From positions 1 through 37,961 of the forward strand of contig CASFRQ010000178.1 of NCBI GenBank assembly GCA_949296785.1: 37,961 bases of DNA, read 5' to 3'. Numbering within the stretch: position 1 is the stretch's first letter; every line of letters starts with the position of its first letter. This DNA is from an uncultured Alphaproteobacteria bacterium. GTDB taxonomy: Bacteria > Pseudomonadota > Alphaproteobacteria > CASFRQ01 > SAAU01. Below are positions 1 through 37,961 of this stretch, one piece after another. The notes beneath the pieces were generated by a model. That model was not told the DNA's origin. It ran no database searches and saw only the letters and a program-made list of their open reading frames with translations. The translations under genes and the position numbers were made by a program.

Positions 1-2329
1 AACGAACAGAAGACTGAAAAATTTCCGGTAAAGGAGGTTCCTCTTCCGTCGCAGAAAGCTTCTCCGAATCAGCTTTGACGACTTTTTTCACCCCGCTTGA
101 TTCCGGTTTAAAAAGTTCCTCTTTTCTTGTCAAATCCTCCGTTCTGGCGGAAAAACCTGCAAGGCCGTCATTTTTTTGCGCGGACGCCTCCGGCTCATCC
201 TCTTCAGAAATGGTGATAATCGTCTCCGAAGCATCTTCCTCGGCGCTTTCACCACTCGCCGGCTTCCCTCCCCGGCGCAAAGAGAAAAAAGGAGATTCCA
301 TCATAGAATCCGGAATAACGGAGATGCCGCTTTCCTCATCTTTTCTGTCTGATTCCCCGTCTTTTTTCGTTTCCCGGGCAGGAAAGCCGAAAGGAGATTT
401 TTTTTCTTCTTTTTCCTTTACAGGAGGCGTCAGGTTAAAAGAAGGAAGTTCTCGCGAAAAATGTTTATCCGCCTGAGCCGTTTCGTTTCCGGACGACCCG
501 GACCCGACATTTTCAGAAATCACCGGCCGGACTGACGGAGAACCGAATGTTCCCGTTTGCGGCGTTATCCTGTAATAAGAAGGCCCCTTCTCATTATCGC
601 CTTCCCCTTCGGGAGAGTTGATTCCCGTCGCCACAATGGACACTCGGATTTTTCCTGTCAGACTTTCATCACAGCAAGCGCCGAAAATAATATTCGCATC
701 AGGGTCCACCTCATCCCGAATGCGTTCAGCAGCTTCGTCCACCTCCATCAAAGACAAGTCGGCCCCTCCGGAAATATTGATAAGCACCCCTTTTGACCCT
801 TTCATGGAACTGTCATCCAGCAAAGGATTGGCAATCGCTTTTTCCGCAGCGTTCAAAGCGCGGTTTTCGCCTTCGGCCTCCCCGCTGCCCATCATGGCCC
901 GGCCCATTTGACTCATAACCGTGCGAACATCCGCAAAATCAAGGTTAATCAGTCCCGGCGCCAGCATCAAATCTGTAATGCTGCGCACGCCCTGGTACAA
1001 AACATCATCCGCCATTTTAAAAGCCTCGGCAAAAGTCGTACTGGGTTTGGCAATTCTAAACAAATTCTGATTCGGAACAATGATTAAAGTGTCTACATAT
1101 TTGGAAAGTTCCTCAATGCCCCTTTCAGCTGTTTCCATCCGGCGGCGACCTTCAAAATGAAAAGGTTTGGTGACAACGCCGACCGTCAGAATACCCATCT
1201 CCCTTGCCAGTTTCGCAATGACGGGCGCCGCCCCCGTCCCCGTGCCGCCGCCCATGCCGGCCGTAATAAAAAGCATATGCAGATTTTCAAAAGCCTCCTG
1301 CAACTTATCCAAAGATTCTTCCGCCGCCTGCCGGCCAATTTCCGGACGGGCACCCGCCCCCAGTCCCTGTGTCAAAGATGTGCCAAGTTGAATCCTTTCG
1401 TTGGCCAAAGAAGCCATTAGCGCCTGAGCGTCCGTATTAGCCACAATAAAAGAAGAACCGTTCAATTTCGCCCGTATCATATTGTTAATGGCGTTACCGC
1501 CGGCGCCGCCCAAACCCACGACACCGATATTCGGCGTCAACAAAACCTCGGGGGCCGCCCCCGCCAGACCGATGGAAAAACCACTCTCTTCGGCGGCGGT
1601 AATATTTTCCTCTTTGTTTTGGCCGGAAACCGGCGATTGCAAAGCTTCCGTCCCTTCCTTTTTCGTTTCCGTCACAGACGCCTCTTCTCGCATATTTTCC
1701 CTTTCAATCTCATCCTGACAACCCAATTCGCCAAAATCCCGGCGACTGCTTAAACTTTCCCCCTCTTCAAAATTTTTCTCGGGAACAGCCGACTCACCGT
1801 CAAACGAAACTGCTTCTTCTCGTTCCGTTTCTTTCTCGGCGACCGGTTCGCCCTGCAAAGGAAAAATTCCGTACGAAACCGTCCGCGCATCCAAAACGCC
1901 CTCCTCTTTTCCGAAGGCGTCAACAGGTGCTTTTTCCTCCGCGCCCGTATCAAAAGAAACCTCCTGTTCAGAGGAGGCAGTCCTCCCTCCTCCCGATGCT
2001 GAACCTTTTTCCTCATTTCCAGCACGGAAGGGAATCTCTTCTTCTCCTTCTCTCAGTTTTTCATTTTTATCCGATTCATCGGAAAGCTCTTTTCCTTCAT
2101 CAGAATTTTCAGTGACACCGGAAAAAACTTTTGTTTCCGTCCTTTCTTTTTTTCCCCCATCTTCCTGATGAACGATGATACTGTCGGCTGCTTCTTTTTT
2201 CTCCAAAGAATCCTCCCGCCTCTTCATTGTTTTTTCAACGGAGACAAAGGAAGAAAGTTCCTCTTCGGAAGAACGAACCTCCCCTTTTCCGCCGGCAACA
2301 GCCTGTTCTAAAAATTCTGTATCAACCAT
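1..2329 (-). CDS. ftsZ: Cell division GTPase FtsZ (3' end lies beyond the left window edge; start uncertain, either ATG 2329 or internal ATG 1693)
   Basis: Missing from the ORF track because the minus-strand frame is open to base 1. Hand translation gives [44 protein letters not shown] (tubulin/FtsZ signature GGGTGTG), [15 protein letters not shown] and [11 protein letters not shown], then a long S/E/K-rich linker that runs off the window. The same frame stays open upstream to a TGA at 2369-2371. ATG 2329 has GGAAGGA 7 nt upstream; ATG 1693 has AAGGGA. Confidence 0.9.
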
Positions 2330-3561
2330 TGCGCAATCCTTCCAAATACCCCGTGGGGGACTTTTAACTCACTTTTCTTATAAATAGTTTTTTTTGCCTG
2401 TTTGTTCAAGGCATACCTTAAAAGACCGACGCTCGTAGCAAATGCCGGTTCATTCCATCCGGAAGGCAAGCCTCGCACATGGATTGGCCTGGACAACTGC
2501 ACATGCGCCTGTAACGCCGAGGCTGTTTTTTCTCTCAGCCCTTCCAACTGGCTGGCGCCACCCGTCAAAACGACATGTTGCGCCGCAATATGGTATTGGC
2601 TGACCGAAGAAAGGTACATTTGAATTGTTTCAAGCATTTCGTCAACGCGGGATTCTATAATGTCGTTTAAATATGCTTTTGTTGACGGATAAAAAGCATT
2701 ATCCTGCGATTCGCCGACCACGCGGATATTCAAGGTTTCATTTTCGTCTCTCGGAGAACTGAAAGCCGCCCCTTCCAAAGTCTTTAAACGTTCAGCCTCC
2801 GTAAACGAAGTCATCAGTCCCTGCGCGATATCTTTCGTTATCAAATTACCTCCGAGAGGCAAAGTCGCCACCGCGCTCAAAGCGTCATTCAGATATAAAG
2901 CAATGGAAGTCGTATCCGCGCCGATATCAATCAACGCGGCGCCAACCTTTCTCTCTTCCGTCGTCAGGCACGCCAAAGCCGACGCATAAGGAGTCGCCAC
3001 TTTATAATCTATCCCCAGCCGGCATTTGTTCAAGACCGTTTCCAAATTTTTCATATGACTGACGGGTAAACAGATAAAATGCAGCTTCACGCCCAGGATT
3101 TTTCCGTACAGACCGCGAGGATCTTCTATTCCTTCCTGATCATCCACAATATAGTACAAAGGCATTTGCAGAATAATCTCCTGATCGGCCAAATCCACTT
3201 GCTTTAATGTTTGGTCAACCAGTCTCTTCACATCAGAGGAAGTAACGGGATGGTCGTCTTCTATTTCAATTTCCGACTGAATAATCTTTGAAACCAGCTT
3301 TGAAGAAGACACATTTACAATAACGGAGGAAACATGCAACTGCGCTTCCTTCTCCGCTTTTAAAACAGCGGATTGAATACATTGAGCGGCGGCCTCAACA
3401 TCCGTAATCATGCCTTTTTTTATTCCCTGCGCCTGTTGATACCCCACGCCCAAGACATCAATCTGTCCTTCCATAGGCACGGATTGCGCTATCAGGCAGA
3501 CAACCTTGCTGGAACCAATATCCAACGCGCAGATATAGCCTTTTTTCCCAACCTTAGGCAT
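2308..3561 (-). CDS. ftsA: Cell division protein FtsA (actin-like ATPase)
   Basis: The ORF track frame 2308..3573 contains [14 protein letters not shown] (phosphate-1 motif), [13 protein letters not shown] and [12 protein letters not shown], and sits between ftsQ and ftsZ. I prefer ATG 3561 (GAGAGGG immediately upstream) over the TTG at 3573. Confidence 0.93.
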
Positions 3562-4468
3562 CCCTCTCTCCAAACAGTTCTTCCGGTGTCAAAGTTTCCT
3601 GTGCTTTTACTTCGGCTGAGTCTTTATTCCCCTGTCCGGCGGATGACCCGGCCTCCCCTTCCTTTGCTTTAACAATCAGCCTGTCATCCATCCTGAGATC
3701 TATATGTTCCAGGTTCCTGTCCAAAAGGCGGTATGTTTTTTCCAACTTTTCAAGGCGTTCCAACGCCTCTTTTTCCCCTTCTTCCGGCAGTTTGATAACC
3801 AGAGGATCTTCCAACGAATCCAGCCACAAATCCCACCGACGGCCGGAAATACGGCGCAAAGAACGCACGCGTTCATACAGGTCGGGATGCTCTTCCAAAA
3901 CGCGTATCAGCTCCGGCGCCAAAGAATCGGCGCCGTCCCCTACGACAATTATCAAAGATTCCAGCCCTTTCGCACTGGTTTCTATTAAGTTCCCCTCCGT
4001 ATCCAAAGGATAATGCACTCCTTGGGACTGATATAAGGCAATAGGTGTTTTCTCCTCCATTTTAACATATAAGATATGGGGAAGGTGCCTTTCAACCTGA
4101 ACCGACTTCACCCAAGGCAGCAATTCTATCCTTTGTTTTATTTCCTCCAAATCCAAAGCCATAATCGGCATTCCCCTGCGCACATTAAGCGCCAGAGACA
4201 TATCTTTCAAAGAAGTACGGACACGCCCTTCAATAAAAACCTCCTTCAAAGAAAAACCCGCTTCGCTTGAAGCGACTTTTGCCTTCATTTTCATATTTTC
4301 AATTTGGTTTGAAACAAAACCGCTTTTTACCCCCCATACCACAACAGCGAAAAAACAGGTCAACAGGATAAAAAGAACCAATGCGGAAAATCTTTTCACC
4401 CATGATTTAATCCTGTCCCACTTGCCGGTAGGAGATTTTTTAAAAAAAACATCCGACTGTCTGCTCAT
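3554..4468 (-). CDS. ftsQ: Cell division protein FtsQ (single N-terminal TM segment, POTRA plus FtsQ domain)
   Basis: 304 aa with an N-terminal TM segment (ALVLFILLTCFFAVVVWGV). Its size and its position between murB and ftsA are as in dcw clusters. It has an acidic/low-complexity C-terminal tail. Confidence 0.85.
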   Translation of the reverse strand: MSRQSDVFFKKSPTGKWDRIKSWVKRFSALVLFILLTCFFAVVVWGVKSGFVSNQIENMKMKAKVASSEAGFSLKEVFIEGRVRTSLKDMSLALNVRRGMPIMALDLEEIKQRIELLPWVKSVQVERHLPHILYVKMEEKTPIALYQSQGVHYPLDTEGNLIETSAKGLESLIIVVGDGADSLAPELIRVLEEHPDLYERVRSLRRISGRRWDLWLDSLEDPLVIKLPEEGEKEALERLEKLEKTYRLLDRNLEHIDLRMDDRLIVKAKEGEAGSSAGQGNKDSAEVKAQETLTPEELFGERDA

Positions 4469-4507
4469 CTGCCTTTTACCTTGATTTTTTTAGTTCACAC
4501 AACCGGT

Positions 4508-5443
4508 CTAAGATCTCAAAAGAGGAATGCCGATGCGTTGCACCTCCCATTCCAAAGGAATACCGCTGTCCTCCAAAACTTTTTTACGGATTTCCTCTCC
4601 CAAAGTTTCCACATCCCCCGCCGTTGCTTTTCCCGTGTTCACAAGGAAATTGCAATGCTTTTGAGAAACTTCGGCACCGCCTACTTTCATACCGCGGCAA
4701 CCCGCTTTATCTATCAACCTCCACGCCTGTAACCCCTCTGGATTTTTAAAAGTGGAACCACAGGTTTTTACGCCGACAGGCTGGCTTTTTTCCCTCATTT
4801 CCTTATATCCGGCCATCGTCGCCGCGATATCTTCGGCGTTTTTCGGCGTCCCTTTAAAAGTCGCGCCGACAAAAATCCAATTGGAAGGCAATAAATTTTG
4901 CCTATATTGGAAAAATTCCGCATCCATAGGAATGGTTTTAATCTCCCCCTTCTGATTAATTAAACGGATAGAAATCAAAATATCCTTTATTTCCGAACCA
5001 TGAGCGCCGGCGTTCATCCTCAAAGCGCCGCCGACGCTTCCCGGAATGCCACACAAAAACTCAAATCCGGACAAACCGTTTTTCTGTGCTGTTTTGGCCA
5101 GCTCCATCACTAAAAGAGAAGCGCCGCACTCTATCGTATGGTCCTCGTTAACCTTACAATAAGAAAAATTTTTTCCCAAATGGATAACCAACCCCGGAAC
5201 GCCGCCATCCCGAACAATCACATTGGATCCGGCCCCCAAAAGCGTTGTCGGAATATTCAAATGGTGAGAAACCAAAAGAGCTAAATCTTCCTCATCTGCC
5301 GGTTCAAACAAAACCTCGGCGGGCCCGCCGACATTCATCCATGTCATTTTCGCCAGAGGAGCGTTTTCCGTCAACTTTCCACGCAAAGGAGGAAGCCTGT
5401 CCAATAAAAAAGAACGTTTGCGAGGTTTAAATAAATGAAACAT
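4508..5443 (-). CDS. murB: UDP-N-acetylenolpyruvoylglucosamine reductase MurB
   Basis: 311 aa. Contains RLPPLRGKLTENAPLAKMTWMNVGGPAEVLF and LLGAGSNVIV (FAD-binding domain) and the C-terminal GSTFKNP motif. Confidence 0.93.
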   Translation of the reverse strand: MFHLFKPRKRSFLLDRLPPLRGKLTENAPLAKMTWMNVGGPAEVLFEPADEEDLALLVSHHLNIPTTLLGAGSNVIVRDGGVPGLVIHLGKNFSYCKVNEDHTIECGASLLVMELAKTAQKNGLSGFEFLCGIPGSVGGALRMNAGAHGSEIKDILISIRLINQKGEIKTIPMDAEFFQYRQNLLPSNWIFVGATFKGTPKNAEDIAATMAGYKEMREKSQPVGVKTCGSTFKNPEGLQAWRLIDKAGCRGMKVGGAEVSQKHCNFLVNTGKATAGDVETLGEEIRKKVLEDSGIPLEWEVQRIGIPLLRS

Positions 5444-5933
5444 TTTACCTTTTCCTTTTTTCTATGCCTTTAATAACCAATATCCCCATTTGACCGCTGT
5501 CCTTTCCCAAATCGGGCGCGCTTTATTTTTTTAACCGGAAAAACGGCGGGCTGAAACAGACTTTTATTTTTCACCCGATTCTAAACGTTTTTCCTTCAGC
5601 AGTAAAAACCATCTTCCGTCATCGTAACAAAGCCCTGATATGTCCTTTTCAACTAAAAAAACTTTTCAAAGACCCATTTTGTATTTCATTCAACCTCATC
5701 CCGGCAGACAATTTTTTTATTCACATCAGACAAAAATTTTTCTTTGCAAAAACTCTTGTTCCAAATAGGCGGCCCTTTTCCTCTCGTATCCCCTGAACGA
5801 AACAGTTTTTTTCATTACCTGCCTCTCCAGCTTTAACCTTTTACTTTCCGGTCTGACCGCCCGGCAGATTCCCCGTCTGCAAAATTTCCGCCGCCAGAGA
5901 CGCATTCCATTTTTGTCCCCTCTTACCAAAAAA

Positions 5934-7340
5934 CTAAATTTCCAATACCAAATTATGAGCGTAAACCGTAATGGACCCCGCTCCCATGCAAACAACCAAA
6001 TCACCGGGGTTCACCCGTTTTTTCACTTCCGAGGCCAACCCGTCCCAGCCGGAAAGACAGACAACATCCTTTTTCTTTTCCGCCTTCAGGATATTTTCGG
6101 CGATAGTCTCTTTTGAAACACCGAAAATAGGGTCCTCCCCCGCCGAATAAATATCGGTAATAATAACACTGTCCGCCTGTTTAAAACAAGTCGCAAATTC
6201 GTTCATTAAGTTATACACCCGTGTATAACGATGCGGCTGGAAAACAGCGATAACTTTTCCTTTAGCGATATTTTTAGCCGCACTGAGAACAGAGCGAATT
6301 TCCGTCGGATGGTGAGCGTAATCATCATAAACCGACACGCCGCCTTTTTCTCCAACTTTTGTAAAGCGCCTTTGTACGCCGGCAAAATCCGCCAACCCTT
6401 TCTTAATTTTTTCCGCCGGAATTCCCAAGTACAATCCCATACCCAAAGCGGCCAAAGAATTCAAAACATTGTGAGGCCCCACGACCTGCAAATGGATATC
6501 TTGTATTTTTTCAGGTTTTTCGGATCCCTTTTTCATGTACAAAACATCAAAAAATTGCATGCCGTCTTTTGTCTTCAGGTTAACGGCGCGCAAGTCAGTT
6601 CCCTCCTCAAACCCGTAAGTCGTTATTTGAGGAAACTTTTCTCCTTTGAATTTTTCCGCCAACTTTTTTACTTGAGGATGATCAGCGCACAAGCACGCCA
6701 TACCGTAAAAAGGAATCTTCGTCAAAAATCTTTCAAACGCTTTCAATAGATTTTCAAAATCGCCGTAATGATCCAAATGCTCAGGATCTATGTTTGTAAT
6801 GACGATATTATCTGACGGCATTTTTAAAAAAGTACCGTCCGATTCATCCGCTTCCGCCACCAACCATTTTCCGACACCCGTTTTCATGTTGGCGCCAATC
6901 TGATTCAAAATACCGCCGATAATCAGATTCGGATCTGCGCCTGCCGCTTGAAGAACGGAATAAATCATCCCTGTCGTCGTCGTTTTTCCATGTGTTCCCG
7001 CAACGGAAATACAGGCGTACCTTTTCATGATTTCGGAAAGCATCTCTCCCCTTGTAAAAACAGGCAAACCCTGCGCTTTAGCGTACGCCAGCTCTTCGTT
7101 GTTTTCCCGAACGGCCGATGTGTAAACTACCACCCGCGCGTTTCGGACATGCTCCTTTCGGCAACCGATAAAAACAGGAATTCCCTTGCGTCGCAAGTTT
7201 TCCAAAACAGGCCTGTCCGACAAATCCGACCCCTGAACGGTAAAACCGTTGTCATGCATGAATTCGGCCAGTCCGCTCATACCTATCCCGCCAAGCCCTA
7301 TAAAATGAACAACGCCGAAATGTTCTCCTAAGCTAAGCAT
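5934..7340 (-). CDS. murC: UDP-N-acetylmuramate--L-alanine ligase MurC
   Basis: 468 aa. Contains HFIGLGGIGMSGLAE, the P-loop AGTHGKTTTT, and DDYAHHPTEI. Its start overlaps the murG stop by 8 nt. Confidence 0.95.
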   Translation of the reverse strand: MLSLGEHFGVVHFIGLGGIGMSGLAEFMHDNGFTVQGSDLSDRPVLENLRRKGIPVFIGCRKEHVRNARVVVYTSAVRENNEELAYAKAQGLPVFTRGEMLSEIMKRYACISVAGTHGKTTTTGMIYSVLQAAGADPNLIIGGILNQIGANMKTGVGKWLVAEADESDGTFLKMPSDNIVITNIDPEHLDHYGDFENLLKAFERFLTKIPFYGMACLCADHPQVKKLAEKFKGEKFPQITTYGFEEGTDLRAVNLKTKDGMQFFDVLYMKKGSEKPEKIQDIHLQVVGPHNVLNSLAALGMGLYLGIPAEKIKKGLADFAGVQRRFTKVGEKGGVSVYDDYAHHPTEIRSVLSAAKNIAKGKVIAVFQPHRYTRVYNLMNEFATCFKQADSVIITDIYSAGEDPIFGVSKETIAENILKAEKKKDVVCLSGWDGLASEVKKRVNPGDLVVCMGAGSITVYAHNLVLEI

Positions 7341-8556
7341 TCGGTGCCTCCTGTCCTTTATTCTCTTTGCCGAAAGCGCCTTGTTTAATAATTTTCTCAG
7401 CCGCTTGCGCTGTTTTTAAAGCTGCTTGCGTGTTCTTATGCGCCAGGGCGCAAGCACTCGCTTTTTCCAAAAGAACGGGATTTTCAATCAGTTCCTTTAT
7501 TCTGGATCGGAAACTCTCCTCCGTCAGTTCCGCCTCCGTCATCATCCAACCGGCACCTGTTTCCGTAAAGAAATAAGCATTCTTCACCTGATGATTATCT
7601 GCCGAAGTCGGTAAAGGAATTAAAATCGCCGGTCGGCCGAACGCAAACAATTCCGTAATTGTGGAAGCACCGGAACGCCCGACAACCAGATGAGCTTTTG
7701 CCATCAATTCCGGCATATTGGAAAAGAAAGGCGCCAAAACCACCTCAAAAAAACCGCCCGTTTCATACACGCCGCGCACCTGTTCCAGATTTTCGGCGCG
7801 CACCTGTTGCGTAATTCTTATTTTTTTCTTTAATTCAGAAGGCAACCCTTTCAAAGCTTTCGGTAAAAACTCGCCGAAAAAACGAGCCCCCTGCGACCCA
7901 CCGAAAACCAACAAGTCAAAGATACCCTCCTCCCTTTTGGGATACGGCGCTGGCAGATGTTTCAAAACCACAGGACGCACCGGCATGCCAACATGCATAG
8001 ATCTGACGCCTTCCGGAATCCTCTCCGTTTTTTCAAAAGCAGTCGCGACCAAAGCCGCCCTTTTTGCAAGCAACCTGTTTGCTCTGCCCAACACAGCATT
8101 TTGTTCATGCAGCATCACCGGGATTCTCAAAATTTCCGCAGCGATGCCCGTCGGAACGGATGCATAACCGCCAAACCCCATTACCAAAGACGGTTTCAGG
8201 CGACAAAGCAACCATAACGCCTGCATCACGCCGATGCCCAATTTAAAAGCGGCGACAACTTTTGAAAAAAAGTTCTTTCCCGTAACGGATTCCGCCATCA
8301 AACGGTAAATTTTCATCCCGCTTAAAGAACCCGTAAACTCCTTCCCGCGGCGGTCCGTCATAAAAACCAGACGAAACCCTTTTTTCTGCAATTCCACCAT
8401 CGTTGTTTCGGCCGGGAAAATATGCCCGCCGGAACCACCTGTCGTTATCACGACAAGAGGAACCTTTTTCTCTTTTTTCCTTGCCGTGGACAAAGGCTCT
8501 TCCTTTTCTTCTTTCCGGTCGGCGCCTGTTTTTTCATTCAACAACGATTGTGTCAT
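7333..8556 (-). CDS. murG: Lipid II glycosyltransferase MurG, with an extra charged N-terminal segment of about 30 aa
   Basis: 407 aa. Contains the G-loop TTGGSGGHIFPA and the C-terminal GRSGASTITE...ADNHQ motif. ATGA overlap with the ftsW stop. Confidence 0.93.
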   Translation of the reverse strand: MTQSLLNEKTGADRKEEKEEPLSTARKKEKKVPLVVITTGGSGGHIFPAETTMVELQKKGFRLVFMTDRRGKEFTGSLSGMKIYRLMAESVTGKNFFSKVVAAFKLGIGVMQALWLLCRLKPSLVMGFGGYASVPTGIAAEILRIPVMLHEQNAVLGRANRLLAKRAALVATAFEKTERIPEGVRSMHVGMPVRPVVLKHLPAPYPKREEGIFDLLVFGGSQGARFFGEFLPKALKGLPSELKKKIRITQQVRAENLEQVRGVYETGGFFEVVLAPFFSNMPELMAKAHLVVGRSGASTITELFAFGRPAILIPLPTSADNHQVKNAYFFTETGAGWMMTEAELTEESFRSRIKELIENPVLLEKASACALAHKNTQAALKTAQAAEKIIKQGAFGKENKGQEAPNA

Positions 8557-9677
8557 TCCAAATCTCCTTTTTCCGGGTGCAACCTCGTCAAAGACAACAA
8601 AGCCCCCATTCCGAATGCGATAGATATCAGCGAAGAACCGCCATAGGAAATAAACGGCAAAGTCATTCCTTTTGTCGGTATTAAATGCAAAGTGGACGAA
8701 ACATTAATCACCACTTGGACGCCAAACTGCATCAAAAGACCGGCGCCCGCCAAAATCGTAAATAAATTTGTTTCTTTCATAATCAGCAAAAAACCTCTGC
8801 ATATTATAAAAGCAAATATAAACAGAAGTAAACAACAAAGAATAAAACCAAACTCTTCCGCCACGACGGCCATAATAAAATCCGTATGGGCATCCGGCAA
8901 AGAAGCCTTAACAATCCCTTCTCCGGGCCCCAAACCGAACCAACCGCCGTTTCTAAAAGCCTCCAAAGATTTGGACACTTGATACATATCCCCCGTTTCG
9001 GGATTTAAGAATCGGTCAATGCGGCTTTGCACATGATCAAACATGAAATAGGCACCGCCCAACCCTAAAATCCCCAGCAAACCCAAAAGAAAAATCACAA
9101 AAATAGGCAGCCCCGCCAAAAACAATTCAATCCCGTAAATTGCCGAAAGAGTGATACTCATTCCCAAATCCGGCTGCAATAAAAGCAAAATTAAGATAAC
9201 TCCGAAAACCGCCGTTGTTATTTCTTTGGCGGGAAAGTTCTTAATCAACCGTCCGGATGCCAAAATCCACGCGCAAACAATGGCGAACGCCGGCTTCATA
9301 AACTCCGACGGCTGAAGGCTGAACCCCGCGATGGTAATCCATCTTTTTGCCCCCTTGATATCACTGCCCTTCACCAGAGTCAAAAACAACAGCACAAAAG
9401 ATGCCAAAAAGACCAAAACAGCCAATCTGCGAACATTTTTAGGCGATAAAAAAGACATAAACAACATCAGTCCCGTTGCCGGAACCAAAAAAAACAACTG
9501 TCTTTTTATAAAATAATACATGTCTACCCCGATGCGTTCCGCCACGCCCGGAGAGGCCGAAAATGTCAAAAAAACGCCCGCAAGTATTAAAGCAAACAAA
9601 GCGAATAATAACGGTCTGTCAACAGTCCACCACCAGTTTGTCAGCATCATTTTGGCATACGACCATAATTTTTTCAT
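8553..9677 (-). CDS. ftsW: SEDS-family peptidoglycan polymerase FtsW
   Basis: 374 aa polytopic membrane protein. Contains QPSEFMKP and PTKGMTLPFISYGGSS, and sits in the dcw position next to murG. Confidence 0.92.
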   Translation of the reverse strand: MKKLWSYAKMMLTNWWWTVDRPLLFALFALILAGVFLTFSASPGVAERIGVDMYYFIKRQLFFLVPATGLMLFMSFLSPKNVRRLAVLVFLASFVLLFLTLVKGSDIKGAKRWITIAGFSLQPSEFMKPAFAIVCAWILASGRLIKNFPAKEITTAVFGVILILLLLQPDLGMSITLSAIYGIELFLAGLPIFVIFLLGLLGILGLGGAYFMFDHVQSRIDRFLNPETGDMYQVSKSLEAFRNGGWFGLGPGEGIVKASLPDAHTDFIMAVVAEEFGFILCCLLLFIFAFIICRGFLLIMKETNLFTILAGAGLLMQFGVQVVINVSSTLHLIPTKGMTLPFISYGGSSLISIAFGMGALLSLTRLHPEKGDLE

Positions 9678-9809
9678 TTTCTTAGCTTTCTTTTCCTTTT
9701 TTCTCCGACCTCTTTTGATTTCAGAGAAAACTTCTCTCTTTCATTTATAGGCATCAGACCCTTTTTCTCAAGACATCCGACCGTATTCTTCCCGGCGTTT
9801 CTTCGGAAT

Positions 9810-10889
9810 CTACCTGATTTTCAAAGTCGCCAGCCCCAAAAACGCCAGCAAGATGGAAATAATCCAAAACCTGATGACAATCGTTGTTTCCGGCCAACCT
9901 TTCTTTTCAAAATGGTGATGTATCGGAGACATTAAAAAGACTCTTTTACCGAAAAGCCTCAAAGAAGCCACCTGTACCATGACGGAAACCGCCTCCAGAA
10001 CGAACAATCCTCCGACAACCGCCAAGACGATTTCGTTTTTTGTAATCACGCTGATAATTCCCAAAGAGCCGCCCAAAAACAAAGAACCCGTGTCTCCCAT
10101 AAAAATCTGAGCCGGCGGCGCGTTAAACCATAAAAATCCCAGACAGGCACCAATAACAGCTCCGCAAAAAACGGCAATTTCCCCGGAACCGGAAACAGCG
10201 TAAATCTGCAAGTACTTCGCCAGTTCGGCATGTCCTGCCAAGTAGGCGATAATCAAAAAAACAACCGCCACCATGATAATCGGAAATGTTACCAATCCGT
10301 CCAACCCGTCCGTCAAATTCACGGCGTTGGAAGCCCCGGCAATAACAAGTGTTCCGAACACATAGTAAAAAATACCCAAATCCAAAGTGAAATTTTTAAA
10401 GAACGGGAAAGCCAAATGCGTCGCCTTTCCGGAAGAGTCCAATCGCACAATAAAATAAAGAGCCGACAAACTGACAACCCCCTGGCAAAATAATTTTAAT
10501 CGTCCGGGCATACCTTTATAATCCTGCTGCGTCACCTTGGCATAATCGTCTAAAAAACCGGTAAGTCCAAAGCCCAAAGAACTTAAAAGTAAAATGATGA
10601 TATACGGATTTTCCAAATCTGCCCACAAAAGGAGACTGACAATCATGCATAAAAGAATAAGAACCCCTCCCATTGTCGGCGTCCCTTTTTTAGCCTCGTG
10701 ATGCAAACACGAACGGATAGGCTGCCCTTTTCCTTGCAGACGCTTCATCCAGTTGATAAATACCGGCGCGCACAGAAAAAAAAGGAGAAAAGCAGTTGCC
10801 AGAGCCCCTCCCGTCCTAAAAGTAATATACCTAAAAAGATTTAAAATCTTAAAATCTTCCGCCAAAGGATACAATAAAGAATAAAACAT
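9810..10889 (-). CDS. mraY: Phospho-N-acetylmuramoyl-pentapeptide transferase MraY
   Basis: 359 aa. Contains NAVNLTDGLDGL, FMGDTGSLFLGG and MSPIHHHFE. GAGGA SD upstream. Confidence 0.96.
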   Translation of the reverse strand: MFYSLLYPLAEDFKILNLFRYITFRTGGALATAFLLFFLCAPVFINWMKRLQGKGQPIRSCLHHEAKKGTPTMGGVLILLCMIVSLLLWADLENPYIIILLLSSLGFGLTGFLDDYAKVTQQDYKGMPGRLKLFCQGVVSLSALYFIVRLDSSGKATHLAFPFFKNFTLDLGIFYYVFGTLVIAGASNAVNLTDGLDGLVTFPIIMVAVVFLIIAYLAGHAELAKYLQIYAVSGSGEIAVFCGAVIGACLGFLWFNAPPAQIFMGDTGSLFLGGSLGIISVITKNEIVLAVVGGLFVLEAVSVMVQVASLRLFGKRVFLMSPIHHHFEKKGWPETTIVIRFWIISILLAFLGLATLKIR

Positions 10890-10909
10890 ACCGGGGTCCT
10901 CACTCGCAT

Positions 10910-13900
10910 TTAAATGGGTTCATCCTGCTGCAAACGATAAAAAATATCCTCCAAAACAGGCTGTTGAAATCCTTTTATAAAGAGCAAATCATTTTCTTCA
11001 AGTTCTTTTTTTAAAATGGATATTGTTTTTTCGTCTCTTTCTTCCCAAAAACCTTTCCGATCTTCTTCCAGTCGGTCATAAACCACCCTCAACCCGCGGC
11101 CAACGCAAAACACTTTATCAAAAATGCCCGAATCCAGCAGAGAAAGAAAAGACAAGTGTAACTCCTCGCTCTTTTTTCCCAAATCAGGGACTTCCTTTAA
11201 CAAAAGCAAGCGTCTGCCTCCAACGGTTTTCTCATAAGCGCATCCCTCCAAATATCCTCTAAGCGATGACAAAGAATACACCGACAAACCGGCTGCCACT
11301 GTTACTTTCTTGCCGCCGACAGACAAATCCTGCCGTATCTCCTTTACTTTTGGGAAGGAGTAATCGGAAAGCGCCGCCAAAGCATCCTCCATGGAAAAGT
11401 TCAACGCCTGCGCCGCCGCCAAAGCCGCCAAAGCATCTAATGCCCAAATTCTTCCGCCTCTTTTTAAAGAAAGCTCCGCCTCTTTTCCCGACAAGGAAAC
11501 ACGTGCCGAATATCCGGATTTATTGTGCTTTTCGTCATTTTCCTCCTTGTACGCGAAAGAAACGTCCGCTGCCGCAGATATCGCCGATTTTTCGGCAGAT
11601 TCCGAAAAGTCGGTGTTTTCCTGTCCCGAAGTTTCCGCATCAACGAAAACTTCCGAACGAACAGGCATTTCTGAAGATTCAAAATTTTCCGGATTTTTTC
11701 CGGCTTCCGGCGTCTCCTTGCCTGCAAGCGCCTCTGCCGGATTTTCCTTTTTCTCAGAAATGCCCTGAGGCTCTTCAAAAGAAAGCAGACGAAAATCCGC
11801 CCTAGGATGTTCACCGAAAGAAACAAAACGGTAAACCCCCATCAGAGAAATCGTTTTTACAAAATATTCATAGAAAGGGTCATCTCTGTTCAAAACGATC
11901 GTTCCGCCCGGCTTGACACCGCTGACAGCCTCGCTTAAAATTCTGGCAATAGCTTCTTCCGATTCATAAATATTCAGTTTATAGGAGCCGGTATTTAAAA
12001 TCAAAGCGACTTCTGGCTGAATAAAACAGGACAGAGACCTCATCTCCTCCGCCCCCGTCAATGGCATTTCCAACAGGGAATAATTCGTCGGCGCCTGTAT
12101 TTGCGCGACGGAACGCATCACGGAAACAAACGATAAAACCCGGTCGGCCGAAGAATAAACGCTTCCGCCCGATCTTAAAATTTGCGCCAACATACTTTTC
12201 ACACTCGTTTTTCCGGCAACTCCGGATAAAGTGACGAACGCCGACTGAGTCAATGTCCGCGCATAGGAAGCCAGCTGTTCCAACGCCGTTTCGGGATCGT
12301 TGACGATAAACAGTTTTGTGCTGTCCTTCTGGGCTGTTGGGATTTTCCGTACCACACAGGCGGCTGCGCCGTTCTGAAACGCCTGTTCCAAAAAATCATG
12401 CCCGTCTTTAAAACCACCCTTCAACGCGAAAAACAAATCACCCGTTTTGACAGTCCGACTGTCTACGGATAAGCCGTAAACCTTAAAATCCTCCCCGTAA
12501 ACGCCCCCTAAAATCTCTTTCAGTTCCCGTCCGGAATATAAAGGTTTTTTTTCCAAAGCCAACAACGCCGTCTGAGCTTCTATCCTGTCGTTAAATGGTA
12601 AAGTTTTGCCGTTGACAATCTGGCCTTCCTCATGGCCTTTGCCGGCAATAATCAGAACATCGTCTTTTTCAAGTTCCTCTATAGCCTGAGCAATCGCCTT
12701 GCGTCGGTCTCCGATTTCCCGACCCAGCTGGCAAGCCGCCAATATTTCCTGACGAATGGTTTTGGCATCTTCAAAACGCGGATTATCGTCGGTAATAATA
12801 ATTTTATCCGCCAGTCTTTGAGCGATTTTTCCCATTAAAGGCCTTTTGGTTTTATCCCGATTGCCGCCGCAGCCGAAAACAACCCACAGCTTTCTGCGCG
12901 TCAAAGGACGCATTGTTTTTAAAACATTTTCCAAAGCGTCGGGTGTATGAGCGTAATCCACATAAACCTTCGCGCCATTTTTCTTTTGCCCGACAAATTC
13001 CAGACGCCCCGGCGGGCTTTTTAGGCGACTGACGGCTTTTAAAGCCCTCTCAGGTTCCAACCCGGAACCGATAACCAACCCCAACGCACATAAAAGGTTC
13101 ATTATCTGAAAATCGCCGCTGACAGGAAAATCCACGGTATGTTCCTTACCCAAAACTTTTAAAGTCAAGCGGTAACCGACATTCAGTCTCTCTTCTTTCT
13201 CCAACAGGATATCCTCTCCGTGACGGCCATAGGATAAAACCCTCAGTCCCTTATTTAAACAAATGTTCTTAAGTTTTTCATATTCCGCGATATCGGCATT
13301 CAAAACGGCAGTTCCGTCCGGCTTAATATGTTCTTCAAAAAGCTTTGCTTTTGCCGCGAAGTAGCTTTCCATTGTTTTATGATAGTCCAGATGCTCTTCC
13401 GTCAGATTGGTAAACGCCGCCGCATCAAACATCATACCGTCCAGCCTTCCCTGGTCCAGTCCGGCGCTGGAAGCCTCCAAAGCCGCATGCGTCACTCCGG
13501 CTGAAGCCAATTCCTCCAAATCACGGTAAATCTCAACGCTTTCCGGCGTTGTTAAAGAAGTTTCTTTTTTTATTTTATCCGAAAAGACGCCGATAGTTCC
13601 GAAACTGGCCCCTTCAATGCCACTTTCTTTCCAAATCTGACGTTCAAAGTACACGGTGGAAGTTTTGCCGTTTGTTCCCGTTACCGCCGTCAAAACGGAC
13701 GGTATATCCTTATAAAACAAAGAAGCGGCCCGCGCCATCGCGGCACGAATACCGCCTTCGGCTTTAATCACCGGAACCGGCAAACCGTCAATCCATTCCG
13801 GGCTCAAAACAGCAATCGCCCCGTTTTGAACCGCCTGCCGGCTGTAAGTCTCTCCTTTATCCTTATCCGACGATAAATTGACAAACAAAAAACCCGGCTC

Positions 13901-13993
13901 AACCTGTCTTGAATCGGCGGTAATGCCTTTCACATCAACCCAGGAAATTTCCCTGTCGGCTTGCAGCCCTTTGACAAGATTTTCCAGAAGCAT
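10910..13993 (-). CDS. murE/murF: Single-ORF fusion of MurE (UDP-MurNAc-L-Ala-D-Glu--meso-DAP ligase, about aa 1-482) with a divergent MurF-like Mur ligase domain (about aa 483-1027)
   Basis: MurE half: TGTNGKTS, FTNLTEEHLDYH, AAKAKLF, VDYAHTPDAL, FGCGGNRDKTKRP, TDDNPRFE (DNPR, DAP-type) and AGKGHE. MurF-like half: VDSRTVKTGDLFFALKGGFKDGHDF and the P-loop LSGVAGKTSVK, but many MurF motifs are altered and there is an acidic insert of about 87 aa. There is no stop between the halves. AAAGGAG SD lies before ATG 13993. Confidence 0.9.
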   Translation of the reverse strand: MLLENLVKGLQADREISWVDVKGITADSRQVEPGFLFVNLSSDKDKGETYSRQAVQNGAIAVLSPEWIDGLPVPVIKAEGGIRAAMARAASLFYKDIPSVLTAVTGTNGKTSTVYFERQIWKESGIEGASFGTIGVFSDKIKKETSLTTPESVEIYRDLEELASAGVTHAALEASSAGLDQGRLDGMMFDAAAFTNLTEEHLDYHKTMESYFAAKAKLFEEHIKPDGTAVLNADIAEYEKLKNICLNKGLRVLSYGRHGEDILLEKEERLNVGYRLTLKVLGKEHTVDFPVSGDFQIMNLLCALGLVIGSGLEPERALKAVSRLKSPPGRLEFVGQKKNGAKVYVDYAHTPDALENVLKTMRPLTRRKLWVVFGCGGNRDKTKRPLMGKIAQRLADKIIITDDNPRFEDAKTIRQEILAACQLGREIGDRRKAIAQAIEELEKDDVLIIAGKGHEEGQIVNGKTLPFNDRIEAQTALLALEKKPLYSGRELKEILGGVYGEDFKVYGLSVDSRTVKTGDLFFALKGGFKDGHDFLEQAFQNGAAACVVRKIPTAQKDSTKLFIVNDPETALEQLASYARTLTQSAFVTLSGVAGKTSVKSMLAQILRSGGSVYSSADRVLSFVSVMRSVAQIQAPTNYSLLEMPLTGAEEMRSLSCFIQPEVALILNTGSYKLNIYESEEAIARILSEAVSGVKPGGTIVLNRDDPFYEYFVKTISLMGVYRFVSFGEHPRADFRLLSFEEPQGISEKKENPAEALAGKETPEAGKNPENFESSEMPVRSEVFVDAETSGQENTDFSESAEKSAISAAADVSFAYKEENDEKHNKSGYSARVSLSGKEAELSLKRGGRIWALDALAALAAAQALNFSMEDALAALSDYSFPKVKEIRQDLSVGGKKVTVAAGLSVYSLSSLRGYLEGCAYEKTVGGRRLLLLKEVPDLGKKSEELHLSFLSLLDSGIFDKVFCVGRGLRVVYDRLEEDRKGFWEERDEKTISILKKELEENDLLFIKGFQQPVLEDIFYRLQQDEPI

Positions 13994-14013
13994 TTTTTTC
14001 TCCTTTCCCGCCT

Positions 14014-15744
14014 TTATTTCCGTTTAGATAAGCTTAACTTGTAAGAAGCCTGGATATACGGCGGCTGTTCCTCTTCCGGCCTAGGTGCTACCCCCAGATA
14101 CGGCGCGATTTTCTCAATTATTTTTCCGGCGCACGGAACGACATTCCATCCTGCCGTGTTAAAACCGAAAGTCTCTTTCATCTTTTTCGGATTTTCCATC
14201 ATGACAATCAAAGCGTACCTTGGTTTGTCCATCGGAAAAGCTGCAATAAACGAAGTCCTTAAAGACCCTTTGATATACCTTCCGCGTTCATCCTGCATTT
14301 CGGCGGACCCTGTTTTGCCGCCGACAAGATACCCTTTCACATTGGCGTTTTTTCCCGACCCGATATCCACCACCGCCCGCATCATATGCCGCATAATCCG
14401 GGAAGTCTTTTCAGATAAAACCTGCATCTGCGGACGATCATCGTTTCCATGCAGCAAAAGCGTCGGCGGACGGTAATATCCTCCGTTGACTAAAGCGCTC
14501 AAAGCCGTCAAAACATGCAAAGGCGACGACGCCAACCCGTACCCATAGGAAATGGTCACCGTGTTAATATCCCTCCATACGGACGGATACTTCGGCCGCG
14601 CCTTCTCCGGCAATTCAAAAACCAAAGGCGACAAAAAACCCAATTTTCCCATAAATTCCTTTTGTTTTTCTCCACCGGCCATCAACGCTATTTTAGAAGA
14701 GCCGATATTGGAAGAATGAATCAACACCTCCGCCACCGTCAAAGGCCTGTTCTGTCCTCTGTAGTCCGAAATAGGATAATTGGCCAGCTTATACGGTTTT
14801 GTCGCGTCAATCATATCGTCCGGCTTAACCTTCCCGCTTTCCAATCCCAAAGCCACGGCAAATACCTTCATAATGGAACCGGCCTCATAAATTCCCAGCG
14901 CCGCACGGTTGAACAAGGCATTTGACAGAGTTTCCCGTCCCTGGTTCGGGTCATAATCCGGCAAAGACACCATGGACAAAACTTCCTGTGTGTTGACATC
15001 CATCACAATCGCCGCGGCGCCGGCCGTTTCAAATTTTGCGGCATATTCCATCAAAACGGAACGAACCAATTCCTGAACATTTGCATCTACGGACAATCTT
15101 AAAGGGGAAGAAGAGGTAGAGAGCTGTTCATCAAAAGTCTTCTCCACACCGGAAACGCCGACATCGTCAATATTCGTCAATCCCAAAACATGGGAAAACA
15201 AAGCGCCCTGCGGATAAATCCTCTGCGTGCGCGTTTCAAAATCCAAAAACGGAATGCCCAGACGGTTGACGGCGTTCTGTTCCTGCGGCGTCAGATTTCT
15301 TTTCAAATACTTAAAACTGGATTTTGAGGCTATTTTCCTATATGTTTCCTGATAATCCAAATCCGGCAAAACCTTCACGAGGCGACGGGTAATTTCCTTC
15401 GGATTTTCCACTTTTCTGGCATCTATGTATAAATCCACGATCGGCAGGCTGATCGCCAAAACCGTCCCGTTTCTGTCCACAATATCCGCCCTGACGGATG
15501 AAGGAGGGGGCAAACGCCGGGCTTCAGGTTGCGTCCTTTGCAAAATAGTCAGCTGGAACAAACGCCCGAACATCACCGTAAACGCCGCCAAAAAGCAAAA
15601 AATAATAAAAGCAATCCGTCCCTGCCCGATTTTTAGAGCCTGCACCGTTTTATTGTCTAAAGCCGTATAGCGGTCGCGCGCCCGAATGGGAATTTCTTCC
15701 CCGGGCGCATAAAATGTCTCTTTTGAAGAAAATAAAGAGCTCAT
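14014..15744 (-). CDS. ftsI: Division-specific class B penicillin-binding protein FtsI (PBP3-type D,D-transpeptidase)
   Basis: Contains the SxxK (AGSIMK), SxN (HSSNIG) and KTG (GGKTGSAE) motifs and an N-terminal TM anchor. I prefer ATG 15744, which forms an ATGA overlap with the ftsL stop, over the track start at 15765. Confidence 0.92.
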   Translation of the reverse strand: MSSLFSSKETFYAPGEEIPIRARDRYTALDNKTVQALKIGQGRIAFIIFCFLAAFTVMFGRLFQLTILQRTQPEARRLPPPSSVRADIVDRNGTVLAISLPIVDLYIDARKVENPKEITRRLVKVLPDLDYQETYRKIASKSSFKYLKRNLTPQEQNAVNRLGIPFLDFETRTQRIYPQGALFSHVLGLTNIDDVGVSGVEKTFDEQLSTSSSPLRLSVDANVQELVRSVLMEYAAKFETAGAAAIVMDVNTQEVLSMVSLPDYDPNQGRETLSNALFNRAALGIYEAGSIMKVFAVALGLESGKVKPDDMIDATKPYKLANYPISDYRGQNRPLTVAEVLIHSSNIGSSKIALMAGGEKQKEFMGKLGFLSPLVFELPEKARPKYPSVWRDINTVTISYGYGLASSPLHVLTALSALVNGGYYRPPTLLLHGNDDRPQMQVLSEKTSRIMRHMMRAVVDIGSGKNANVKGYLVGGKTGSAEMQDERGRYIKGSLRTSFIAAFPMDKPRYALIVMMENPKKMKETFGFNTAGWNVVPCAGKIIEKIAPYLGVAPRPEEEQPPYIQASYKLSLSKRK

Positions 15745-16091
15745 GGACGGCGCTCCTTTTTCCAACTTTCTTTTCTTTTATAGGAAACGAAAGAAATTGG
15801 CGTTTGCGTGCTTTTCGGCAATTCCTTTAAAGATAAAATCTGCCCCGTTTTCATTGGTTTAAGATGCGTTACCTGTTCATTGAGTTTTTTCAGCCTCTCC
15901 GGCGCCGTTAAATAGCTCCATTCCGCCTTTAAAACATGTATCGCCTGTTTTTGTTTTTGAATGTCGCTTTGAATTGACGCGAGTTCTTCTTCCTGCCGGA
16001 TAACTTCGTATTTCAGAACAAACATCCCCACTCCGCTCAATAAAGCAAAGCAGAAGCAGAAAATATAAAAAGTGAAGAAGCTGACTTTCAT
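15741..16091 (-). CDS. ftsL: Cell division protein FtsL-like (TM segment plus coiled coil)
   Basis: 116 aa with an N-terminal TM segment followed by a heptad-like region (EEELASIQSDIQKQKQAIHVLKAEWSYL). Positioned between rsmH and ftsI, with 4-nt overlaps at both ends. Confidence 0.8.
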   Translation of the reverse strand: MKVSFFTFYIFCFCFALLSGVGMFVLKYEVIRQEEELASIQSDIQKQKQAIHVLKAEWSYLTAPERLKKLNEQVTHLKPMKTGQILSLKELPKSTQTPISFVSYKRKESWKKERRP

Positions 16092-17140
16092 GCCGCCCTC
16101 CGTTCCACCGCCCGCAGCTTGGCCGAATGCGCCCTGCGATTTCTCTTTGTTTCCTCCAATCCCGGCAAAACAGGCTTTTTCGTCAACAAAGTATAAATTA
16201 CCTTTTCCCTGTTTTCTGTCAAAGAACCCGTGAAGGTTTCACCTGCCGCCTTCTTTGCAGCAGAAAACCCCTCTTTTCCGTTTTCAAAAAGAATTCCTAA
16301 TGCCTTTTTCGGAATGAAACCAACATCTGCCGGTTTTTTATAACGGTTGACATGAACGGCCGGCGCACTTAGAGAACGGAAAGAATTCTTAACAATCCGA
16401 TCTTCCAAAGAATGAAAAGTCACAACCACAAACCGGCCGCCGGGCGCCAAAAGAGAAGGTGCGTCTTTTAAGACGGCCTCCAAATCCTCCAGCTCGTGAT
16501 TGACATAAATACGCAACGCTTGAAAAGTCCTTGTCGCCGGATCAATCTTCTCCGTTCCGCATTTTCTGCCCAAAGCGCCGCGCACGATTTCCGCCAACTG
16601 CCCCGTACGCGTAATCGCCTCCTGCCGGCGAGCGTCCACAATCGCTTTGGCAACGCGTCTTGAAAACCTTTCTTCACCGTACAGATAAATAATATCCGCC
16701 AGCTCTTCTTCACCCATAGAATTGACGACATCCGCCGCGCTCATACCCTCTTGAGACATTCGCATATCTAAAGGGCCGTCTTTTTTAAAGGAAAACCCCC
16801 TCTCCGCCCGGTCAATCTGCATGGAGGACACACCCAAATCCAAAACAATCCCGTCCACCTGAGCGATGCCCGAAGATGCCAGAATTTCTTTCATTTGAGC
16901 AAACGAACCTTGATTTAAAGACAAACGAGAACGCATTTGCGGCTCAAAAAAAGAACCGTTTTCCAGAGCGCTTGGATCTTTATCTATGGCAAAAACCTTC
17001 CCCGAAGGAGCTTGTTTTAAAATTTCCCTTGTATAGCCGCCGGCGCCGAAAGTCCCGTCCACATAAACACCGTCTTTCTTCGTTATCAAATATGCCGCCA
17101 CCTCGTTCAAAAGGACGGGAATATGAAGATTTTCAGACAT
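16088..17140 (-). CDS. rsmH: 16S rRNA (cytosine1402-N4)-methyltransferase RsmH (MraW)
   Basis: 350 aa. Contains HIPVLLNEV, VDGTFGAGGYT, LDLGVSSMQ and TFHSLEDRIVK. Confidence 0.95.
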   Translation of the reverse strand: MSENLHIPVLLNEVAAYLITKKDGVYVDGTFGAGGYTREILKQAPSGKVFAIDKDPSALENGSFFEPQMRSRLSLNQGSFAQMKEILASSGIAQVDGIVLDLGVSSMQIDRAERGFSFKKDGPLDMRMSQEGMSAADVVNSMGEEELADIIYLYGEERFSRRVAKAIVDARRQEAITRTGQLAEIVRGALGRKCGTEKIDPATRTFQALRIYVNHELEDLEAVLKDAPSLLAPGGRFVVVTFHSLEDRIVKNSFRSLSAPAVHVNRYKKPADVGFIPKKALGILFENGKEGFSAAKKAAGETFTGSLTENREKVIYTLLTKKPVLPGLEETKRNRRAHSAKLRAVERRAA

Positions 17141-17633
17141 TCTTCCCCTCCTTATCTCCTTCCTGCTCCAAATGAGAATGCAGAAGAAGCGACGGATGTT
17201 CTTTTAAAGCTTTTTGACGAATTTTTTCCTGTTCCTGCCGATATAAAACCGGGTTCCAAATCTGAAAAGTCCGCCCCTTGCCGACAAAAGCGACTTCCGA
17301 CTCCAGTCGGGCGTGTTTTATCAGCTTTTCCGTCAACACAATCCGCCCGTTCGCGTCAAAACAAAAAGCGTGCGCATCGGCATAAATCAATTCGGCCAAG
17401 GTATTCTGTTCTTCCGAAAAAAAGGCAAACGACCTTTCCATATCCGCGGCGAATTTTTCCAAAAGATCGGAGGAACAGCATTCCACGCAGTCTTTTGAAA
17501 AAGACCTGAACGCCACAAGTTCCGTTCCGCTTTGTTCAAACAACGCGCGGTAATGAGCCGGGATACACACCCGCCCTTTTGTGTCTATCTTAGAGACAAT
17601 CGTATCAAAAAAGAGAAAGCTTTTTCTCAACAT
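17133..17633 (-). CDS. mraZ: Transcriptional regulator MraZ
   Basis: 166 aa with two SpoVT/AbrB-like halves carrying DTKGRVCIPA and DANGRIVL (the DxxxR repeat typical of MraZ). It is the first gene of the dcw cluster. Confidence 0.9.
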   Translation of the reverse strand: MLRKSFLFFDTIVSKIDTKGRVCIPAHYRALFEQSGTELVAFRSFSKDCVECCSSDLLEKFAADMERSFAFFSEEQNTLAELIYADAHAFCFDANGRIVLTEKLIKHARLESEVAFVGKGRTFQIWNPVLYRQEQEKIRQKALKEHPSLLLHSHLEQEGDKEGKNV

Positions 17634-17744
17634 AACCGCGCCTTTTAACCTTTTCCCCGGTAATTTTCCCCTTTTGTTCCAATTTAAAAAACAGGCAAAA
17701 CAATCGGTGAAAAAATATTTTTCCGGGTCTTAAAATCCTTTTTA

Positions 17745-17790
17745 TGGGATAGCATGGAAAAATATGGGCGTCAAGTTTTTCATTATGGAA
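17745..17790 (+). promoter_or_regulatory. Candidate MraZ operator: TGG[G/A]N pentamers with 5-nt spacers
   Basis: TGGGA (17745) tagca TGGAA (17755) aaata TGGGC (17765) have an exact 10-bp period. A fourth TGGAA lies at 17786. The array is 112-157 nt upstream of the mraZ ATG. The motifs read on the strand opposite to mraZ. Confidence 0.4.
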
Positions 17791-17995
17791 GGAAACCCAA
17801 AATCAGAACTTTTTTTTATCCGTTAAAAAGAATGAAAAAACAAAATATTTTTTTTCAAAAACTTCTTAAAAATAAAAAATCAAGATGAAAAATTTTCCGC
17901 CTTATATGAAAGAAAACAAAAAATTTAATATTTTGCAAAATTCAAGATTATCATACAGTCTAACCATAGATAATCCCGGAATAAAAAATTCCCTC

Positions 17996-18025
17996 TTGAA
18001 CTTTAACGGGAAAAGTTTGTATAAA
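17996..18025 (+). promoter_or_regulatory. Candidate sigma-70 type promoter for the tandem paralog genes
   Basis: TTGAAC (17996-18001), an 18-nt spacer, then TATAAA (18020-18025). AAGGAGG follows at 18034-18040, with the ATG at 18049. Confidence 0.35.
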
Positions 18026-18048
18026 TAATCAATAAGGAGGAAAACATC

Positions 18049-18540
18049 ATGAGATTTTTAGCAATCATTTTTTCTGCCGTTTTACAACTTTGCTTTCTGA
18101 CCTCTCCGGTTTTGGCCCAAGAAAACAAGGAAAAACTGGCGCAGATACAGGAATTTAAGAACGATTTGGAAAGCTGCGAAAAAAGAATGTGGGATACGTT
18201 GCGTCAAAAATACGATGGTCTGTCACAGGACAATACGCCGGACAGGCAAATCGTCATAAATAAAATAACTTGTTACGAAGCCGTCGGGAATAAAGTCATT
18301 GATACCTTTTATTCCCATACCAATGAAGAGATGAAAAAGAAGTTTGACACACTTATTCGGGCTTTTTCCGTTTTTTACGGAGATTTATATGCTTACAATG
18401 CCGCCTGCTATAATCCTGATCCAGACAATTTTCAAATTTGCGGGAATATAGCTCTGGATTTTTCTGCTTCCGCTAGTACTGAGTTTGTAAAAAATACTGT
18501 TATAGAGATGTTGAACTATACGGAAAGTTTTTATAAATAA
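18049..18540 (+). CDS. Secreted small Cys-containing protein of unknown function, tandem paralog 1
   Basis: 163 aa. Strong AAGGAGG SD. Sec-type signal peptide ending VLA|QEN. Four Cys in the mature part (C43, C75, C120, C131). Its mature region is 88 percent identical to the next ORF. Confidence 0.8.
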   Translation: MRFLAIIFSAVLQLCFLTSPVLAQENKEKLAQIQEFKNDLESCEKRMWDTLRQKYDGLSQDNTPDRQIVINKITCYEAVGNKVIDTFYSHTNEEMKKKFDTLIRAFSVFYGDLYAYNAACYNPDPDNFQICGNIALDFSASASTEFVKNTVIEMLNYTESFYK

Positions 18541-18560
18541 TCAATAAGGAGGAATTTAAT

Positions 18561-19055
18561 ATGAAATTTTTAACTCTTATCGTTTTATCAACTCTATCGG
18601 TATTTTTTACGCCTTCCTTGGTTTTGGCCCAAGAAAACAAGGAAAAACTGGCGCAGATACAGGAATTTAAGAATGATTTGGAAAGCTGCGAAAAAAGAAC
18701 GTGGGATACTTTGCGTCAAAAATACGACGGTTTGTCTCAGGATAATACGCCGGACAGACAAATCGTCATAAATGAAATAACTTGTTACGAAATTGTCGGA
18801 AATAAAGTCATTGATACCTTTTATTCCCATACGAATGAAGAAATGAAAAAGAAGTTTGACACACTTATCCGGGCTTTTTCCGTTTTTTATGGAGAGTTAT
18901 ATGCTTATAATGCCGCCTGCTATAATCCAGGTCCTAAAAATCGCAAAATTTGCGGGAACATCGCTCTGGATTTTGCCACGGCCGCAGATGACAATTTTGT
19001 TAAAAATACTATCATGGATATGTTGAATTATACGGAAAGTTTTTATAAAGATTAA
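18561..19055 (+). CDS. Secreted small Cys-containing protein of unknown function, tandem paralog 2
   Basis: 164 aa. Same AAGGAGG SD context, signal peptide ending VLA|QEN, and the same four Cys positions as paralog 1. Confidence 0.8.
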   Translation: MKFLTLIVLSTLSVFFTPSLVLAQENKEKLAQIQEFKNDLESCEKRTWDTLRQKYDGLSQDNTPDRQIVINEITCYEIVGNKVIDTFYSHTNEEMKKKFDTLIRAFSVFYGELYAYNAACYNPGPKNRKICGNIALDFATAADDNFVKNTIMDMLNYTESFYKD

Positions 19056-19059
19056 AGAA

Positions 19060-19084
19060 AACGGCATCCTTTTTGGATGCCGTT
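19060..19084. terminator. Bidirectional hairpin terminator between the convergent genes
   Basis: AACGGCATCC (19060-19069), loop TTTTT, GGATGCCGTT (19075-19084): a 10-bp perfect stem with T-rich flanks on both strands. It lies between the stops at 19055 (+) and 19095 (-). Confidence 0.75.
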
Positions 19085-19094
19085 CCTTATTTAC

Positions 19095-20174
19095 TTAGTA
19101 AGAATAGGCGTCCACCCTGTTCATCCATCCGTCATGGAATTTCTGTTTTTCTGGATTTTCCTTTATTTTTTGAAGGAAATATTCTTTTGTTGCCTGTTTA
19201 TATTTTTCTATAATTTCCAACATTTCCTCTTCGGTCTTATTTTCCAAAGCTTTCATGGTTGCGGGGCCTATAATCGTCCCGGGCTTGATTCCCAGAATAG
19301 TATGAAGCCTTTGTATCGCAGCCACATGATGGTTGATTGCCATACTAAGGACAAGGCTGGCCAATCGTTCATCTTTAATATTATCTATATGAAAATATTT
19401 ATAAAAATCATTATAAAAAATCAGATCCGCCCGGTCATGCGTCATATTTTTAATATCTTCATTCGGGTACCAGCGTTTTGAAATTCCCATATTCGTTTCT
19501 TTTCCAGGATCTTCAGGGATATTTACATATCCCCCTTCCGCCTCCCTGATAGGAGGCATTATCCTGTCAAATTTTTCATCATCCATCCGGTCATAAACCA
19601 TTCCCGGCTTCATGCCTTGCCCATATTTTTGATAATACTCTCTCTTATGCAAGAGCTCAGAAGGTATTGGAACGGGAAGAGGAATAACTTTCTTGGGCGG
19701 AGGAACAGGCAAAGGAATCTCTTTTGCGCCAAAGGGTCCATACTCAAAAAATCTTATCTTTTTCTGAGGGTTATCGGAAAGCTCCTTTTTCAACATATCA
19801 TTTGCTTTATCCTCATAGCGGGCATTGTTTTCAGACAGATATAAATTCTCTCCGTTAGGAAAACCTGTAAACGCCCCCGGATAATTCGTGTTTTCTTTTT
19901 GTAAATTCGTATTCATTCCCTGTATTTTATTGGGATAAAACTGAAAAAGCAAGTCCTTCGTCAAGGAGGCAGTTGTTGGTTCCATTTTAATAAAATTGAA
20001 AGAATTAGGTTCTAAAGATTTCAATATTTCCTTATTAAAATTTTTTTTTAATTCAATTCTCAGATCCGAATCTCCCGGTTCTATTTTATAGAATTGAGCT
20101 TCTCCCAAACCGGCTTCGTCAAACAAAGCCTCCAAAACCTCTCTTGTCGTCATATCTTTTGTTAAGTTTACCAT
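19095..20174 (-). CDS. GH108-type N-acetylmuramidase with a PG_binding_3-like C-terminus, fused to an unrecognised N-terminal region of about 150 aa and a Pro-rich linker; no signal peptide
   Basis: The C-terminal half has REAEGGYVNIPEDPGKETNMGIS (the EGGY...DPGG.T..GI signature of GH108 lysozymes), then IIGPATMKAL and HDGWMNRV (the peptidoglycan-binding tail typical of this family). I prefer ATG 20174 (MVNLTKD, AGGAG 7 nt upstream) over the track start at 20261. Confidence 0.8.
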   Translation of the reverse strand: MVNLTKDMTTREVLEALFDEAGLGEAQFYKIEPGDSDLRIELKKNFNKEILKSLEPNSFNFIKMEPTTASLTKDLLFQFYPNKIQGMNTNLQKENTNYPGAFTGFPNGENLYLSENNARYEDKANDMLKKELSDNPQKKIRFFEYGPFGAKEIPLPVPPPKKVIPLPVPIPSELLHKREYYQKYGQGMKPGMVYDRMDDEKFDRIMPPIREAEGGYVNIPEDPGKETNMGISKRWYPNEDIKNMTHDRADLIFYNDFYKYFHIDNIKDERLASLVLSMAINHHVAAIQRLHTILGIKPGTIIGPATMKALENKTEEEMLEIIEKYKQATKEYFLQKIKENPEKQKFHDGWMNRVDAYSY

Positions 20175-20304
20175 AATTTTTCTCCTTCTATTTAAAATAA
20201 AAAATCTTAACAAGAATAAAAATATCCATATTTCAAGCATAATATTCTTATAAAGAATCATTTAACGAAGCCTTATTCATTTCCTATAAAGACACAAAAG
20301 AAAA

Positions 20305-20323
20305 CGCCGGTAAAATACCGGCG
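20305..20323 (-). terminator. Rho-independent terminator downstream of lplT-aas
   Basis: CGCCGGTA / TACCGGCG 8-bp stem with a 3-nt loop. On the minus strand it is followed by TTTTCTTTTGT. Confidence 0.65.
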
Positions 20324-20405
20324 CTTTTTCCTTCTTATTTTATTCTTTTATAAACTTTTTATCTCTTCAAAGCTTTTTAAAGTCATCGGAACGCAATCTC
20401 CCTCG

Positions 20406-23400
20406 CTATTTTTCGCAAACCAGAGGCGGTTGAGAAATCTGTTCCTCCGCCAGCTTTTTAGCGGAAATATAGTCAAACTTCCCGGAGCCTAAAAGAGGCG
20501 GATTATTTTGATATAAAATTTTCTTCGGGATAGAAATTTCAGGCATTCCCTTTTGTTTAAACAGAGTCGTCAAAGCCTCCACCGTTATATCGGAAGAAGA
20601 AGTAATCAGCACCATCTGTTCACCTTTTTTCGCATCCGGAATACTGACAACGCCATGGATAAAACCGTCCCATTTTTCCGAGATAACACCCTCCACCGCT
20701 GTCAAAGACACCATCTCACCGCCGATTTTTGCAAACCTCTTGGAACGGCCTTTGATAAAGATATATCCGTCCTCGTCAATATACACAATATCGCCGGTAT
20801 CGTACCAGCCGTCTTCAACCGGCTCCAAAACTCCCGGGTTCGTCGCACGCATATATCCCAACATAACATTCGGACCTTTTAAGATAAGTTCCTGTCCTTC
20901 TTTAATACCGTCAATTTCCTTCAGCTTATACGCCATATCCGGCAAAAGAATACCGACGGAACCTTTAGCCGTAAACAAAGGCGTGTTAATGGAAATCACC
21001 GGAGAACACTCCGTCGCGCCGTACCCTTCCAAAATACGAATACCAAATTTTTCACTCCAAAGACGACGGGTTTCATCCTTGACTTTTTCCGCCCCGCTGA
21101 CCAACAGACGTAATGTGTTGAAATCATACGGATTGGCGCATTTGGCGTAACCGGCCAGGAAAGTATCCGTCCCGAACATAATTGTCGCCTTGGCGTAGTT
21201 GCAAAGTTCCGGAATAATGCGGTAATGCAAAGGCGTCGGATAAAACACCATCTTCACCCCGATAACCAAAGGCAAGAAAGTCGCCGCCACCAAGCCGAAA
21301 GAATGGAACATCGGCAAGCAGTTTAACACAATATCTTCCGGGAAAACATCCACACGGCACACCGCCTGATAGGCGTTGGATAAAATATTTTTATGAGAAA
21401 GAAGAACCGCCTTCGGCATCCCTTCGGAACCGGAGGTAAAAAGGACAACCGCCGGATCCGAAGCCTTTGCCGGTAACAGGCGGCTCGTCCGTCTATACAG
21501 TGTCAACGGCGCCAACGCCCCAAACAAGCCCAGCAGTTTTACCTTTAAATTCAAATTCTTCCTTAAACTTTCCAACCGCAAAACCTGAATACCTTCCGCC
21601 TCCAGGGCTTCCACCAGAGAATCCAGCTTGCCGAGCGTAATCACCTTCTGCGCGGTAATAATCGTTTTTACTCCCGCTGTTTTGCAAGTACTGATTACCT
21701 GTACCGGACCGGAGGAAAAATTCAGCATCGCGGGAACATGTCCGAACGCCTGCAACCCCAAAATCGTCAACAAAGCCGTGTTTGAAGTCGGCAGCAAAAC
21801 CCCGACCGGCTCCCTTGTCTTTGGCAAAGCATCATGCATCAGTTTTCCCAAGACAAAGGATTTTAAGAAAAGCTCCTGAAAAGCCATCGGCTTTTTCTCG
21901 GTATCTTCAATAATTTTCTTAAAACGGCCAGAAAATTTCATTGTTTTTGTTACCGCCTCAAAAACAGTCTGATCCGTTTCATAGGCTTCAAAGCTCATTT
22001 GAGAAAGAAGCTTATAAAGGACAACAGCCGTTTTCAATCTCTTTTCCCTCATAGACAAACTTTGATAAGCGGGAAGAAAGACCGGCTCCTTCACCTCCAG
22101 ACTGATATGAGGGAAAAATTCAATATGCGCCTCGCGCCGGACACGGGAAAAAACGGAATGCTTCGCCCCTTTAATCAGAATGGGGACAAACGCCGCCCGC
22201 GCCTTTTCAGCCATCAAAGCCGGCACTTCATAAATTTTCATCTGCGTGTGAGCCAGGGAAACTTCGTTTTCCACAAAGAACATACACAGCTTGTCCTGCC
22301 TCAGTTCTTCAACCATAATTTTTACAGCCTCAAACGGATTGCTCGGATCCAAAGGCTTAACCTTCAATAAACTCAAAAAAGGCAATGTCCACCACTTGTC
22401 CAAAATCGCCTGAGAAACGCCGAAAGTAATTTGCTCCGGCACAAAAACGGAAATTAAAAGCGCGTCCAGGTAAGAGGTATGGTTCGTAACAATAAGAGCT
22501 CGTTTTCCCGCCTTCGCCAGATTTTCAAGTCCCGTAACTCTTGCCTTAAACAGAAATTTCAAAATGGATTTCAAAAGCCTCCTCTTTGACCCTTCCGGCA
22601 AAATTTGGAACATATAAAAGGCGAAAACAAAGTTTGCCAAAGCATACAAACCGTAAATAACCCCCGTTTCCACAAACAAATAAGTCAAAGACAAGGTAAT
22701 AATCAACGAAGAAGCGACCGCCACGGCGTTCATCATATTGCTTAAAGACAAAATCTGACTAAAAGTCTTCTCTTCCCCTTGTCTTTGAAGCAAAGTATAC
22801 AATACCGTCGCATAGCAAGAAAAACACATCCCGATCATAAAAGCATCCGCCAAAAGCCGGATATTCGCCAAAGACATCAAGAACTGCCCGGCGTTCATTT
22901 CCAACGAATAAACGAAAATCCCCGAACTGCCCCACACAAAATCCGCCAAAAAAACAGACACGACCATCAAAGAAAAAGGCGCCAGCAGAATAGCGGTCTT
23001 CTCCTTCATCTTTCCAAGGAACAAAGCGCCGAGCAACGCGCCCGCCGCCAAAAATCCCAAAAACAAAACAGCGACTGAGAAAGAAGAAAATAAAATATCC
23101 CGCACATACGCATGAAATGTAAAAAGAAACGCCGCCCCCATAAACCACATCCAGGAGATACCGGCCATGCAGGTTAAAACAGGTTTTGCCTCGCGGTTTT
23201 TAAAAATATAGTCCTTCAAAGAGGAGGAAGGCGTTCTTCCCAACTTCAAACTCGGCAGAACCCCTTTTTGCGCCGGCACGCGCAAAGCATTGAAAAAACC
23301 GAATACCGAAAAAACCAGTGCCAAAACAAAAACACTCGGCATATAAAAATCCGCCAAGTCATTAAAATACACCAAAAGGTTGGCTATGAAAAAAGCCCCG

Positions 23401-23840
23401 AACACACTTGCCTTTACCCAGATATTGCACAAATACAGCTCATCTTTTTTCAACCCCCTCGCAAACAAGGAATAGGTTAAAATCCTTGAAAAACAAGCTT
23501 TTATCCCCAGCCCGGCGATCGCCAGAATAAGAAGAAACCTTCCCCCCTCAAAAGAACCGAAGGCCGCCGCGCACATTAAAACGATTTCAAAAGCCTTCGT
23601 CCACAAAAGAACTTTAGTCCCGGAATATTTATCGCAAACCTGCCCGGCAATCGGCGAAAAAAGAAGGAAAGAAAGAAAATACAAAGCATAAACAATAAAG
23701 AGCTGATAAGCTTGATCCTTAAAAACGCTGTATGTCAAAGTAAAGACAAACAAATTCTGAAGGAGAGATGCGGCGAAAGTACCGCTTACCTGCGCCAGAT
23801 AAAGAGGAAGAAAATTTTTATTCTTAAAGAGGGTCAACAT
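20406..23840 (-). CDS. aas: Fused lysophospholipid transporter (MFS, LplT-like) / 2-acyl-GPE acyltransferase / acyl-ACP synthetase (Aas-like)
   Basis: 1144 aa. The N-terminal ~420 aa are polytopic and MFS-like. Then come a PlsC-type HX4D motif (NHTSYLDA) and an adenylate-forming domain (LFTSGSEGMPKAV, YGATE, GWYDTGD). Confidence 0.88.
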   Translation of the reverse strand: MLTLFKNKNFLPLYLAQVSGTFAASLLQNLFVFTLTYSVFKDQAYQLFIVYALYFLSFLLFSPIAGQVCDKYSGTKVLLWTKAFEIVLMCAAAFGSFEGGRFLLILAIAGLGIKACFSRILTYSLFARGLKKDELYLCNIWVKASVFGAFFIANLLVYFNDLADFYMPSVFVLALVFSVFGFFNALRVPAQKGVLPSLKLGRTPSSSLKDYIFKNREAKPVLTCMAGISWMWFMGAAFLFTFHAYVRDILFSSFSVAVLFLGFLAAGALLGALFLGKMKEKTAILLAPFSLMVVSVFLADFVWGSSGIFVYSLEMNAGQFLMSLANIRLLADAFMIGMCFSCYATVLYTLLQRQGEEKTFSQILSLSNMMNAVAVASSLIITLSLTYLFVETGVIYGLYALANFVFAFYMFQILPEGSKRRLLKSILKFLFKARVTGLENLAKAGKRALIVTNHTSYLDALLISVFVPEQITFGVSQAILDKWWTLPFLSLLKVKPLDPSNPFEAVKIMVEELRQDKLCMFFVENEVSLAHTQMKIYEVPALMAEKARAAFVPILIKGAKHSVFSRVRREAHIEFFPHISLEVKEPVFLPAYQSLSMREKRLKTAVVLYKLLSQMSFEAYETDQTVFEAVTKTMKFSGRFKKIIEDTEKKPMAFQELFLKSFVLGKLMHDALPKTREPVGVLLPTSNTALLTILGLQAFGHVPAMLNFSSGPVQVISTCKTAGVKTIITAQKVITLGKLDSLVEALEAEGIQVLRLESLRKNLNLKVKLLGLFGALAPLTLYRRTSRLLPAKASDPAVVLFTSGSEGMPKAVLLSHKNILSNAYQAVCRVDVFPEDIVLNCLPMFHSFGLVAATFLPLVIGVKMVFYPTPLHYRIIPELCNYAKATIMFGTDTFLAGYAKCANPYDFNTLRLLVSGAEKVKDETRRLWSEKFGIRILEGYGATECSPVISINTPLFTAKGSVGILLPDMAYKLKEIDGIKEGQELILKGPNVMLGYMRATNPGVLEPVEDGWYDTGDIVYIDEDGYIFIKGRSKRFAKIGGEMVSLTAVEGVISEKWDGFIHGVVSIPDAKKGEQMVLITSSSDITVEALTTLFKQKGMPEISIPKKILYQNNPPLLGSGKFDYISAKKLAEEQISQPPLVCEK

Positions 23841-24128
23841 GATTTTTCCTTAAAAAATTAAGTGAGGGAAAACGAAACATTGTCCGCTTGTTTTTTCATA
23901 CTATAAACATGTCTACCATAATTCGGAAAAAGATGCCAGCCCGATTTTACCCCTTTTTTGATTTTTGTCCCCTTTTTTGGAAGATTTTTCATACTTTAAA
24001 ATGAGAAAAAAAACTGATTTTCAAAAAATGTTTTATTGAATTTTTTTCAGGATATGATACAAAAGACAAAACACAGTAGTAAATTTGTCATTATAAGCAG
24101 CTGAATTAAAATAAAGAAGGAGAAAAAT

Positions 24129-24887
24129 ATGACGCGTCGTCTTTTGATTGCCGGGAACTGGAAAATGAACGGTCTTTTGCAACAGGCTCGGAAGTTGGGG
24201 GAAGAATTGGCTTCTTTGTTTAAAGAGGAGAAGTCTCCTTCTTTTGACATGCTTGTCTGCCCGCCGTTCACGGCGCTGTCCGCGGTGCAGGAAGCTTTGA
24301 AAGATTCCGGTATCCTTTTGGGCGGGCAGGATTGCCATTTTAAGGAATCGGGCGCCCATACGGGGGACATCAGTCCCGTCATGTTGAAAGATGTCGGTTG
24401 CGACGCCGTTATCCTTGGTCATTCAGAAAGAAGGCAGGATCATGGCGAAACCAGCGCTCTGGTTCGTGAAAAAGCGACGGCGGCGCATAAGGAAGGTTTA
24501 TTAACCGTTATTTGTGTCGGTGAAACCGAAGCGCAAAGAGACGCGGGGGAAACCTTATCCGTCGTGGGAGAGCAGGTTAGAGATTCTCTGCCCGAAGAAA
24601 GTTCAGCCAATAATACCGTTATCGCATACGAGCCCGTCTGGGCCATCGGCACCGGAAAAGTTGCTTCCGTTCAGGATGTGGCCGAAGTTCATGCCTTTAT
24701 CCGTTCCGAAATTGAAAAAGTTTTAGGAAAAGAAAATGCCGAAAAGATGAGAATTCTTTACGGCGGTTCCGTCAAACCTTCCAACGCTAAAGAATTATTG
24801 TCTTTAGAGGATGTGGACGGCGCTCTCGTCGGCGGGGCGAGTTTAAAAAGCGATGATTTTTGGGCGATTGCCAAAAGCCAGGATTGA
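24129..24887 (+). CDS. tpiA: Triosephosphate isomerase
   Basis: 252 aa. Contains AGNWKMNG, ILGHSERRQ and AYEPVWAIGTG. AAGGAG SD. Confidence 0.96.
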   Translation: MTRRLLIAGNWKMNGLLQQARKLGEELASLFKEEKSPSFDMLVCPPFTALSAVQEALKDSGILLGGQDCHFKESGAHTGDISPVMLKDVGCDAVILGHSERRQDHGETSALVREKATAAHKEGLLTVICVGETEAQRDAGETLSVVGEQVRDSLPEESSANNTVIAYEPVWAIGTGKVASVQDVAEVHAFIRSEIEKVLGKENAEKMRILYGGSVKPSNAKELLSLEDVDGALVGGASLKSDDFWAIAKSQD

Positions 24888-25186
24888 ATTAAAAACAATT
24901 AACATTTTGAATTTTTTCGGAAGATTTAAAAAATTAAGGAATTATATATTAAGGAATCATATAAGAAAATTGCCGCTTAAAAGCCATTCCCAGGGGAAAC
25001 GGCGGAAAATGCAAAAAGTCGGGACAAGTTAAACAGCTGAAAATGCCGGATAAAAACGAGGGGAGTTAAACAGCAGACCGGTAAAACGGTAAGTCGCCTC
25101 AAAAAAAGGAAAACAGATCGGTATTCACACCTGTATCGGCGGCGAAAAAGAAAGCGGCGAAAAAGGAAAAAGAGGAAATATTAAAA

Positions 25187-25615
25187 ATGCAGACGATTTT
25201 ATTGGTATTACAAATTATTTTGGCCATTTTTCTTATCGGATTGGTCTTGATTCAAAGATCAGACGACAGTTCCATGGGGGGCTTAGGCGGCGGCATGGGC
25301 GGCAATGGTTTTATGTCCCGGCGTTCCGCAGGCAACTTTTTGACAAAGATGACGGCGATTGTCGCGTTCCTCTTCGCTATAACGAGTTTGGGATTAACCA
25401 TCGTGGCTAAAAAGCAGACGCAAACGGTCAGCCTGCTTGACCATTTGAATACGACGCAGCCCGCGCCCATCGCCGTTCCGGCGGAATCCTTCCCTTCGGT
25501 TCAACCGCAAACGACAAAAGAGGAGAATCAACCGACGGCTCAGGCAGAAACGGCGGTTTCCCCTGAGGCTTCCGACGCCTCGTCTTCCTCAACCGATACC
25601 AGCACGGCGCAATAA
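25187..25615 (+). CDS. secG: Preprotein translocase subunit SecG with a low-complexity C-terminal extension
   Basis: The N-terminal ~75 aa match the SecG pattern (two TM segments flanking LIQRSDDSSMGGLGGGMGG). A P/T/S/E/Q-rich tail of about 65 aa follows. Confidence 0.85.
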   Translation: MQTILLVLQIILAIFLIGLVLIQRSDDSSMGGLGGGMGGNGFMSRRSAGNFLTKMTAIVAFLFAITSLGLTIVAKKQTQTVSLLDHLNTTQPAPIAVPAESFPSVQPQTTKEENQPTAQAETAVSPEASDASSSSTDTSTAQ

Positions 25616-25789
25616 AAAGGAAGCCGTTTGTATTCACGGATGCGTTTTAGGCGTGATTTGCAGGAAAGCTTCGGGAAAAAGGTTTTAATCTTTCGGCAAT
25701 TTCTGAGAAGAGTGTCTGGAAAACGGCGAGGCAAAACGGCGGTCTTCTTTAAACAGAGAAATATTTTATTTGATGTTAAGGGATAGAAA

Positions 25790-26632
25790 ATGAGTGAAAA
25801 TAAAAGAACAGTCATCGGTAATGTCACTTTCGGCAACGATCTGCCTTTTGTTCTGATGGCGGGCCCTTGCCAAATGGAAAGCAAGGAGCATGCTTTTGAA
25901 ATGGCCGACGCATTGGTATCCATGACAAGAGAATTGGATATTCCTTATATTTTCAAGGCTTCTTTTGACAAAGCCAACCGTTCCAGCCTGTCTGGAAAAA
26001 GGGGCATCGGATTGGAAAAAGCTTTGGATGTTTTTGCGCAGATTAAAGAAAAATACGGCTGTCCCGTCCTGACCGACGTGCATGAACGCGAACAGTGCGC
26101 TCCCGTCGCCGAGGTGGTAGACATGTTGCAAATCCCGGCATTTTTGTGCCGGCAGACGGATTTGGTTTTGGAGGTGGGACGCACCGCCAAAGCCGTCAAT
26201 ATTAAAAAAGCGCAATTCATGGCGCCGGCAGACATTAAAAATGTCGTCCAAAAAGTGGAATCCACCGGCAATCATAATATGGTACTGACCGAACGGGGCG
26301 TCAGTTTCGGTTACGGCAGCTTGGTCGTGGACATGCGTTCTTTCCCGATTATGAAAGAGGCTTCCGGCGGTTATCCGGTCATTATGGACGCAACCCATTC
26401 GGTGCAACAACCGGGTGGCACTTCTACCGGCGGGGACAGAAGGTTCGCCCCCGTTATGGCGAAAGCGGCGTTGGCCGTCGGCGTTGCCGGCCTATTCATT
26501 GAAACTCATCAGGATCCGGACCACGCGCCCAGCGACGGCCCGAATATGATTATTTTGAAAGACATGCCTAAGCTTTTGAAGGAATTTAAAGAGCTTGACA
26601 CGCTTATCAAAAAACAAAATGCTGACTTATAA
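25790..26632 (+). CDS. kdsA: 2-dehydro-3-deoxyphosphooctonate aldolase (KDO-8-P synthase)
   Basis: 280 aa. Contains MAGPCQMES, FKASFDKANRSS and DATHSVQQPGG. Confidence 0.95.
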   Translation: MSENKRTVIGNVTFGNDLPFVLMAGPCQMESKEHAFEMADALVSMTRELDIPYIFKASFDKANRSSLSGKRGIGLEKALDVFAQIKEKYGCPVLTDVHEREQCAPVAEVVDMLQIPAFLCRQTDLVLEVGRTAKAVNIKKAQFMAPADIKNVVQKVESTGNHNMVLTERGVSFGYGSLVVDMRSFPIMKEASGGYPVIMDATHSVQQPGGTSTGGDRRFAPVMAKAALAVGVAGLFIETHQDPDHAPSDGPNMIILKDMPKLLKEFKELDTLIKKQNADL

Positions 26633-26641
26633 TTAACTTAA

Positions 26642-27940
<1,299 letters not shown>

Positions 27941-27977
27941 TTTCCATTCGGAAATCCTTTTTGATTTCGGATAGGAG

Positions 27978-28006
27978 AACTCCCCTGTAAAAAGGGGAGT
28001 TTTTTT
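27978..28006 (+). terminator. Rho-independent terminator after eno
   Basis: AACTCCCCT (27978-27986), loop GTAAAA, AGGGGAGTT (27993-28001), followed by a T run. Confidence 0.85.
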
Positions 28007-29023
28007 ACCGTTTACTTCAGAACGACAAAAGGGTAATCGCTGTTTTTTAAACTCACAGCCGTACGAAGAAAAACATCCTTTTCAATATAAAATTATTTTC
28101 CAGGGAAAACCCAATTGCTGTTTTCCAACGCAGAATACGACCTAACAGCGGAGGAAGAAAGTTTCAGCCCCCAACATTATCACTACTTCTCCAACATAGC
28201 ATACTCCAAGAAGATCAATATAATCGGATTATCCGAGTTTAAAAACCTGAGCCTTTTGCATATCCGAATATATTTTTGACATATCCTTCAATAAAAACCA
28301 ATCGGCAGATGAGGAAAGCGTCCGCGAAAAACCGCAAAACAATTGCTTTTAATTTTGCCTTCATTGACAAAAAGTATTTTACGCTCCCTTCTTATTTTTT
28401 ACCATGCCCTATATCCTTTACACATTTTGCTTCGTCTGCCATAAAAAAATCAGCAGAAACATATCATATTTTATAAATGTCCTTATTTTCAAAATTTCAG
28501 AATGTGAGTGTCTTATTCCCTTCAAAAACCGTTAAGGATTTTAACGGCCGAGAAACAAAAACGCCTTGCCAAACACCTTCCGAAACGAATATGGGAAATT
28601 TGGAAGAAACTTCCTCTGATTACCAATATTTTCCCGAAAAAAGAAGGCACGGACACCGTAACCCCTCAAAATTCATCATTTATATGATTGAAGAAAGGAA
28701 CGATTAAAACGAATAAATTCCGCTATAACAGGTATCAAAAATAAAATTCTTAAGATTTCTGACCATACAATTCTCCCCTTTTTATATTTTTCAGAAAAGT
28801 CAAAAAGTATCGTCCTTTTTTAATAAAAAAAGACAAGAACCGAAAATAAAATTTTGGAGAAGAGCAGAATTATAAAAAGCAAAAATCAAAACGATAAAAG
28901 AAAACTATCGCAGTTATTTTACAAAAATACCTTAAAACCAAAATAATAAAAATAAAACTTGATAATACACTGAAATTTTAATATTTTTTAGAAAGATATT
29001 GTGAGAAATCCAATATCTCGGGC

Positions 29024-29131
29024 GTAGTAACCCGCTTCATTATAACCATCCGCGAGGGTGGAGATTGACGAATAAGGAATTTTCCGAATAAGTCAAACTG
29101 CTTTATAATGATAGGTTACTACTCTCCACCC
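29024..29131. repeat. Compound inverted-repeat / pseudoknot-capable element
   Basis: GTAGTAACC (29024-29032) pairs with GGTTACTAC (29114-29122). TCATTATAA (29037-29045) pairs with TTATAATGA (29103-29111). GGGTGGAGA (29056-29064) pairs with TCTCCACCC (29123-29131). All three are perfect 9-mers. The third pair crosses the first two. Confidence 0.6.
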
Positions 29132-29273
29132 GCCTTTGATGCTTTCTTTCGGATAATCCTCCAAATTTTGAATTTTTTCATGCTTCTTCTTCGGTTTCAA
29201 CGGAAGAATATGTTTTTATTTCCAGAACCTTCCAATTTTTTTGTAATAAAAAAGAAGCTTTTCTTTAGATATC

Positions 29274-29429
29274 TTATATTTTTTCAGGACAATTCACTTG
29301 GGCCAATATTTTTCCCATAGCCACATTGTAACCGGCTAAACCTCCGACAGACAGGACACTGATGATAGGCAACACGCCTAACATTTCTATCATACTGCGC
29401 CCGGATTGAGTTGTTCCTCTTCTATTCAT
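29274..29429 (-). pseudogene. Type IV pilin-like gene fragment: leader plus N-terminal hydrophobic helix only (51 codons, then a stop)
   Basis: Below the ORF-track size cutoff. AGAGGA SD lies 6 nt upstream of ATG 29429. Translation: MNRRGTTQSGRSMIEMLGVLPIISVLSVGGLAGYNVAMGKILAQVNCPEKI-stop. It has a basic leader, a Gly, and a Glu five residues after that Gly, followed by a hydrophobic helix. No globular domain follows. Confidence 0.55.
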
Positions 29430-29621
29430 TTTTATCCTCTTTTATTTCTTTTAGAAGGAAACAAAACAAGAGAGGAAGAAAATAAAAAAGAGGTAAGCAA
29501 CCATCCTGACAAACCATTTAAAATAAAGCTCCAAAAAGGCGAACCATGGTAGAGATGCTCAATGTCTTAACCATTATCGGTTTTGCCAGTCGGCGGCTTA
29601 GCCGGTTACAGTATGGCCATG
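29316..29621. repeat. Imperfect inverted repeat formed by the two pilin N-terminal coding segments, flanking a 240-bp promoter/leader segment
   Basis: Arms are 29316-29393 and 29546-29621. The 21-nt core GTCGG[A/C]GG[T/C]TTAGCCGGTTAC lies at 29328-29348 (minus sense) and 29589-29609 (plus sense), with 19/21 identical and the same codon phase in both copies. Confidence 0.8.
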
Positions 29622-30023
29622 CAGAAGATTAGGATTAACAAAGTGATTGAAGAGATTCAAATACTTTCTTCTTTTTTTAATGAATTCAGCCTCAACTATA
29701 AAAAAGGAAACGAGAATTTTAATTATCGCGATTATGCCGATTCTTCCCATTTGGCTGAAGCACTGGCCACTGCAGGAGGAAAACGGTCCAGTATAGGAAG
29801 TAGTTGGGAGGAAAACTCTTCTTATTACCTGGATTTAACAAACATTTCCAACGAATTATGCTTATCTTTCATTTCACAACTTGATGACGGAACAGGTCCT
29901 ATCAGAGTAGGAAACACGGAATCTGCAAGGCCCAAGCTTAATTCTGAAGAAGCCAGGAACATATGTCAAAAAGAGGAAGACGCCGACGGTTTAAATATTT
30001 TTTTATATTTTGGATACAGATAA
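29546..30023 (+). pseudogene. Type IV pilin-like gene body lacking a functional leader/start (frameshifted decayed N-terminus plus an intact 146-codon body)
   Basis: Track ORF 29583..30023 starts inside the pilin helix (LPVGGLAGYSMAMQKIRINKVIEEIQ...) and has a C-terminal Cys pair (ELC...NIC). Frame-shifted upstream (29546-29588) is KRRTMVEMLNVLTIIG, a decayed copy of the helix start. It is separated from the body by a 2-nt length difference relative to the minus-strand copy and has no leader Met/Gly. Confidence 0.5.
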
Positions 30024-30288
30024 AAAATCTTATATAAGGTCATAAAATCAGCGAAAACATCACCTCTTCTTTTTATATTCAAAAAAACAAAGAACGACTT
30101 TCTGTTTTTTTCTCTTTTTTCCAACATTGCCTTAAAAGTAATTTCTGAGGCCTTTTGCGCTTTATCAAACCTAAAAAACAATAGACAGGAAAGAGTTTTT
30201 CGCTTAATCTGGCGAAAACGGAATTTTCGGTAAGAAAGAGAATCATCTTTCTTAAACAGTAAAAACTTTCAGCGGGCAAAATACGGAA

Positions 30289-31638
30289 ATGAGAAAGCTT
30301 TTTTTTCTTTTAATACTATGGATGACAGCAGTGGCAGGTTTGCCGGCTTTCTTCTTCCCCGAACAGGCGCAGGCGGCAAGAATCAAGGCCGCACTTATTG
30401 CCGATGCAGACAGCGGCTATGTCCTTTACGCGGACAAAGCGGATGAGGAAATATATCCCGCCTCCTTAACCAAGCTGATGACTTTGTATTTGACCTTCCA
30501 GGCCTTGGACAACGGCGTTTTAAGGATGGAGGACGAACTTTTGATTTCCAAAAAAGCGGCGGCGAAACCCGCCTCCAAAATCTACTTAAAGCCCGAAACC
30601 ACCCTGACCGTCAAAGAGGCCGTCATGGCCCTCATCGTCAAGTCCGCCAATGATGTGGCGGCCGTGTTGGGGGAGGCTTTGGCCGGTTCCGAAGAAGAGT
30701 TTGCCGACATGATGACAAAAGCGGCGCATGATTTGGGCATGAACAGGACGGTTTTTAAAAACGCCTCCGGTCTGCATCATAAAAAGCAAGTTTCCACCGC
30801 AAGGGATATGGCGGTTTTGGCCTTGGCGCTCATTAACCATTTTCCGCAGTATTATCCGCTTTTCACGACAAAAGTCGCCACCATTCAAGGAAAAATCTAC
30901 GGTAATCACAACAACATCATCCGCCTGTACAAAGGGGCGGAAGGGTTAAAAACCGGCTATTTGAATGCTTGCGGTTATCATGTCATTTCCACCTGCCGAA
31001 AAAAAGATATGCGCCTTGTGGCCGTCAGCCTGGGGCAACCTTCCGTCAAAGCCAGGGACGACAGCATGGTCAAACTGCTGGACAAAGGCTTCAAAAAAAT
31101 GGAAGAGTTGCGCGCCAAACAAAAGGATACTGCGGCAAAAGACAATCCTTTTAAAAAGCGCCCTGTTTTAAATGAAACGGATAAAAAAAACTATTTGCCG
31201 AAAATGCGCGCCTCCGTCCAGTTGATGAAAGAGGATATCCTTTCTTTAAAAAACACCCGGCAAATCGCTTTGCCGGCCGATAAAACCGGCGGACTTAAAA
31301 ATCAAAAAATCTCTCTGCCTTTGCAAGGGGACAACGAATCGTACTGGCAGGTACAGGCAGGTGCCTACGCTTCTTTGCCGACGGCTCTAAAAAAAGCGCA
31401 GAATATTGAGCAAATGATGGGAGAAACGGGAATTGTGCAAATCCTGCCCTTCGGAGATTTATGGCGAGTTCGCATTTTCGGCCTGGAAAATGAAAAAAAA
31501 GCTCTGGAAGTTTCTAGACTTTTGCAAAAAAATAAATTACCTTGTTTTATCATCGCTCCCAAAACCGATGGGAACAAAGACGCTCCAAACGGGGAAACGG
31601 AATACCCGTCCCTGCTGATTAAAAAGGATGAAAAATGA
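30289..31638 (+). CDS. D-alanyl-D-alanine carboxypeptidase (S11, PBP5/6-like) with a C-terminal SPOR domain
   Basis: 449 aa with a signal peptide. Contains SxxK (ASLTK), SxN (KSAND) and KTG (LKTGY). The C-terminal YWQVQAGAYASLPTALKKAQ...WRVRIFGLENEKKALEV is SPOR-like. Confidence 0.88.
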   Translation: MRKLFFLLILWMTAVAGLPAFFFPEQAQAARIKAALIADADSGYVLYADKADEEIYPASLTKLMTLYLTFQALDNGVLRMEDELLISKKAAAKPASKIYLKPETTLTVKEAVMALIVKSANDVAAVLGEALAGSEEEFADMMTKAAHDLGMNRTVFKNASGLHHKKQVSTARDMAVLALALINHFPQYYPLFTTKVATIQGKIYGNHNNIIRLYKGAEGLKTGYLNACGYHVISTCRKKDMRLVAVSLGQPSVKARDDSMVKLLDKGFKKMEELRAKQKDTAAKDNPFKKRPVLNETDKKNYLPKMRASVQLMKEDILSLKNTRQIALPADKTGGLKNQKISLPLQGDNESYWQVQAGAYASLPTALKKAQNIEQMMGETGIVQILPFGDLWRVRIFGLENEKKALEVSRLLQKNKLPCFIIAPKTDGNKDAPNGETEYPSLLIKKDEK

Positions 31639-32555
31639 AAAAAAAGTGGTTGTTTGTCTGTTTCCTCTCTTTGGCTTTAACCGGATGTGCCGCCGATACG
31701 ACACCGCAGGAATCCGGAAAAAGCCCGGAACAAATGTACTTGGACGCCATGACTTTGATGGATGAAGGGGAAGCGACTTTGGCCATCAAAGAGCTTGATG
31801 CTTTGGAAAGAGACCACCCGTATTCCGTCTGGGCGTCCAGAGGGCAGATTATGGCCGCCTACCTTTCCTACCGAACGGAGGAATACACGGACGCCCTGCT
31901 GATTCTTGACCGTTTTTTGCAAATCCATCCGGGCAATAAAAACGCGCCTTATGCTTATTATTTAAAAGGACTGTGCTATTTTGAACAGATTTCCGATATC
32001 CAGAGGGAACAGGAAAACACCATCCAAGCGTTAAAAGCGTTTCAGGAATTGCTTTTAAGATTCCCCAACTCCCCTTATAAAGACGACGCTTTGAATAAAA
32101 TCGCCTTTATCCAAAACCAGTTGGCCGGAAAAGAAATGGCTCTGGGCCGATATTATCTGACACGGGAAGTTTTTCCGCCGGCCATCAACCATTTTCAGAC
32201 GGTTTTGGAGGAGTATCCTCAGACAAACCAAGCGCCGGAAGCTTTTTATCGCCTGATGGAAGCGTATATTTCCCTCGGAATGAACAATCAAGCTTTGGAG
32301 GCAAACAAAATCCTTCAGGAAAAATATCCGAAAGACAATTGGAGCCGCAGGGCGCGACGCCTTTTAAAGAATCACCCTGTCCAAGTGAAAGACTCTGCCC
32401 CAAACGCCTCTTTCGGCTTAGAGGAAAGCGAGAAAGGACAAAAAAAGAAAACTGACAAGGGAAATGAGGCAAAAACACGAAAAGGAACAAATCTTTCCCC
32501 TCGGCAGACAACGAACGAGGAAAACCCATCAGCCAAAAGAACGGGTAAAAAATAA
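31635..32555 (+). CDS. bamD: Outer membrane protein assembly factor BamD (TPR lipoprotein) with a basic low-complexity tail
   Basis: 306 aa. Lipobox LALTGC. The TPR-like body matches the YfiO pattern (YLKGLCYFEQ, FQELLLRFPNSPY). It precedes recN-ligA, as is common in Alphaproteobacteria. ATGA overlap with the upstream gene. Confidence 0.85.
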   Translation: MKKKWLFVCFLSLALTGCAADTTPQESGKSPEQMYLDAMTLMDEGEATLAIKELDALERDHPYSVWASRGQIMAAYLSYRTEEYTDALLILDRFLQIHPGNKNAPYAYYLKGLCYFEQISDIQREQENTIQALKAFQELLLRFPNSPYKDDALNKIAFIQNQLAGKEMALGRYYLTREVFPPAINHFQTVLEEYPQTNQAPEAFYRLMEAYISLGMNNQALEANKILQEKYPKDNWSRRARRLLKNHPVQVKDSAPNASFGLEESEKGQKKKTDKGNEAKTRKGTNLSPRQTTNEENPSAKRTGKK

Positions 32556-32688
32556 GGGGATTTCCGCCTTTGTCCTGCCTTTTGAAGTTTTTGAAAACGG
32601 CAAACAGATGAAAAAACTAAAGGCCAAAAGAACAAAAGAATAAAATAAAAGATAAAAAAGAAACACAAAAAAAGAAAGGCTTGATTAA

Positions 32689-36797
<4,109 letters not shown>

Positions 36798-36840
36798 AAT
36801 ACATAAAAATAGGTTCAAACAGACGAACGGGAGTTACGAC

Positions 36841-37961
36841 ATGGTGGATGAAACAAACGATGAAATTCTGGAAAAAACAAACGCCGTCCAACCGGATGAA
36901 ACGGAAAACGATATCCTGTCCGATTCTCTTTTGGATGAAAATTCTCCTGAAAACGATGTTTCGGATATTCAGGAAGACGCTTTGTTTGAACCAAGGCGCC
37001 CTTCCGCTGGTCGGGAAGAAAACGACGAGGGTCTTTTGGAAAATGAAAGTCCTTTCGCTTTGGAGGATGAAACCGTTAACGACAGTATTGTTCTGCCGCC
37101 GCGCGTTCCTCAGAATCCGTTTTCCGAAAATGACGCTTTAAAAACGGAAGAAGAGCAGACTCCGGAAGAGGAAAACCTTATTCAAGAGGAAGAAAATTCA
37201 GAAGAAACCGCCCTTTCCTCCGACAAAATCTCGGAAGAAAAAGCGGATGCTTCAACGAATGAACAAGAAACCGTTGAACAAAACCTGAAGGAAGATTCCC
37301 CTATCGGCCATACCGAAGAAACTTTAAGAACCACCGACGAAACAGAAGAAGGGGGGGAAAATGTTCCCGAAACACCTTTCATGGCTGGACCGCCAAAATC
37401 ACACAATTTTGTTCAAAATACAGACTTAAGCGAAGAAAACTCTTCCGGTTCCGAAGAAAATGCCGAGGATATAGTCACTCCAAGAGAGGAAGAATCGGTT
37501 CAGGCTGTTGAAAATAAAGAAATGCCTGAGGAAACAAAAGAAGAAAACAAAGAGAAGGATGAAAAGGGGCCTGCTCCCGGACGGGCGCGCGGTTTTTTCC
37601 GGGAAGCGGCAAAGAGGGTTGTCATTCGTCCCGCAAACCAAGATGCAAATCTGCCCCCTCCGCCTTCTTTTAAAAACGATGTCAAAAAAGTTTTAAAATA
37701 TTTCTTTTTTATACCGATGGTCATCCTCCTGCTTATTGCGGGAGGGATATTTGGGACCGTTTTCTTCATATCTCCCTATTTTATCCGGTCTTTTTTGGAC
37801 AGCAAGGGATTAACCGGGGTAACCTACACCGTTGAAAGCAAGGGATTGACGGAAATGACCCTTGCCAATGTCAAAGATACGGAGGGGAATTTTGAAATCG
37901 GGAAAATTATTTTAAAGTATGATTTGCTTGACTTCTTCAAAAAAAGAATCCGCATCATGAG
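36841..37961 (+). CDS. Hypothetical membrane protein, 3' partial: an acidic low-complexity N-terminal region of about 285 aa, one TM segment, then the start of a beta-rich domain (possibly AsmA/YdbH-like)
   Basis: Missing from the ORF track because the frame is open to the window end. I checked all 373 codons by hand and found no stop. GGGAG lies 7 nt before ATG 36841. The TM segment YFFFIPMVILLLIAGGIFGTVFFISPYF is at about 37699-37785. The family assignment is weak. Confidence 0.7.
   Translation, partial: MVDETNDEILEKTNAVQPDETENDILSDSLLDENSPENDVSDIQEDALFEPRRPSAGREENDEGLLENESPFALEDETVNDSIVLPPRVPQNPFSENDALKTEEEQTPEEENLIQEEENSEETALSSDKISEEKADASTNEQETVEQNLKEDSPIGHTEETLRTTDETEEGGENVPETPFMAGPPKSHNFVQNTDLSEENSSGSEENAEDIVTPREEESVQAVENKEMPEETKEENKEKDEKGPAPGRARGFFREAAKRVVIRPANQDANLPPPPSFKNDVKKVLKYFFFIPMVILLLIAGGIFGTVFFISPYFIRSFLDSKGLTGVTYTVESKGLTEMTLANVKDTEGNFEIGKIILKYDLLDFFKKRIRIM

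Follow-up and report, generated by a model that had tools for sequence, protein, structure and literature searches.

A gene was identified in the window (the whole stretch of 37,961 nt analysed here) that encodes a complete MurE followed, in the same reading frame, by a MurF-derived half (MurF') in which most of the invariant catalytic residues are replaced, yet which is under purifying selection. MurF is an essential enzyme and antibiotic target that is presumed to be soluble. Residues 483–1027 probably constitute a MurF-derived pseudo-ligase, retained in a non-catalytic capacity once a paralogue had displaced MurF; a non-catalytic reading of this half had been suggested in the original prediction, and the combination of residue loss and purifying selection supports it. 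Both MurE–MurF chimeras and membrane-anchored MurF proteins are known, and the present case is a variant with a dead, retained MurF half.

The fused gene and its MurE half

The gene lies in the dcw cluster, flanked by ftsI (14014–15765) and mraY (9810–10889), and comprises the following features.

10910–13993, minus strand: murE–murF' fused gene, a single open frame of 1027 aa plus stop
12548–13993, minus strand: MurE module (aa 1–482), exceeding the curated MurE cut-offs
12239–12547, minus strand: MurF' N-terminal domain (aa 483–585), the best-conserved part, joined to MurE without a linker
11768–12238, minus strand: MurF' central domain, first part (aa 586–742), with P-loop and E642 kept
12203–12226, minus strand: P-loop SGVAGKTS (aa 590–597)
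11516–11767, minus strand: acidic low-complexity insert (about aa 743–826, 83 aa), predicted to be disordered
11354–11515, minus strand: MurF' central domain, second part (aa 827–880), a predicted β-hairpin and helix
10913–11353, minus strand: MurF' C-terminal domain (aa 881–1027), pLDDT mostly 80–96, without a Pfam match

The uninterrupted ORF running from MurE into a MurF-like domain was thus borne out, with MurE at residues 1–482 and the MurF-derived half at 483–1027. Residues 1–482 were identified as a full MurE by profile search (NF001124, 640 bits against a cut-off of 476; TIGR01085, 513 bits), and the model of this module gave a TM-score of about 0.85 against solved MurE structures. The change of SSH to SSA noted earlier in MurE did not stand as a peculiarity of this protein; the sister species also has EASSAGL in place of EASSHGL, which makes this a genus-level trait. 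A single match to NF008896 (MurE then MurF on one polypeptide) covered residues 15–1022 against model positions 18–957, scoring 663.5 bits, below the curated cut-off of 1023 for proteins with both halves canonical.

The assembly is of metagenome type and broken into 234 contigs, and one cluster member (P0124) was seemingly chimeric at its N terminus, so that one might suspect a chimeric contig, or a stop or frameshift overlooked where murE meets murF. However, the ORF was present in 10 independent assemblies, in eight of which it had the same length of 1027 aa, the sister species has the same MurE/MurF' junction, and this junction was continuous and confidently predicted in the full-length model. 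An assembly or annotation artefact is therefore effectively refuted.

Fold, residue losses and insert of the MurF' half

Scanned alone, residues 483–1027 scored 204 bits against TIGR01143 (cut-off 288.6) and 218 bits against NF010693 (cut-off 544); the 304 bits obtained with TIGR01143 for the whole fusion include MurE cross-matches. The Pfam Mur_ligase_M match on MurF' was partial (positions 3–156 of 200, 66 bits), and no Pfam match to Mur_ligase_C was found in the half scanned alone; the C-terminal domain matched TIGR01143 positions 211–415 with 46.9 bits. The AF2 model of this half had a pLDDT of 84.8 and a pTM of 0.83, its fold being partly forced by the canonical-MurF alignment, and a Foldseek search with it placed MurF structures at the top (4qf5, TMt 0.82; 4cvm, E 4e-34). 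The three-domain MurF fold (N-terminal, central ATPase and C-terminal) is thus predicted to be retained. Origin of the second half from a duplicated MurE was rejected, as MurF models and MurF structures clearly won. In an exhaustive search of representatives the closest sequence to the MurF' half was a 193-aa fragment at 71 % identity; besides this fragment none exceeded about 40 %, and most matches were at 25–33 %. A word-indexed homologue search recovered the query alone.

Residue conservation was assessed over the 87 columns that were at least 85 % conserved among 68 diverse canonical MurF representatives. MurF' keeps 47 of these (N-terminal domain 16/18, central domain 20/42, C-terminal domain 11/27), including the P-loop residues G591, G594, K595 and T596, together with K599 and the Mg-binding Glu (E642). 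The replacements comprise N620L, N621S, G624S, G644P, H672K, K686L, H849I, N853D, R884K, D901A, Y904S, N905V, G933K, E937D and S1009F. By motif, the NN(H)xG loop, the catalytic His (AAHLE in Escherichia coli), the AKAE Lys, the Arg before the C-terminal domain and DxSYNAN are all lost; in the second part of the central domain the canonical PGxHxxxN has become GGRIWALD, and in the C-terminal domain DDSYNAN reads AAGLSVY, GDMLELG reads KEVPDLG and KGS reads KGF. A second check of MurF' against nine canonical and five membrane MurF proteins again gave H672K, K686L, R884K, D901A, N905V, N853D and N620L as key replacements. The motif losses, like the kept SGVAGKTS and Glu, had been proposed from an alignment by eye to E. 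coli MurF; profile alignment and the conserved-column count confirmed both, and phmmer alignment to the E. coli (1gg4) and Pseudomonas aeruginosa (4cvk) enzymes reproduced the register. The sub-cut-off TIGR01143 score and the missing Mur_ligase_C match likewise speak for dead chemistry. The His that serves as second Mg ligand, the AKAE Lys, the Arg that binds ATP and the DxSYNAN Asp/Asn were reportedly described by Bouhss and co-workers in 1997 as conserved across Mur ligases whatever their substrate. Judged from the sequence, the residues that MurF' has lost are those needed for acyl-phosphate formation and D-Ala-D-Ala binding.

The proposed acidic insertion was also found, with an extent of about 83 aa instead of 87, and has no counterpart in canonical MurFs. 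Residues 744–826 had pLDDT values below 50, and the insert has a net charge of −13 and 24 % D+E. A tandem repeat was looked for in the insert but none was detected, and an origin by tandem repetition was rejected. Among members of the species the insert hardly varies, whilst the sister species shared only 28 % identity over 32 alignable codons; it is predicted to be a disordered, rapidly evolving loop.

The membrane-anchored MurF and its distribution

A second, canonical murF, whose presence would bear on the original prediction, was not found in the source genome (G000; 80 % complete, 234 contigs), in the sister species (G001; 94 %) or in a sister genus of the same family (G002; 100 %). For G000 taken alone, such a gene may conceivably lie in the missing sequence. 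The sole other MurF-like gene in the genome (C173:597-2156) encodes a protein of 519 aa in which transmembrane helices make up roughly the first 160 aa and Mur ligase M and C domains the remainder (PF08245, 107.6 bits; PF02875, 42 bits). Its hydrophobic segments fall within aa 4–149 and replace the UDP-binding N-terminal domain. Every one of the 40 columns that it has in common with canonical MurF is preserved (40/40), with GSYGKTS, E228, H258, K272, H350/N354, R385, DDAYNSNP and PGMVELG intact. The gene is placed behind an α/β-hydrolase gene, and in G001 and G002 the membrane MurF also lies behind the only Ddl of the genome. The Ddl/α/β-hydrolase/membrane-MurF operon is whole in these two genomes (G001:C71 and G002:C47) and in G000 is divided between contigs C115 and C173, its parts lying at their ends. 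This membrane-anchored MurF most likely performs the addition of D-Ala-D-Ala.

Among 401 genomes of the class, membrane MurF was present in 25, of which two also had canonical MurF, whereas canonical MurF was present in 338 of the 376 genomes without membrane MurF; the two forms were anticorrelated across the class (Fisher p = 6e-19). Two families (f16 and f145) contained mixed MurF states. Three further GTDB families hold MurE fused to a more degenerate MurF stump. In five genomes (G056, G109, G025, G204 and G334) MurE was fused to the MurF N-terminal domain and a dead central domain, the P-loop and C-terminal domain being absent; dN/dS in these P-loop-less lineages was about 0.17–0.18. The N-terminal domain persists in four GTDB families, where 16–23 of 28 conserved columns are kept. 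In one genus (g25) it diverges faster than MurE (49 % identity against 81 %). Stand-alone MurE together with membrane MurF was found in G002, G313, G017, G022, G081, G364 and G068, and no MurF N-terminal domain was detectable across the G002 genome. As this sister genus and most membrane-MurF genomes have a stump-free, stand-alone MurE, the retained domain is not generally required. A MurE tree, reconstructed to establish whether the MurE–MurF' fusions had a single origin, was unresolved at its deep nodes and contained three separate, well-supported fusion clades.

Selection, alternative explanations and related systems

Between the source genome and the sister species, dN/dS was 0.057 for MurE, 0.022 for the MurF' N-terminal domain, 0.105 for the central domain and 0.10 for the C-terminal part (the latter having 71 % identity, below the other parts), compared with 0.072 for FtsI and 0.090 for MraY, all values being rough because dS was about 1–2 and hence near saturation. 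The MurF' half is free of stops and frameshifts in all 10 assemblies as well as in the sister species. An apparent frame break in G001 proved to be a scaffold gap of 10 N that falls within the insert, and its interpretation as pseudogenisation was rejected. The MurF' half is under purifying selection, as are MurE, FtsI and MraY, and this supports the view that it is not a decaying relic.

A functionless remnant awaiting deletion would fit the eroded catalytic motifs, the lower identity of the C-terminal part, an insert that is free to evolve and the loss of the C-terminal domain or the entire half in other lineages, but it is quite unlikely given that dN/dS of 0.02–0.10 matches that of essential neighbour genes, that the frame is intact wherever it was compared and that the half folds with high confidence in the model. 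A division of the MurF reaction between two proteins is considered somewhat less improbable, though still unlikely: the MurF' N-terminal domain would bind UDP-MurNAc-tripeptide from the attached MurE and pass the product to the membrane MurF. Both polypeptides would then be needed for MurF activity. In the boldest form of this proposal, which is just as doubtful, the MurF' N-terminal domain would be the substrate-binding domain that the membrane MurF lacks, and the MurE product would be channelled directly to the membrane catalytic module beside MraY. The proposal would be consistent with the N-terminal domain being the best-preserved part (16/18 columns, lowest dN/dS) and the part that survives in four families, and with the membrane MurF having transmembrane helices exactly where this domain would be. 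Against it stand the seven genomes that pair membrane MurF with stand-alone MurE, the absence of a detectable N-terminal domain from one of these (G002) and the faster divergence of the domain than of MurE in g25. If such a division did exist, it would represent an evolutionary intermediate in the physical coupling of the soluble and membrane stages of peptidoglycan-precursor synthesis.

An active ligase of changed specificity, which would use ATP to attach a different residue, either to the stem peptide or to some other acceptor, had been raised as an option in the original prediction. G000 and G001 share the P-loop, K599 and E642, and the entire three-domain fold appears to be retained in the model; with the P-loop and E642 preserved throughout the genus, MurF' may bind nucleotide or have residual or altered activity. 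Nevertheless, the His, the AKAE Lys, the Arg and the DxSYNAN Asp/Asn are all replaced, and related stumps lack even the P-loop. Changed specificity is very unlikely because the losses affect the general ATP/Mg chemistry shared by all Mur ligases and not the D-Ala-D-Ala pocket alone.

For the favoured pseudo-ligase, the starting point would have been an ancestral linker-less MurE–MurF chimera. A membrane-anchored paralogue would have taken over the MurF step, leaving the MurF half of the chimera free to lose its chemistry, and the intact membrane MurF module explains how this could happen. The half would not have been discarded because a non-catalytic service to MurE persists. By analogy with such chimeras, in which the MurE C-terminal domain is packed on the MurF N-terminal domain, we infer that its most likely role would be in stabilising that MurE domain, in docking the chimera to other Mur proteins, or in both.

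In some gut and environmental Alphaproteobacteria, canonical MurF appears to have been displaced by a membrane-anchored paralogue that comes with a Ddl and a hydrolase of its own, the displaced MurF surviving as a selected pseudo-enzyme domain because it is fused to MurE. The independent lineages would then be MurF halves frozen at differing stages of decay, providing a natural series for the non-catalytic contribution of MurF to MurE–MurF chimeras (stability, docking in a Mur complex and substrate hand-off). Automated models call these proteins MurE/MurF-like, and such annotations should be read with caution, as the MurF half is, from its residues, almost certainly inactive.

No paper on a degenerate MurF half attached to MurE was found in a literature search. 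[quoted passage not shown] Both halves of the Bordetella chimera are active, whereas here the MurF half lacks catalytic residues and carries the 83-aa disordered insert. In that chimera a hydrophobic patch on the MurF N-terminal domain is capped by MurE, constructs without the intermediate domains could not be stably purified and other Mur ligases are bound by the central domains (Shirakawa et al., 2023; PMC10214165). Rigid superposition of the model on 8f5d failed (TM 0.37/0.48, rmsd 18.9) although the domain order matched, so that the model does not support a Bordetella-like MurE/MurF' interface.

Canonical MurF (EC 6.3.2.10; TIGR01143; 1GG4, 4CVM, 4QF5) has the fold, N-terminal domain signature, P-loop and Mg-binding Glu in common with MurF', which differs in its sub-cut-off score, its replaced H/K/R/D/N residues and NN(H)xG loop and its lack of a Pfam Mur_ligase_C match. 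The membrane protein resembles Helicobacter pylori MurF (HP0740) in architecture, a likeness drawn from the four N-terminal transmembrane helices reported for the latter (Blair et al., 2018, as cited in PMC9448923); a MurE-linked MurF stump, as seen here, is not described for H. pylori. In the Phocaeicola dorei MurF'–Alr chimera a MurF-like domain modulates its fused partner and does not serve as a ligase (Mutaguchi et al., 2026; PMC13726279). Like MurE–MurF', that chimera joins a MurF-like domain to a peptidoglycan-precursor enzyme, but the partner is alanine racemase, MurF' is N-terminal and a separate MurF is retained. The fold matches also included plant PAP11 of the plastid RNA polymerase (PDB 8r6s, 8w9z), in which a Mur ligase fold serves as a structural, non-ligase subunit; PAP11 is MurE-derived, eukaryotic and part of an unrelated complex, and offers an analogy only.

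The fused gene and its MurF-derived half

The dcw cluster of the window lies on the minus strand and comprises mraZ, rsmH, ftsI, the fused gene, mraY, ftsW, murG, murC, murB, ftsQ, ftsA and ftsZ; murD and ddl were absent from its gene content (region 4469–9809 noted).

10910–13993, minus strand: fused murE-murF' gene, single open frame of 1027 aa

The original prediction of MurE and a MurF-shaped domain in one uninterrupted ORF was borne out, residues 1–482 forming a full MurE (640 bits against NF001124, cut-off 476) whose model superposed on solved MurE structures with a TM of ~0.85. The 545 residues after MurE (MurF', residues 483–1027), scanned alone, scored 218 bits against NF010693, the MurF equivalog model (cut-off 544), and 204 bits against TIGR01143 (cut-off 288.6). 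Pfam Mur_ligase_M covered MurF' only at model positions 3–156 of 200, and Mur_ligase_C gave no match. A second-MurE identity was rejected because MurE models matched the N-domain only (~80 bits), and by these matches MurF' is clearly MurF-derived, though under the family thresholds.

AlphaFold2 models of the MurF' half (pLDDT 84.8, pTM 0.83) and of the full 1027-aa protein (pLDDT 85.0, pTM 0.76) both predicted the whole three-domain MurF fold, including the C-domain invisible to Pfam, the fold being partly imposed by input alignments of canonical MurFs. The top solved-structure matches of the MurF' model were MurFs (4qf5, TMt 0.82; 4cvm, E 4e-34), and the MurE/MurF' junction was modelled confidently, with no linker. 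The acidic low-complexity insertion noticed earlier was placed at residues 744–826 (net charge −13, pLDDT 26–52); it had no counterpart in any canonical MurF aligned, and a search for a tandem repeat within it found none. It is predicted to be a disordered loop inserted into the central domain, in its beta-hairpin region.

Motif erosion and selection

The by-eye register against E. coli MurF was reproduced by phmmer alignment of MurF' to E. coli 1gg4 and P. aeruginosa 4cvk. In an alignment of nine canonical and five membrane-anchored MurFs of the same class, MurF' kept 20 of the 40 columns conserved in at least 13/14 sequences. An independent alignment of 68 diverse canonical representatives, drawn by exhaustive search over 1.84 billion proteins, gave 47/87 columns (conserved at ≥85 %). 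The P-loop (G591, G594, K595, T596 and K599) and the following Glu (E642) were retained as predicted, and the erosion of the other motifs was likewise seen against the 68 canonical MurFs.

Replacements in MurF'
NN(H)xG loop: N620L, N621S, G624S
H849/N853 pair: H849I, N853D
DxSYNAN motif: D901A, Y904S, N905V
GDMxELG motif: G933K, E937D
KGS motif: S1009F
Further positions: G644P, H672K, K686L, R884K

The replaced His, Arg, Asp and Asn positions are among those reportedly invariant in every Mur ligase (Bouhss et al. 1997); the loss would therefore affect the shared ATP/Mg chemistry, not the D-Ala-D-Ala pocket alone.

Ten independent assemblies hold the protein at ≥90 % identity, with exactly 1027 aa in eight and the insert almost unchanged across the species. 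The sister species G001, the only other species in the genus, has the same fusion and the same degenerate motifs. A missed stop or frameshift at the junction is not indicated, the frame being the same in 8/10 assemblies and the fusion recurring in G001, and the fusion is neither an artefact nor, in all likelihood, a decaying pseudogene. What looked like a frame break in G001 lies within the insert and is a scaffold gap of 10 N; it was rejected as a sign of pseudogenisation.

Selection between the window's genome (G000) and G001 (Nei–Gojobori dN/dS, ratios rough as dS is ~1–2) and conserved columns kept among the 68 canonical MurFs
MurF' N-domain: dN/dS 0.022; 16/18 columns
MurF' central domain: dN/dS 0.105; 20/42 columns
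MurF' C-part: dN/dS 0.10; C-domain, 11/27 columns
MurE: dN/dS 0.057
FtsI: dN/dS 0.072
MraY: dN/dS 0.090

Only the insert was freely evolving (28 % identity across 32 alignable codons). Rough as the ratios are, the rest of MurF' evolves as an essential protein does.

MurE residues 173–179 (window 13457–13477, minus strand) read EASSAGL, the SSH to SSA change reported earlier, against EASSHGL in 8/8 other MurEs compared. Because G001 and nine of the 10 cluster assemblies have the same change, it is a fixed genus-level substitution, adjoining the Mg-binding Glu. The tenth assembly, P0124 (980 aa, cluster P0001), begins with ~190 residues of a different MurE (MEVSSHAVVLERIGG) before joining the window's sequence, and is probably a chimeric metagenome contig.

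Membrane-anchored MurF and its distribution

A whole-genome TIGR01143 search for a second, canonical murF found none in G000 (80 % complete); the top match was another gene.

G000:C173:597–2156: membrane-anchored MurF paralog, 519 aa

This protein has hydrophobic segments within aa 4–149, followed by Mur_ligase_M and Mur_ligase_C domains, and keeps every conserved MurF residue (GSYGKTS, E228, H258, K272, H350/N354, R385, DDAYNSNP and PGMVELG). An alpha/beta hydrolase gene precedes it. The full operon of Ddl, hydrolase and membrane MurF is present in G001 and in G002 (sister genus, same family), where its Ddl (404 aa in G001) is the only one of each genome; in G000 it is interrupted where contigs C115 and C173 end, C115 carrying the only Ddl. 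At least 594 loci with this module were found by scanning, including cultured Labrys and Blastochloris. Other Mur ligases of G000, assigned by motifs only, were MurD on C24 and a MurC/Mpl-like protein (IEADESDG) on C105. FtsI implies a pentapeptide precursor, and therefore some MurF activity must exist; judged by its residues, the membrane MurF is the sole candidate with intact chemistry for this step in G000 and most likely its acting MurF.

Among 401 evenly sampled genomes of the class, the membrane form occurred in 25, from 16 GTDB families.

Co-occurrence of MurF types (canonical, at or above the TIGR01143 cut-off)
Membrane MurF present (n=25): canonical present in 2, absent from 23
Membrane MurF absent (n=376): canonical present in 338, absent from 38

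The two types were anticorrelated (Fisher's exact p = 6e-19, uncorrected for phylogeny). Family f16 has one genus with the membrane form only and two with the canonical form only, and family f145 has one genome with both and another with the membrane form only, the mixture expected if the paralog was gained and the old enzyme then lost. Both types co-occur in G146 (C9 and C19) and G152 (C1), candidate transitional states useful for asking whether the two are redundant.

Retention of MurF' and other MurE forms

The best reading of these sequences is that MurF' is a pseudo-ligase domain retained under selection, in agreement with the original suggestion of a non-catalytic part (catalytic residues replaced, dN/dS 0.022–0.105). 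For the B. pertussis MurE–MurF chimera, Shirakawa et al. 2023 (PMC10214165) report that the MurE C-terminus covers a hydrophobic patch of the MurF N-domain and that constructs without intermediate domains gave no stable purified protein. They also report binding of MurC and MurD to the central domains and of MurG to the chimera. By analogy, MurF', joined to MurE without a linker, may have lost its catalytic role to the membrane MurF and been kept because MurE folding or docking in a Mur complex still needed it, with decay confined to positions that matter for catalysis and not for structure. The full-length model gave no rigid superposition on 8f5d. It is unlikely that the N-domain instead still binds UDP-MurNAc-tripeptide and hands it to the membrane MurF: its strong conservation and the lack of such a binding domain in the membrane MurF agree with this, but many membrane-MurF genomes have no stump at all.

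Plant PAP11 is a described non-catalytic Mur fold. MurE–MurF chimeras are already known (B. pertussis, PMC10214165), as are a non-catalytic MurF' domain in MurF'-Alr (PMC13726279) and membrane-anchored MurF in H. pylori, with four N-terminal transmembrane helices reported in PMC9448923. No paper was found that combines a conserved dead MurF half of MurE with displacement by a membrane MurF; the ingredients are known individually and were not found described together.

MurE stands alone in most membrane-MurF-only genomes, including G002. MurEs of 760–803 aa with a MurF extension occur in G056 (f55), G109 (f108) and G025, G204 and G334 (f24). These stumps comprise the N-domain and a central domain without P-loop (e.g. 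ITSKDKEDKT, FFENSISEQ), lack the C-domain and retain 16–23 of 28 canonical N-domain columns. In genus g25 their dN/dS is ~0.17–0.18 vs 0.044 for MurE, which suggests relaxed yet still present constraint. The MurE tree did not separate one origin from several for the MurE–MurF' fusions.

The G002 murE, between ftsI and mraY (L069, G002:C40:43300–46200, minus strand; ORF ~663–2027 on the reverse complement), encodes ~455 aa with a K/S-rich tail in place of MurF'. Its start lies only ~45 residues ahead of the P-loop, and the N-terminal UDP-MurNAc-binding domain therefore seems absent; the MurEs of G081 and G068 are likewise alignable only from residue 81–93 on. The public genome record for the sister species, CAVDQP010000071.1 (L037), bears the Firmicutes title 'Holdemanella biformis ... 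cleanbin'; this bin label looks wrong, the genes being those of a small-genome alphaproteobacterium-like organism.

Follow-up and report, generated by a model that had tools for sequence, protein, structure and literature searches.

Toxins that degrade peptidoglycan and are countered by periplasmic immunity proteins are well known, and include T6SS effectors, X-T4SS effectors and pesticin. In the Xanthomonadales, the X-T4SS effector pairs (X-Tfe/X-Tfi) combine signal-less peptidoglycan hydrolases with periplasmic immunity proteins. Colicins also lack a signal peptide; they join an N-terminal translocation region to a C-terminal killing domain and are matched by a periplasmic immunity protein. 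Polymorphic toxin systems (the Rhs, CdiA-CT, MafB, LXG and MuF families) were reportedly set out by Zhang et al. in 2012. The Salmonella Typhi enzyme TtsA depends on a holin. Pesticin of Yersinia pestis is a muramidase bacteriocin to which the protein Pim confers periplasmic immunity (PMC3390615), and for SagA of Brucella abortus an exported protein, PhiA, has been proposed as a modulator (PMC8334348). In the literature that we searched, we found no description of a GH108 muramidase serving as a toxin with periplasmic immunity, and likewise none of the N-terminal tag or the family of four-cysteine helical partners reported here.

We analysed a contig of 37,961 nucleotides (CASFRQ010000178.1; hereafter the window) from the small genome of an uncultured gut alphaproteobacterium, a MAG that is 80% complete, which sets the scope of every marker search below. 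A signal-less muramidase gene in the window lies tail-to-tail with two tandem partner genes (18049–19055). From its sequence, we consider it moderately probable that this locus encodes a polymorphic antibacterial muramidase toxin with periplasmic immunity, in a layout like that of pesticin and Pim. It looks like a bacterial weapon because the enzyme has no export signal, carries a tag shared across the genome and faces exported partners tail to tail. The features of the locus are as follows.

17634–20405, no strand: low-GC island (32–40% GC against 44–50% in the flanks) between mraZ and aas
18049–18540, plus strand: distal partner paralogue, 163 aa, 82% identical to the proximal one, exported, four cysteines
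18561–19055, plus strand: proximal partner, 164 aa, signal peptide (VLA/QE), four invariant cysteines, helical-bundle model
19058–19086, readable on both strands: terminator-like hairpin between the convergent muramidase and partner genes
19095–20174, minus strand: muramidase coding sequence, 359 aa, signal-less; stop codon TAA at 19095–19097
19113–19307, minus strand: PG_binding_3 domain, aa 290–354 (Pfam; pLDDT 86–93)
19320–19577, minus strand: GH108 catalytic domain, aa 200–285 (Pfam, alignment, Foldseek)
19494–19496, 19509–19511 and 19536–19538, minus strand: catalytic codons T227, D222 and E213, respectively
19578–19655, minus strand: pre-domain segment, aa 174–199, with a Y-x-K-Y-G-x-G motif; conserved, outside the Pfam model
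19656–19721, minus strand: Pro-rich linker EIPLPVPPPKKVIPLPVPIPSE, aa 152–173, with IPLPVP duplicated
19722–19994, minus strand: variable linker, aa 61–151, rich in P, N, K and L (AF2 pLDDT 23–39, disorder-like)
19995–20174, minus strand: N-terminal tag, aa 1–60, from an alignment of six own-genome copies; two short helices predicted
20301–20327, minus strand: terminator-like hairpin after aas, upstream of the muramidase gene

The muramidase gene sits in an open frame that spans 19095–20261 on the minus strand. We placed its start at ATG 20174, which has a ribosome-binding site (AGGAGA) 6 nt upstream and corresponds to the point at which all homologues and tag paralogues begin. A longer ORF from ATG 20261 would add a hydrophobic leader; we rejected this start because in L008, a strain that is 92% identical, an in-frame TAG and an insertion interrupt the extension, and because all relatives begin at MVNLTK. 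The initial annotation had the gene standing alone between terminators. Hairpins are indeed found on both sides (19058–19086 and 20301–20327), but the two convergent partner genes mean that it is not functionally alone.

Pfam identified both the GH108 domain and the peptidoglycan-binding tail that had first been read from the sequence alone. Glyco_hydro_108 (PF05838) matched residues 209–282 (1.9e-15; 57.6 bits against a cut-off of 21.2) and PG_binding_3 (PF09374) residues 290–354 (6.8e-8; 33.0 bits against a gathering score of 24.6); the only other Pfam match at E ≤ 1 was a sub-threshold one to DbpA. The modelled fold agrees with SagA (7DNP), TtsA (6V40) and NMB1012, and Foldseek returned 2IKB, 7DNP, 2NR7, 6V3Z and 6V40 at a probability of 1.0 with target TM-scores of 0.58–0.72. 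Proper alignment preserved the catalytic Glu context: E213-x8-D222-x4-T227 is intact, is invariant over eight homologues and corresponds to Glu17/Asp26/Thr31 of SagA (residue roles: PMC8334348). In the pre-domain segment, Y181, K183, Y184, G185 and G187 are invariant in the alignment of the GH108 subfamily to which the protein belongs. The window protein is a GH108 muramidase-domain protein with an intact triad, and its muramidase activity is predicted from these matches. A crude hydropathy check found no export signal, consistent with the initial reading that Sec/Tat signal, lipobox and transmembrane (TM) segment are all lacking: the N terminus is acidic, the highest 19-residue Kyte–Doolittle mean is 1.0, so that no TM segment is expected, and the protein has no cysteine, which makes a lipobox impossible.

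Residues 192–356 match an endolysin family (PHROG 315) at 5e-33, which would suit a phage origin of the gene, either as a relic endolysin or as a toxin that phage or tailocin particles deliver in the manner of the MuF-type polymorphic toxins. The NCBIfam model for holin-associated N-acetylmuramidases (NF040573) also matched, but at 47.7 bits against a cut-off of 240. A MuF-like ...NCRC motif is present in the N-terminal extensions of two MAG homologues (L039 and L056) and one MuF-domain toxin-like ORF lies elsewhere in the genome, on C117; the window protein, however, has no cysteine and so cannot contain that motif, and it gave no Phage_Mu_F (PF04233) match at E ≤ 1. The island contains no holin, spanin, phage structural or lysis gene, nor any small TM ORF that could be an adjacent holin candidate. 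Searches of the 80%-complete genome yielded neither HK97 capsid nor gp25, and the locus occupies an aas/mraZ site that is fixed on the chromosome in several strains and species. We consider a phage derivation quite unlikely, and the proposal of a phage or GTA lysin is weakened because the island lacks holin and phage genes.

Residues 1–190 matched no family in Pfam, NCBIfam, PHROG or PDB, and Foldseek returned GH108 structures only, so that the search for a well-known domain in this region came back empty. The initial annotation had described the first ~150 residues as a module that matches nothing recognizable. This holds for public families but not within the genome itself, in which the first ~55 residues match five other ORFs. 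Nor is there a 150-residue module: we rejected a folded domain for residues 1–150, as AF2 modelled residues 1–173 at pLDDT below 50. The N-terminal ~170 residues are instead a conserved tag of ~55 residues, a swappable disorder-like linker and a Pro-rich repeat. The duplication of IPLPVP in this repeat was correctly noted at the outset, although the linker is one codon longer (19656–19721 rather than 19659–19721); it is lineage-specific, as PLPVPIPSE occurs just once in a 60%-identical homologue (P0004).

The tag follows the pattern TRExL...DSxxRxxLKxxxN over ~55 residues, and T10, R11, E12, L14, D35, S36, R39, L42, K43, N47 and K52 are invariant in all six copies. Because the other copies are only 35–39% identical to that in the window, the persistence of these 11 positions points to constraint on the protein itself. 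With a profile made from three of the copies, we recovered the other three from the same genome at E values of 8e-16 to 2e-10. Among 1.84 billion representative proteins the tag had six matches, all from this lineage and all starting within the first four residues; it was not found in 40 related genomes, and a word-indexed search with residues 1–60 returned close relatives only. Two distant homologues (P0006 and P0007) look alike by eye but scored negative bits with the tag profile, and we did not count them as carriers. Judged by these comparisons, the tag is real, modular and lineage-restricted.

The six tagged ORFs encode short proteins (about 110–360 aa) with C termini that are unrelated to one another, and the tagged genes outside the window also adjoin ORFs with a signal peptide or multiple TM segments. 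Two carriers (on C134 and C107) are 92% identical in their first 60 residues and ~30% identical beyond, and have a T4-lysozyme-like E-x8-D-x5-T motif. We did not assign them to GH24, as the motif is accompanied by no Pfam, PDB or PHROG match and the Glu position is interrupted in C107. A further carrier (C133_2255) gave weak, sub-threshold matches to YkuD (0.0015) and Tlde1 (0.024); its identity as a Tlde1 protein was also rejected, the ORF appearing truncated and lacking a start codon. The carrier on C80 is split relative to its intact homologue, P0013, which continues into a Gly-rich C-terminal part that is a separate ORF in this genome and is followed by a 300-aa multi-TM ORF. One carrier is a short repeat protein.

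The two partner paralogues differ mainly in the C120–C131 loop and the helix that follows. The same three-gene layout surrounds a 60%-identical homologue in L008, and a homologous partner adjoins a 41%-identical GH108 gene at another location, beside dnaE. With the Y-x-K-Y-G-x-G motif as a search pattern, we obtained 19 loci, 17 of them readable, from other gut or rumen alphaproteobacterial MAGs. At 14 of the 17, a signal-less GH108 gene converges on an ORF of 130–190 aa with a signal peptide and 4–7 cysteines, and seven of these convergent ORFs match the partner profile. The combination of a variable N-terminal extension with GH108 and PG_binding_3 is widespread in gut alphaproteobacterial MAGs, which goes half-way towards one of the objections foreseen in the initial annotation, although no source names these proteins.

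The partners matched no lysozyme-inhibitor or immunity family in Pfam or NCBIfam (PliC/MliC, LprI/DUF1311 and others), and a PDB sequence-profile search returned nothing at E ≤ 10. The best Foldseek match had an E value of 0.75, and a DUF1311 entry (3GI7) one of 3.1; with no significant match by either route, we rejected assignment to a known inhibitor fold. The two genes probably encode antidotes of the muramidase, that is, candidate immunity proteins or inhibitors that would bind and block it. Their convergent orientation is unusual for the effector–immunity pairs of secretion systems and counts against a toxin–immunity reading. We compared catalytic-domain alleles with partner-loop alleles in three strains; no clean pairing was seen, and we therefore make no claim of co-variation.

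A search of the genome for secretion and prophage genes, as first recommended, recovered T4SS genes (three VirB2, VirB4 and two VirD4-like, C127 and C62) and R64-like pilus genes. In the same 80%-complete genome we found no TssC or gp25/TssE, no FlhA and no C39 exporter, and we set aside T6SS, eCIS and other contractile systems, flagellar export, and a double-glycine leader, for which the tag alignment also has no conserved GG. There is no recognizable TonB or Tol box in the N terminus, and a crude scan of the producer turned up neither TonB-dependent receptors nor ExbBD-like pairs.

The T4SS genes would suit a self-directed autolysin, analogous to SagA with PhiA, that makes room in the peptidoglycan of the producer itself so that the T4SS or the type IVb pilus can be assembled, with the four-cysteine proteins holding it in check. 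Brucella SagA (7DNP) and Salmonella TtsA are among the nearest solved structures, and SagA is proposed to open peptidoglycan for the T4SS with PhiA as its exported modulator (PMC8334348). However, the T4SS markers (VirB4 and two VirD4-like) are equally present in two tag-less relatives, one of which (the sister species G001) retains the enzyme gene only as a 59-aa 3′ remnant while the other (G002) has no GH108 gene at all; the T4SS thus varies with neither the tag nor the enzyme. One strain's copy is frameshifted, the window protein lacks the C-terminal TM anchor of SagA, and its partner is a helical bundle, whereas PhiA is a beta-barrel of the MliC/PliC type. An autolysin also leaves unexplained why unrelated ORFs carry the tag, why alleles are mosaic and why a partner is kept beside a dead enzyme gene. 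We regard this explanation as unlikely, and the machinery-associated enzyme suggested at the outset loses ground because the T4SS occurs in relatives without tag or enzyme. Cargo of a dedicated secretion system, also suggested then, fared differently: the idea of an effector gains from the partners, decay, mosaicism and island, and from a tag that other putative wall-acting or toxin ORFs also carry, but no system could be tied to it.

Apart from the muramidase gene, the island contains the two partner genes only. Its alleles are mosaic, with segment-wise pS from 0.14 to 0.75. The stretch swapped between strains comprises residues 37–150; compared with P0004, identity is 38% over residues 37–60 and 27% over residues 61–150, with a pS of ~0.75 and no match by blastn. 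Two allele types of the catalytic domain, 59% identical, occur on identical N termini; that of P0004 is type 2. In G001, the enzyme remnant lies with a partner gene that is intact, and the aas/mraZ site has received a different cassette. The N terminus encoded by this cassette also occurs in a GH108 protein from another MAG (blastp 5e-13). Low GC, mosaic alleles and a remnant beside a kept partner form a signature that, at the level of sequence, fits a toxin–immunity locus.

Part of the tagged family may be decaying, because an in-frame start codon is missing from three of the six tagged ORFs and in one strain (L058) the enzyme gene is frameshifted and the adjacent partner broken. Together with the split C80 copy and the G001 remnant, these observations would also suit a decaying accessory gene without current function, in which the likeness of the tags reflects recent duplication or gene conversion. 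For the gene in the window we think this very improbable. Its copy is intact, with a ribosome-binding site, its own terminators and an invariant triad; pN/pS is well under 1 in the catalytic (0.19) and binding (0.15) domains; the first 36 codons have no non-synonymous and three synonymous changes; and the tag copies keep their 11 invariant positions despite their low identity to the window copy.

In the toxin–immunity reading that we favour, the C-terminal half (GH108 and PG_binding_3) would attack a target cell from the periplasmic side by cutting its peptidoglycan, and the N-terminal ~170 residues would be a delivery module of tag and swappable linker, with the tag presumably serving export, import or both. 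The two exported four-cysteine helical proteins would block the enzyme in the periplasm of the producer and its kin. The disordered model of residues 1–173 is as expected for a translocation region of the bacteriocin type. The protein might be released and then taken up through a receptor, as bacteriocins are, or it might travel by the T4SS that is conserved in the family. It is possible, if doubtful, that the TRExL...DSxxRxxLK tag is the signal of an undescribed delivery route in small-genome gut Alphaproteobacteria, for which a candidate would be the conserved T4SS together with a type IVb pilus and the two coupling proteins of VirD4 type, and that the four-cysteine proteins are a new family of muramidase immunity proteins. 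If so, nutritionally dependent bacteria would inject wall-cutting enzymes into their bacterial neighbours, in competition or as part of an epibiotic, prey-exploiting lifestyle. Enzyme and partner are found paired in many MAGs of uncultured Alphaproteobacteria from gut and rumen, all with very small genomes; for this poorly understood group, the pair may therefore be one of the main means of competing or of exploiting a host. The tag offers a handle for tracing the delivery route, and the enzyme–partner pairs, with their natural allele variants, lend themselves to work on how specific the inhibition of muramidases is.

The locus shares features with each of the described systems. SagA and TtsA (6V40) have the same GH108-type fold, triad and peptidoglycan-binding C-terminal bundle, but neither has an N-terminal extension; SagA differs further in its TM anchor, and in the present case relatives with a T4SS can do without the enzyme and the partner is all-helical and without a Pfam match. 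As with X-Tfe, a signal-less wall hydrolase and an exported partner are found in a bacterium that has a T4SS, although the shared module is the C-terminal XVIPCD in that system and N-terminal here, and tag and T4SS do not vary together. Like polymorphic toxins, the tagged family places one N-terminal module on different C termini next to partner genes, with a displaced 3′ remnant beside a kept partner, recombination breakpoints at module borders and a low-GC island. It departs from them in that the tag matches no known trafficking domain, the proteins are short (about 110–360 aa) and the candidate immunity genes converge on the putative toxin gene instead of following it on its own strand. Compared with pesticin, the activity domain is GH108 with PG_binding_3 rather than T4L-like, the N-terminal part has a prediction of disorder and no recognizable TonB box or folded receptor-binding domain, and the partners are unrelated four-cysteine helical proteins in two copies. 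Pesticin nevertheless resembles the window protein in size (357 against 359 aa), in the absence of a signal peptide, in the succession of an N-terminal uptake part of ~165 aa and a C-terminal muramidase of ~190 aa with a T4-lysozyme-type Glu/Asp/Thr mechanism, in the modular exchange of domains and in having a dedicated periplasmic immunity protein, a role for which the partners are candidates here.

The open frame of the muramidase gene spans 359 codons, with AGGAGA placed 6 bases 5′ of its ATG, and a terminator-like hairpin lies on either side of the gene, as the initial annotation had proposed:

19098–20174, minus strand, muramidase coding sequence
19058–19086, terminator-like hairpin on one side of the gene
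20301–20327, terminator-like hairpin on the other side

The MVNLTK position is the start in all homologues and paralogues. We rejected a longer frame from an ATG at 20261, by which the protein would gain a hydrophobic leader: a TAG and an insertion break this extension in a strain of 92% identity. In Pfam, the encoded protein (P0001) matches Glyco_hydro_108 (residues 209–282; 57.6 bits over a cut-off of 21.2) and PG_binding_3 (residues 290–354; 33 bits over a cut-off of 24.6), and its sequence and fold matches in the PDB are NMB1012, Brucella SagA (7DNP), 2NR7, Sen1395 and TtsA. The SagA catalytic pattern of Glu17, Asp26 and Thr31 (PMC8334348) is reproduced by E213, D222 and T227, which are invariant across eight homologues. 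Residues 174–199 (Y-x-K-Y-G-x-G), directly ahead of the Pfam domain, are also invariant and mark the subfamily. The protein has an acidic N terminus, no cysteine and no hydrophobic segment (top 19-residue hydropathy 1.0). The earlier description of a signal-less GH108 and peptidoglycan-binding protein is thus borne out; the IPLPVP linker is present as well, at coordinates that differ by one codon (19656–19721).

The N-terminal half has no family match in Pfam, NCBIfam, PHROG or the PDB, in line with the unrecognized 150-residue module that was first described, but it is not a single module: its first ~55 residues recur elsewhere as a tag, and AlphaFold2 (eight-sequence alignment) models residues 1–173 at pLDDT below 50, with only two short helices (10–20 and 36–50), and the enzyme half confidently. 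A six-frame translation search of the genome found the tag at the opening of five further reading frames, two on contig C133 and one each on C134, C107 and C80. These are only 35–39% identical to the window copy, and all six copies have T10, R11, E12, L14, D35, S36, R39, L42, K43, N47 and K52 in common. A profile of three copies recovered the other three (E values of 8e-16, 3e-11 and 2e-10 among 30,668 fragments). When 1.84 billion representative proteins were searched exhaustively, six were returned, all with the tag starting within their first four residues; they appear to be the equivalents, in closely related strains, of the tagged genes found here. The tag, which could serve export, import or both, is absent from all 40 related genomes, same-genus and same-family species included.

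Past the tag, the sequence varies among carriers, three of which are:

C134, L004:743–830, tagged lysozyme-motif gene
C107, L005:1000–1087, minus strand, tagged lysozyme-motif gene
C133, L003:2255–2761, minus strand, tagged Tlde1/YkuD-like reading frame

The C134 and C107 genes are 92% identical across 60 residues and ~30% beyond. Both carry EGDYDHVYIDTMCNPTIG, with the E-x8-D-x5-T spacing of T4 lysozyme (PMC8334348), interrupted at the Glu position in C107; profile searches gave no support for a lysozyme identity of either. Neither has an in-frame start ahead of the conserved ATTRE; the ATG is followed immediately by a stop (ATGTGAC or ATGTAAC), and skipping one T gives M-(D/N)-A-T-T-R-E, in agreement with the other tags. 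That paralogues with only ~30% downstream identity have this oddity in common points to a shared frameshift, a +1 shift at the start-stop or 5′ gene conversion. The C134 gene lies between two paralogous signal-peptide ORFs. The C133 frame weakly matches YkuD (0.0015) and Tlde1 (0.024) and is probably a pseudogene; its ATG is out of frame by one base (GGAGGTGAAAAAATGAAGAG), it stops short of the expected catalytic Cys motif and in other strains it is called as fragments of 81–94 aa. The C80 gene is split in this genome and followed by a 300-aa multi-TM ORF; in another sample it encodes a protein of 284 aa whose C-terminal part is Gly-rich. Overall, one N-terminal tag heads several different putative wall- or envelope-acting proteins, each beside an exported or membrane neighbour.

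The neighbours of the muramidase gene are two convergent partner genes in tandem:

18049–18540, distal partner; C120–C131 loop at 18406–18441
18561–19055, proximal partner; C120–C131 loop at 18918–18953

They share 82% identity, and each encodes a signal peptide (called by hydropathy only) and four invariant cysteines. AlphaFold2 predicts a helical bundle (pLDDT 80) with nothing significantly similar in the PDB by sequence profile or fold (best fold E value 0.75), and Pfam and NCBIfam hold no matching family. The loop occurs in at least three types (PDPDNFQIC, PGPKNRKIC and PDPNPSKKRFC), each followed by differing helices, and these alleles swap between the proximal and distal positions from strain to strain.

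The pairing extends beyond this contig. The same three genes adjoin mraZ in L008, the strain of the 60%-identical homologue P0004, and P0007 (41% identity), next to dnaE, has a homologous 183-aa partner in tail-to-tail overlap. Scanning a single genome for each species yielded 19 loci, every one from an uncultured alphaproteobacterium of the human gut, the rumen or a similar source. A signal-less GH108 with a variable N-extension, followed by a convergent signal-peptide ORF of 130–190 aa with four to seven Cys, was present at 14 of the 17 readable loci, and half of these exported ORFs (7/14) match the partner profile. The N-extensions of this subfamily are highly interchangeable. Two in other genomes (L056:4587–5495 and L039:4557–5495) bear a MuF-like motif (...HPNCRC or ...DYNCRC), and a homologue at L047 has a PG_binding_1-like stretch in this place.

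The block at 17634–20405 has a GC content of 32–40% between flanks of 44–50%, and synonymous divergence (pS) between the window and L008 varies sharply along the muramidase:

residues 1–36, pS 0.14, no amino-acid changes
residues 37–150, pS ~0.75, no match at the DNA level
residues 151–199, pS 0.24
residues 200–285 (catalytic domain), pS 0.67
residues 286–359, pS 0.36

The homologue P0003 is identical to P0001 over the N-terminal 150 residues and 59% identical in the catalytic domain. At the same aas|mraZ site, the same-genus sister species G001 retains a 59-aa 3′ muramidase remnant and one intact partner, with a different cassette upstream (C9, L023:7613–10098). That cassette comprises a 153-aa ORF, a 300-aa protein with a Tlde1-like FDGQNLRLY stretch and a multi-TM ORF; the N terminus of its protein recurs in a GH108 protein from another genome (blastp 5e-13), a second, independent instance of N-module sharing. 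In the L058 strain, the muramidase gene is frameshifted and the adjacent partner broken. Such losses are what a functionless, decaying gene would leave, and the catalytic residues are invariant among homologues; we consider decay very improbable. Low GC, uneven pS, allele swaps and a remnant beside a kept partner are the habits of toxin–immunity loci and not of a housekeeping enzyme. A self-directed autolysin, with the exported partners as its regulator, is unlikely. The best-supported reading of these sequences is that the gene probably encodes a polymorphic muramidase that acts against bacteria and is paired with periplasmic immunity.

Delivery was considered in the whole genome, a MAG that is 80% complete (1.58 Mb, 234 contigs), so that absences are provisional. 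It encodes VirB4, three VirB2 proteins, two VirD4-like proteins and an R64-like type IVb pilus:

C113, L007:2051–16603, pilus cluster adjoining three tandem VirB2-like genes and VirB4

Pilus genes of this cluster code for a PilQ-like ATPase, PilO, a secretin and a TcpQ/PilL-like product. The 1.2-Mb relatives G001 and G002, both of which lack the tag and a working muramidase, equally retain VirB4 and two VirD4-like genes; the T4SS as a route therefore gains no support and loses none, and the T4SS clearly does not need the muramidase. TssC, gp25/TssE, FlhA, a C39 exporter and an HK97 capsid were not found in the 80%-complete assembly, nor, in a crude scan, a TonB-dependent receptor or ExbBD-like pair. 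On a 2.4-kb contig (C117:726–1945, L057), a 326-aa ORF combines Phage_Mu_F (46 bits) with an unassigned C-terminal part and is followed by an 87-aa ORF; the two resemble a polymorphic toxin of the MuF type and an immunity gene. Phage derivation or phage delivery of the muramidase as a lysin is quite unlikely.

At 1.2 Mb, the genomes of the relatives are small, as would fit reduced-genome gut lineages like Rs-D84 (PMC12306168). Elsewhere in the window, LigA (34362–36797) has an N-terminal extension of ~200 aa before its adenylation domain (Pfam match from residue 198), and a 1,027-aa ORF (10910–13993) lies within the dcw cluster.

SagA and TtsA are the nearest structural relatives of the muramidase. 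SagA differs in its TM anchor and MliC-like partner and TtsA in its holin, none of which is present here. For an antibacterial muramidase with periplasmic immunity, the nearest functional analogue would be pesticin, a signal-less protein of 357 aa with an N-terminal uptake part and a C-terminal muramidase, together with its periplasmic immunity protein Pim (PMC3390615).

Follow-up and report, generated by a model that had tools for sequence, protein, structure and literature searches.

A split pilin gene resembling an invertible switch is probably the fossil of a single ancestral inversion

Introduction

In Moraxella bovis and M. lacunata, the tfpQ/tfpI pilin genes are rearranged by Piv within a 2.1-kb invertible segment which holds two alternative pilin bodies, whilst the promoter and the 5′ end of the gene stay fixed. 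The piv gene adjoins the segment and both orientations are found. The fimS element of E. coli is smaller, a non-coding segment of 314 bp bounded by perfect repeats of 9 bp; the tyrosine recombinases FimB and FimE are encoded beside it, and both orientations are present in every population.

The locus described here lies in the genome of an uncultured gut alphaproteobacterium, and the window, by which is meant the whole stretch of DNA analysed, is 37,961 nucleotides long. A reading made from the sequence alone (hereafter the sequence-only reading) had recognised in it a split pilin gene arranged like an inversion switch caught in the OFF orientation. The resemblance to the described systems is genuine in part. 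As with Moraxella Piv, the crossover is in phase and falls where a type IV pilin gene encodes its conserved N-terminus, and inversion joins a 5′ expression cassette to a pilin body. Unlike the Moraxella system, the segment here is about 245 bp long and itself carries the promoter and 5′ end, there is one body instead of two, the window holds no recombinase and a single orientation is seen. The likeness to fimS is that of a small promoter-bearing segment whose orientation sets the expression of a pilus subunit gene; in contrast to fimS, however, a non-coding segment, 9-bp perfect repeats, adjacent recombinases and dual orientations are all absent. The features expected of an inversion switch, namely both orientations, an adjacent recombinase and purifying selection on the switched gene, are not found at this locus.

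A further class for comparison is that of pseudogenes formed by rearrangement, in which two short stretches of paralogous coding sequence, inverted with respect to each other, recombine reciprocally; the outcome is fixed in a lineage and both products are under relaxed constraint. The present locus belongs to this ordinary class, in which homologous inversion across inverted paralogous repeats has inactivated a gene. The homology is unusually short for such cases (13 nt perfect, 19/21 over the core). As one of the two partners was apparently already a relic, a single gene would have been lost by the inversion.

Results

Organisation of the split gene

The features of the locus are collected in Table 1. 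The open reading frames, Shine-Dalgarno sequence (SD), leader, helix, cysteine pair and inverted repeat of the sequence-only reading were each recovered at the coordinates given there. On the minus strand lies a short open reading frame, the stub, which begins with MNRRGTTQSG and continues as RSMIEMLGVLPIISVLSVGGLAGY; on the plus strand lies the pilin body. In what follows X denotes the pilin gene to which the intact 5′ end and the intact body are assigned, and Y the relic to which the decayed parts are assigned.

Table 1. Coordinates of the pilin block and its component parts (positions in the window)
Feature	Position	Strand	Description
Minus-strand ORF (stub)	29274-29429	-	51 codons; SD, start codon, leader and pilin helix; reads MNRRGTTQSGRSMIEMLGVLPIISVLSVGGLAGYNVAMGKILAQVNCPEKI and a stop
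SD of the stub	29435-29440	-	AGAGGA
Plus-strand ORF (body)	29583-30023	+	146 aa; TTG is the sole opening codon
Detached 5′ end of pilin gene X	29349-29429	-	Start codon, leader MNRRGTTQS (9 residues), Gly-1, alpha-1 helix R+1 to S+17
Intergenic part of inverted segment	29430-29533		SD of X, remnant of the 5′ UTR of X, decayed SD/leader region of relic Y
Relic Y, decayed 5′ end	29534-29588	+	KRRTMVEMLNVLTIIG (29534-29581), stray T (29582), then LP
Inverted repeat, plus arm, with crossover interval	29589-29621	+	Core 29589-29609; inferred crossover in codons 19-27 (29592-29618)
Inverted repeat, minus arm, with crossover interval	29316-29348	-	Core 29328-29348; inferred crossover in 29319-29345
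Relic Y, tail	29274-29315	-	Read behind the 5′ end of X, ending in GKILAQVNCPEKI and a stop; non-pilin past about codon 30
Pilin gene X, body	29622-30023	+	Remainder of alpha-1 and globular domain; Cys at 29859-29861 and 29964-29966; stop 30021-30023
Entire pilin block	29138-30165		Insertion or deletion between species

The body has no 5′ end of its own. The plus-strand copy lacks Gly-1 and the leader, and upstream of KRRT its frame contains three in-frame stops and no usable start. The decayed helix sequence KRRTMVEMLNVLTIIG precedes the body in a different frame, since one Val codon of the family has been reduced to the single stray T at 29582 and the frame of the plus copy is thereby shifted. 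Five family-invariant residues are changed in this 5′ end (G-1R, S2T, I4V, G8N and S17P). Expression of the body by programmed frameshifting, or from an internal ATG at 29546, was considered and discarded, as the latter frame stops after 29 codons. When the whole window was probed with a degenerate pilin N-terminus, these two sites and, elsewhere, one match with three mismatches were obtained, against 0.27 expected by chance.

The two helix-coding stretches form an inverted repeat which, as proposed, is identical at 19 of 21 core positions and has the same codon phase in both arms. A repeat search lengthens this core to 38 nt at 82% identity (29316-29353 and 29584-29621). Both arms share a perfect stretch of 13 nt, TTAGCCGGTTACA, which differs at 3 nt from P0002, the closest intact paralog. 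Paralogous coding sequence suffices to explain this repeat.

It had been predicted that recombination across the core would yield an intact prepilin of 171 codons, and this is borne out in silico. In alignments that span 99% of the fused protein, intact relatives, P0002 included, are 53-54% identical to it, and it retains 23 of the 23 family-invariant residues, including both cysteines. The ON orientation would be recognised by the predicted junction GTGTCCTGTCTGTCGGMGGYTTAGCCGGTTACAGTATGGCC together with its reciprocal.

Upstream of X, only about 47 proximal nucleotides remain of the stretch that the family conserves there; the distal promoter region is gone, and a 12-nt deletion has removed the motif CAYATTTAACGG common to P0002, P0004 and P0062. 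A scan for promoter consensus sequences upstream of the stub gave no convincing match, and Rfam searches of the window at gathering thresholds and of 27900-30300 in E-value mode returned sub-threshold noise only. A candidate structured element lies at 29010-29139.

A large family of type IVb-like pilins

Both halves of the gene are members of a large type IVb-like pilin family of uncultured gut Alphaproteobacteria. A search with the 171-aa fusion retrieved 4,817 proteins, nearly all from metagenome-assembled genomes (MAGs) of uncultured Alphaproteobacteria, mostly from gut or rumen, and many of them carry the Pfam domains PF05307 (Bundlin) and PF08805 (PilS). In an alignment of 36 sequences two cysteines are invariant, as is the N-terminus, in which the Gly at -1 is followed by RSMIEMLGVL.I..VLSVGG..Y (G/RSMIEMLGVLAIIGVLSVGG); residues G10 and E15 of the stub and the residues of its helix are among those invariant in the 36 family members. 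No literature on this N-terminal motif was found. The stub has the features of a class III signal peptide, with Gly-1, Glu+5 and, directly behind a short basic leader, some 20 hydrophobic residues. The arginine that follows the putative cleavage site had been taken for the mark of an atypical leader. Arg+1 is, however, invariant across the family and is therefore a family trait and no defect of this copy.

The suggestion that the fused protein be compared with pilin models and folded gave a divided result. Pfam N_methyl was not matched at E ≤ 10; the models of prepilin-peptidase-dependent proteins in NCBIfam stayed below threshold (E=7e-4 to 0.04, 14-20 bits against cut-offs of 138-158), and the window protein alone reached E=0.03 with Pfam PilS. 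The family profile, on the other hand, matches the type IVb pilin bundlin, BfpA (PDB 1zwt), at E=2.6e-6. Modelled by AF2 (pLDDT 78.8, pTM 0.71), the fused protein is pilin-like, with a long alpha-1 helix at residues 29-61 followed by an alpha/beta domain; its best Foldseek matches in the PDB are TcpA, CofA and PilS, albeit weak ones (E 0.04-0.3, TM 0.4-0.5). The predicted alpha-1 helix and alpha/beta fold, the invariant cysteine pair and the profile match to BfpA together place the family with the type IVb pilins.

With BfpA, TcpA, CofA and the PilS of Salmonella Typhi and R64, the family thus shares Gly-1, Glu+5, the hydrophobic alpha-1 helix and the C-terminal cysteine pair. It differs from these type IVb pilins in its invariant Arg+1 N-terminus, which N_methyl does not match, and in its genomic setting: the genes are dispersed in many copies per genome, solo or head-to-head, at housekeeping loci, and assembly genes are not seen near them. 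The 38-kb window contains neither a prepilin peptidase gene nor genes for an assembly ATPase or platform protein, the one PilM_2 match being FtsA.

At least 11 paralogs occur in one MAG among the top matches. The nearest intact relatives, P0002, P0003, P0006 and P0007, each stand alone, at housekeeping loci unrelated to this one. Elsewhere intact genes stand head-to-head. At locus L011 the pair P0062/P0004 is separated by 218 bp and its N-terminal codons form an inverted repeat of 122 nt at 79% identity, whilst loci L021 and L022 each hold one head-to-head pair whose members are identical over their first 45 residues. An N-terminal inverted repeat is consequently the automatic outcome of a common head-to-head layout, and the repeat at the present locus, which had been read as a recombination site, is probably no dedicated site but the homologous 5′ coding sequence of head-to-head paralogs.

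A reciprocal mosaic

Both copies were placed in codon register with the gene of P0002 (L001:6001-6552). Over codons -1 to 18 the stub is identical to P0002 at 55 of 60 nt and the plus copy at 39 of 60. Over codons 19 to 27 the two are equal, at 21 of 27 nt each, and over codons 28 to 40 the relationship is reversed, with 13 of 39 nt for the stub and 32 of 39 for the plus copy. Both copies therefore pass from intact-like to decayed sequence within a single 27-nt interval, the two changes having opposite polarity, and in that interval stub and plus copy are most alike each other (23/27). The contrast is strong both between the 5′ end of the stub and its own tail (Fisher p=1e-9) and between the tails of the two copies (p=2.5e-5).

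P0002 is the nearest relative of both intact-like halves. The 5′ end of the stub matches five other paralogs at only 42-45 of 60 nt, and its leader equals that of P0002 apart from an indel of one codon; codons 28-40 of the plus copy match the other paralogs at 24-29 of 39 nt. The decayed halves show no such affinity. The plus-strand 5′ end of relic Y is equidistant from the intact paralogs (36-39 of 60 nt to each), and the tail of the stub matches all paralogs about as well as random sequence would (11-16 of 39 nt).

The distribution of damage follows the same division. All disabling lesions are concentrated in the 5′ fragment of about 100 nt on the plus strand, which has no start codon, contains three in-frame stops and a frameshift and departs from the family at five invariant residues, and none lies in the 144 codons (432 nt) of the body. 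Uniform decay does not account for this clustering. The reciprocal mosaic is instead the footprint of one reciprocal crossover, which argues that an inversion took place. To judge from the sequence, flipping approximately 29346-29591 would rebuild one intact pilin gene and collect every lesion in a single junk fragment.

No second body was detected. Downstream of the stub, 27950-29310 was searched by tblastn with 120 family proteins for the remains of a pilin body, and nothing better than E of about 1 was obtained. Since the tail of the stub has no homology to pilins beyond about codon 30, it represents no alternative body. With only one body present, the logic of two alternative bodies served by one expression cassette, which had been borrowed from Piv and the shufflons, fails.

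Survey of strains and related loci

The arrangement was followed in a strain set made up of the window and nine other contigs, which come from separate assemblies in ENA and Logan, the underlying runs including ERR10610591, ERR10610566, ERR10610652 and runs of ERZ162682xx. All ten contigs, representing six haplotypes, are collinear across the block at 96.6-99.6% identity, and the stray T is present in every one. Cluster look-ups gave 11 protein variants of the leaderless body from 14 contigs and seven variants of the stub from at least 20 contigs. As the stub is possible only in the present (OFF) orientation, each contig that encodes it counts as OFF. The fused protein was not encountered among 5.8 billion protein clusters, in which nothing exceeded 54% identity save the cluster of the 146-aa body. 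One member of the stub cluster, P0133 (285 aa), proved to be a methionine aminopeptidase and was set aside as a spurious cluster assignment.

With none of 20 contigs ON, strains with a majority in the ON state make up less than about 14% (95% confidence), a figure which concerns the majority orientation alone, because this is what assemblies report and a minority ON population is invisible in contig counts. Contigs of the JGI metagenomes were scanned for the body junction and for the 5′ end of the stub without a match; the organism is evidently absent from that collection, and the empty result is uninformative.

In the related species at L012, the sole close syntenic outgroup found through DacC in GTDB genomes (DacC 82% identical), the sequences corresponding to 28940-29137 and 30166-30315 are kept with about 80 nt between them and the block is absent. 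More distant syntenic GTDB outgroups found in the same way retain dacC-bamD-recN and have no pilin at the site. At the other paralog loci (L001-L006 and L008-L010) no inverted 5′ relic, which would have hinted at a switch layout conserved in the family, lies upstream of the gene. P0002 itself is present in three samples that also hold the locus.

No recombinase gene was detected in the 38-kb window by Pfam scans of its 20 ORFs, in agreement with the sequence-only reading, and none lies beside the intact head-to-head pairs at L011, L021 and L022. The differing left flank of L034 was examined as a candidate and rejected, as it consists of the end of an rluA-like gene and an HTH_3 gene. The genes of the window are housekeeping genes: the dcw cluster, tpiA, secG, kdsA, eno, dacC, bamD, recN and ligA.

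Constraint and diversity

Among ten strains the pilin body has nine replacement and four silent segregating sites, giving a pN/pS of 0.67. The neighbouring genes have values of 0.00 (eno, with 0 replacement and 23 silent segregating sites), 0.05 (dacC), 0.11 (bamD) and 0.06 (recN). Between strain groups P0002 shows nine differences, all of them silent, and the contrast in replacement and silent changes between the body and P0002 is significant (Fisher p=0.0017). The body thus evolves almost neutrally, under relaxed constraint, and an omega of about 0.3-0.5 is compatible with its thirteen segregating sites (P=0.13-0.43).

Signs of further decay are visible. In some strains Arg replaces a Gly of the helix's invariant GG (29592), and in some a His stands at a conserved aromatic position (30006). 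The stop of the stub moves with an A6/A7 run, so that the length of the product is 51 or 71 aa, depending on the strain. The frame of the body is open in 11 of 11 protein variants. Relatives that share the arrangement and show additional decay had been named beforehand as evidence against a switch, and this is what the ten collinear contigs, with their changes in the GG pair and in the stop, present.

Diversity is uneven within the block. It is highest in the 5′ end of relic Y (pi 0.030), lower in the body (0.013) and lower still in the 5′ end of the stub and the intergenic DNA (0.003-0.007). The intergenic stretch has one segregating site among the ten strains and the minus-arm repeat core has none; the repeat core and the 5′ end of the stub are the least variable portions of the block. 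Overall the diversity of the block (0.003-0.03) lies below the synonymous diversity of the flanking genes (0.04-0.13), which is unexpected for fully neutral DNA. The AT-rich block may mutate more slowly, or it may have a separate genealogy.

Discussion

The most probable account is that a fixed ancestral inversion inactivated one pilin paralog and that the locus is now a decaying pseudogene. The ancestral state would have been a head-to-head pair of type IVb-like pilin genes, a layout found intact elsewhere in the family. X is likely to have been an intact plus-strand gene of 171 codons, a close paralog of P0002, and relic Y, originally on the minus strand, had presumably decayed to a 5′ fragment of about 30 codons before the inversion occurred. 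A single reciprocal crossover between the inverted helix-coding copies, in codons 19-27 (29319-29345 with 29592-29618), would then have flipped the segment of about 245 bp in which X has its 5′ UTR and SD, its start codon and leader, and the first 18 codons of the mature protein. Such recombination would probably have been homologous and not directed by an enzyme. After the flip the expression signals of X would drive a stub of 51 or 71 codons, and the body of X would lie behind the dead 5′ end of Y, the product probably being non-functional. The inversion would be older than the common ancestor of all sampled strains, would have become fixed, and the body would now be drifting. The same broken arrangement in every strain found gives the locus the look of a decaying pseudogene with no working on/off switch. 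The earlier suspicion that an inversion had occurred is thereby upheld, on the strength of the mosaic against P0002, whilst the suggestion of a functioning switch in its OFF state gives way before the collinear strains, the pN/pS of 0.67 and the missing fused form; the single ancient inversion that killed the gene, offered there as a fallback, fits best.

An active phase switch, in which the promoter and leader segment flips reversibly between an ON form encoding the 171-aa prepilin and an OFF form encoding the stub, with OFF dominant in the gut, is improbable. In its favour, the flip restores a complete gene with all family-invariant residues and a confident pilin-like model, the body is intact as a reading frame in every variant, the repeat core and stub 5′ end vary least, and the block is less diverse than neighbouring synonymous sites. 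Yet 0 of at least 20 contigs are ON, replacement changes are frequent in the body and strike invariant or conserved residues in some strains, and the repeat, identical at 19 of 21 positions with 13 perfect nucleotides, is probably paralogous coding sequence. Nor does the window, or the DNA next to the intact head-to-head pairs, encode a recombinase; the upstream region of X has lost its conserved distal promoter region and suffered the 12-nt deletion, and the related species at L012 lacks the entire block. A contingency switch strongly biased towards OFF, flipped at low frequency by RecA-type recombination over the 13-21-nt core or by an unlinked invertase which recognises the invariant helix-coding sequence of the family, is slightly less probable again.

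It may alternatively be supposed that no inversion took place, and that divergent paralogs decayed independently, the minus-strand gene losing its body by deletion and the plus-strand gene its 5′ end by point mutations. This we regard as improbable. The head-to-head layout is natural in the family, deletions and point decay are common, and the arrangement is stable in all strains, as such a history would allow. It would need a coincidence, however, for one 27-nt interval to contain both transitions, in opposite polarity, and for the pristine 5′ end and the pristine body to share P0002 as their nearest paralog, and the plus-strand gene would have had to acquire at least four disabling lesions in about 100 nt and none in 432 nt. 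By far the least credible explanation is that the inverted segment is a mis-join. The window is a contig from a MAG and inverted repeats can mislead assemblers, but the junctions recur in all ten contigs, which were assembled separately and represent six haplotypes, and a 21-nt repeat is shorter than typical assembly k-mers or reads. Because minority orientations are hidden in assemblies, segregating sites are few, the body is open in every variant and the diversity of the block is low, a small probability is kept for an OFF-biased switch and a slightly larger, still low, one for independent decay.

A fixed inversion, as the preferred reading, makes of a layout that mimics an invertible pilin switch the fossil of a single event, a result which is both cautionary and clarifying. 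The reciprocal-mosaic test against an intact paralog offers a simple route by which an inversion fossil may be told from a switch by sequence alone. A very large, unnamed family of type IVb-like pilins in uncultured gut Alphaproteobacteria has also emerged from the analysis, with an invariant N-terminus, dispersed copies and frequent head-to-head pairs. It is conceivable, though improbable, that head-to-head pairs with N-terminal inverted repeats of about 120 nt serve these bacteria more generally to exchange expression cassettes among pilin bodies. Being highly conserved, the 5′ ends of the family act as substrates for rearrangement. If the family forms surface filaments in the gut, surface variation at the level of strains may be shaped as its paralogs are gained, lost and scrambled.

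A structured element at the edge of the pilin block

Immediately beside the pilin block lies a predicted structured element that also occurs at two other loci: as a paralogous copy on the contig L001, which carries P0002, the closest intact paralog of the split pilin gene, and on L012, the locus of a related species. The folding energy of window 28990-29150 is -48.8 kcal/mol (z=-4.2). Comparison of the two paralogous copies, in the window and on L001, revealed that at least three helices are kept via compensatory changes, including CCAUCC/GGGUGG versus CCGUCC/GGGCGG and UUGAC/GUCAA versus UUGG/CCAA, along with a long-range pairing, GGGYGGAGA/UCUCCRCCC. Nothing in Rfam matches the element, and a covariance model built from it found only the window, L001 and L012 loci in the 23 sources searched.

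At its 3' end the element meets the left edge of the pilin block, which is also where the breakpoints of L012 and of L034, a strain contig matching the window locus, are found. Both edges of the block (29138-29150 and 30146-30165) are recurrent breakpoints. The block is absent from L012, and left of 29151 L034 continues into unrelated DNA comprising the end of an rluA-like gene and an HTH_3 gene. A second strain contig, L035 (Logan, 1,011 nt), corresponds to 29136-30146, nearly the same interval as the block; this suggests that the block's flanks are heterogeneous among strains within samples.

Features of the window and of related contigs
Feature	Location	Strand	Remarks
1027-aa single ORF	window 10910-13993	-	two sets of Mur ligase domains
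Tandem paralogs, 163 and 164 aa	window 18049-18540 and 18561-19055	+	signal-peptide-like N-termini
GH108/PG_binding_3 protein	window 19095-20261	-	
MFS/acyltransferase/AMP-binding ORF, 1144 aa	window 20406-23840		
~1-kb stretch, 32% GC	window 27941-28939		downstream of eno
Structured element, ~130 nt	window 29010-29139	+	predicted fold
Structured element, paralogous copy	L001 5647-5791	-	210 nt upstream of P0002 gene
Structured element, further copy	L012 74-205		
Upstream region of pilin paralogs, examples	L011 3912-3966 and 4075-4129		

Other features of the window

Among four strains, the low-GC stretch downstream of eno is much better conserved (pi 0.0027) than are synonymous positions in the genes on either side (0.04-0.13). 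It contains no ORF of at least 100 aa, no Rfam match at the gathering threshold and no detected pilin remnants.

Elsewhere, the 1027-aa ORF looks like a murE-murF fusion inside the dcw cluster. The tandem paralogs, which have no Pfam match, lie within a 37% GC patch adjoining the GH108/PG_binding_3 gene. ARAGORN placed a tRNA-SeC at 20590-20680 (minus strand), inside the 1144-aa ORF; no Rfam tRNA matches there, and the call is thus probably a false positive.

A shared region upstream of the intact paralogs

A stretch of ~140 nt upstream of the intact paralogs P0002, P0003 and P0004 (on L001, L008 and L011), whose leaders differ, is almost the same in all three. It contains a palindromic TAAACGACCGTTTAAA-like motif together with CTCTTCTTTTGTTCACATTTAACGGTCATTAAAA, and probably serves the pilin family as a shared promoter or regulator site.
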